A DNA stretch of 34,847 bases, from IMG/VR virus record IMGVR_UViG_3300025398_000053, positions 1 to 34,847 of that record. One strand, written 5' to 3'. Origin of the DNA: a virus. Taxonomy: Duplodnaviria; Caudoviricetes. This document shows positions 1-34,847 of the stretch, piece by piece (within the stretch, counting starts at the first letter, position 1; the number at the start of each line of letters is the position of its first letter). A model generated the notes under the pieces. The model was not told the DNA's origin. It saw only the letters and a list, made by a program, of their open reading frames with translations, and did not search any database. The position numbers and the translations under genes were made by a program.

Positions 1-116
1 TTTGCTGGATGGGTGTAGAGTGGTTCACCTTGACCAATTTCGTTATAAATCCATTCAGAATCTTCACCGATATTGCTTACGCATAGATTTCTCCACGCTA
101 CTGGTTCATTGTTCAT
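1..116 (-). CDS. small early phage protein, partial (runs off the left edge)
   Basis: Not in the ORF track. Hand translation from ATG at 116: MNNEPVAWRNLCVSNIGEDSEWIYNEIGQGEPLYTHPA. The EPVAW...PLYTHP pattern is common in lambdoid early-left ORFs. It overlaps the stop of the upstream gene. Confidence 0.7.
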   Translation of the reverse strand, partial: MNNEPVAWRNLCVSNIGEDSEWIYNEIGQGEPLYTHPA

Positions 117-276
117 TTTGTGCCTTTCCAGTTACTAATTCATCAATTAGCCTTAATTCAGCTTTCAACGCCTCTATTTCAGCTTGTTGCTGGCGTAGCA
201 TGGTGGCTGCTTGTTCTCTTGTGCCGCCTTCCCAATGACCTTGCTCTAATTTATCAGCTATTTCATTTGCGTTCAC
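106..276 (-). CDS. hypothetical coiled-coil protein
   Basis: Likely GTG start at 276 overlapping the upstream TGA (GTGA), giving MNANEIADKLEQ... It resembles the neighbour at 273-461. Confidence 0.7.
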   Translation of the reverse strand: MNANEIADKLEQGHWEGGTREQAATMLRQQQAEIEALKAELRLIDELVTGKAQNEQ

Positions 277-461
277 TTGTTCTTGCTCCAGCCGTTGCAC
301 TTGGCTAAAAACTCAATGGCCCTGTCAAACTGGTCTTGCATATATTCAAGATCATCTGCTTGTTTTCTAAGCAAAGTAGCTGCGTCTTGGACACAAACCA
401 AATCAGTCATATTGTCAGCAATAGCTCTTTGCAATTCTTCCGCTAATTTGTATGCGTTCAT
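273..461 (-). CDS. hypothetical coiled-coil protein
   Basis: 62 aa ORF, translationally coupled on both sides, with a GAGGGA SD-like motif upstream. Confidence 0.75.
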   Translation of the reverse strand: MNAYKLAEELQRAIADNMTDLVCVQDAATLLRKQADDLEYMQDQFDRAIEFLAKCNGWSKNK

Positions 462-706
462 TTATTGTCCCTCGCATAAGTTTTCCATAGGGTTTCCATT
501 ACTTCTACTGCGCCCATCGCTAACAGTTCATGCTTGTAAAAGAATCGAGCTGGGTATTCGTTACGACCAAACTGATTCACAATCTTGATGCAAGGTGCTA
601 CATACACGCCTGGCTTGGTGTAATGCGGAAGATGCAACACACCGCCCACAAGATAGCACTTGTATTGAGCAAAGTCAGGGCTTTCAAATTCAGGGTTCAA
701 TTTCAT
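458..706 (-). CDS. hypothetical protein
   Basis: Start re-assigned to ATG at 706 (MKLNPEF...) because of a TAATG overlap with the upstream mini-ORF. Confidence 0.65.
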   Translation of the reverse strand: MKLNPEFESPDFAQYKCYLVGGVLHLPHYTKPGVYVAPCIKIVNQFGRNEYPARFFYKHELLAMGAVEVMETLWKTYARDNK

Positions 707-780
707 TAAAAACCCCAGCCAATCATACCGCCCAAGATAATACCCAATACAACTACACCAATCCAATCTATTGTTTTCAT
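706..780 (-). CDS. 24-aa single-TM membrane peptide
   Basis: Hand translation MKTIDWIGVVVLGIILGGMIGWGF*. Strong SD (AGGGGGA) just upstream and TAATG coupling to the next gene. Confidence 0.65.
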   Translation of the reverse strand: MKTIDWIGVVVLGIILGGMIGWGF

Positions 781-801
781 AATTCCCCCTAAGTTAAAAA
801 G

Positions 802-873
802 TATCAGGTCAAAGTCTTTTTGTATACATGTCGCTTCCTATAGCCTGTGCCGAATAGTGTCAGTGACCTGATA
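802..873 (-). promoter_or_regulatory. structured 5' leader or small RNA candidate
   Basis: Perfect 10-bp inverted repeat TATCAGGTCA (802-811) / TGACCTGATA (864-873). A minus-strand -10-like TATAGT lies at 885-880, 6 nt upstream. Confidence 0.45.
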
Positions 874-932
874 TATGTAACTATAAATATAAAAATCACA
901 AAAAAACCATTTTGTGCAAAATATATTTTATG

Positions 933-950
933 TGTTGTTTTTATGCTACG
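933..950. promoter_or_regulatory. degenerate TGTTG-N8-CAACA operator-like site
   Basis: TGTTG tttttatg CTACG, in an intergenic position. Confidence 0.35.
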
Positions 951-1010
951 AAAGGTGGGGCTGAGACCTCACGGAAGGAATTTTGGCGGGGGATCACCAA
1001 CCCAGCCCCA
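951..1010 (-). ncRNA. putative small structured RNA (three-way junction, C4/CI-like)
   Basis: Minus-strand stem UGGGGCUGGG/CUCAGCCCCA with two inner hairpins whose G-U pairs favour this strand. A perfect TATAAT lies at 1021-1016, and the element ends in ACCUUU. Confidence 0.5.
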
Positions 1011-1016
1011 AAGATA

Positions 1017-1787
1017 TTATACGACCAATCCGCTTTTAATTTGGTAGAAGCGTAGCAGATGAAAAAAGCACTTTAGGCCCTTCTGCAAATCCGCTTCCTC
1101 AATCTCGCAGACCTTGACTTCATTGGTCAATCCATTGACAAAAACAATAGCGCACCGAGCATCTGACAAGCCTAATAACTCTCGGTAGGCAGCCAACTGC
1201 ATGATATGATCCTCGTATGGAACGACCTTTTCTAAAGGGACTTCTTTTGTCTTAAAATCTGCAACTACAGGGACAATGCCCTTAATCTTATCGCCTTTAG
1301 CGTGTAAGTCCACTTTTCCAGCAAATCCTAGCTCATGGCTACCAGACTTCTCAGTAACCCATAGGCGATTGCCAAACGAGGCTTTTAAGGCGTTTTCTGC
1401 ATTACGGCAATACTCAGGCACTTCAGGCAGTAAAACTTGGCTAAAAAAGGCTTCTAAGATGCCGTGGATTTGTGTTCCTCTATCGGCTGCATCTCTGCCT
1501 TGTGCTTTAGAGTCGTTGAGAACTCGGTCTAAGTAATCTTCCTCAGACTCGCCCTCATTGCGTGGTAGCGTTAGGGCTGCAAGGATAGCCTGCTGCTGAA
1601 GCCAATTCTGGAGTCCAGGCTTTGACGCCACACCGAGAATGGTAGTAACGCTCGGTAAAAGGCCCAGCTTCTTTGCATCTCTAAGAGTCGTGTTGCGGAA
1701 TCCTTTTCCATCGGCTCGTTCAATCGTATAGGCTGGCTCTCCATCTTTGGTGTACCAATGGCCTGATTCACTCTTTTGTTCCTGCAT
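1017..1787 (-). CDS. PD-(D/E)XK exonuclease (phage recombination nuclease)
   Basis: Motifs LPSVTTIL, RGTQIH, FAGKVDL, VADFKT and QLAAY. Located next to SSB-like and annealing genes. Confidence 0.85.
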   Translation of the reverse strand: MQEQKSESGHWYTKDGEPAYTIERADGKGFRNTTLRDAKKLGLLPSVTTILGVASKPGLQNWLQQQAILAALTLPRNEGESEEDYLDRVLNDSKAQGRDAADRGTQIHGILEAFFSQVLLPEVPEYCRNAENALKASFGNRLWVTEKSGSHELGFAGKVDLHAKGDKIKGIVPVVADFKTKEVPLEKVVPYEDHIMQLAAYRELLGLSDARCAIVFVNGLTNEVKVCEIEEADLQKGLKCFFHLLRFYQIKSGLVV

Positions 1788-2052
1788 TTTTTCTTCCCCT
1801 TTTTGGTTTTACTGCATCCGTGTGTATATCGTATGTTGACTCTTGGGCAACGATTGTAGCCTGTGGAGCAACAGTTATTGTAATGCCTGTATTTGCATCT
1901 TCCCAATCTTTGATAGTTGGTTCATATTCTTTTGGAATTTCTTGCCCGCACCAGTCTTGTGGCATTTTATTAATCACCACAGGGTTGAGCTTACAAGCTC
2001 CCATCATATCGTTTTGATTAAATACAAAAAACTTACATACTCGGCAAGTCAT
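1768..2052 (-). CDS. small four-cysteine metal-binding protein
   Basis: CxxC-x13-C-x14-C with DWC at the last cysteine, and a basic C-terminal tail. Confidence 0.7.
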   Translation of the reverse strand: MTCRVCKFFVFNQNDMMGACKLNPVVINKMPQDWCGQEIPKEYEPTIKDWEDANTGITITVAPQATIVAQESTYDIHTDAVKPKRGRKNAGTKE

Positions 2053-2255
2053 TTAATTCCTTTTGCGTAATCAAGGATACGTTCTGAATCGTAATAGTTC
2101 TCGCACATATTGGCAGCAACGTGCAGAACCGCATTAATTACAGCAGCTAAATCTTCTGGTGTAAAGCTGATAAGCAGTTGCTCCTCATCTACACCTACTG
2201 GCTGCCAACTTATTCTAGAGCTTTGCTCAACAAGGTTTTTAATTTGGTTCTGCAT
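2049..2255 (-). CDS. hypothetical protein
   Basis: 68 aa ORF with an AAAGGAGA SD and a 4-nt overlap with the downstream gene. Confidence 0.7.
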   Translation of the reverse strand: MQNQIKNLVEQSSRISWQPVGVDEEQLLISFTPEDLAAVINAVLHVAANMCENYYDSERILDYAKGIK

Positions 2256-2266
2256 GGTGTTCTCCT

Positions 2267-2530
2267 TTAGAACGGGGTACTATCATCTATAAACGGATCA
2301 TCCTTTGGTAGTTCGTCTGATCCTGCTGGTTTAAATCCTTGTGGGATTTTTTCTTTGCCGATTGATACGCTAAGAAACTTTGATCCTTTAGTGGATGTCT
2401 TAGTCCAGGCAGATAAGTAATGTTCTTTGCCGTTGACCATGATTGTTCCGGTAAAGTCAGGATGGTTGTCAGAAGCCTTGCGCTCGTTTTTGAAAAGACT
2501 TCCTGATCCTTCTTTTGGTGTATATGCCAT
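2267..2530 (-). CDS. ssDNA-binding protein-like (DUF736-type)
   Basis: GSLFKN...HPDFTG...LSAW...FLSVS core, an acidic tail ending DDSTPF as in SSBs, and a recombination-module context. Confidence 0.75.
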   Translation of the reverse strand: MAYTPKEGSGSLFKNERKASDNHPDFTGTIMVNGKEHYLSAWTKTSTKGSKFLSVSIGKEKIPQGFKPAGSDELPKDDPFIDDSTPF

Positions 2531-2541
2531 GTTGTTTCCCC

Positions 2542-2994
2542 TTATAAAATATCTTCTGCTACAGATTTCATTGATTGACTAGACTTCACTTGTTTTGGTG
2601 CTTCATCTTCTGGCAAATCCTCACCAGCGTAGATATACAAACCAATGCCATGCAAGGCAATCGCTTTGACTAAGCATCGTTGCATAGCAGTATTGACATC
2701 CATTGCATTAGGATTGGCAATCGGCTTATTCATATTGTTGATAATTGGTAGCTGTGATGTCATTGCTTTACCAAAAGCATGAACTGTGCAAAACACCATT
2801 CCTGTATCGCCAATAGCGCAATAAGGCAACAAAGACCCATCAGGCTGTTGAAATAACTTGTAATCCCAGCTTGCTGTGGGATCGGCTTGAAGCAACTGAT
2901 CGGTGGCCCACGCCCAAGAAAGATAAGTAAAACGACCTTTGCGCTCGGTATGGTCGTTGACGTTGATCTTGCGAAGTTCTAAAAATTTAGACAT
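2542..2994 (-). CDS. Sak-like single-strand annealing protein (DUF1071)
   Basis: Motifs TYLSWAWA, NTAMQRCLVKAIALHGIGLYIYAGEDLP. Start re-assigned to MSKFLELR after a GGAGG SD. Confidence 0.85.
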   Translation of the reverse strand: MSKFLELRKINVNDHTERKGRFTYLSWAWATDQLLQADPTASWDYKLFQQPDGSLLPYCAIGDTGMVFCTVHAFGKAMTSQLPIINNMNKPIANPNAMDVNTAMQRCLVKAIALHGIGLYIYAGEDLPEDEAPKQVKSSQSMKSVAEDIL

Positions 2995-3190
2995 TAGAAC
3001 CTCCAAAGACTTTACCAAAATCTTCAAACACGGATTGCAATAGATTATTACGCTTGTTATTTGGCTTTCCACAAGCTGCACGAATAACATCCACATCGTC
3101 TTGCGACAGTTCTGTGCCGTATTCCATGTTGTCTAACGCTATTTCCAAGCGTTGCTCCATTTCGGTCATAACTTGATACAACTCATCCAT
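2987..3190 (-). CDS. hypothetical protein, first gene of the leftward operon
   Basis: 67 aa ORF with an AAGGGGA SD, directly downstream of the leftward promoter. Confidence 0.75.
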   Translation of the reverse strand: MDELYQVMTEMEQRLEIALDNMEYGTELSQDDVDVIRAACGKPNNKRNNLLQSVFEDFGKVFGGSNV

Positions 3191-3233
3191 TTAAATTCCC
3201 CTTAAATGACATAGCGAAGTTGCTATACCCTTG

Positions 3234-3261
3234 ATTGTAAGCAAATTGATTGGCTTGTCAA
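3234..3261 (-). promoter_or_regulatory. leftward sigma70-type promoter (pL-like)
   Basis: TTGACA (3261-3256), 16-nt spacer, TACAAT (3239-3234). Confidence 0.7.
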
Positions 3262-3266
3262 TACCT

Positions 3267-3296
3267 TTGCAAAAATAATTACTTATGGTGTAAGAT
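3267..3296 (+). promoter_or_regulatory. rightward sigma70-type promoter (pR-like)
   Basis: TTGCAA (3267-3272), 18-nt spacer, TAAGAT (3291-3296). The ATG follows 6 nt later. Confidence 0.6.
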
Positions 3297-3302
3297 TCCT
3301 GA

Positions 3303-3536
3303 ATGAAGCTAAAAATCACAGATTCGGCAATTATTGATCTGCTTGGGGGTACTACAAAAGTGGCTAAATTAGTAGGAGTTTCACCTCACGCTGTATCAAT
3401 GTGGCGAAAAAACAACATTCCAGCAGCACATTTTGCAGTATTAGGAGCAACTCTTGAAAAGGAGTCGCATGGTTTAATCACACGCAAGGATTTATTTCCT
3501 CAATCCTGGCATCTAATTTGGCCTGAATTATTATGA
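3303..3536 (+). CDS. Cro-like HTH transcriptional regulator
   Basis: LLGGTTKVAKLVGVSPHAVSMW helix-turn-helix, and a C-terminal DLFP..W.LIWPEL like Cro/YdaS-type proteins. First gene of the rightward operon. Confidence 0.8.
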   Translation: MKLKITDSAIIDLLGGTTKVAKLVGVSPHAVSMWRKNNIPAAHFAVLGATLEKESHGLITRKDLFPQSWHLIWPELL

Positions 3537-3688
3537 ACAGAGAAGAAATGTTAGTAGATATGCTTAAACAAGCAGATTTAGAAATTAAAGTTTTGCAAGA
3601 ACGAATTGCTTTTTTAACTAACGAAGTTAAAGCGCATCGTGATTTGTTAAATGCGCTTGGCCCAGTTGCTTTTTCGGGGCAACACTAA
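3533..3688 (+). CDS. 51-aa hypothetical coiled-coil protein
   Basis: Not in the ORF track. MNREEMLVDMLKQADLEIKVLQERIAFL..., with ATGA and TAATG overlaps to its neighbours. Confidence 0.7.
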   Translation: MNREEMLVDMLKQADLEIKVLQERIAFLTNEVKAHRDLLNALGPVAFSGQH

Positions 3689-3915
3689 TGGAAATTTTAA
3701 TTAAAAAAATCAAAGAAAATAAAGACGGGTCAGCCGAAGTCCACGTGCATTATGACAAGGAAGGATTGCATTTTCTTGTCCAGCAAGGAATGACTTGCAC
3801 TTTGGTGGAAGCAATAATGATGGAACGTAACGGCAAAATGTTTCATGTTTCAAGCGTTCTGGACACCATTCCCAAGAAAACTGTTGTAAAAAAACAACAA
3901 ACTAAAAAGAAATAA
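3688..3915 (+). CDS. hypothetical protein
   Basis: 75 aa ORF coupled to the previous stop. Confidence 0.7.
   Translation: MEILIKKIKENKDGSAEVHVHYDKEGLHFLVQQGMTCTLVEAIMMERNGKMFHVSSVLDTIPKKTVVKKQQTKKK
3882..3899. promoter_or_regulatory. TGTTG-N8-CAACA operator-like palindrome
   Basis: TGTTG taaaaaaa CAACA, upstream of a -10-like TAAACT (3923-3928). Confidence 0.55.
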
Positions 3916-3931
3916 GTTGTAGTAAACTCTA

Positions 3932-4010
3932 TGGACAGGCTAGGGTCATCCCCGAAAAGCGATTAGTCACCGCCCGCCATGTCCACCTTTTTGACTACCT
4001 TTGACAAAGG
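3932..4010 (+). ncRNA. putative structured regulatory RNA upstream of the replication gene (C4/CI-like)
   Basis: Closing stem TGGACA-GGC/GCC-a-TGTCCA with two inner hairpins. Loop TAGTCA is complementary to TGACTA (3992-3997). Hairpin CCTTT-gac-AAAGG covers the SD. Confidence 0.55.
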
Positions 4011-4016
4011 AATAAA

Positions 4017-4787
4017 GTGAATTTTTACCCTTTCCACATTGGCGATTACGCCTCACATACACGCCATTTAAGTCTTATAGAAGATTTAGCTTATCGCAGG
4101 CTTATTGACCTTTACTATTTATCTGAAAAGCCATTTCAAGGCGAATTTGATCTTATAGCTCGACACATTGGCATGAAAGAATACTTAAACGAAGTTGAGT
4201 ATGTTCTTTTTATGTTTTTTGAAGAAACCCCATCTGGGTGGATAAATAAGCGTTGCGATGACGAAATAGCTAAATATCATGCTAAGGCTGAGTCTGCCAG
4301 AAATGCAAACAGAATCAAATCAGAAAAGATATCAGCTCTGAAATCAGAACCGAATCAGAACGTAACCAAGAACCAAGAACCATTAACCAATAACCATAAA
4401 CCAAAAACTAAAAACCAATTAAAAACACCTGAAGGTGTATCTGATTCTTTGTTTAAAGATTACTTAGCAGTTCGCAAAGCAAAAAATGCCAAATGGACTG
4501 AAACAGCTTTTAAAGGATTACAACGAGAAGCAGATAAGGCTAAAATGTCCCTCTCTGATGTAATGCAGATGTGTTGCGAAAGAGGTTGGGCTGGATTCAA
4601 AGCTGAGTGGGTTTCAGAATCAGTTATTACACAAAAGAAAAATCCGTTAATAACTAACGATCAGATTGAAGAAGCGTATAGAATTGAATGTGGTAAAGAC
4701 CCTAAATTGGCCCGCTTTAACAGCTATTACGAAATGAAGGATTATGTCATCAAACAGCGGGAACTCCGAGCTAGAGGCGATACATAA
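4017..4787 (+). CDS. phage replication initiator, DUF1376/YdaU family
   Basis: N-terminus FYPFHIGDYASHTRHLSLIEDLAYRRLIDLYY, an NQEP-type linker, and the position downstream of cro. Confidence 0.85.
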   Translation: MNFYPFHIGDYASHTRHLSLIEDLAYRRLIDLYYLSEKPFQGEFDLIARHIGMKEYLNEVEYVLFMFFEETPSGWINKRCDDEIAKYHAKAESARNANRIKSEKISALKSEPNQNVTKNQEPLTNNHKPKTKNQLKTPEGVSDSLFKDYLAVRKAKNAKWTETAFKGLQREADKAKMSLSDVMQMCCERGWAGFKAEWVSESVITQKKNPLITNDQIEEAYRIECGKDPKLARFNSYYEMKDYVIKQRELRARGDT

Positions 4788-4977
4788 AGCAGGGGTGCGC
4801 CAGCTATGTAAGTGGCGATCAGAGTGGGGTTTGGCTAAATTTAGATTGTATATTTCAAAGCATCAGTTACCAGAAGCATTGTTAAAAGATTTTTATACAC
4901 AGTATCAATTAGGAAACAGGGGGGAATACAAATGTTGGAAAAAACCATTATCGCAGCAACAGGGCTTGGATATTTGA
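4744..4977 (+). CDS. hypothetical protein
   Basis: 77 aa ORF after an AAGGA SD, with a GNRG motif near the C-terminus. Confidence 0.65.
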   Translation: MSSNSGNSELEAIHKAGVRQLCKWRSEWGLAKFRLYISKHQLPEALLKDFYTQYQLGNRGEYKCWKKPLSQQQGLDI

Positions 4978-5078
4978 TGGTAGGTATTTTGCAATTACGC
5001 AAGGGGGCGTTTCCTAACGCAATTATTTGGTTAGGTTATGCGTTTAGTCAAATTGGTCTTTGGCTTGCATTAAAGTAA
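4932..5078 (+). CDS. 48-aa two-TM membrane protein
   Basis: Not in the ORF track. MLEKTIIAATGLGYLMVGILQLRKGAFPNAIIWLGYAFSQIGLWLALK, with an AGGGGGGA SD and TAATG coupling to the next gene. Confidence 0.7.
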   Translation: MLEKTIIAATGLGYLMVGILQLRKGAFPNAIIWLGYAFSQIGLWLALK

Positions 5079-5605
5079 TGGATTTATTTGATTTTCCTAG
5101 AATTGTTCCTGAAAGCCCAAAGTTGATGACTTTGCGTGAGGTAGGGGTTGATTATGCTATGGAAAAAAATGCGGATTGGCATAGTCGTTTGCCTGTTACA
5201 AGTCATTCAAATATGATTAGAAATGCTCACAAAGTTTTTTATGGCGCAGAATACAAAGATCATTGTTTTGCAGTTGCTATGTGGACTGACCCTGTGGCTG
5301 GCAATCGTATGTCAAAAGACCATGTATGGCTTGAATTAAGAAGGTTAGCTATTGCGCCTGATGCACCAAAATTTACTGCTACCTGGATGATTTCAAAAAT
5401 GGTTAAGGATATACAAAAGCGTTTTCCAGATGTAACTATGCTTGTTTCTTATCAAGATACTGAGGTTCATTCTGGAACAATTTATAAAGCTGCTAATTGG
5501 AATCTAGATACAGTTAGTAAATTTCAAGAATGGTCAAGTGAAAAAAGAAAAAGAAACGCATTACAAAGCAAGGCTGATAAAATTAGATGGAGCTATGCAA
5601 TATGA
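5078..5605 (+). CDS. Mom-like (GNAT-fold) DNA modification protein
   Basis: LELRRL...ATWMIS...LVSYQD...HSGTIYKAANW matches the Mu Mom family pattern. Start re-assigned to ATG at 5078. Confidence 0.75.
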   Translation: MDLFDFPRIVPESPKLMTLREVGVDYAMEKNADWHSRLPVTSHSNMIRNAHKVFYGAEYKDHCFAVAMWTDPVAGNRMSKDHVWLELRRLAIAPDAPKFTATWMISKMVKDIQKRFPDVTMLVSYQDTEVHSGTIYKAANWNLDTVSKFQEWSSEKRKRNALQSKADKIRWSYAI

Positions 5606-5931
5606 AAGAATACAATCCAAACGATGCAGTAGAGTTTATTTATAATAACGCTCCCAAGTATGCAAAGGCAAAAGGTCAGTTAGCAGAGCTTGAAGCATAT
5701 AAGCACAGCCTCAGAGCTATCAAGATGAAACAATCTAGTGAACAGTCATTAGGAGCGCAAGAGCGAGAGGCATACTCTAGCCCTGAATATCAAGAGCTAT
5801 GTAAGGGTATTGGAGTAGCGACAGAACAAGTAGAAGCATTAAAATGGCAGATCAGGGCAGCAGAAATGCGGTGGGAAACCTGGCGTACAGAACAAGCTAA
5901 CAATAGACAATTAGAAAGAATAACTAAATGA
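5602..5931 (+). CDS. hypothetical coiled-coil phage protein
   Basis: ATGA overlap start (MKEYNPND); contains AQEREAY and WRTEQANNR. Confidence 0.75.
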   Translation: MKEYNPNDAVEFIYNNAPKYAKAKGQLAELEAYKHSLRAIKMKQSSEQSLGAQEREAYSSPEYQELCKGIGVATEQVEALKWQIRAAEMRWETWRTEQANNRQLERITK

Positions 5932-6089
5932 ACGACTATGCAGAACACATCCTCAAACTTAAATCATCAATTCACCATTTGTACGATGCTTTAATTAAAA
6001 ACAAAAACGATGAAGTGCATACATTAGTTAGCTCTATTAAAGAATCAGCACAAGCCATAGAAAACTATACGAATACTAGTGTCCACTAA
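5928..6089 (+). CDS. 53-aa hypothetical protein
   Basis: Not in the ORF track. MNDYAEHILKLKSS...TSVH*, with an ATGA overlap; it fills the gap between neighbours. Confidence 0.6.
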   Translation: MNDYAEHILKLKSSIHHLYDALIKNKNDEVHTLVSSIKESAQAIENYTNTSVH

Positions 6090-6351
6090 GGCTCAAAAAG
6101 CGCATTATGATCGCTTGGCGAGATTTGGCTGCATCCTCTGCTACAAACAAGGCAATGAAGGGACTCCAGCGGAGTTGCATCACATTAGACGAGCTGGTAA
6201 ACGAGGTGATGCCCCTGTTATACCCTTGTGCCCCTACCACCATCGAGGAGCAAATACCAGTATTCACGGAATGGGTCGCAAACGCTTTGAGCGAGAGTAC
6301 GCTACTACAGAAGAAGAACTGCTCGAATTGGTATTACAGAAGATTCGTTAG
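6079..6351 (+). CDS. Ref-like (recombination enhancement) HNH-fold nuclease
   Basis: GCILC...ELHH...IPLCPYHHR...IHG...FEREY. Confidence 0.75.
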   Translation: MSTKAQKAHYDRLARFGCILCYKQGNEGTPAELHHIRRAGKRGDAPVIPLCPYHHRGANTSIHGMGRKRFEREYATTEEELLELVLQKIR

Positions 6352-6698
6352 AGTTCCAAAGGATCAAAACCTAATTCGGTAGCGACTCGCTTTGCTCTGC
6401 GTTTGAATGTGGCATCGTGTTTAGTCCAAGCATGAGTGACTGTGTTGGCTCGGCTCATGTGAATCATCTCATGGCATAGCGTTGTCATAACTGTGTAAAG
6501 ATGCCCACAACGAGCTTCTGATACTGTGACTATGTGTTCCCAATCTCCATCATCGTGCAAGTATGTACCCATCGCTTCTGGGTCTGCATCAACAATAAAT
6601 TTAATTTGTTCTGGTAAAGGCATATCCCATTTGCAATATGGTTCGCAACATACCATTGCACTATAAAGATTGCGTAAGATGGCGGGTGTCAGTTTCAT
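6348..6698 (-). CDS. SprT-like zinc metallopeptidase
   Basis: TLCHEMIH (HExxH) followed by a downstream H..F. Confidence 0.75.
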   Translation of the reverse strand: MKLTPAILRNLYSAMVCCEPYCKWDMPLPEQIKFIVDADPEAMGTYLHDDGDWEHIVTVSEARCGHLYTVMTTLCHEMIHMSRANTVTHAWTKHDATFKRRAKRVATELGFDPLEL

Positions 6699-7651
6699 AC
6701 TGAGTGGATCTTGCCTCTAAACTCAACTTCATCCTCGCCCCACACTCGTACCATTTCAGGCTGTAATAATTTGCTACGCTCAAAGGTCAGCATTACAAAG
6801 CCACTATTCCAATCTTTAGGCGTATCTTCTGTGTAGTTAAACTGTGGGCCATTAGGATCGCTTAGAGTGCCTGTTTGAACGCCATAGCGAGTGCCGTTAT
6901 AATCGTTAAAGGGGATGCTAGATAAAACGTGAGTATGCCCTGTAATCATGTTTACGCCTGAATTGACAGCATTGTTTCTACCACCAGTCCATCCACCTTT
7001 CCACCGATGCTTGATACAAGTGTCCTCATTGATCCAAACAGACCAACAAGGTTGCCACATAGGAAAATACTCTTTTAAAGAAGTCCCAGGCACGCCTTCA
7101 AAAGCAGGAAGAAAGTTAACCACATTGCTAGTAAAACGCATATCGTGATTCCCAAGCGGCCAGAATAATTTTGCACCTTTGCCTACCTTTTCAATTTCAC
7201 CTAAATAATGTTGACAAGCCTCAAGTTCTTCTTTGACAGATGGCAACTTGTCGAAATCCATCCTAGGATGGCGACTGATCCCGGCCCCGTCGAAAGCGTC
7301 TCCGTTACAAATAATAGCTGTAGGCTTAAACTCTTTAATTGATTCTAATAGAGCTTTATAGGCGGTAGTCGTAATATCGGGCCAAAAGTGTGCATCGCTA
7401 AAAACAATGACTCTACCTTGTTCTAAATCAAACCCTCTGCGAGTATGACCTTCTGCTTGCATTACTTTGCTAATAGGTATTCTTGCGTCATTGAAAGTAG
7501 GCAATTCAATGCCTAAGCGACTTTCTATTGATCTTCTGCGGTTATATACTGCCCGAATGTTTAATTTATGTTTTTTTGCAAATCTTGCGGGGCTTCCTAT
7601 TGCTTTCCACTCTGCTATCCATTGTTCATCCGTAAGATAATAACCTGACAT
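6695..7651 (-). CDS. calcineurin-like metallophosphoesterase with N-terminal HTH-like segment
   Basis: Full motif set SDAH, GDAFD, GNHD, KH and GHTH. Confidence 0.85.
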   Translation of the reverse strand: MSGYYLTDEQWIAEWKAIGSPARFAKKHKLNIRAVYNRRRSIESRLGIELPTFNDARIPISKVMQAEGHTRRGFDLEQGRVIVFSDAHFWPDITTTAYKALLESIKEFKPTAIICNGDAFDGAGISRHPRMDFDKLPSVKEELEACQHYLGEIEKVGKGAKLFWPLGNHDMRFTSNVVNFLPAFEGVPGTSLKEYFPMWQPCWSVWINEDTCIKHRWKGGWTGGRNNAVNSGVNMITGHTHVLSSIPFNDYNGTRYGVQTGTLSDPNGPQFNYTEDTPKDWNSGFVMLTFERSKLLQPEMVRVWGEDEVEFRGKIHSV

Positions 7652-7708
7652 TTTTGCCCCTATTGGTGTAAAGTGTTTAGATACTAACCTCTAATTTATT
7701 ACAATTCA

Positions 7709-7993
7709 ATGACTTATGCTAAAAGGGTTGATTCAAATCATTCGCTTATCGTTAAGACGCTACGAGAGCTTGGCTGTTCTGTATTTGATACGTCAAGGGT
7801 TGCTGGCGGATTCCCTGATCTTGTGGTGGGTAAAAACCAAAAGACCGCACTTGTTGAAATAAAAGCATCTGATAAGTCTAAATTTACAGCAGCGCAAGAA
7901 GCGTTTATGTTAAATTGGCGTGGTTCAACAGTAGCTAGAATTCAAGATGTAGAAGGTGCAATAACTCTAGTAAAATTACTTGAAAAATCGTAA
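7709..7993 (+). CDS. VRR-NUC-type nuclease / Holliday junction resolvase
   Basis: KRVDSN...GFPDLVVG...LVEIK...Q..F...W.G. Confidence 0.8.
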   Translation: MTYAKRVDSNHSLIVKTLRELGCSVFDTSRVAGGFPDLVVGKNQKTALVEIKASDKSKFTAAQEAFMLNWRGSTVARIQDVEGAITLVKLLEKS

Positions 7994-8007
7994 AATAGTA
8001 TTATTAT
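7980..8007 (+). promoter_or_regulatory. possible promoter of the late region
   Basis: TTGAAA, 16-nt spacer, TATTAT. Confidence 0.35.
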
Positions 8008-8042
8008 TTGTAGTGTATCAACCCCATCTCAAAGGATAAATC

Positions 8043-8312
8043 ATGGGAATTATGGATAGCATGAAGGGCGTACCTTCAACAACTGGCGCAAAAGCACCTG
8101 CTGGCGCAGCGAAAGCTGACATGAGCGCAGAGCGCAAAGTCAAGCTGGTTGGAGGAGTTGGCATGGGTCGCATGGATGCAATGGGTTCACGCCCAATGAG
8201 CCACGCTGGCAATTTTGAAGGCAAGCTCGGTGAATTGAATGACGGCAATATGGGTGAGCGTGAGTGCTACAGCCATAAGCGTGTCGGTCACGACCAAGAC
8301 GATTGCAAATAA
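8043..8312 (+). CDS. hypothetical Gly/Met-rich protein
   Basis: 89 aa ORF with an AAAGGA SD. Confidence 0.7.
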   Translation: MGIMDSMKGVPSTTGAKAPAGAAKADMSAERKVKLVGGVGMGRMDAMGSRPMSHAGNFEGKLGELNDGNMGERECYSHKRVGHDQDDCK

Positions 8313-8314
8313 GC

Positions 8315-8352
8315 TAAACCCCATAGCTCTCGGTAAAGGGCTACAGGGTTTA
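8315..8352 (+). other. intergenic stem-loop
   Basis: TAAACCC..TAGCTCT-loop-AGGGCTA..GGGTTTA. Confidence 0.5.
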
Positions 8353-8379
8353 TAACCAAAGCAATAGGGTAATATTGAA

Positions 8380-8697
8380 ATGGCTGATGAAATTGTATCA
8401 TTTAGACCTCTGGCGGATAAGATCATTGTCCGACCAGATGTTCGTGTTTTAAGCTCTGTATTAATTGTTAATAACAAAGAAGCTGAGAACATGGGAACTG
8501 TTGTTGCTGTAGGGCCTGGCAAGAAATTGTCATCCGAAAGACGTGAAGCTATGCCGATTGCTGTAGGGCAACGAGTACGTTTTGGCACTATGAACGACAA
8601 TCCCAAAGAGGAGTATCTTAAGTTCACACCGATTAACCATAATGGTGAAAAGTGTCTTTTAATGAGCTGGCAGGACATCTGCTGGACAGAAGGGTAA
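8380..8697 (+). CDS. groES: co-chaperonin GroES/Cpn10 homologue
   Basis: FRPLADKIIVRP, GTVVAVGPGK, VGQRVRF and LLMSWQDI all match Cpn10. Confidence 0.9.
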   Translation: MADEIVSFRPLADKIIVRPDVRVLSSVLIVNNKEAENMGTVVAVGPGKKLSSERREAMPIAVGQRVRFGTMNDNPKEEYLKFTPINHNGEKCLLMSWQDICWTEG

Positions 8698-8699
8698 AT

Positions 8700-8867
8700 A
8701 TGGCAACTAAACCTGGTCTTTATGCAAACATCCACGCTAAACAAGAGCGCATTAAGCGTGAAAAAGCAGAGGGTAAACCCGTAGAGAAAATGCGTAAAGT
8801 AGGAGCTAAAGGCGCACCTACCAAACAAGCATTTATTGATTCTGCCAAGACTGCAAAGAAAAAATAA
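8700..8867 (+). CDS. small basic phage protein
   Basis: Start re-assigned to MATKPGLYANIHAKQ; Lys-rich. Confidence 0.75.
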   Translation: MATKPGLYANIHAKQERIKREKAEGKPVEKMRKVGAKGAPTKQAFIDSAKTAKKK

Positions 8868-9142
8868 TGGCTACCAAACACGATAAGCCTATCCCGCATA
8901 AAACCACAGGTAAAGGCAAGACCTACAATCCTACCGACAAAGGCGCAGGAATGACTGCAAAAGGTCGTGCTGAATACAATGCCAAGAATGGTAGCAATCT
9001 CAAAGCTCCTGCACCAAATCCAAAGACTGAGAAAGATAAGGGTCGTAAGGCATCATTTTGTGCAAGGATGGAAGGCGTAGTAAAGAAAGCAAAAGGCCCA
9101 GCAGAACGGGCTAAAGCTAGTTTAAAAAACTGGAATTGTTAA
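8867..9142 (+). CDS. small basic phage protein (DUF6321-like)
   Basis: GMTAKGRA.YN...SNLKAP...RKASFCARM...W.C. Confidence 0.75.
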   Translation: MATKHDKPIPHKTTGKGKTYNPTDKGAGMTAKGRAEYNAKNGSNLKAPAPNPKTEKDKGRKASFCARMEGVVKKAKGPAERAKASLKNWNC

Positions 9143-9158
9143 ACCTAAAGGGGGAAGT

Positions 9159-9464
9159 ATGTTTGATCGCATTATTGATTGGTTAAGTAAAGTCATTGGC
9201 CCAAAGCCCAAGCCATCTAATCAATGGCATTTTCCTATTACTGAGGACTTTGAGCCACGCAAAGCAGAAATTAAAGCAAAACCCGCCTTGAAAAAGGCAA
9301 CAACCCGAAAGGAAAAGACTGTGCCACTAAAAAAATCTGCAAGCCCAAAGGCTTTTAAAGAGAATATTAAGACTGAAGTTAAAGCTGGTAAACCAGTAAA
9401 GCAAGCTGTCGCTATTGCATACGCTGAGAAGAATGCTGCTAAAGCAAAGGCTAAAAAGAAATGA
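9159..9464 (+). CDS. basic hypothetical protein, possible internal start at 9321
   Basis: AAGGGGGA SD. An in-frame GTG at 9321 has its own AAAGGA SD and would give PLKK...KQAVAIAY. Confidence 0.7.
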   Translation: MFDRIIDWLSKVIGPKPKPSNQWHFPITEDFEPRKAEIKAKPALKKATTRKEKTVPLKKSASPKAFKENIKTEVKAGKPVKQAVAIAYAEKNAAKAKAKKK

Positions 9465-9649
9465 TTAATCTCAATTTAGAAATCGCAGAAGTAGAGGCAA
9501 TCCTTAAACACGTGGGTAACGCTGCTTATGCAGAAGTAGCTGGATTGATCGCTAAGATTCATGGACAGGCTACAGCACAAGTCCAAGCTATCAAACAGAC
9601 AAACGTTGCAGAAATACAACAATCTGATGACAGCCAAAGTGTTGCGTAA
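9461..9649 (+). CDS. hypothetical protein
   Basis: 62 aa ORF with an ATGA overlap. Confidence 0.7.
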   Translation: MINLNLEIAEVEAILKHVGNAAYAEVAGLIAKIHGQATAQVQAIKQTNVAEIQQSDDSQSVA

Positions 9650-9657
9650 ATACAACA
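9640..9657. promoter_or_regulatory. TGTTG-N8-CAACA operator-like palindrome
   Basis: TGTTG cgtaaata CAACA, followed by TATAAT (9667-9672) just before the terS ATG. Confidence 0.6.
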
Positions 9658-9680
9658 AAAAGTATTTATAATTCAAAGAA

Positions 9681-9974
9681 ATGGAAGAAAAGTCAAATAA
9701 TCCTGTCGGTGCGCCTATTGGTAACAAGAACGCAACAAAGAATAAGCCTTTTTTAGATGCTATGAGAAGGGCTTTAGCTCAAAATCCACAGAAGATTGGC
9801 AGGATTGTTGACAAGATATTAGATCAAGCAGAAGCAGGGGAAGCATGGGCTGTTAAGGAAGTCGCTGATCGTTTAGATGGCAAGGCAGTTCAGGCTAATA
9901 CTCTTGAAGATGCAGAAGGCAACAATATCGTTACTTCATTAGAAGTCAGGTTTGTAAAGCCAAGTGAAACTTGA
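9681..9974 (+). CDS. terminase small subunit (putative)
   Basis: GAPIGNKNA N-terminus and AVKEVADRLDGK, positioned upstream of terL. Confidence 0.7.
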   Translation: MEEKSNNPVGAPIGNKNATKNKPFLDAMRRALAQNPQKIGRIVDKILDQAEAGEAWAVKEVADRLDGKAVQANTLEDAEGNNIVTSLEVRFVKPSET

Positions 9975-10482
9975 TATTGTCGCTGGTAGTCAGAATGACG
10001 AGTTCTATACGCCTGGCTATGCGATAGAGCCATTATTCCAATACATCAAGCCTAATAGTCGTATTTGGTGTCCTTTTGATACAGAGCAAAGTTTATTTGT
10101 GACTATGCTGACAAAACAGGGCCATCAAATAATACATAGCCATTTACAAAACGGGCAAGATTTCTTTGCTATGCAACCAGTAGACTGTGACTACATTATT
10201 TCAAATCCGCCTTATTCTTTGAAATACGAGGTTTTTAATAGATTGTTTGAAATCGGCAAGCCATTTGCTATGTTGGTTGGAGTGGTAGGGTTATTTGAAA
10301 GCCAAAAACGATTCAATATGTTTAAAGATAATAATTTTGAGATTATGTATTTCAATAAAAGAATTAGTTACTTTAAAAGCTATGAAGATCAAAAACCTTC
10401 ATTAAATCCCCCATTTTCCTCAGTTTACGTAGCCAAAGATATGTTCCCAAAGCAGATAAACTTTGAAACAATCAATAAATGA
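9964..10482 (+). CDS. DNA amino-(N6-adenine) methyltransferase-like protein
   Basis: DEFYTP, IWCPFD, GQDFF and the catalytic motif IISNPPYS. Confidence 0.75.
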   Translation: MKLDIVAGSQNDEFYTPGYAIEPLFQYIKPNSRIWCPFDTEQSLFVTMLTKQGHQIIHSHLQNGQDFFAMQPVDCDYIISNPPYSLKYEVFNRLFEIGKPFAMLVGVVGLFESQKRFNMFKDNNFEIMYFNKRISYFKSYEDQKPSLNPPFSSVYVAKDMFPKQINFETINK

Positions 10483-11768
10483 ATGAAATCACCCAAGAAC
10501 TGCGGGAGGCAATATCTGCGGTTGACTTCCCTATCAAGCTGCAATTTCTCTTTGAGCCTATGCGTTACAAGGTTCTTTATGGGGGTCGTGGTGGGGCTAA
10601 GTCTTGGGGTGTTGCGAGGGCTTTATTGGTTCTTGGTGTCAAAAAGCCAACCAGAGTCTTATGCGCCCGTGAGTTCCAAAACTCTATAGGCCAATCCGTT
10701 CACAAGCTCTTATCGGATCAAATCATTGCATTAAAGCTGGAGTCATTCTATGAGATTACGCAAAACTCAATCAGAGGTAAGAATGGGAGCGAGTTTGCTT
10801 TTGTCGGACTTAAGAACAATGTTGCCAATATCAAATCCTATGAGGGCGTGGATATATGTTGGGTCGAGGAGGCACAGAGCGTATCTAAAACATCATGGAA
10901 TGTTCTTATCCCCACAATTCGTAAAGAAAGCTCAGAAATATGGGTTACATTTAACCCAGAACTCCAGTCAGACGAAACATACCAAAGGTTTGTTCTTAAC
11001 CCACCAGACAATAGTAAAGTTGCGAAGATTAATTGGTCGGATAACCCGTGGTTTCCTGAAACACTCAGGTTAGAAAAAGATGCCCTTTTTAGCAGGGACA
11101 GAGAAGCCTACAACACAGTCTGGGAGGGCCTATGCCGTCAAACAGTAGATGGTGCTATTTTTGCTAAAGAAATGACAATGGCGGAGCTAGAAGGGCGCAT
11201 AACCAATGTGCCTTACGATCCTATCAAACCCGTTCATTTTGTGTTTGATCTTGGGTGGGCCGATCAAACTGCATTCTGGGCTGTGCAATGGATTGGAATG
11301 GAAACAAGGCTAATCCGCTATTACGAGAACAATCAGCAGACTATTGCTCATTATTTAGCTAAAATTCAATCCTATGGATACGTTGTTGACACCATTTGGC
11401 TACCTCATGATGCTGGAAACAAGACTTTGGCCTCAAACGGCAAGAGTATTGAAGAAATCGTTAGAGCTTCAGGGTATAACACTAGAGTTATTGAGCGAAC
11501 ACCAATCGCTGATTCTATTAATGCTGCCCGAATGATGTTTAACAAGTGCTGGTTTGATAAGACCAACACGCATGAAGGACTGCAATGTCTGCGCCACTAC
11601 CGCTATGACGTAGATCCTGACACTAAGCAATTTAGCCAAAAACCCCTGCATGACAATTACAGCCACGGAGCAGATGCTTTCCGTTACATTGGTTTAATGG
11701 TAAATGAGCCTAGAAAAGCACCTAAACAAAAGGCTACTTATCAACTGCCGTCAAGCTGGATGGGCTAG
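10479..11768 (+). CDS. terL: terminase large subunit (PBSX-type)
   Basis: Walker A GGRGGAKS, Walker B CWVEEA, TFNP, and nuclease motifs FDLG and SHGADAFRY. Confidence 0.95.
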   Translation: MNEITQELREAISAVDFPIKLQFLFEPMRYKVLYGGRGGAKSWGVARALLVLGVKKPTRVLCAREFQNSIGQSVHKLLSDQIIALKLESFYEITQNSIRGKNGSEFAFVGLKNNVANIKSYEGVDICWVEEAQSVSKTSWNVLIPTIRKESSEIWVTFNPELQSDETYQRFVLNPPDNSKVAKINWSDNPWFPETLRLEKDALFSRDREAYNTVWEGLCRQTVDGAIFAKEMTMAELEGRITNVPYDPIKPVHFVFDLGWADQTAFWAVQWIGMETRLIRYYENNQQTIAHYLAKIQSYGYVVDTIWLPHDAGNKTLASNGKSIEEIVRASGYNTRVIERTPIADSINAARMMFNKCWFDKTNTHEGLQCLRHYRYDVDPDTKQFSQKPLHDNYSHGADAFRYIGLMVNEPRKAPKQKATYQLPSSWMG

Positions 11769-11772
11769 AATA

Positions 11773-11803
11773 TGTTGTGCAAATACTACACTTGGCTTAA
11801 AAT
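11773..11803 (+). promoter_or_regulatory. promoter with overlapping TGTTG-N8-C(T)ACA site upstream of portal
   Basis: TTGTGC, 17-nt spacer, TAAAAT. The palindrome at 11773-11790 overlaps the -35 element. Confidence 0.6.
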
Positions 11804-11826
11804 TAGCCGATAATTAAGGAATATCT

Positions 11827-13902
11827 ATGGCATACGATAGCGTTGCAGACTCCCAATCAGACGGCAGAATCCAAGAAGCTAAGGATTTTTTAAGACTTTG
11901 TAATGATTCGGATAGCAACAATCGTGCCGAAGCCCTCGATGACGTGAGATTTGCAGCAGGCGATCAATGGCCTGTAGATGTGCAAAACAGCCGTATTTTA
12001 GAAGCTCGCCCTTGCCTTACCATTAATAAGATTGATGCTTATGTGCGTCAAATCTGTAACCAACAAAGACAGCAACGCCCACGCATTAAAGTGCATGGTA
12101 TGAACAATGAGTCAGACGAGAAGGTTGCTGAAATTCTTACAGGCATCTGCCGTCATATTGAGAACCAATCCGATGCCGATGCAGCTTACGACCATGCTTT
12201 TGAGTATTGCGTCAAGATGGGTTGGGGCTATTGGCGTGTTACTACTGATTATGTAAGAGAGGACAGCTTTGACCAAGAAATCTACATTAGACCAGTTGAG
12301 AACCCTTTTACTGTCTATTTTGATCCTAATAGCGTGTTGCCAGATGGCTCTGATGCTGAGCGAGTTCTTATCACAACAGTTATCTCTAAAGACGTGTTCA
12401 AAACCATGTACCCAGATGCAGAAGTGGATCAAGGTTTCTCATCAAGAGGAACAGGCGATACAGAGAGCGAATGGGTCACAAAAGAAGATATACGTGTAGC
12501 TGAGTATTTCTACACAGAACGCATCAAAGATATGCTTTTAGAGCTATCTGATGGCACTACTGGCTACTCTACAGAAATCCCAAGCAAAGAAGTCTTAGCG
12601 CAGGCGGGTATTACTGTCATTGCTAAACGTGATGTATGGCGTAAAAAGATCAAATATTGCAAGCTAACGGCTATGCAAATCCTTGAAGAAGGTGAATGGG
12701 CGGGTAAATATATCCCAATCGTGCCTGTATTTGGTCAAGAAGTACGAGTTGACGATAAGCATAAGAAGTTTGGCTTAGTACGCATGGCAAAAGACCCACA
12801 GCGTATGTATAACTACTGGTCAACTGCTTTGACTGAAACTGTAGCTCTTGCTCCTAAAGCAAAATGGCTATTGGCAGAAGGTCAAGACGAAGGTCATGAG
12901 AACGAATGGGCTATGGCTAACATTAAAGCTATGCCTGTTTTGCGCTACAAACAGACAGATATTGAGGGCAGACCAGCTCCACAGCCTACAAGACTGCAAC
13001 CAGAGCCACCTCCTGCGGGCGTGATGTCTGCATTACAGAGTATGAATCAGGATTTACAGGCTGTAGTCGGTATTTTTGATCCTAGCCAGCTTCCACAAGG
13101 CTTACAGTCAGGCAAATCTATTAATGGTCAACAGATGCAAGCTGATATGACTAACTTCCATTATTACGACAATCTGACACGCAGTATCCGTCACACAGGT
13201 CGCATCATTCTTGATCTGATTCCTAAGATTTATGACAGAGAACGAGTCATGCGGATCATTGGCGATGATGGCAAGCCTGAGATTGTGACCTTAAATCAGC
13301 CTGGCTCTGATGAAAATGGCGTAGCTAAAGTCCTAAATGACGTTACTGTAGGCGAATATGACGTAGTAATGGATACAGGCCCTGGCTACAACTCCAAGCG
13401 TCAAGAAGCCGTAGATGCGATGACTAGCCTATTTGCTGCCGATCCTGCCCTAGTGCAGATTGCAGGCGATTTATATGTTCGTAATATGGATTTCCCTGGC
13501 TCAGACGTTATTGCTGACCGCTTGGCTGTAAACAACCCTCTTGCCCAAATTGATGAGAAGTCAGAAGTGCCACCACAGGCTCAGATGATGATTGCACAGG
13601 GCAAAAAGACTATTGAACAACTACAACAGCAAATTCAGATGATGCAGATGGATAGTAAATATCGTGCAAGCGTTCAAGAGCAAGTCCAACAGGCTGAAAC
13701 AGAGCGTGAGAAGATGCGCCTGCAAGTACGCAGAGAAGATACTCAGTTGCGTACCGATACGACAGCACATGACACAGTTATCAAGACTCAAACTCAGATT
13801 GAGATTGAGCAGATGAAAGCACAGTTGGCTTTGGTTTTAGCTCATATCAATAAAACGACTGAAAAATCAGCCGAAGCTGAAGCGATTGAACGAGCCATTT
13901 AG
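11827..13902 (+). CDS. portal protein, P22 gp1-like
   Basis: GDQW...RPCLTINK, YIPIVPVFG, GLVRMAKDPQRMYNY, TVGEYDV..DTGP.Y.SKRQE, and a C-terminal coiled coil; follows terL. Confidence 0.92.
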   Translation: MAYDSVADSQSDGRIQEAKDFLRLCNDSDSNNRAEALDDVRFAAGDQWPVDVQNSRILEARPCLTINKIDAYVRQICNQQRQQRPRIKVHGMNNESDEKVAEILTGICRHIENQSDADAAYDHAFEYCVKMGWGYWRVTTDYVREDSFDQEIYIRPVENPFTVYFDPNSVLPDGSDAERVLITTVISKDVFKTMYPDAEVDQGFSSRGTGDTESEWVTKEDIRVAEYFYTERIKDMLLELSDGTTGYSTEIPSKEVLAQAGITVIAKRDVWRKKIKYCKLTAMQILEEGEWAGKYIPIVPVFGQEVRVDDKHKKFGLVRMAKDPQRMYNYWSTALTETVALAPKAKWLLAEGQDEGHENEWAMANIKAMPVLRYKQTDIEGRPAPQPTRLQPEPPPAGVMSALQSMNQDLQAVVGIFDPSQLPQGLQSGKSINGQQMQADMTNFHYYDNLTRSIRHTGRIILDLIPKIYDRERVMRIIGDDGKPEIVTLNQPGSDENGVAKVLNDVTVGEYDVVMDTGPGYNSKRQEAVDAMTSLFAADPALVQIAGDLYVRNMDFPGSDVIADRLAVNNPLAQIDEKSEVPPQAQMMIAQGKKTIEQLQQQIQMMQMDSKYRASVQEQVQQAETEREKMRLQVRREDTQLRTDTTAHDTVIKTQTQIEIEQMKAQLALVLAHINKTTEKSAEAEAIERAI

Positions 13903-13933
13903 TGTTGTAAAAGCGCAACACTTATGATATAAA
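13903..13933 (+). promoter_or_regulatory. promoter with overlapping TGTTG-N8-CAACA site upstream of scaffold
   Basis: TTGTAA, 17-nt spacer, TGn-TATAAA. The palindrome extends to AGTGTTG-N8-CAACACT (13901-13922). Confidence 0.65.
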
Positions 13934-13986
13934 TGAATTTGTATTGCCTACCTGTGGGATCACAGGGTTAATTCTTGGAGTTATCC

Positions 13987-14910
13987 ATGTCAGAAGCAGA
14001 AGTAGTAAGAACCGCAGATAGTGTATTAACAAGTGAAAATTCAGCAGATTTTTATGCTAATAAACTTGGTTTAGCTAGTGAAGAAGCCCCTGCTGTGGCT
14101 GAAACAGTCGAGGAAACTCCTGAATCAGAGCCAGTAGTCGAGGCGCAAGCTGAGAGTGAACCAGAAGCAGAGAATGAAGCGGAAGTAACAGACAAGCCTA
14201 AACAAAATCCCAAACTTGAAAAGCGTTTTTCTGAGCTTACAAAACGTGCTAAACAAGCTGAAGCCGAAAAGCAAGCCTTAGAAGCCCGCCTACAAGAACT
14301 TGAGAGCAAAGTAGCACCAGCACCCCAACAAATTGAACAGGACATTTTGGGCGAGAAACCCCAAGCAAGTCAGTTTCAAGATGCTTTTGAATATGCAGAA
14401 GCATTAGCTGAATGGAGTGCGGAAAAAGCATTAGTAGAACGTGATAAGCAAGAACAGCAACGCAAAGTCGAAATTGAACGCCAAGAAGTTATTAAATCTT
14501 GGACTAGTAAATTAGAAAAAGCCAAAGCTGAATTGCCTGATTTTGATGAAATGGTGGCATCTAGCAAAGTCCAAGTACGAGATGAAGTACGGGATGCGAT
14601 CCTAGAGTCCGATGTAGGCCCTCAAATCCTATATCAATTAGCATCAGATGATGACCTTGCCCAACGTATCTCCTCTTTGCCAGTTAACAAAGCACTTAAG
14701 GAATTAGGGAAATTGGAAGTTCAGTTTGAGCGTAAAGAAGCCCCGGCTGAAGTCAAAAGCGAACCTGTTGCTCGTACTAAAGCACCAGCACCCATTAAGC
14801 CTCTCACCGCAGGCAAAGGTACAGGAGATGTTCTCATTGATGGAGATGGAGCATTTCATGGCACTTACGCCCAATGGAAAGCAGCACGACAGGCTAAACG
14901 GATACGCTGA
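13987..14910 (+). CDS. capsid scaffolding protein
   Basis: Acidic and coiled-coil, located between portal and coat, with KRFSELT and a basic C-terminus. ATG at 13987 follows GGAG. Confidence 0.8.
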   Translation: MSEAEVVRTADSVLTSENSADFYANKLGLASEEAPAVAETVEETPESEPVVEAQAESEPEAENEAEVTDKPKQNPKLEKRFSELTKRAKQAEAEKQALEARLQELESKVAPAPQQIEQDILGEKPQASQFQDAFEYAEALAEWSAEKALVERDKQEQQRKVEIERQEVIKSWTSKLEKAKAELPDFDEMVASSKVQVRDEVRDAILESDVGPQILYQLASDDDLAQRISSLPVNKALKELGKLEVQFERKEAPAEVKSEPVARTKAPAPIKPLTAGKGTGDVLIDGDGAFHGTYAQWKAARQAKRIR

Positions 14911-14940
14911 TAACCCAATTTATATTTAAAGGAAATAATC

Positions 14941-16179
14941 ATGGCAAATAATTTGCTAACTATTTCTAAGATCACTAACGAAGCGTTAATGGTCTTGGAG
15001 AACGAATTAACATTTACTTCTGAAGTAGATCGTAACTACGATGACCAGTTCGCTGTAGTCGGTGGCAAGATCGGTAACACAGTAAACGTACGTAGACCAG
15101 GTCGTTTTATCGGTACAACTGGCCCAGCTCTGAACGTTGAAGATTTCAACGAAACTTCAGTTCCTGTAACCCTCAGCACTCAGTTCCACGTTGATACTCA
15201 ATTCACCACGCAAGATTTGGCATTGAGCCTCGATATGTTCTCTGATCGTGTATTGAAGCCTGCTGTAGCTGCTATTGCTAACAAGATTGATCGTGATGGT
15301 TGCACACAAGCTGCTAACAACACAGCCAATATCGTTGGTGTAGCTGGTACGCCTCCAACTGGTTTGATTACTTACCTGACTGCTGCTGCTTACCTTGATT
15401 CTGAAGGCGCACCACGTGATGGCCGTCGTTCTTGCACAGTTGAACCATTTACCTCAGCTACTATCGTTGACAGCTTAAAAGGCCTATTTGTGCCACAAGA
15501 AGCTATTGGCGAGCAGTATCGTAAAGGTTTGATGGGTCGTGACTCTGCTGGTATGAATTGGAAGATGGATCAAAACATCGTTTCACATCAGTTTGGTAGC
15601 TTCTCTGGTTCTGCAACTGTTAACACAACTACCGCTACTGGTTTCTTGACATCTGGTTGGGCTTCTTCAAGCACCATCACTTTGACTTTGACCAATGGCG
15701 TGAGTTTGTTACAAGGTGACACATTCACCATCGCTGGTGTATATGCTGTTAACCCACAGAATCGTCAGGCTTATGGTTCAAACAAGCTGCGTAACTTTGT
15801 TGTTAATACTGCTGTTAGCGGTTCAGGTGGTACTATTTCTGTAAACGTAAGCCCAGCTATCATTACTGCTGGTCAGTTCCAGAACGTATCTATCCCTTCA
15901 ACTAGCTCTACTGCTGCTGTTAGCTTCTTTAACCAGTCTGGTACAGTTTCCCCACAAAACATCATCATGCACCGCAATGCGTTTACTCTCGCAGTAGCCG
16001 ACCTTGAGTTGCCAGAGGGTGTTCACTTTGCAGGTCGTGCAAGCGACAAGGAAATCGGTCTGTCAATGCGTGTAGTTCGTCAATACACCATTAACAATGA
16101 CTCTATTCCTACTCGTTTAGACGTTCTGTATGGTTGGGCAAATTTGTATCCTGAACTCGCTTGCCGTGTTGCAGCTTAA
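14941..16179 (+). CDS. major capsid protein, P22 coat (gp5) family
   Basis: MANNLLT...KIGNTVNVRRP...RLDVLYG...PE, with a strong SD. Confidence 0.92.
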   Translation: MANNLLTISKITNEALMVLENELTFTSEVDRNYDDQFAVVGGKIGNTVNVRRPGRFIGTTGPALNVEDFNETSVPVTLSTQFHVDTQFTTQDLALSLDMFSDRVLKPAVAAIANKIDRDGCTQAANNTANIVGVAGTPPTGLITYLTAAAYLDSEGAPRDGRRSCTVEPFTSATIVDSLKGLFVPQEAIGEQYRKGLMGRDSAGMNWKMDQNIVSHQFGSFSGSATVNTTTATGFLTSGWASSSTITLTLTNGVSLLQGDTFTIAGVYAVNPQNRQAYGSNKLRNFVVNTAVSGSGGTISVNVSPAIITAGQFQNVSIPSTSSTAAVSFFNQSGTVSPQNIIMHRNAFTLAVADLELPEGVHFAGRASDKEIGLSMRVVRQYTINNDSIPTRLDVLYGWANLYPELACRVAA

Positions 16180-16206
16180 TTTAACTTAATTTAAAGGAAA
16201 ATAATC

Positions 16207-16485
16207 ATGGCAAATCCAGGCCCATCAACCACAGTAACAGCACACTATTTATTTAATGGTGACTCTACTGATGGCGTTTATATCGCAGCAAATAGCCCTT
16301 TGGCTTTCTTTGGCGCAACTCCAGTAACACAACCTACAGCCGTAGCTAACACAACTACTACTGCTGCTGGTTCTACAACTGCTGTTTATACCAATACCAC
16401 CTTCCCAGGTGCATCAGGAAGCACAGCCTACACAATCGGTGACATCGTTACCGCATTGAAATCCTTAGGTCTATTGAAGTCGTAA
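16207..16485 (+). CDS. virion structural protein, possibly capsid decoration
   Basis: LAFFGATPVTQP...ALKSLGL; shares its translation-initiation region with the coat gene. Confidence 0.7.
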   Translation: MANPGPSTTVTAHYLFNGDSTDGVYIAANSPLAFFGATPVTQPTAVANTTTTAAGSTTAVYTNTTFPGASGSTAYTIGDIVTALKSLGLLKS

Positions 16486-16501
16486 TATCGTAGTAATATG
16501 A

Positions 16502-16537
16502 GAAAACCCGCCCCTAAAAAGGTGGGTTTTTTCTTTT
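16502..16537 (+). terminator. intrinsic terminator after the head genes
   Basis: AAAACCCGCC-loop-GGTGGGTTTT followed by a T-rich run. Confidence 0.85.
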
Positions 16538-16594
16538 GTTTTCTTATATAATCGTTGTAGAATTACCACACTACCCCTTTGCAAAGGAAAATTT

Positions 16595-16921
16595 ATGCCA
16601 TCAACAACAATCGCTCGTGGAAATGCAATTTCTACGTTCTATATCGCCCCATCTATCACTCCAGCTCAAGTAGCAGCTTCTACTACTGCTGTGCAGACAT
16701 TTAATGTCTCAGGTCTATTGACTACCGACTTTATCTCCACAGGTGGTTATATTGCCAATCAAACAGCCGGTATCTTTATTGCTGAAACTGATTGCTTAAC
16801 CAATGGCGTTTTGACCATTCAGTTTGGTAACTGCTCAACCAGCGCAGCAACTCCTGCTGCTGGCGTATATGAGTTCCAAATCGTTCGTTTTGAAGGCCCA
16901 GCACCTGTTAACGCTGGTTAA
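16595..16921 (+). CDS. putative structural protein
   Basis: Thr/Ala-rich, beta-type composition, AAAGGA SD. Confidence 0.7.
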   Translation: MPSTTIARGNAISTFYIAPSITPAQVAASTTAVQTFNVSGLLTTDFISTGGYIANQTAGIFIAETDCLTNGVLTIQFGNCSTSAATPAAGVYEFQIVRFEGPAPVNAG

Positions 16922-16930
16922 GGATAAATT

Positions 16931-17284
16931 ATGGCTAACGTATCAGCGTATCGTTTTGTAGGCCCTACAACGGCTATTAGCGTTAGTGGCACTTCTTCTA
17001 CTTCTGTAACGATTACCCCTAACGGGAACGATCAAGCAAACTTTTGTGGCTTTTTAAATACTGGTTCTAGTCCTGTTGCTATTACGATTACTCCTGCCGT
17101 TGCAGGAACATCGACAACAGCACCAGCAGCCGTATTGCCATCAGGCGGGTCAAGCAGTCAGAGCTTTGTGTTGGGTGTAGCAATGTCCCAACCTACAGTT
17201 TTGGCAGTACCTCCAAGTTTTGCAATTACAGCGATTGGAACGAGTGGCACACTATATGTGTTGCCAATGGTTGACCAAAACTAA
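16931..17284 (+). CDS. putative structural protein
   Basis: Ser/Thr-rich, AAGGA SD. Confidence 0.7.
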   Translation: MANVSAYRFVGPTTAISVSGTSSTSVTITPNGNDQANFCGFLNTGSSPVAITITPAVAGTSTTAPAAVLPSGGSSSQSFVLGVAMSQPTVLAVPPSFAITAIGTSGTLYVLPMVDQN

Positions 17285-17296
17285 TAAAGGCCAATT

Positions 17297-20200
17297 ATGG
17301 CTGTCAATGATTCTGTAACGCAGAATTTACTGCCTGTTCAGGCTTATTTTGACCTACAAGGGAATTTTCAAACCTTTATAGGTCAGAATCAGCCTTTTTA
17401 CGCTACTGTAAACCCTGTTCAATCAGGGTTAACCATTACCAACAGCACGATTGATAGCTCAATTATCGGTGGAACTACCCCTGCTGCTGGCACTTTTACT
17501 AGCATTACAACCACTACAGGCACAATTTCTACTAGCCCTAGTGGAAATACCGATATTACTAATAAACTGTATGTAGATACAGTCGCTCAAGGTCTTGGCC
17601 CAAAGCAAGCCTGTCAATGTGGCACATTAGCCAATATAACGCTCTCAGGGCTTCAAACGATTGATGGGTACACTACCCTAGCTGGTGATCGTGTTCTCGT
17701 TAAGAATCAGACTACACAGGCTAATAATGGCATTTATATTGCATCCGCAGGCGCATGGAGTCGTTCTGCCGATATGGATGTATGGTCAGAGGTTTCAGGT
17801 GCTTATACAGTCGTTTTAAATGGTTCTCAAGCTGAAACAGGTTGGGTATGTACCTCGCCCACAACAGGCACTATTGGCGTTACTGCAATTACTTGGGTGC
17901 AGTTCTCTACTGTAAACACTTATTATGCTGGCACAGGGTTAACCCTCAGTAGCAATACATTTAGCATTACCAATACAGGTGTTTCAGCTTCTACTTATGG
18001 CTCTGCTAGCGCAGTACCTGTCTTAACAACAAACGCTCAAGGTCAAGTTACTAGCGTTACAAACACTTCTATTGCGATTGCCAATACTCAAGTTAGCGGT
18101 CTTGGCACAATGTCAACGCAAAATGCAAATAGCGTAGCAATTACAGGAGGGTCAATCAATGGCACTACTATTGGCGGTTCTTCTGCTGCCGCAATTACTG
18201 GTACTACTATTACTGCTACTTCTTCTTTTAGTGGATCAGGTAGCGGGCTTACCGGGACAGCATCAGGACTGAGCATTGGTGGAAATGCTGCGACTGCAAC
18301 ATACGCTACAACCGCAGGATCGGCTTCTACCGCTACAACCGCTACGACTGCTACAAACCTAGCGGGGGGTTCTGCTGGAGCGTTGCCTTATCAAACATCA
18401 AGCGGTTCTACGACTTTCTTATCGGCAGGCTCAAATGGGCAATATTTAACCCTTTCTAGCGGTGTTCCTGTTTGGACTTCATTACCTTCAAATGTCAGCT
18501 CATTTAGCGCAGGAACAACAGGATTTACCCCATCTACAAGCACAACAGGCGCAGTTACCTTATCTGGCACATTAAATGTAGCCAATGGTGGCACAGGCGT
18601 AACAAGCTCAAGCGGTGCAAATAGCGTTGTTTTGCGTGATGCCAACGGAAATATTACGACTAACTGTTTATTTGAAGGTTTTACTAGCCAAGCCGCAAGT
18701 GGCACAACAATTACATTAACTGCTGCATCGCCACAAAATTTATTAATTACAGGTTCAGGCGGTCAAACAATTAAACTGCCTAATGCAACCACTTTGCCTA
18801 GTGGCGCAACATTTGCTTTTAATAACAATCAATCATCAGGCGCAATTACTGTAATAAATAATTCATCTACCACGATTGCAACGATTCAAGCTGGTGGATA
18901 CGTAACGATTGTATTGCTTGATAATTCACTTGCAGCAGGCACTTGGGATCGTCATGATTCCACTCCTTCTAATGTATCTTGGTCAACTAACACATTAGAT
19001 TATCCTGGCTCAATCACTTCTGCGACATGGAATGGCTCAACTATTGCCTACAATAGAGGCGGTACAGGTCAATCATCAGCTTTTGTAGCGGGTGGAATTG
19101 CCTATGGAGCATCAACCACAGCTTTAGCAATCAGCGCAGCAGGAACAACAGGTCAAGTATTAACATCAGGTGGCACAGGCGCACCTACATGGTCAACCCC
19201 AACCGCTTATGCGACTGTAACCGATGACACCACTACAAATGGCACTCGTTATCCTTTGTTTGCAAACCAAACAAGCGGAAACTTGGCAACAGAATATACA
19301 AGCTCTACTAAACTGCAATATAACCCTTCTACTGGGGTATTTACTGCTACCAGCTTTAGTGGCGCAGGAACAGGTTTAACAGGGACAGCTTCTAGTCTTT
19401 CGATTGGCGGTAACGCAGCGACAGCAACAAGCGCAACATCAGCGACAACTTCAACAAATCTAGCTGGTGGCTTAGCAGGATACTTGCCTTATCAATCTGC
19501 CGTAAATACAACGACTTTCCTCGCCCCTGGCACAAACGGCTATATCCTGACTTTATCAAGCGGATTACCAACATGGGCTGCTGCTCCTGCAACTGGGGTT
19601 ACGATTACAGACGATACAAGCTCTGCTACTGCGTATTATCCCCTATTTGCAAGGGTTACAAGCGGTACAGCAACGACTGAATACACTAGCTCCACTAAGC
19701 TCAATTACACGCCAAGCACAGGTCTTTTGGCTGCTACATCATTTAGCGGTGCTGGTACAGGATTGACAGGAACTGCTTCAAGCCTATCTATTGGTGGCAA
19801 TGCAGCAACAGCGACTTCTGCTACTACAGCTACTAATATTGCTGGTGGCACAAACTTACAAATTCCATATCAAACAGGTGCTGGTGCAACATCATTTATT
19901 ACTGCACCGACCATTGCAAGCACATATCTGCAATATAACGGCACAGGATTTGTATGGGCTACGGCAGCTAGTGGTGGTGTAACTTCTGTTCTCGGAACTG
20001 CGCCTATTAACGTATCTACCACTTTAGGCGTTGCTACTGTCAGCATTACTCAAGCAACTACATCAACTAATGGTTATTTAAGTTCTACGGATTGGAATAC
20101 ATTTAACAATAAACAGCCTGCTGGAACATATATTAATTCCGTTTCAGGCACAACTAATCAGATTACTGCTTCTACTACTACAGGTGCGGTTACTCTTAGT

Positions 20201-21091
20201 TTGCCAACTAGCATAACAACTGGTCAATATATTGCCAATCAATCCATTTCAGGGTCAGCAACTCAAGGTGCTTTTGCTTATGGAACTTTAAATGCTTCTG
20301 ATACTGGAATATTTGCTTCTTACCAAACTTCTATTGCTGGCTATGCCTACATGGCATTGCAAAATACTAGCAGTAATGCCACCGCTACTACGGATATTGC
20401 CTTATATAACGATACTGCTTCCTTAGGCAAATATATTGATATTGGTATTAATTCAAGCGCATTTACAGGAACAGGCAACTTTAGCCTTGCAAATGCTGGT
20501 TATATTTATACAAATGGCGGTGATTTAGCACTCGGAACTTACAGCGCTAATGGTATTCATTTTATTGTAAATAATGGCGCTTCTGATGCCATGACTATTA
20601 GTTCTACTGGTGTTGTTTCATTGGGAACAGCGCTTGCAGTTGGTTCTGGTGGTACAGGTTCGACAACTTTAACTGCCAATAACGTGCTTTTAGGCAATGG
20701 AACTTCTGCTTTACAAGTAGTTGCTCCTGGCACATCAGGTAATGTCTTGACCTCTAACGGCACGACTTGGGTATCTTCTGCGCCTGGTGCAAGCGGTGCA
20801 ACAGTTACTTCTACGACCTCGACTGGGCCATATTACATAGTCGGATCATCTGCGACAAGTGGCTCATTATCGACAGCTTATGTAAATACAGGTATTAGTT
20901 ACAATGCTTCAACAGGCGATACAACTACACCGCAAGTTGTTGCCAGCAATGGTATTTTTGTTAATAACTTAACTGTAGGTGCAACTTACTCAATACCAAG
21001 CGGTTATAGCGCACATTCTGTTGGCCCTGTAACAGTCGCATCAGGTAGATCAGTAACAGTTCCTAGCGGTAGTCGCTGGGTAATTTTGTAA
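17297..21091 (+). CDS. long Ser/Thr/Gly-rich fibre protein with internal repeats
   Basis: TNKLYVD, LSGLQTIDG...GDRVLVKNQ...NGIY fibre motifs and repeated VANGGTG-type units; very few charged residues. Confidence 0.8.
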   Translation: MAVNDSVTQNLLPVQAYFDLQGNFQTFIGQNQPFYATVNPVQSGLTITNSTIDSSIIGGTTPAAGTFTSITTTTGTISTSPSGNTDITNKLYVDTVAQGLGPKQACQCGTLANITLSGLQTIDGYTTLAGDRVLVKNQTTQANNGIYIASAGAWSRSADMDVWSEVSGAYTVVLNGSQAETGWVCTSPTTGTIGVTAITWVQFSTVNTYYAGTGLTLSSNTFSITNTGVSASTYGSASAVPVLTTNAQGQVTSVTNTSIAIANTQVSGLGTMSTQNANSVAITGGSINGTTIGGSSAAAITGTTITATSSFSGSGSGLTGTASGLSIGGNAATATYATTAGSASTATTATTATNLAGGSAGALPYQTSSGSTTFLSAGSNGQYLTLSSGVPVWTSLPSNVSSFSAGTTGFTPSTSTTGAVTLSGTLNVANGGTGVTSSSGANSVVLRDANGNITTNCLFEGFTSQAASGTTITLTAASPQNLLITGSGGQTIKLPNATTLPSGATFAFNNNQSSGAITVINNSSTTIATIQAGGYVTIVLLDNSLAAGTWDRHDSTPSNVSWSTNTLDYPGSITSATWNGSTIAYNRGGTGQSSAFVAGGIAYGASTTALAISAAGTTGQVLTSGGTGAPTWSTPTAYATVTDDTTTNGTRYPLFANQTSGNLATEYTSSTKLQYNPSTGVFTATSFSGAGTGLTGTASSLSIGGNAATATSATSATTSTNLAGGLAGYLPYQSAVNTTTFLAPGTNGYILTLSSGLPTWAAAPATGVTITDDTSSATAYYPLFARVTSGTATTEYTSSTKLNYTPSTGLLAATSFSGAGTGLTGTASSLSIGGNAATATSATTATNIAGGTNLQIPYQTGAGATSFITAPTIASTYLQYNGTGFVWATAASGGVTSVLGTAPINVSTTLGVATVSITQATTSTNGYLSSTDWNTFNNKQPAGTYINSVSGTTNQITASTTTGAVTLSLPTSITTGQYIANQSISGSATQGAFAYGTLNASDTGIFASYQTSIAGYAYMALQNTSSNATATTDIALYNDTASLGKYIDIGINSSAFTGTGNFSLANAGYIYTNGGDLALGTYSANGIHFIVNNGASDAMTISSTGVVSLGTALAVGSGGTGSTTLTANNVLLGNGTSALQVVAPGTSGNVLTSNGTTWVSSAPGASGATVTSTTSTGPYYIVGSSATSGSLSTAYVNTGISYNASTGDTTTPQVVASNGIFVNNLTVGATYSIPSGYSAHSVGPVTVASGRSVTVPSGSRWVIL
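19214..19975 (+). repeat. about two tandem ~130-codon repeat units in the fibre gene (a partial third copy near 18220-18480)
   Basis: TDDT...YPLFA..TSG...TEYTSSTKL.Y.PSTG...ATSFSGAGTGLTGTASSLSIGGNAATATSAT occurs twice. Boundaries are approximate. Confidence 0.75.
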
Positions 21092-21100
21092 GGATAAACA

Positions 21101-21514
21101 ATGAGTTCAATGGTTCTTTCAGGCGATACAAGCGGTACAGTTACAGTTACAGTTCCAGCCGTAGCTGGTACAAATACAGTTACGATTCCTGCATCTACTG
21201 GGACAGTTTTAACTACATCAACTACTGGTGTATGTCAGGCTTGGTGTAATTATAATGGCTCTACACAAACTATTCGTGCTTCTTATAATATAAGTTCAGT
21301 TACTAGAAATGGTGCTGGAGACTATTCTTTTAATTTTACTAATGCTATGACAGACGCAAACTATAGTTGGTCTGTAAGCGGTCAATATGCAAGCAATCTT
21401 ATGGCAGTAAATAATACCGCAGTTTCTTCATCTTCTATTAGATTTATAACAGGTTGGACTGGGCTTCAATCGCCAACAGATTACAATTATGTAACATTGG
21501 CAATATTTCGTTAA
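21101..21514 (+). CDS. short fibre/adhesin subunit
   Basis: LSGDTSG.VT...PAVAG N-terminus, then AWCNYNG...IRASYNISSVT..G.GDY..NF..AM.DANY tip domain. Confidence 0.7.
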   Translation: MSSMVLSGDTSGTVTVTVPAVAGTNTVTIPASTGTVLTTSTTGVCQAWCNYNGSTQTIRASYNISSVTRNGAGDYSFNFTNAMTDANYSWSVSGQYASNLMAVNNTAVSSSSIRFITGWTGLQSPTDYNYVTLAIFR

Positions 21515-21528
21515 TTAAAGGTTAAATA

Positions 21529-21843
21529 ATGGCACAAGTAATTATTTACGCACAAAATGGTCAAGTAGCTGTTTGCATACCAACAGGTGAATTACCTATT
21601 GAACAAGTATTAATTAAAGATTGTCCTACTGGCGCAATTATTGTTGATGATAGCGAACTTCCTAAAGATAACTTTGATGCTTGGGAATTAGTAAATGGCA
21701 AAGTCGTGATTAATGAAACTAAAAAACAAGCCATTATTGATGCACAACAAGCACCAATTATTGCCAAAGAATCTGCAATAGCTAAATTATCAGCCATTGG
21801 CTTAACTGCCGATGAAATTAAAGCATTAACAGGATTAGCATAA
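21529..21843 (+). CDS. putative fibre assembly chaperone
   Basis: Small acidic protein after a fibre gene; IVDDSELP....DAW and C-terminal AKLSAIGLTADEIKAL. Confidence 0.6.
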   Translation: MAQVIIYAQNGQVAVCIPTGELPIEQVLIKDCPTGAIIVDDSELPKDNFDAWELVNGKVVINETKKQAIIDAQQAPIIAKESAIAKLSAIGLTADEIKALTGLA

Positions 21844-22844
21844 TGGCATACGGAACAGTCAATGCTGATGTAATCGGCACAAGTGTAGCTGGCTCTAATC
21901 TAGGAGCTGGTAATGCTTCTATTATGAAGAACCGCATTATTAATGGTGCGATGGTTATTGACCAAAGAAATAATGGTAGTAGTGTTACACCAACAGTAGA
22001 CAATACTTATACACTTGATAGATGGTCTACAGGTCTTTCACAAGCATCTAAATTTAGCGTACAGCAAAATGCTGGTTCAGTTACGCCACCAATAGGGTTT
22101 AGTAATTATCTAGGAGTAACATCTTTAGCGGCAACATCATTAGGTGCTGGCGATTATTTTCTTTTAAAGTACACGATTGAAGGTTTTAATACATCTGACC
22201 TACAATTTGGAACGGCAAATGCTAAAACTATAACTTTGTCGTTTCAAGTGTATTCAAGCCTGACTGGAACTTTTGGAGGCGCATTACAAAATGGCGCACA
22301 AAATAGAAGTTATCCATTTAGTTATTCAATTCCTGTGGCAAACACATGGACAACCATTTCAGTAACGATTGCTGGCGATACATCAGGAACTTGGGTAGGG
22401 GCAACAAACGGAAAAGGTTTAAGCGTTTGGTATGGTCTTGGAACTGGCTCTACTTATAGCGGGACTGCTGGAGCATGGGCAACTGGAACATACTTTGCAC
22501 CCACAGGCGCAACATCCGTAGTAGGAACAAACGGAGCAACCTTCTACATTACAGGCGTTCAACTAGAAGTAGGAAGCATTGCTACTGGATTTGAGTATCG
22601 TCAGTATGGGCAAGAGTTAGCTTTGTGTCAGCGTTATTATGAAAATATGGGTTCTTGTTATATCGCAAATAGTTCAAATAACTATGGCTCTTTAATATAT
22701 AAAGTATCAAAAAGAGCAACACCAACAATAACATCATCTTCTTCAGGATTTGCGTCACAGGGTTCAATTACAACAGAAGGAGCTTGGTGGGTTTATACAA
22801 CTTCTCAAGGCAACTCAACAATTACTGTAAGTGCGGAACTTTAA
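21843..22844 (+). CDS. fibre/adhesin with carbohydrate-binding-like beta domain
   Basis: KNRIINGAM.IDQR, YTLDRW, ITGVQLEVGS.AT.FE.R....ELALCQRYY. Confidence 0.75.
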   Translation: MAYGTVNADVIGTSVAGSNLGAGNASIMKNRIINGAMVIDQRNNGSSVTPTVDNTYTLDRWSTGLSQASKFSVQQNAGSVTPPIGFSNYLGVTSLAATSLGAGDYFLLKYTIEGFNTSDLQFGTANAKTITLSFQVYSSLTGTFGGALQNGAQNRSYPFSYSIPVANTWTTISVTIAGDTSGTWVGATNGKGLSVWYGLGTGSTYSGTAGAWATGTYFAPTGATSVVGTNGATFYITGVQLEVGSIATGFEYRQYGQELALCQRYYENMGSCYIANSSNNYGSLIYKVSKRATPTITSSSSGFASQGSITTEGAWWVYTTSQGNSTITVSAEL

Positions 22845-22845
22845 A

Positions 22846-23007
22846 ATGTATAAACAATGTCTAAATAAAGATTCAACAATAAACACAAATGTAATTTTGC
22901 GTATTGCAGATAATGCGGTAATTCCTATGGATGAAGCCAACACAGACTACCAAGCCTTTTTGTTGTGGAAGTCCGAAGGTAACGAACCTTTGCCAGCAGA
23001 CGAATAA
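22846..23007 (+). CDS. 53-aa putative fibre chaperone
   Basis: Not in the ORF track. MYKQ...IPMDEANTDYQAFLLWKSEGNEPLPADE*. Confidence 0.75.
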   Translation: MYKQCLNKDSTINTNVILRIADNAVIPMDEANTDYQAFLLWKSEGNEPLPADE

Positions 23008-23627
23008 TGGGTAAACCACTTAACAACCTTCAAGGTTTTCAATTTGGTTCTTTGACTGTATTACAGTTAGGGAAGTCAAACGGCAATGGTGCGATTTGGC
23101 TATGCCAATGCAAGTGCGGAACTCAAAAAGAGATTCGTGCTTCCGATATGGTTGAAGGTAAAGTTAATTCTTGTGGTTGTGAACATCGTCAAAGAATCGC
23201 CAAAGCTAATGTAACTCATGGCATGAAGCACACAAGAACTTATAGGTTATGGGGTGCAATGAAAAGCCGTTGCAATCGCATCAATCAAGATTATTCTTGT
23301 CGTGGCATTACTTATGATGAAAGCTGGGAATCTTTTGAGAACTTTTTAGCTGATATGGGCGAAGTACCTTATGGATTAAGTCTTGACCGCATAAACCCTA
23401 ATGGCAATTATGAGAAATCAAACTGCCGTTGGGCCACACAAGAACAACAGGCAAACAATAAGCGTTCTAGCATATTCATTGAATATAATGGTAAAAAACA
23501 AACTGTGTCCCAATGGGCAAAGGAATTAAATATGAATCATCACACATTAAGAGGTCGGCTAAAGAAGGGTTTATCGGCTGAACAGGTTTTAACACCATTA
23601 CCAGCCGATGAGGTTAAAGCATCATGA
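23007..23627 (+). CDS. free-standing HNH homing endonuclease
   Basis: FGSLTV, WLCQCKCG, SCGC, W.AMKSRC, SLDRINPNGNYEKSNCRWAT and a C-terminal HTH-like segment. Confidence 0.85.
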   Translation: MGKPLNNLQGFQFGSLTVLQLGKSNGNGAIWLCQCKCGTQKEIRASDMVEGKVNSCGCEHRQRIAKANVTHGMKHTRTYRLWGAMKSRCNRINQDYSCRGITYDESWESFENFLADMGEVPYGLSLDRINPNGNYEKSNCRWATQEQQANNKRSSIFIEYNGKKQTVSQWAKELNMNHHTLRGRLKKGLSAEQVLTPLPADEVKAS

Positions 23628-24112
23628 CATTTATAATTGATGGAACAGCAGGGGCTACATTCCCTAATGGTACTAATCCACAAGCTGCACCTAGTAAAGT
23701 GTTGCAAGTGGTTCAGGGAACTTACAATTTATCTTCATCAACTACTGGTACAAGTTATGTGGCAAGTGGTCTAACTGCATCAATTACACCATTATTTTCT
23801 ACAAGTAAAATTTTAATAATTACATCAAGTTCAATTACAAATTCTTCTGCTGGTTCAGGCGGAACAAATTTAACTATTTATAGAAACTCTACAAATCTTG
23901 GTGGTGGTACGGCAACAGCTTTAGCTGATTATCTTGTTAATAGTGGCACATCTTCTTTATGGGTTCCTTGTAGCATAATTTATTTAGATTCTCCTACTAC
24001 AACATCTTCTACAACTTACACTTTATATTATTCAGTTTCAGGGGCTGGTACGGCTTATGCAACAATAAATCAAACTTTATCTACAATAACTTTAATGGAG
24101 ATTGCACAATGA
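23624..24112 (+). CDS. short fibre/adhesin subunit
   Basis: KVLQVVQ...GLTASITP..STSKIL...YLDSP.TTSSTTY...ITLMEIA. Confidence 0.7.
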   Translation: MTFIIDGTAGATFPNGTNPQAAPSKVLQVVQGTYNLSSSTTGTSYVASGLTASITPLFSTSKILIITSSSITNSSAGSGGTNLTIYRNSTNLGGGTATALADYLVNSGTSSLWVPCSIIYLDSPTTTSSTTYTLYYSVSGAGTAYATINQTLSTITLMEIAQ

Positions 24113-24357
24113 TTGATATTCATGACGCAATTTATGCACTTAATCCATCCATTGTTACTATTCGTGGCGATGTAGCTTATGACAAAGATGAGAAAGAAGT
24201 CGCTTATGATATGGCGCAAGCAAAAGCTAAATTGGTAGAACTACAAGCAGCCGAAACAAAAGCAGAACAAGATGCCATAGCTGCAAAGGCTTCTGCACTA
24301 GCTAAACTAACAGCATTAGGACTAACTCAAGCTGAAGTAACAGCATTAATAGGATAA
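24109..24357 (+). CDS. putative fibre assembly chaperone
   Basis: DAIYALNP N-terminus; C-terminus is similar to that of 21529-21843. Confidence 0.6.
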   Translation: MIDIHDAIYALNPSIVTIRGDVAYDKDEKEVAYDMAQAKAKLVELQAAETKAEQDAIAAKASALAKLTALGLTQAEVTALIG

Positions 24358-24359
24358 AT

Positions 24360-24674
24360 ATGAACTATCAATGGAAAATATTAGAAGTTTTTGCTCAAGA
24401 TGAAGTGATTACAGGAGCAAGATATCACCTAATCGGTACAGAAGATGACCTATCAGTAGAAACTGAAGGTAATTGGTATTTTGATTGCCCTACTGCAAAA
24501 GTGCCATTTTTAGAAGTTACTGAAGAAATGATTATTGGCTGGATCGAAGCTGATGCCGTTAAAGATGGTGACAACCATATTAAAAAGGGTGTCGAAAATC
24601 AGATAAAAGCGTTAAAATCACATAAACCTGTACCAGCACCCTGGATGCCACAAGTATTCAAACCTGAGATTTAA
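24360..24674 (+). CDS. hypothetical protein (tail-associated)
   Basis: 104 aa ORF with YQWKI, PFLEVTEE.IIGWI and PW; AGGA SD. Confidence 0.7.
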   Translation: MNYQWKILEVFAQDEVITGARYHLIGTEDDLSVETEGNWYFDCPTAKVPFLEVTEEMIIGWIEADAVKDGDNHIKKGVENQIKALKSHKPVPAPWMPQVFKPEI

Positions 24675-24677
24675 GCC

Positions 24678-25649
24678 ATGACCACACCTTATGACATCGT
24701 TTCTAGAGCATTAAAAGACATCGGAGCATTAGAGGCTGGCGAAACTCCTACCGCAGATGCTGCTCAAGATGCGTTTGATATGCTCAATGACTTGGTAGAT
24801 CAATGGTCAAACGAAGAAATGATGGTCTATTACAAGAATGAGATCGTCTTTCCTATTGTTTCAGGTCAAACTCAATACACAATCGGCCCAGGTGGTCAAA
24901 TTGGCGCAATCATTACAGGCTCAATTTCAGGCACTACCTTAACAGTTACAGGCATTAGCTCAGGGGCTATTAACGTAGGGCAAACCCTTAGCGGTACAGG
25001 TATTACTGCGGGAACTAAGATTGTAGCTATGCTTACAGGCGCAGGAAACAATGTCAATGAAGCTGGCACATATCGTTTAAATATCAGTCAAACAGTATCG
25101 TCTGAAACGATTAATCTTTACTATCAACGCCCATTATCAATAGATTCTGCCTTTGTACGGATTAATACCAATTCTAATGGCGTACCTATCGTCAATGGTG
25201 GATTGGACTACCCAATCGCTGTTTTAGCGGTAGAAGAATACGAAATGATTGGTTTAAAGACTTTGAATGGCCCTTGGCCTAAAGCTCTTTATTATCAGCC
25301 TAGCGAAACACTTGGAAATATTTATGTATGGCCTAACCCTGCACAGGGCGAAATGCACATATTCACAGACAATCTATTTCAAAACTATACCAATCTTAAC
25401 GATACTGTAATCCTGCCACAGGGCTACACAATGGCTCTCAGATGGTGTTTAGCCGAGCGATTGATGCCTATGTATGGTAAAGCCAATCCAACGCAAATAC
25501 AGATGATTAATGCCTACGCTGCTCAAGCTAAAGCTACAGTTAAACGGATCAATATGAAGCCAGTTCAATCTGCTCGTTTTGCCGATGCAATGTTGGCTTC
25601 TCGCCAAAAGGACGCTGGATGGATCCTCAGCGGTGGATTCTTTAGATAA
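24678..25649 (+). CDS. head-to-tail adaptor, P22 gp4-like, with an inserted beta domain
   Basis: [11 protein letters not shown]....GET.....QDA...LNDLVDQW and [10 protein letters not shown]; precedes the gp10-like gene. Confidence 0.75.
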
Positions 25650-27775
25650 TGGCTGATTTTGGCTTCGTAGGAGCAGCCTACACAGCACCTTCTATTTACC
25701 AAGATGCCCAAGAGTGCATCAATTTTCGCCCTGAAGTCGATCCTACAAAAGGTCAAGGAGCAAGAGGGGTAGTCGCTTTATATCCTACGCCTGGTCTTAC
25801 AAACGTAGTTACTCTACAAAATGCTCAAGTTGTTCGTGGCATGAGAACAGTTAGCGGTGGTAATTACATGGTTGCGGTCTGTGGCCCTTATGTTTATGTC
25901 ATGGATTCGACATACACAGCGACAATCGTAGGACAGCTAAATAGCTCAAGCGGTCAAGTCGGAATTACAGATAACGGCTTAAACGTCTATATCGTTGACG
26001 GCTCTTATCGCTACACATGGCGTATTTCTCAGCCTGCTTCTGCTGTATTTCAAGGCACAATTTCAGGAACGACTCTGACTGTTACTCGTTTTATCTCAGG
26101 CACAATCGCTGCGGGTCAGTCTTTGTTTGGTGTAGGAATTACAGGCGAAACAGTTATTGTTAGCGGGTCAGGCTCAACTTGGACTTTAAATCAGTCTAAT
26201 ACAATTTCTACTGCTATTCAGATGAACTCTGCATCAGTCGCAGGAGTCATTACAGCCAGCATATCTGGCACGACTTTGACAGTAACAGGAGTATCTAGCG
26301 GAACAATTTACCCAGGTCAAACCATTACAGGTACTGGAGTGACTGCAAACACGATTATTACGGCTTTGGGAAGCGGAACAGTATTGTCTGCTTCTATTGC
26401 TACTGCGGGTTCAGGATATGCTGTAAACGATACTGTGACAGTTTTAGGAGGTGTTTATGGCAATAGTCCAGCTACCTTTACTGTTACCTCAGTAAGCTCA
26501 GGTGCAGTCACAGGATTGTCATTAACTTATTCTGGTCAATATACCTCTACCCCATCAAATAACGTATCTACATCCACAAGCGGATCTGGCACAGGGTTAA
26601 CCCTAACATTGACTTTTGGATCAGGCACAGGCGGTACTGGTACTTATGTAATCAGCACCAGTCAAACTGTTGGCTCTGAAACTATGTATCTGCTGAACTT
26701 TAGCGTATTGCCTAGCTCAGATGGTGCTTTTCAAGGAGCAGACGTAGTCGATATTGTAGATAACTATTTTATTTACAATAAACCTAATTCACAACAATGG
26801 GCTGCTTCTAATCTGTTAAGCCCAATTACTTATGGCTTGTCTTATGCTTCTAAGTTCACAGGCCCTGATAATCTTGTTTCTATTATTGCCGATCACGGGC
26901 AAGTTTATTTATTGGGCGAAACAACTTCAGAAGTCTGGTCTGATGCAGGCACATTCCCATTTGCTTTTCAAAGAATCCCTGGCTCATCTAGCCAACATGG
27001 TATCGCTGCTAAGTTCTCTGTAGCTCGTTTAGGCAATTCTTTTGCTTATTTAGCTAGAAATAATCGTGGGCAGTCTGAAATCGTAATGATGAATGGTTAT
27101 TTTCCACAAAGAATTTCAACCCATGCAGTAGAAAATACGCTAGTTAATCAAACTGTCAGCGATGCCGTTGCTTATACTTATCAGCTAGAAGGGCATGAGT
27201 GCTATGTCATTACATTCCCAAGCCTAGATTTAACTTGGGTTTATGACATCTCTACAGGTCTATGGCATAAGTGGTTATGGGTAGATAATCAGAATAACTA
27301 CCACCGCCATCGCTCTAATTGCGCTGCTTTGTTTCAAGGTGTCGTTCTCGTAGGCGATTGGCAAAATGGTCAAATTTATAAGTTAGACCCTAATAATTAC
27401 ACCGATAATGGCGATGAAATCCGCAGATTGCGTAGATGCCCACACCTTGTCACAGACTTGCAACGTCAATATTTTGACGAGTTTCAGATTCAATTCCAGC
27501 CTGGCGTTGGTTTAGAAGGAATTACAAACCCACCTTTGAACGCAGAAACAGTTGGTGCAAACCCACAAGCTATGCTTAGATGGTCAAACGATGGTGGTTC
27601 TACCTACTCAAACGAGCATTGGTCAGATATTGGTCAAGTCGGTAAATACAAAAATCGTATTATTTGGCGCAGATTAGGCATGGCAAGGGATCGCATATTT
27701 GAAGTCGTTGTGACTGACCCAGTCTTTGCTTGTATTATTTCAGCCAACTTAAAAGCCAGCGAAGGGGATAATTAA
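25649..27775 (+). CDS. tail hub / DNA stabilization protein, P22 gp10-like, with inserted domains
   Basis: LYPTPGL, PDNLV, RISTHAVE, YQLEGHECY, LRWSNDGG.T.S and WRRLG.ARDR.FE. Confidence 0.85.
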   Translation: MADFGFVGAAYTAPSIYQDAQECINFRPEVDPTKGQGARGVVALYPTPGLTNVVTLQNAQVVRGMRTVSGGNYMVAVCGPYVYVMDSTYTATIVGQLNSSSGQVGITDNGLNVYIVDGSYRYTWRISQPASAVFQGTISGTTLTVTRFISGTIAAGQSLFGVGITGETVIVSGSGSTWTLNQSNTISTAIQMNSASVAGVITASISGTTLTVTGVSSGTIYPGQTITGTGVTANTIITALGSGTVLSASIATAGSGYAVNDTVTVLGGVYGNSPATFTVTSVSSGAVTGLSLTYSGQYTSTPSNNVSTSTSGSGTGLTLTLTFGSGTGGTGTYVISTSQTVGSETMYLLNFSVLPSSDGAFQGADVVDIVDNYFIYNKPNSQQWAASNLLSPITYGLSYASKFTGPDNLVSIIADHGQVYLLGETTSEVWSDAGTFPFAFQRIPGSSSQHGIAAKFSVARLGNSFAYLARNNRGQSEIVMMNGYFPQRISTHAVENTLVNQTVSDAVAYTYQLEGHECYVITFPSLDLTWVYDISTGLWHKWLWVDNQNNYHRHRSNCAALFQGVVLVGDWQNGQIYKLDPNNYTDNGDEIRRLRRCPHLVTDLQRQYFDEFQIQFQPGVGLEGITNPPLNAETVGANPQAMLRWSNDGGSTYSNEHWSDIGQVGKYKNRIIWRRLGMARDRIFEVVVTDPVFACIISANLKASEGDN

Positions 27776-28011
27776 TGGCAAATATTCTGTTTGGGCAAAG
27801 TCAGGGTAATCAATACCCTGTTACGCCTTTAATCGATGACAATACCAAAATGCCCACTCGGGCGTGGCAACAATGGTTTTTAAACTTATTAAACTTTTCT
27901 AGTTCAGCAACAGCAACAAAGGGGACAGCTACATTACCATCAAATCCAGCAGGATTTATGAATGTAACTGTTGGGGGAAAACAATATAAAGTGCCTTATT
28001 ACAATGTCTAA
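27775..28011 (+). CDS. small tail protein (gp26 position)
   Basis: Coupled to the gp10-like gene; TRAWQQWF and KVPYY. Confidence 0.65.
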   Translation: MANILFGQSQGNQYPVTPLIDDNTKMPTRAWQQWFLNLLNFSSSATATKGTATLPSNPAGFMNVTVGGKQYKVPYYNV

Positions 28012-28366
28012 TTTTGCTGAACAATTTGCTGCTAATGAAGGTAAATGGGCTTTTGACCCACAAACTAAGCATAATTTTTCAGATGGTTTATATGCCAAAG
28101 AAATGACTATGCCTTATGGATATGTGGCTTATTCTCATTCTCACCCCTATTCACACCTTAGCATATTGGCAAAAGGGCGTGTAATTGTGCGTACAGACAG
28201 TTATAATCAAGAATATGTAGCTCCAGCTTGTATAAATATAGAAGCCAACACATACCATCAAATAGAGTCTTTGGAAGATTGCGTATGGTTCTGTATTCAC
28301 GCAACTGATGAAACAGACGAAAACAAAATTGATGAAGTTTTAATTGGTAAAAATGAGCAAAATTAA
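28004..28366 (+). CDS. cupin-fold protein
   Basis: HNFSDGLYAKE, H.H.YSHLSILAKG, H.I..LED.VWFCIH. Start re-assigned to 28004. Confidence 0.75.
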   Translation: MSNFAEQFAANEGKWAFDPQTKHNFSDGLYAKEMTMPYGYVAYSHSHPYSHLSILAKGRVIVRTDSYNQEYVAPACINIEANTYHQIESLEDCVWFCIHATDETDENKIDEVLIGKNEQN

Positions 28367-28889
28367 GCTAATTTCACAAGGTGCAAACGTAGCCCCAATA
28401 CATTGGGCTATTTTGGATCACCCTGAGTTATGGAATCAGCATAATTCTAGAACTAAAGATGAATCTAGTCCTCATTACGAATTAGATGACATTTGGCCTC
28501 GTTTTGGCGAAGTTGAATATGCTGACAATGGTTTACCGCACGATTCTAAATGGTATCCATCTGCTGATATTTTAGGTATAAAGCCTATTGTTTACGATCT
28601 TTTTAGGGCTGTAGAGGGCGTTGAGCTGGGAGGAGTATTAATTACTCGAATACCCGCTGGGAAAGAGTGCAAACCTCATACAGATCCAGGTTGGCACGCT
28701 AGGCGTTATCAAAAGTTTGGAGTGCAAATCACAAGCGCACCTGGACAAAAGTTCTGTTTTGATGAAGAAGAATTAGAAACCAAGCCAGGAGATGTATTTT
28801 GGTTTGATAATCAATTTACCCATTGGGTAGTTAATCCAACACCATACGAAAGAATTACAATGATCGTATGTATTCGTAAGGAGCAATAA
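28353..28889 (+). CDS. Asp/Asn beta-hydroxylase-like 2OG-Fe(II) oxygenase
   Basis: PHTD (HxD), GDVFWFDN...HWV.N....RITMIV. Confidence 0.8.
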   Translation: MSKIKLISQGANVAPIHWAILDHPELWNQHNSRTKDESSPHYELDDIWPRFGEVEYADNGLPHDSKWYPSADILGIKPIVYDLFRAVEGVELGGVLITRIPAGKECKPHTDPGWHARRYQKFGVQITSAPGQKFCFDEEELETKPGDVFWFDNQFTHWVVNPTPYERITMIVCIRKEQ

Positions 28890-28890
28890 T

Positions 28891-29721
28891 ATGCCATGGG
28901 CAGCCGCAGCCGCAGCAACAGCAGTAGTAGCTAGTTCTGTAATTCAGGGAGATGCAGCGCAAAGCGCAGCACAAACCCAAGCTAATGCACAAACACAAGC
29001 AGCCAATACGCAATCACAAGCTGCATTACAACAACAGCAAAATTTATTAGCTGCTGGTAAACAAGCGGCTGCTCAATTTACGCCTTATGCCAATACAGGT
29101 CAAACTTATCTAAATTCATTAAATCAAAATGCGGGTTATTTTAATAATCAGTTTAGTAATCAAGATTTAAATGCTAATTTAGCTCCTAATTATTCATTTA
29201 TTTTAGGACAAGGGCAACAAGCAACAAATCAAATGTCCAATGCTACGGGTGGTTACAATAGTGGAAATGCAGCAAAAGCATTAGAAGATTACACTCAAAA
29301 TTATGCTTCAAATGCTTATCAAAACGCATTTAATAATTATCAAACGCAACGTGGCAATATTTTAGCTGCTAATCTTTCTGGAGCAAATATAGGACTTGCT
29401 GGAGCAACAGGATCAGCAAATGCTACGCTTGGAACATCTACAAATATTGCAAACTTAGGTATTGGCGCAGCAAATGCACAAGCAGCAGGAATTACAGGTT
29501 CTGCGGCATCTCAAGCATCAGGAATTATTGGGGCATCAAACGCTTATGGTGGTGCAATAAATAATTTAGGTGGTATTGGTTATTCTGCATTACAAAGCAT
29601 GAATACACCAACTAACAATGGCGGTAGTTATAGTGATTTTGGAGTTGGCGCAAATCAAGCAGGAAATACTGGATTTACTCCAACGGCAGGCAATTCGTTT
29701 ACTTTTAGCACAGGCGGTTAA
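28891..29721 (+). CDS. DNA ejection/pilot protein (P22 gp7-like)
   Basis: Hydrophobic N-terminus, Ala/Gln-rich, PY...G, PNY.F...QGQ and SGNAAKAL..Y.QNYA. Confidence 0.75.
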   Translation: MPWAAAAAATAVVASSVIQGDAAQSAAQTQANAQTQAANTQSQAALQQQQNLLAAGKQAAAQFTPYANTGQTYLNSLNQNAGYFNNQFSNQDLNANLAPNYSFILGQGQQATNQMSNATGGYNSGNAAKALEDYTQNYASNAYQNAFNNYQTQRGNILAANLSGANIGLAGATGSANATLGTSTNIANLGIGAANAQAAGITGSAASQASGIIGASNAYGGAINNLGGIGYSALQSMNTPTNNGGSYSDFGVGANQAGNTGFTPTAGNSFTFSTGG

Positions 29722-29723
29722 TT

Positions 29724-31250
29724 ATGCCAATTTCAACTAGCGGATTATCTGTACCCCAACTTGGTCAACAGCTTGAAACAAGTATGTATGGAAATGTTAC
29801 TCCTACAAAGCAAGAGCTTCCTAAAGGAATGACTATTGGGGATATGCTTGATATTTCTAAAAAATCTTTAGATTTAAGAAAAGCAAAAGAAACATATCAA
29901 CCTGAAATTGATTACATTAAAGCAAATGCTCAACAAGCACAGGCTCAAAATGCTCAAGAACAACTTAAAAATGTTAGATCGCACGTAAACTATTTAACAA
30001 GTCAAAGTGCTGATTTGCTTAAAGAAGAAGAATTAAGCCCATTAAAAATTGCTCAAAGATATACTGATATTAATAAAAATGCGCCAGGTGGTGAAGATCC
30101 ACGAGCATTACAACAAGTATTAATGGGTATGCCCCAGCCAATGCAAGGCGAAACTAAAGAAATGTATCAAACAAGACTACGTAGTTTTGTTACTTCAAAT
30201 ATGGGTAAAGGTTTAGATAATCTTGCTCAATTTGAAAAAATGTTCCCTTCAACACAACAAGTAAATACGGGCGGTCAAATTGTAACAACGGCTACTGGAA
30301 ATCCAGATATTGCTGTAAATACACCAGGTGTGCCTACTGGCCCTTATATTCAAAATACTCTTGCTCCTACTGTTGCTACATCACCTACAGGTGGCCCAAT
30401 GGCCTTTGGTGGCGGTGGAACTCCACAAGTAGGAAATTTAAACAATAGACCTGTTGGAGTTCAAGTAGCTCCCGCAGGTGGTGGAGCAACCGCTACAGGT
30501 ATGCAACAAAATTCACCATCAGGACAAGTTGCACCAAAAACTGGGGTTACATCGCAATCTATGAGCCAACCTAAAGGTGGTTCTGCAATTCCTTATATTC
30601 CAGGAGAGCCGTATGATGCGTTTAGAGTTCGTGCAGCAGATGTTGCAAAAATGCCTCGAGCTGCTTCTGAAGCATTAAATGTAACTAATGCAGACTCTAT
30701 TCCTAATGCTCGTTATACCAACGAAAAAATACAAAAAATGTTGGACAACCCTAATTTGAATATTGGCCCTATTGCTGATGCGATTGCAAAACAAACTGGT
30801 GGTATTGGTTTAAGCGCAGAACAACAAGAAATTATGAAGTATCTTGAGCAACGTATTCGTATGGAATCTGCTAGAACCAATCAAGATCAAACATCGCAGA
30901 GAACAGCTTTTGGTTCTTTTGGAACTCAAAAAGGCGCATTGCGTGAAATTCTTTATAAAGACAATGGAAGTCTTGCTGGTCAAGAACTGTATCAGCGTGG
31001 AATTTTAAATCATGCTGGCGATATTAATAAACCCAATTTGCAATCTGTAAATCAATTTAATAATGATTATGCAAAATTGGCAGAACCAAAAGTAGTTCAT
31101 TTAATGGGTGTTATTGGTGATAAATCAATTAAAGATTTAACAAAATCAGATAAACAACATTTAGCAAAAGAATTTGCTGGATTATCAAGCGCACAAATTC
31201 AAGAGCTAATGGATAAACGGCAAAAACTAATTGATCTAGTAGGTAAATAA
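29724..31250 (+). CDS. putative DNA ejection protein (gp20 position)
   Basis: Synteny; Gln/Pro/Gly-rich, with no Cys or Trp seen. Confidence 0.6.
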   Translation: MPISTSGLSVPQLGQQLETSMYGNVTPTKQELPKGMTIGDMLDISKKSLDLRKAKETYQPEIDYIKANAQQAQAQNAQEQLKNVRSHVNYLTSQSADLLKEEELSPLKIAQRYTDINKNAPGGEDPRALQQVLMGMPQPMQGETKEMYQTRLRSFVTSNMGKGLDNLAQFEKMFPSTQQVNTGGQIVTTATGNPDIAVNTPGVPTGPYIQNTLAPTVATSPTGGPMAFGGGGTPQVGNLNNRPVGVQVAPAGGGATATGMQQNSPSGQVAPKTGVTSQSMSQPKGGSAIPYIPGEPYDAFRVRAADVAKMPRAASEALNVTNADSIPNARYTNEKIQKMLDNPNLNIGPIADAIAKQTGGIGLSAEQQEIMKYLEQRIRMESARTNQDQTSQRTAFGSFGTQKGALREILYKDNGSLAGQELYQRGILNHAGDINKPNLQSVNQFNNDYAKLAEPKVVHLMGVIGDKSIKDLTKSDKQHLAKEFAGLSSAQIQELMDKRQKLIDLVGK

Positions 31251-32866
31251 TGGGAATTACTGCTCAAGATTTAGCTGATATTGTCAAAGGTGGCAAAGTT
31301 GAAGAAGCTGCTCCATCATTTTCTGCTAAAGATTTATCTGACATTATCAGTTCAACAGAACCACCATCTACTCGTGATTGGTCTGATGTTCCAATTCAGG
31401 CAATAACTAACATTCCTAAAAGTGGTTATGAATTTGGTAAAAACATTTATGAAGCAGTAACTCATCCATTAAGAACTGCTGGCGGTATTATGGATTTGGC
31501 TGCTGGAACTTTGCATAACATTACGCCTAAACATATTGCAGAATGGATTGATAAAGCAGACTACAATCCAGATGCAACTGAAAGAGCCATTCAAACAGCA
31601 AACGCTGTAGGTCATTTATACAAGCATCGTTATACAACAAGTGAAGGATTCAAAGAGGCTTTGGCTACTGACCCTGTAGGCGTAGCTAGTGACATTGCAA
31701 CACTAATGTCTGGTGGATCAACATTAGCAAGCAAGGTTGGAGCAGTAGAAAAAGCAACGAATTTAGCAAAAAGTGCTGGTGTTCCAGAAAAAGCGATTGA
31801 AACTGCTGGAAAGGTTACAGAAAATTTAAATCCTGTAACAGCTACAGGTAATGTTATTGCAACTGTTGGAAAGCCATTATTAGGCTCATTGACAGGTGTT
31901 GGATCAGAAAATATTTCCAATGCAGCTAAAGCTGGTTTTGCAGGCGATAAATCTTTTGTAAATCAAATGCGTGGTAATGCGCCCATGAATGCACCATTAG
32001 ATGCTGCTAGAGCTAATTTAGCAACTTTGCATCAAAATAGAGGAAGTGCTTATCGTTCAGGGATGACAGACATTACAGGCGATAAATCTGTGTTGAGCTT
32101 TAATGATATTGATTCAGCTTTGCAAAAAGCAAAAGATTCTATTTCATTTAAAGGTAAAGCAAAAGATGACATTGCTTTACAAAATCTTGATGATTTATCT
32201 AAAGAAATAAATGCATGGAGAAATTTAAACCCTGCTGAATATCATACTCCTGAAGGTTTAGATGCTTTAAAACAAAGAATTGGTGCAATTACAAATCGCA
32301 TCCCTTATGAAGAAGCTAATTCAAATAGAATTGGTGGCGATGTTTACAATGCAGTTAAGGATACTATTTCTGCACAAGCACCTAAATATGCTGAAGTAAT
32401 GAAAGATTACCACGAAGCATCTGACACAATCAAAGAAATTGAAAAAGCATTATCTCTTGGCAATAAAGCATCTGCTGATACTGCTATGCGTAAATTGCAA
32501 AGTATTACTAGAAACAATGTATCCACAAATTATGGCCAACGTTTAAATCTTGCACAACAATTAGAGCAAGAAGGTGGAAGACCATTTATTAATGCTTTAT
32601 CTGGTCAAGCCATGAGTTCACCAACTGCTAGAGGATTGGCAGGAACAGTTGAAAATGCTTCTACTTTAGCTGGCTTAGTAAATCCTGCTTTTTGGGCAGC
32701 AATTCCATTCCAAACTCCAAGAATTGTTGGAGAAGGTTTGTATGCTGGTGGCAGAGGCGCAAAAGCAATTTCTAAATTATCTAAAAAAACAGGCATTGGT
32801 CAGGGCAAAGCTAACACTATTGCTGACATATTACAAAATGTAAATAAAGCACAAGAGGAACAATAA
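31250..32866 (+). CDS. putative DNA ejection protein (gp16 position)
   Basis: Synteny; Ala/Gly-rich helical sequence, LDALKQRIG and TPRIVGE. Confidence 0.65.
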   Translation: MGITAQDLADIVKGGKVEEAAPSFSAKDLSDIISSTEPPSTRDWSDVPIQAITNIPKSGYEFGKNIYEAVTHPLRTAGGIMDLAAGTLHNITPKHIAEWIDKADYNPDATERAIQTANAVGHLYKHRYTTSEGFKEALATDPVGVASDIATLMSGGSTLASKVGAVEKATNLAKSAGVPEKAIETAGKVTENLNPVTATGNVIATVGKPLLGSLTGVGSENISNAAKAGFAGDKSFVNQMRGNAPMNAPLDAARANLATLHQNRGSAYRSGMTDITGDKSVLSFNDIDSALQKAKDSISFKGKAKDDIALQNLDDLSKEINAWRNLNPAEYHTPEGLDALKQRIGAITNRIPYEEANSNRIGGDVYNAVKDTISAQAPKYAEVMKDYHEASDTIKEIEKALSLGNKASADTAMRKLQSITRNNVSTNYGQRLNLAQQLEQEGGRPFINALSGQAMSSPTARGLAGTVENASTLAGLVNPAFWAAIPFQTPRIVGEGLYAGGRGAKAISKLSKKTGIGQGKANTIADILQNVNKAQEEQ

Positions 32867-33612
32867 TGGCATCAGTTCTACTATCATCCGTTGGCATAGG
32901 TCAACAATACTTTGATAACAATGGAGTACCACTTTCAGGTGGTCTTATCTATACTTATCAAGCTGGTTCATCTACACCTTTAGCTACTTATACTGACAAT
33001 GGTGGAACAACTGCTAATGCCAATCCTATCGTATTAGATAGTTCAGGTCGTGTTCCTAATGAAATTTGGTTGTTACAAGGCTATAGCTATAAATTTATTA
33101 TTCAAAACGCATCAGGCACAAGTTTAATTACCCTTGATAATCTCTATGGTATTTTGCAAAATGCCCCTGCTGTATCTAATACAGTTCCAAGCGGTTTAAT
33201 TGCTATTTGGTCAGGATCTACAGGTTCTATTCCTAGTGGATGGTTATTATGTAATGGTGCAAATGGCACACCTGACTTGCGTAATTCTTTTGTATTGGGC
33301 GCAGGCAATACCTACGCTGTAGGAGCTACTGGCGGTTCTACTGATGCTATTGTAGTAAGCCATACCCACGCTGCGACTTCTACATCTACTGTTAGCGATC
33401 CAGGTCACTATCATACAGTTCCAATGCAGAATGGTTATGTCACTTATGGTGGTGGCCCAGGAATTACAGGTTCTGGAATTAATTACCCTACTAATGCTGC
33501 ATATACTGGTATTTCTGTAGCAACTACAACAACTAACGCAACTGCTGGTGTAAGCGGATCAGGCGCAAATATGCCTCCTTATTACGCTTTGGCTTATATT
33601 ATGAAAAGTTAG
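32866..33612 (+). CDS. tail fibre/spike with N-terminal attachment domain and collar domain
   Basis: QYFDNNG.PL.GG..YTY.AG...NPIVLDSSGR, then PSGWLLCNG.NGTPDLR..F and NMPPYYALAYIMK. Confidence 0.8.
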   Translation: MASVLLSSVGIGQQYFDNNGVPLSGGLIYTYQAGSSTPLATYTDNGGTTANANPIVLDSSGRVPNEIWLLQGYSYKFIIQNASGTSLITLDNLYGILQNAPAVSNTVPSGLIAIWSGSTGSIPSGWLLCNGANGTPDLRNSFVLGAGNTYAVGATGGSTDAIVVSHTHAATSTSTVSDPGHYHTVPMQNGYVTYGGGPGITGSGINYPTNAAYTGISVATTTTNATAGVSGSGANMPPYYALAYIMKS

Positions 33613-33637
33613 CAAAATCTAGTTTATAATATGGCGT

Positions 33638-34159
33638 ATGACAAATGATAAATATTACGAAGAAAACTGCCCTACTTGCAATACGCCAATGCGTAGGCGA
33701 AAGCGTGATCTTGGCAAAGACTGTCGTAGATGTCTTATGCGTAAAGTTGGTTTGGCACATGGAGAAAAAAGACGAGCTAATCCAGTTGGCAAAACACAAA
33801 GCGAACATGATAAAAATTCTCGCCAAAGACGTTTTGAAAAAAATCCTTTTGAATTTAGGCTTAAAAGAACTTTGCAAAATTGTAAAAGCAGAGCAAAAAG
33901 ATTTAATTTACCACTTACAATTACTTTGCAGGATTTAATTGATATGTTTCCTGCTGATAACTTATGCCCAGTTTTAAAAGTTCCTTTTGTATGGGGAACT
34001 AAAAATGATAAAGATTTATCTCCATCATTGGATAGAATGATTCCTGAATTGGGATATGTTAAAGGTAATATCAAGTTTATTTCTTACAAGGCAAATCGCA
34101 TTAAAAATGATTCAACTGTGGAAATATTAGAAAATTTAATTAAATATATGAAGTCGTAA
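33638..34159 (+). CDS. free-standing HNH-type endonuclease
   Basis: N-terminal CxxC...CxxC, KSRAK, CPVL, SPSLDR.IPELGYVKGNI..IS..AN..K. Confidence 0.8.
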   Translation: MTNDKYYEENCPTCNTPMRRRKRDLGKDCRRCLMRKVGLAHGEKRRANPVGKTQSEHDKNSRQRRFEKNPFEFRLKRTLQNCKSRAKRFNLPLTITLQDLIDMFPADNLCPVLKVPFVWGTKNDKDLSPSLDRMIPELGYVKGNIKFISYKANRIKNDSTVEILENLIKYMKS

Positions 34160-34161
34160 TT

Positions 34162-34371
34162 ATGGTTGAGATTGATCCAGTTAAAGTCGGTGTAATGTGG
34201 CAAAAGGTTGAGGCTATGGAGCGTGAAATGAACGAAATGCGCCATGACATCAAAACTCTTTTAGCTATGGCAGAGCGTTCTAAAGGTTCTTTATGGGCTT
34301 TAATGGGAGTAGCATCTGTAGTCGGTGGTTTTATTACTATTGTTGTTGACGTATTTTTAAACAAAAAATGA
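34162..34371 (+). CDS. small coiled-coil protein with C-terminal TM (lysis-cassette membrane protein)
   Basis: Coiled coil followed by GSLWALMGVASVVGGFITIVV. Confidence 0.65.
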   Translation: MVEIDPVKVGVMWQKVEAMEREMNEMRHDIKTLLAMAERSKGSLWALMGVASVVGGFITIVVDVFLNKK

Positions 34372-34598
34372 ACGAAATCTTTACCCATATTTTGACTGGC
34401 AAAGACAATCAGACCCATGACATTGCTCGTTGGGCGTGGATGCTTGGTTTTTTTGTGGTGGCTGGTTCGGCAATTTATTTAATCTACGCAGGGCATGAAA
34501 TTAGCCTTACTGAACTTGCTGGTGCTTTGGGCATCGTATCAGGCTCAGGAGCTGCTGCGGTAGCTGGTAAACACATGAGTGGTGCAGAGCCACAATGA
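34368..34598 (+). CDS. putative holin (two TM helices)
   Basis: 76 aa with two hydrophobic segments, upstream of a spanin-like gene. Confidence 0.55.
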   Translation: MNEIFTHILTGKDNQTHDIARWAWMLGFFVVAGSAIYLIYAGHEISLTELAGALGIVSGSGAAAVAGKHMSGAEPQ

Positions 34599-34847
34599 GC
34601 TTTTTACTTAAATTGATTGGTGGTTTTGGTGGACAAGTTTACCTATATATTGCTCTTATATTCGGTGGGTTTAGTGCTGGCTATTATGTGGAGCATTTGC
34701 GCTTTGTGGATTACAAACAAGAAGTCCAAATTGCTGGAGAAAAACAACAGGCTGAAACGGCAGCAAAAATTAAGGAACAGGAATTAATTAATGAAAACAT
34801 TAAGCAAACTTACGAAGCTCGCCTTACTAATATCCATACTTTTTATA
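34595..34847 (+). CDS. Rz-like inner-membrane spanin, partial (runs off the right edge)
   Basis: Not in the ORF track. MSFLLKLIGGFGGQVYLYIALIFGGFSAGYYV... gives an N-terminal TM followed by a coiled coil, with an ATGA overlap. Confidence 0.65.
   Translation, partial: MSFLLKLIGGFGGQVYLYIALIFGGFSAGYYVEHLRFVDYKQEVQIAGEKQQAETAAKIKEQELINENIKQTYEARLTNIHTFY

What the first reader, a model, noticed from the sequence alone, without database searches (positions are those of the whole stretch)
951..1021. Promoter-driven small RNA candidate with tRNA-like end and anti-Shine-Dalgarno loops
Seen: a perfect TATAAT overlaps the exonuclease stop. It is followed by a stem GGGGCUG/CAGCCCC and then ACCU, resembling a 7-bp acceptor stem with discriminator and CC. 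One loop exposes AUCCCC and the junction reads AAUUCCUUCC. Several nearby genes use AGGGGA-type SDs (upstream of 780, 1787, 2530, 3190, 4932, 9159). Established: P1 C4 and P4 CI antisense RNAs are multi-stem RNAs matured by RNase P. Inference: a trans-acting translational repressor of early genes.
Basis: partly seen in the sequence, partly recalled or inferred. Interest (0 to 1): 0.7.

Follow-up and report, generated by a model that had tools for sequence, protein, structure and literature searches.

The report
Phage RNA mirroring early ribosome-binding sites
Freshwater bacteriophages carry a conserved 57-base sequence, predicted to be a folded small RNA, whose exposed C-rich loop matches the G-rich ribosome-binding sites of their own early genes and changes together with those sites between lineages, so it likely switches early genes off at translation; no transcript or repression has been measured.

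Summary
Observation confirmed: minus strand 1009-953, right after the exonuclease stop. It belongs to a structured RNA family absent from Rfam: a closing stem with compensatory changes, a hairpin with a C-rich loop and a 3' ACC, heading a cassette of small RNAs and tRNA-Asn in integrase-less freshwater podophages. The anti-Shine-Dalgarno idea gains comparative support. Phages with the C-loop RNA use G-run SDs on early genes (52 G : 31 AGGA-type) and phages without it rarely do (14:78); late genes use AAGGA in both. Across eight loop types the loop sequence tracks the lineage's own exonuclease SD (exact permutation p=3e-4). Limits: presence/absence needs only 2 changes on the tree; the window's own loop pairs just 5-6 bases; the second 'anti-SD' (AAUUCCUUCC) is partly stem and not conserved; TATAAT has no -35; RNase P processing, expression and repression are untested. 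It works like P1 C4 or mycobacterial 6C RNA but is not a C4 member. The scan noted a similar idea before on other, unrelated DNA (e1-7847080, unchecked). Verdict: new variant of a known kind, interest 0.7.

The parts
953..1009 (-). RNA1: predicted 57-nt three-way-junction small RNA (G1 at 1009; 3' ACC at 956-954)
1001..1009 (-). closing stem P1, 5' strand (9 bp with 965-957)
   Evidence: compensatory pairs at positions 5, 6 and 7
957..965 (-). closing stem P1, 3' strand
983..1000 (-). hairpin 1 with exposed loop AUCCCC (994-989), the predicted anti-SD seed
967..978 (-). hairpin 2 (CCUU/GAGG, loop CCGU); conserved module with no established target
1016..1021 (-). TATAAT, candidate -10 element 6 nt before G1, overlapping the exonuclease stop; no -35
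1017..1787 (-). exonuclease gene upstream of the RNA; predicted target
1795..1799 (-). GGGGA SD of the exonuclease, predicted target site
1817..1822 (-). CACGGA, complement of the hairpin-2 loop, 17 nt upstream of the exonuclease SD; possible second contact, window clade only
784..789 (-). GGGGGA SD of the 24-aa membrane ORF 780-706, predicted target
2537..2541 (-). GGGGA SD of the SSB gene (2530), predicted target
3197..3201 (-). GGGGA SD of the first leftward gene (3190), predicted target
3234..3261 (-). leftward early promoter-like site TTGACA-16-TACAAT (11 of 12 matches); read-through from it would also transcribe RNA1
4919..4925 (+). G-run SD of rightward gene 4932, predicted target in trans
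9150..9155 (+). GGGGGA SD of gene 9159, predicted target in trans

Best explanation
The element is a conserved sequence predicted to be a stable, tRNA-ended phage small RNA that likely pairs its exposed C-rich loop with the G-run Shine-Dalgarno sites that its own lineage uses on early genes, and so would block their translation while sparing most AAGGA-type late genes. Steps: (1) structure - shown by comparison (compensatory stem, exposed loop); (2) production from the TATAAT -10 starting at G1 and/or by RNase P cutting of read-through early transcript, with a 3' end at ACC(N) - inferred; (3) G-run SDs concentrated on early genes of phages that carry the loop, with loop and SD sequence changing together - shown by comparison; (4) pairing in trans and ribosome occlusion - inferred; (5) role as a delayed shut-off of recombination, SSB and small early genes in integrase-less phages - inferred.
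For: Structure: 94.5% of cells paired, 6 of 15 pairs with double-sided changes, 0 of 500 shuffles as high, slid controls lower; median z -3.3 over 27 variants. A model built from the window clade alone finds the clade with ~54% exonuclease identity (E 0.015-0.3) and nothing in 14 RNA-negative genomes. SD class G:AGGA-type, RNA+ vs RNA-: leftward early 52:31 vs 14:78 (11 vs 14 genomes), rightward early 17:22 vs 0:15 (9 vs 7), late 25:217 vs 6:118. Orthologues switch class: exonuclease 26 of 28 vs 2 of 19 unique sites; ~204-aa gene 8 of 10 vs 1 of 17; ~30-aa membrane ORF 22 of 22 vs 0 of 5. First SD-bearing gene after the cassette: 47 of 55 vs 0 of 19. Coding G content is equal (0.23 vs 0.23). 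Newly fetched set: G-run SD at the exonuclease in 10 of 10 C-loop loci vs 4 of 44 others. Loop tracks SD: UCCCCUA with UAGGGG, CCCCUUUA with UAAAGGGG, CUCCCUUU with AAAGGGAG, 7-10 Watson-Crick pairs; own-vs-other permutation p=3e-4 (exonuclease site) and 3.5e-3 (first downstream gene) over 8 loop types, 0.008-0.04 over five-lineage subsets. Same scaffold with an ACAAAA loop in L805/L815 goes with no G-class SD. In the window the 7 best predicted targets of 52 are exactly the G-SD genes. Precedent: C4 b' loop occludes the RBS (PMC5320573, passages); 6C RNA binds several mRNAs through C-rich loops without chaperones (PMC6486639, abstract).
Against: Presence/absence needs only 2 changes on the exonuclease tree, and 1 is not ruled out, so the pooled counts are not independent. 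The window's own loop pairs its own SDs by only 5-6 bases (-4.5 to -7.2 kcal/mol with accessibility), and loops of other lineages pair the window's SDs better (up to 9-10 pairs); types A1, A2 and B1 show no own-site advantage at the exonuclease. Early vs late energies in the window differ at p=0.057 only. Many early genes of RNA+ phages keep AGGA-type SDs, and late gene 27775 has GGGGAU. RNA-negative genomes G016-G018 have 2-4 G-class early sites. Two GenBank relatives use an AGGUGA early SD with no UCACCU-bearing RNA found, so early SD dialects can exist without a matching RNA. Loop types and C-loop labels in the new set were assigned by eye with the SD data in view.
Confidence: 0.6

Rival explanations
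1. Same anti-SD pairing, but the job is immunity: the RNA silences early genes of the resident phage in a carrier state or of incoming related phages, as C4 and CI do.
For: G-run early SDs are shared by many related phages; only one Cro-like HTH gene and no separate repressor ORF between 3190 and 3303; C4 and CI are immunity RNAs (PMC5320573, PMC4825925, passages).
Against: No tyrosine integrase in 0 of 20 genomes at least 90% complete; no phage-like locus with the RNA inside a bacterial chromosome among 35 genome loci (two short MAG contigs carry it). Serine integrases and plasmid partition genes were not searched.
Confidence: 0.15
2. The RNA is a tRNA-like decoy or processing signal (RNase P site that cuts the early transcript, or bait for a host defence nuclease), and the SD match is lineage hitch-hiking.
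For: Acceptor-like stem with ACC; sits 5-8 nt before tRNA-Asn or other ACC-ended RNAs in relatives; only 2 label changes on the tree; conserved UUC in the second module.
Against: Does not explain why loop flanks and C-run length follow the lineage's SD at three separate genes; ARAGORN finds no tRNA; the second loop lacks the T-loop consensus (sequence, against recalled consensus).
Confidence: 0.12
3. The loop targets host mRNAs or acts as a mimic of the 16S rRNA tail to redirect ribosomes to late phage genes.
For: Pyrimidine-rich segments such as CUCCUU and UCAC recur in cassette RNAs of several lineages.
Against: The loop follows phage SDs, not a constant rRNA tail; it pairs AAGGAG or AGGUGA poorly (-2.9, -2.4 kcal/mol). 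The host is unknown, so host targets could not be tested.
Confidence: 0.06
4. It is a cis element only: a terminator of the exonuclease transcript, a stabilising 3' structure, or a leader acting on the downstream gene.
For: Lies directly 3' of a stop codon; strong G-C stem; the next gene has a matching SD.
Against: No terminator called, only 3 U after ACC; other RNAs follow within 5-8 nt in relatives; G-run SDs are also enriched on the opposite-strand early operon, 17:22 vs 0:15.
Confidence: 0.05
5. Pairing activates or stabilises the G-SD mRNAs rather than repressing them.
For: Comparison shows a match, not its sign.
Against: The predicted duplex covers the SD itself, which in C4 occludes the ribosome (PMC5320573, passage).
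Confidence: 0.02

Closest known systems
C4 antisense RNA of phages P1/P7 (Rfam RF01695)
   Same: Small phage RNA with a closing stem and two hairpins, GG at the 5' end, a loop predicted to cover ribosome-binding sites; a possible upstream second contact (CACGGA) in the window clade resembles the a/b layout (PMC5320573, passages).
   Different: No match to the C4 model; ~57 nt against ~77; targets are several dispersed early genes sharing an SD type rather than paired a/b sites of an antirepressor operon; phages lack a tyrosine integrase.
CI RNA of satellite phage P4
   Same: Short processed phage RNA acting by antisense pairing; hairpin-like RNase P substrate lacking a T loop (PMC4825925, PMC5499578, passages).
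   Different: CI pairs seqA/seqC flanking it in the same leader and causes termination; no such flanking complements were found here beyond SD cores.
6C sRNA of Mycobacterium (and other C-rich-loop sRNAs)
   Same: C-rich loop binding several mRNAs through G-C pairs without chaperones (PMC6486639, abstract).
   Different: Chromosomal actinobacterial RNA with two C-rich loops; no Rfam match; no tRNA-like ends.
T4 stable RNAs species 1 and 2 (bands C and D) in the tRNA cluster (recalled, no call)
   Same: Non-tRNA structured RNAs lying in a phage tRNA cassette with acceptor-like ends.
   Different: Longer, no known antisense target; no sequence comparison was made.

Membership tests
C4 antisense RNA (RF01695) | Match to the C4 covariance model | tested here: not met
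   No gathering hit in the window, none at E<=10 in 760-1150; the C4 model gives only a 12-bit hit elsewhere in G000 and none in four relatives.
C4 antisense RNA (RF01695) | Closing stem plus two stem-loops | tested here: met
   for the window clade; in lineages D-F the second hairpin is a 6-7-nt bulge.
C4 antisense RNA (RF01695) | Two loops pairing bipartite a/b targets, b at the RBS | tested here: inconclusive
   Loop 1 matches SDs; the loop-2 complement CACGGA lies upstream of the exonuclease SD in 31 of 35 window-clade contexts (all 31 that share the upstream gene) but inside coding sequence, and no counterpart in clade B (GTGA in 3 of 125).
C4 antisense RNA (RF01695) | 5' end made by RNase P from a longer precursor | not testable with these tools
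   G1 and 3' ACC are compatible with it; TATAAT spacing also fits a primary start at G1.
C4 antisense RNA (RF01695) | Part of a lysogenic immunity region controlling an antirepressor | tested here: not met
   Neighbours are exonuclease, SSB, Sak and small ORFs; tyrosine integrase in 0 of 20 genomes. An antirepressor was not searched genome-wide.
P4 CI RNA | Complementary seqA/seqC sites flanking the RNA in its own leader | tested here: not met
   Nearest complements are 5-6-nt SD cores and CACGGA 800 nt upstream.
tRNA / tmRNA | Cloverleaf with D, anticodon and T arms, or tmRNA tag | tested here: not met
   ARAGORN 0 genes; no Rfam tRNA hit in the window.
tRNA / tmRNA | Acceptor-like stem with 3' NCC(A) | tested here: met
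   Stem of 8-14 bp and ACC in the 27 variants (many collected with patterns that demanded ACC; one row mis-anchored); encoded end is ACCU/ACCC, not CCA; L734 lacks ACC.
Intrinsic terminator | Short G-C hairpin followed by a U tract | tested here: not met
   Not called at this site; ACC then 3 U.
6C RNA | Match to the Rfam model; two C-rich loops | tested here: not met
   No Rfam hit; one C-rich loop only.

The most novel reading that the evidence does not exclude
These phages run a sequence-coded translational timer: each lineage writes its early genes with a private Shine-Dalgarno dialect and carries a tRNA-ended small RNA whose loop co-evolves with that dialect, silencing a dispersed early regulon on both strands without a protein repressor and defining RNA-level exclusion groups among related phages; the other RNAs of the cassette would be interchangeable scaffolds for such seeds.
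Probability: 0.35. Interest if true: 0.85.

Novelty: new variant of a known kind. Interest (0 to 1): 0.7.

Why it matters
If true, it is a multi-target antisense switch in phages with no integrase found, where RNA control of gene timing is little described, and the loop/SD co-variation hands over ready-made compensatory mutants for a direct test. A 57-nt, chaperone-independent scaffold that picks mRNAs by SD variant would also be a compact orthogonal translational repressor, and it gives a reason for the odd GGGGGA start signals seen in these freshwater phage genomes.

Tried and rejected
Rfam: no gathering hit in the window or for the cassette RNAs, only chance matches at E<=10. MAFFT alignments mis-registered the closing stem and RNAalifold found no pairs on the 27-row alignment; replaced by anchored counts and a model-fitted alignment (which leans to its structure). 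Loose stem patterns gave mostly unrelated matches; the metagenome scan read 6 of 64 parts and gave only known types. Model R2 missed the divergent members L490 (E 1.7), L516 and L732-L743; these are grouped by position, architecture and the shared CUUCAC module, not by model score. A first loop/SD test within clades A and B was weak (p 0.014 and 0.04). Module 2 against AGGA-type SDs: not significant. My early count that TATAAT marks RNA-positive loci (1 of 20 negatives) was overturned by new loci (40 of 44 negatives). Search for a UCACCU RNA in two AGGUGA-SD phages: none found. blastn of the region against cultured phages: only short low-complexity matches. Host search through GroES homologues and capsid relatives gave no host. 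Sequencing runs: no RNA holder listed, which is no evidence either way. Overlapping plus-strand ORFs (847-1047, 912-1055) rejected as the conserved feature: variant lengths of 53-61 nt break frame.

Full report
Observation. The features lie on the minus strand as described: TATAAT 1021-1016 overlapping the stop of an exonuclease gene (1787-1017; phrog_298), then 6 nt, then a 57-nt unit from G1009 to U953. It folds as a three-way junction: a 9-bp closing stem, hairpin 1 with loop AUCCCC, hairpin 2 with loop CCGU, and a free ACCU (-25.9 kcal/mol, z -2.7 to -2.8; plus strand z -1.0). No Rfam family matches, ARAGORN finds no tRNA, and no terminator or full promoter is called here.

Setting. The window is a 34.8-kb virus record, 96% complete, with P22-like portal and terminase, a Cro-like HTH gene, a divergent early promoter-like site at 3261-3234 and a leftward Sak-SSB-exonuclease operon (30 proteins of the first 14 kb scanned). 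No tyrosine integrase was found in 20 of 20 related genomes at least 90% complete. The host is unknown; a Betaproteobacteria-1 RNA in relative L785 is the only hint.

Conservation. Of 80 loci fetched with the exonuclease, 62 are at least 75% identical; 58 of these extend past the stop and all 58 carry the element, 55 directly after the stop (one cut by the contig end) and 3 after an inserted HNH-like gene. Loci at 37-49% identity do not show it there. Pattern and profile searches added a clade at ~54% identity. Among 27 variants the first eight closing-stem positions pair in 26-27 of 27 (one row, L490, was mis-anchored), with C-G/U-A and U-A/G-C/A-U exchanges at positions 5 and 6; median folding z is -3.3. 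A model built from 15 window-clade variants finds the distant clade at E 0.015-0.3 and nothing at E<=1 in 14 genomes judged negative. On the fitted alignment 94.5% of cells pair and 6 of 15 pairs change on both sides, above all 500 shuffles and all slid controls (such an alignment leans to its structure). Invariant parts are G1-G2, the C run of loop 1 and the 3' ACC; many variants were collected with patterns that required ACC, and L734 lacks it.

Cassette. In relatives the RNA is followed within 5-8 nt by other units: a second ACC-ended stem RNA with a variable insert, a third RNA ending in a U tract, and tRNA-Asn. TATAAT stands 6-7 nt before G1 in 45 of 61 unique contexts, with a best -35 of 2 of 6 matches in 42 of 61. 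It also stands at the exonuclease stop in 40 of 44 new loci without the C-loop RNA, so it is best read as the -10 of the whole cassette. A start at G1 leaves no leader; RNase P would matter for read-through transcripts and for the downstream units. Bacterial RNase P acts on hairpin-like substrates through 3'-end pairing (PMC5499578 and PMC11143913, passages), which fits the ACC; this step is inference.

Targets. I fetched 29 related records and called genes with my own simple script (noisy). G-run against AGGA-type SDs, RNA-positive vs negative: leftward early 52:31 vs 14:78 (11 of 16 and 14 of 14 genomes had the anchor gene), rightward early 17:22 vs 0:15 (9 and 7 genomes), late 25:217 vs 6:118. 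Orthologous genes switch class with the RNA, as does the first gene after the cassette (47 of 55 vs 0 of 19). Coding G content does not differ. A later fetch gave 54 new unique loci: G-run SD at the exonuclease in 10 of 10 C-loop loci and 4 of 44 others; at the first downstream gene 10 of 10 and 6 of 43 (labels set by eye with SD data in view). These counts are not independent: the label needs 2 changes on trees of 111 and 58 exonucleases, and one origin is not excluded (quick trees).

Co-variation. The stronger evidence is that loop and SD change together. Lineage D has loop UCCCCUA and SDs UAGGGG; E has CCCCUUUA and UAAAGGGG; F has CUCCCUUU and AAAGGGA(G). In each, the same three positions carry the match: first leftward gene, exonuclease, first gene after the cassette, with 7-10 Watson-Crick pairs. 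With sites chosen by position only, own-loop advantage over 8 loop types gives exact p=3e-4 (exonuclease) and 3.5e-3 (downstream gene), and 0.008-0.04 for five-lineage subsets. E, F and C490 rest on one locus each, and lineages D-F are assigned to the family by position, architecture and the CUUCAC module, since model R2 does not score them. Loci with the same scaffold but an A-rich loop (L785, L792, L805, L811, L815) have no G-class SD.

Against. The window's own lineage shows no own-site advantage; its loop gives 5-6 pairs, -4.5 to -7.2 kcal/mol after opening costs, though the seven best of 52 start regions are the G-SD genes and 3% of 60 random late coding windows reach -4. Late gene 27775 is among them. 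The hairpin-2 complement CACGGA upstream of the exonuclease is kept in 31 of 31 contexts sharing the upstream gene, through a rare Thr codon, but is absent from 4 others and has no counterpart in clade B. Two GenBank relatives use AGGUGA on early genes with no matching RNA found.

Mechanism. Most likely (0.6): a stable small RNA accumulates after infection and its loop covers the G-run SD of early mRNAs from both early operons, turning them down while AAGGA late genes are spared. Shown: structure, position, SD partition, co-variation. Inferred: transcription, ends, pairing, sign and timing. Rivals: immunity or exclusion by the same pairing (0.15), tRNA-like decoy or processing signal (0.12), host targets (0.06), cis element or terminator (0.05), activation (0.02).

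Comparison and novelty. It works like P1 C4 (RBS-occluding loop, three stems; PMC5320573, passages) and 6C RNA (C-rich multi-target loops; PMC6486639, abstract) but fails the C4 model and context tests and lacks CI-type flanking targets (PMC4825925, passages). Ten literature searches (listings only unless named) showed no description of this family. PMC2864571 was seen as passages (motif table). For PMC10690425 I read part 2 of 5 of the text, the supplement list and the first part of one table, and searched 3 of 6 supplements without a match; the alignment files could not be read, so the motif may be among its unnamed candidates. The scan's index has no look-alike sequence and one similar idea on other DNA. 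Verdict: new variant of a known kind; interest 0.7.

Noticed in passing
window 872-796 (-): A second candidate RNA: leader stem UCAGGUCA/UGACCUGA with a variable interior and a U tract, just before the SD of ORF 780; outer stem kept in 7 of 8 aligned loci (one row was cut short), with 2 compensated pairs; no Rfam hit. Possible attenuator or small RNA.
   Followed up: partly
L414 2558-2640, L406, L030, L472, L793 (after the exonuclease stop): 'RNA2': short stem with GAAA/AGUA internal loop, variable insert and 3' ACC; in several lineages the insert shows pyrimidine-rich segments (CACUCCUU, CUCCUUCAC). No Rfam hit.
   Followed up: partly
L029, L404, L469, L493 (cassette end): 'RNA3': ~95-nt RNA starting GGGCGUUAAG, with a compensated long-range pairing AAGCCGC/GCGGCUU, conserved AGGAUG and a terminal U tract; present with or without RNA1. 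No Rfam hit.
   Followed up: partly
L730 (MW202520), L731 (MW202674), L739, L764, L781, L790-L813: A third early-gene SD dialect, AGGUGA/AGGUAC, with AAGGA on late genes; no UCACCU RNA found in the two GenBank records.
   Followed up: partly
L753, L768, L778, L784: No C-loop RNA, but a terminator hairpin after the exonuclease whose 3' strand UAUCCCUUU is the 9-nt complement of the next gene's SD region AAAGGGAUA (4 of 4); may be chance.
   Followed up: partly
L469, L475, L755, L789 and kin: Stand-alone hairpin with UUCACG loop right after the exonuclease stop; downstream leaders carry GUGA upstream of AAGGAG. The window-clade loop CCGUGA is the reverse complement of UCACGG, as after a loop inversion.
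   Followed up: no
L020-L022, L279 (between exonuclease and RNA): An inserted HNH-like gene whose own stop codon again forms TATAAT in front of the RNA.
   Followed up: partly
L027, L028, L030, L034, L467-L474: tRNA-Asn in the same cassette slot.
   Followed up: no
L097, L027, L055 and kin, ~60 nt after the RNA: Palindrome TTGA(C/T)C(T/C)AG(A/G)TCAA overlapping the -35 of the next promoter in several lineages; operator-like.
   Followed up: no
L785 2004-2125 (-); L790 6958-7024 (+): Rfam Betaproteobacteria-1 RNA (101.8 bits) and int-alpA RNA (38.7 bits) in relatives.
   Followed up: no
window 8380-8697, 5060-5605, 6695-7651: Phage-encoded GroES, Mom-like DNA modification protein and a metallophosphoesterase on the opposite strand.
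   Followed up: no

Follow-up and report, generated by a model that had tools for sequence, protein, structure and literature searches.

The int-alpA motif (RF02996), catalogued by Rfam under the type 'Gene; sRNA' and reportedly originating from the 2017 survey of Weinberg et al., is a three-way junction with CUAG, CGAAAAG and CCUG strands, as is the leader RNA found in our window, the term used here for the whole stretch of DNA analysed, a linear virus record of 34,847 bases. The RF02996 model as printed has 71 positions, is without loop-target pairing and ends before the features described below as site 2 and P4. The other point of comparison is the C4 type, in which each of two RNA loops pairs with a target and the RNA is processed by RNase P from a longer transcript; a 3' RCC suits this enzyme. 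Like the leader, C4 of phages P1 and P7 (RF01695; an antisense RNA, PMC2864571) and CI of phage P4 are small branched phage RNAs whose exposed bases match two sites in their own operon, their specificity shifts between relatives, and the stem of the leader ends in ACC within the window's clade. The leader differs from both in having no corresponding Rfam match, in its junction and in the use of one loop for both sites. Its targets both lie 3' of the RNA, within 25 nt, whereas those of CI lie upstream and downstream (PMC4825925), and CI acts via transcription termination, unlike the translation control proposed for the leader.

Two further systems resemble the leader in wiring. In ColIb-P9 repZ with its Inc RNA (PMC4705826), loop-to-downstream pairing governs access to the Shine-Dalgarno (SD) sequence of a GUG-start initiator held in a hairpin. 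There, pairing is activating and depends on a leader peptide together with a counter-transcribed RNA, whereas in the leader described here the paired site overlaps the SD, a second, putative decoy site is present and no leader peptide is conserved. Gifsy-1 IsrK is likewise a phage leader within its own target message which controls translation (PMC4825925), and a further likeness is that antirepressor genes follow some relatives of the window element. IsrK is however a terminated short form invading a long helix in trans, and the leader has no IsrK or c4-a1b1 match in Rfam.

The early region of the window is lambdoid-like. Leftward early genes encode Sak, SSB and an exonuclease, and rightward early genes run from a Cro-like gene through two small ORFs to a DUF1376 protein of 256 amino acids, the likely replication initiator, which starts at a GTG codon at 4017 (Table 1). 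Within the initiator gene, where lambdoid origins lie, the repeats AACCAAGAACC and AACCA(A/T) at 4365-4415 are likely the replication origin. A divergent promoter-like pair is present upstream of the Cro-like gene (3234-3279, minus strand 11/12 matches), with no CI-like repressor ORF seen adjoining it, and a Mom-family protein, likely a DNA-modifying enzyme, is encoded at 5060-5605 (PF25680).

Table 1. Positions of the leader RNA, its predicted pairing sites and associated features in the window.
Feature	Coordinates	Strand	Remarks
Likely -10 promoter box TAAACT (relatives: TAAAAT)	3923..3928	+	-10-like hexamer enriched across family
Three-way junction, int-alpA-type	3932..3985	+	P1 3932-3940/3976-3985, bulged A3979
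P2 hairpin, GGG/CCC, loop UCAUC	3943..3953	+	Only central AU self-complementary in window copy
P3 hairpin, GCG/CGC, with specificity loop L3 AUUAGUCAC (3962-3970)	3959..3973	+	Loop-site covariation
Linker after P1, ACC + U5	3985..3992	+	ACC conserved in window's clade only; no terminator called
Site 1, UGACUA, 6 bp with L3	3992..3997	+	Predicted -6.4 kcal/mol; likely decoy
P4 hairpin CCUUU/AAAGG, enclosing site 2 and part of SD	3998..4010	+	P4 covariation
Site 2, UGAC 4002-4005, 4 bp with L3	4002..4008	+	Predicted -4.3 kcal/mol
SD-like AAGGA	4007..4011	+	5 nt upstream of GTG; from sequence
DUF1376 protein, likely replication initiator	4017..4787	+	256 aa; Pfam PF07120, E 6.9e-21; PHROGs primosomal protein and O-like initiator
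Conserved three-way junction, not part of switch	951..1010	-	Directly after exonuclease stop

No Rfam family matched the window at gathering score. The best match below threshold was int-alpA at 3933-3997, with 21.4 bits (E = 0.31), hence the window copy does not reach the RF02996 cut-off of 35.8 bits. Its junction strands (UA at 3941-3942, GAAAA at 3954-3958 and CC at 3974-3975, the last being CU in most relatives) carry CUAG and CGAAAAG exactly and CCUG with one U-to-C change, and a near-identical relative has kept the U in the third strand. For 20 viral loci found by pattern and run through Rfam, int-alpA was the match in all 20, above cut-off in 12. Furthermore, 45 members not belonging to the window's clade yielded a model which found the window element with 31.6 bits (E = 1.4e-6), the next-best match in the window reaching 10.8 bits. 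By these comparisons the element is a divergent int-alpA-type RNA, though below Rfam's own cut-off, and it differs from the described motif in that score, in CC for CU in the third strand and in the DUF1376 initiator downstream. Indeed, the integrase or alpA context expected from the motif name was not found for the gene downstream of the window copy, and integrase N-terminal domains occur in one of 139 downstream genes. A literature search on int-alpA and RF02996 returned no account of mechanism, its limit being the supplement of the 2017 survey, which may describe pairing. The term 'alpA' is absent from the available part of the main text of PMC5737381.

Relatives were drawn from junction-pattern scans (121 viral, 120 genome and 119 metagenome loci) and from 80 viral loci with a homologous initiator, 41 of which carry the element at E ≤ 0.1. 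A parser requiring only the junction and three stems accepted 94/119 metagenome and 34/80 initiator loci as well as the window, and nothing in 328 kb of shuffled sequence. The junction pattern is estimated to occur in about 4400 viral stretches, and 103 of the 121 sampled viral loci parsed as structure. The genome-contig scan was too loose (24/120 parsed), its estimate of 4300 being mostly chance. After parsing, 233 distinct members with 172 distinct loops were available; one member per distinct loop, minus 21 with loops outside 6–14 bases, gave a covariation set of 151. Choosing members by junction pattern and stem parser biases pair counts in P1–P3 towards structure, while the test of loop against site is independent of that choice. 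Genes downstream of the leader (n = 139) included DUF1376 proteins (n = 32), HNH/NUMOD/GIY-YIG/T5orf172-type proteins (n = 15), HTH_36 proteins (n = 5) and antirepressor or Rha proteins (n = 4); 74 had no Pfam family, many of the genes being truncated by locus ends. Seven well-formed members were seen in assembled genomes labelled Desulfarculaceae, Planctomycetes, Myxococcaceae, Terriglobia and Bacillota, labels which may err. One contig possessed two leaders with CCUUG common to both loops, hence cross-pairing between the two is possible.

The specificity loop L3 covaries with two downstream sites. Watson-Crick runs of L3 with its own downstream region measured 5.77 for the best and 4.74 for the second, against 3.83 and 3.13 in cross pairs (n = 151), and none of 20,000 permutations reached the observed sum (z 31). 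Runs of at least 5 plus at least 4 were detected in 128 of the 151 members, compared with 12% when pairs were crossed and 6/150 when the upstream region served as control; the remaining 23 members lack this two-site pattern. As kin are not independent, loops were also swapped within nearest relatives, defined by the downstream protein, and in 28 disjoint pairs the own loop outperformed the swapped one in 26, with one tie and one loss. The window's clade contains three loop classes with matching changes at both sites in each, UUAGUCAC (sites UGACUA and UGACA), UUUAUCAC (GUGAUAA and UGAUAG) and UUCGUUAC (GUAACG and AACGAA). This covariation, at the level of sequence, supports pairing of L3 with both sites.

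A start codon was identified in 139 of the 151 members, of which 123 have two sites with at least 4 pairs and 15 a single such site. Site 1 follows P1 at a median of 6 nt, and site 2 ends a median of 7 nt 5' of the start codon. The 108 members of regular geometry include 97 that bear an SD, and in 91 of these site 2 overlaps it (by at least 4 bases in 60). Across the 108, P4, formed by the spacer and the bases 3' of site 2, covaries (z 12.6). In the window copy, site 2 can be extended by eye to A4007-A4008 across one A-A mismatch. Mean predicted energies at the two sites are near-equal (-8.0 and -8.1), and their spacing ranges from 3 to 33 nt, mostly 4–11. The distance from junction to site 1 is 13–18 nt in 101/108 members and does not grow with P3 (rho 0.01), while longer P1 stems go with shorter linkers (rho -0.85, partly by construction), a geometry which does not single out a cis pseudoknot. 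G-U pairs at duplex edges are only modestly enriched (U opposite G 44 versus 34 expected), and the computed cost of opening the SD falls only from 6.6 to 6.0 kcal/mol with site 1 occupied, both results counting against the toggle favoured below.

The first-pass annotation, made on the window alone, had proposed two-site loop-target pairing at the ribosome-binding site of the initiator. The features it named are all present, and where it gave positions these are correct: the junction at 3932-3985, loop UAGUCA (found at 3964-3969) opposite UGACUA (3992-3997), ACCUUU (found at 3985-3990), AUCCCC (3948-3953), a second GUCA (3945-3948), the hairpin CCUUU-gac-AAAGG (3998-4010) and the GTG (4017). 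The proposal gains from the relatives, where loop and targets covary (z 31; 26/28 pairs), as does the SD hairpin. From the window locus alone the case is weak: its fold energy has a z of -1.92, with 8/200 shuffles as good, and TGACTA occurs 12 times on the plus strand, the nearest upstream copy being at 2667. It is through the relatives that the case exceeds chance.

A -10-like hexamer was found 9–16 nt before CUAG in 56/108 members, compared with 3/108 in a control window. This position suggests that transcription likely starts at the 5' end of P1, near 3934-3935 by prediction in the window. The box at 3923-3928 was not called by a two-hexamer promoter scan, and no minus-strand promoter-like site was called in a scan of 3554-4300, which also missed the likely plus-strand promoter. 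A 13-codon frame at 3979-4020, with its ATG inside P1 and no SD, was rejected as a leader peptide, the ATG being present in only 19 of 59 clade loci.

On balance, we lean towards the window copy being an mRNA leader in which L3 toggles within one molecule between two states, on when it holds a decoy and off when it holds the SD site. Translation of the initiator would be throttled by an int-alpA-type RNA that likely forms the 5' end of its message, L3 pairing with one downstream site at a time: with L3 on site 1 the ribosome-binding site would be usable, and with L3 on site 2 it would be locked. The balance of two near-equal pairings would then cap the output of a protein harmful in excess. 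In most members site 2 covers the SD, and it lies within P4; L3 bound there would block initiation, hence site 1 is most simply read as a decoy. Since site 1 is the stronger predicted partner in the window copy (-6.4 versus -4.3 kcal/mol), the default there would lean on, with a weak P4 as the remaining brake. Comparison of relatives argues for the junction, the covariation of L3 with both sites, P4, the overlap of site 2 with the SD and the -10-like box; from there we infer the promoter, intramolecular pairing in the window copy, the sign (site 2 as off), the capped output and the trigger of the switch. Genes downstream of the leader are of kinds which need limits, consistent with a throttle. 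Turnover of loop specificity is high, with 172 distinct loops among the 233 members, which suits an intermolecular role no less; a purely intramolecular model also leaves the self-complementarity of the P2 loop unexplained.

That self-complementarity is the basis of a second, tentative reading, in which the leader is a concentration-sensing dimer. Leaders would kiss via their P2 loops and each L3 would pair with a site of the partner, with output following the amount of leader RNA, which would reflect genome copies or a co-infecting phage. A monomer locked at site 2 whose dimer trades to site 1 would be a threshold activator, and the reverse would give negative feedback. Palindromes of 4 nt were detected in 80 of 132 distinct P2 loops, far above shuffles (32.5 ± 4.4, maximum 49), while L3 is depleted in them (12/159 against 25.8). 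Of 19 distinct P2 loops of 5 nt, 15 have self-complementary bases at positions 3–4, as do 9 of the 13 that lack a 4-mer. GACG loops recur on 9 distinct P2 arms, and GACG tetraloops make loop-loop contacts in retroviral dimers (PMC5874298). The P2-loop centre of the window's clade alternates between AU and GC, and some more distant members carry TGCA, AATT or AGCT. The palindrome excess, the centres of the 5-base loops and the recurrence of GACG make an intermolecular step likely for the int-alpA-type family, a conclusion which we do not extend to the window copy. There, UCAUC lacks a 4-nt palindrome and its predicted self-duplex comes to +2.8 kcal/mol, against a family median of -3.5; a 4-nt P2 palindrome is likewise absent from all 18 clade rows in the palindrome test, hence the cis toggle is placed first for the window copy and the dimer second. 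More speculatively still, the int-alpA family may be a programmable RNA-only dosage sensor, its leaders dimerising via the palindromic loop and swapping their anti-RBS loops between decoy and SD, whereby phages would gauge the number of their own transcripts or genomes and only then produce initiators, nucleases and antirepressors; the window's clade would then have a minimal kiss of two base pairs.

Membership of the C4/CI type, to which the first-pass annotation had likened the element, seems improbable. The junction would be cut out, by RNase P at the stem and ACC or by a stop at the U run, and would act as a trans antisense RNA on both sites of read-through messages, with immunity-like specificity. 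In keeping with this, the stem+ACC end is found in 54/59 clade loci, including those where P1 changes, U5 lies directly 3' of P1 and loop specificities are variable. Precedents are P4 CI RNA, a processed RNA which pairs with two sequences, and IsrK, which acts on its own message in trans (PMC4825925). Against it, no C4, c4-a1b1 or c4-2 match was obtained from Rfam at gathering score in the window, nor at E ≤ 10 in 700-4300. Both targets lie downstream of the RNA and none upstream, the upstream 42 nt, where a C4-type target was sought, showing the two-site pattern in 6/150 members. The second GUCA, in P2, had been put forward as a further pairing partner, yet the P2 interior does not covary with the downstream region as a second C4 loop would (z -2.3). 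This GUCA is lacking in close relatives with the same targets and kept in relatives with other targets, although duplexes with the targets are predicted (-4.1 and -4.6 kcal/mol). Across the family, ACC follows P1 in 13/151 members and a TTTT run is present in 46/151, a frequency on which a terminator was rejected as a family feature. Moreover, no terminator was called in the window and, if transcription starts at P1 as is likely, there is no 5' leader to be cut. As the leader and the element at 951-1010 both end in stem+ACC within the clade, tRNA-like or RNase P processing may take place there.

We give little credence to repZ-like activation, in which L3 at site 2 would open P4 and free the SD. 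Pairing at site 2 does remove U4002 (and A4007-A4008 if extended) from P4, and the GUG start is shared with ColIb-P9 rep (PMC4705826), but site 2 itself covers the SD in 91/97 members, by at least 4 bases in 60, and no leader peptide is conserved, the ATG at 3979 occurring in 19/59 clade loci. Least credible of all is an incidental RNA fold with the repeats serving as protein-binding DNA sites (operator or iteron), a reading in line with TTTGAC at a 10-base period (3990, 4000) and the weak G-U signal but opposed by the inverted copy within the loop of a covarying hairpin, by site spacing that varies from 3 to 33 nt (mostly 4–11) and by downstream proteins that are unrelated, yet follow an invariant junction.

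The leader had also been proposed as one of an undescribed pair of tRNA-like RNAs, together with the minus-strand element at 951-1010, a proposal which is not supported. The leader is of int-alpA type, and the 951-1010 element scores 6.6 bits (E = 6.7) with the int-alpA-type model. An ARAGORN scan for the tRNA cloverleaf returned 0 genes, and the two elements end in ACCU or ACCC, not CCA. The features said to be common to both are literally present in the window, but within the leader family AUCCCC occurs in P2 of only 12/151 members and stem+ACC in 13/151. From sequence comparison, the stem+ACC end, found in 54/59 clade loci for the leader and 78/80 loci for the 951-1010 element, is the sole common trait that holds. 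The leader is thus a well-supported RNA with the anatomy of a two-target switch, and neither a C4/CI RNA nor one of a homologous pair.

The 951-1010 element is itself conserved: 11 sequences show 100% pairing and 3 compensatory pairs, and it is present in 57/80 exonuclease loci. Its distribution is narrow (81 viral stretches); Rfam returned no match for it. Its near-invariant loops are a C run and UUCCGUGAG. By eye, the AUGG...CCACC ends and second loop of its relatives resemble C4 rows. Pairing of this element with the initiator SD, suggested by a 7-base match seen by eye, was rejected, the two varying independently in 15 distinct loci with both, and no complement of at least 8 bases near 3900-4030 was found among the matches listed.

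On these results, an orphan RNA catalogued as an sRNA would be a portable leader of mRNAs, whose wiring comprises a single loop, a choice of two targets and an SD hairpin, and to which most members add a self-complementary second loop. It appears to be common in phages, before replication initiators, nucleases and antirepressors. If the proposed switching is true, phage replication proteins could be capped or thresholded by RNA alone, and the many natural loop-target specificities would offer a ready set of orthogonal translation switches.

Among relatives of the initiator, the leader RNA is gained or lost as a module. In five loci an upstream ORF with a window-like end (VVKKQQ) abuts the initiator, which has a plain SD and no leader RNA, and in 18 others the initiator apparently follows directly after the Cro-like gene. 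A further five loci carry the same leader before an initiator homolog whose N-terminus differs (MQKADIW), hence the leader stays while the start of the gene changes.
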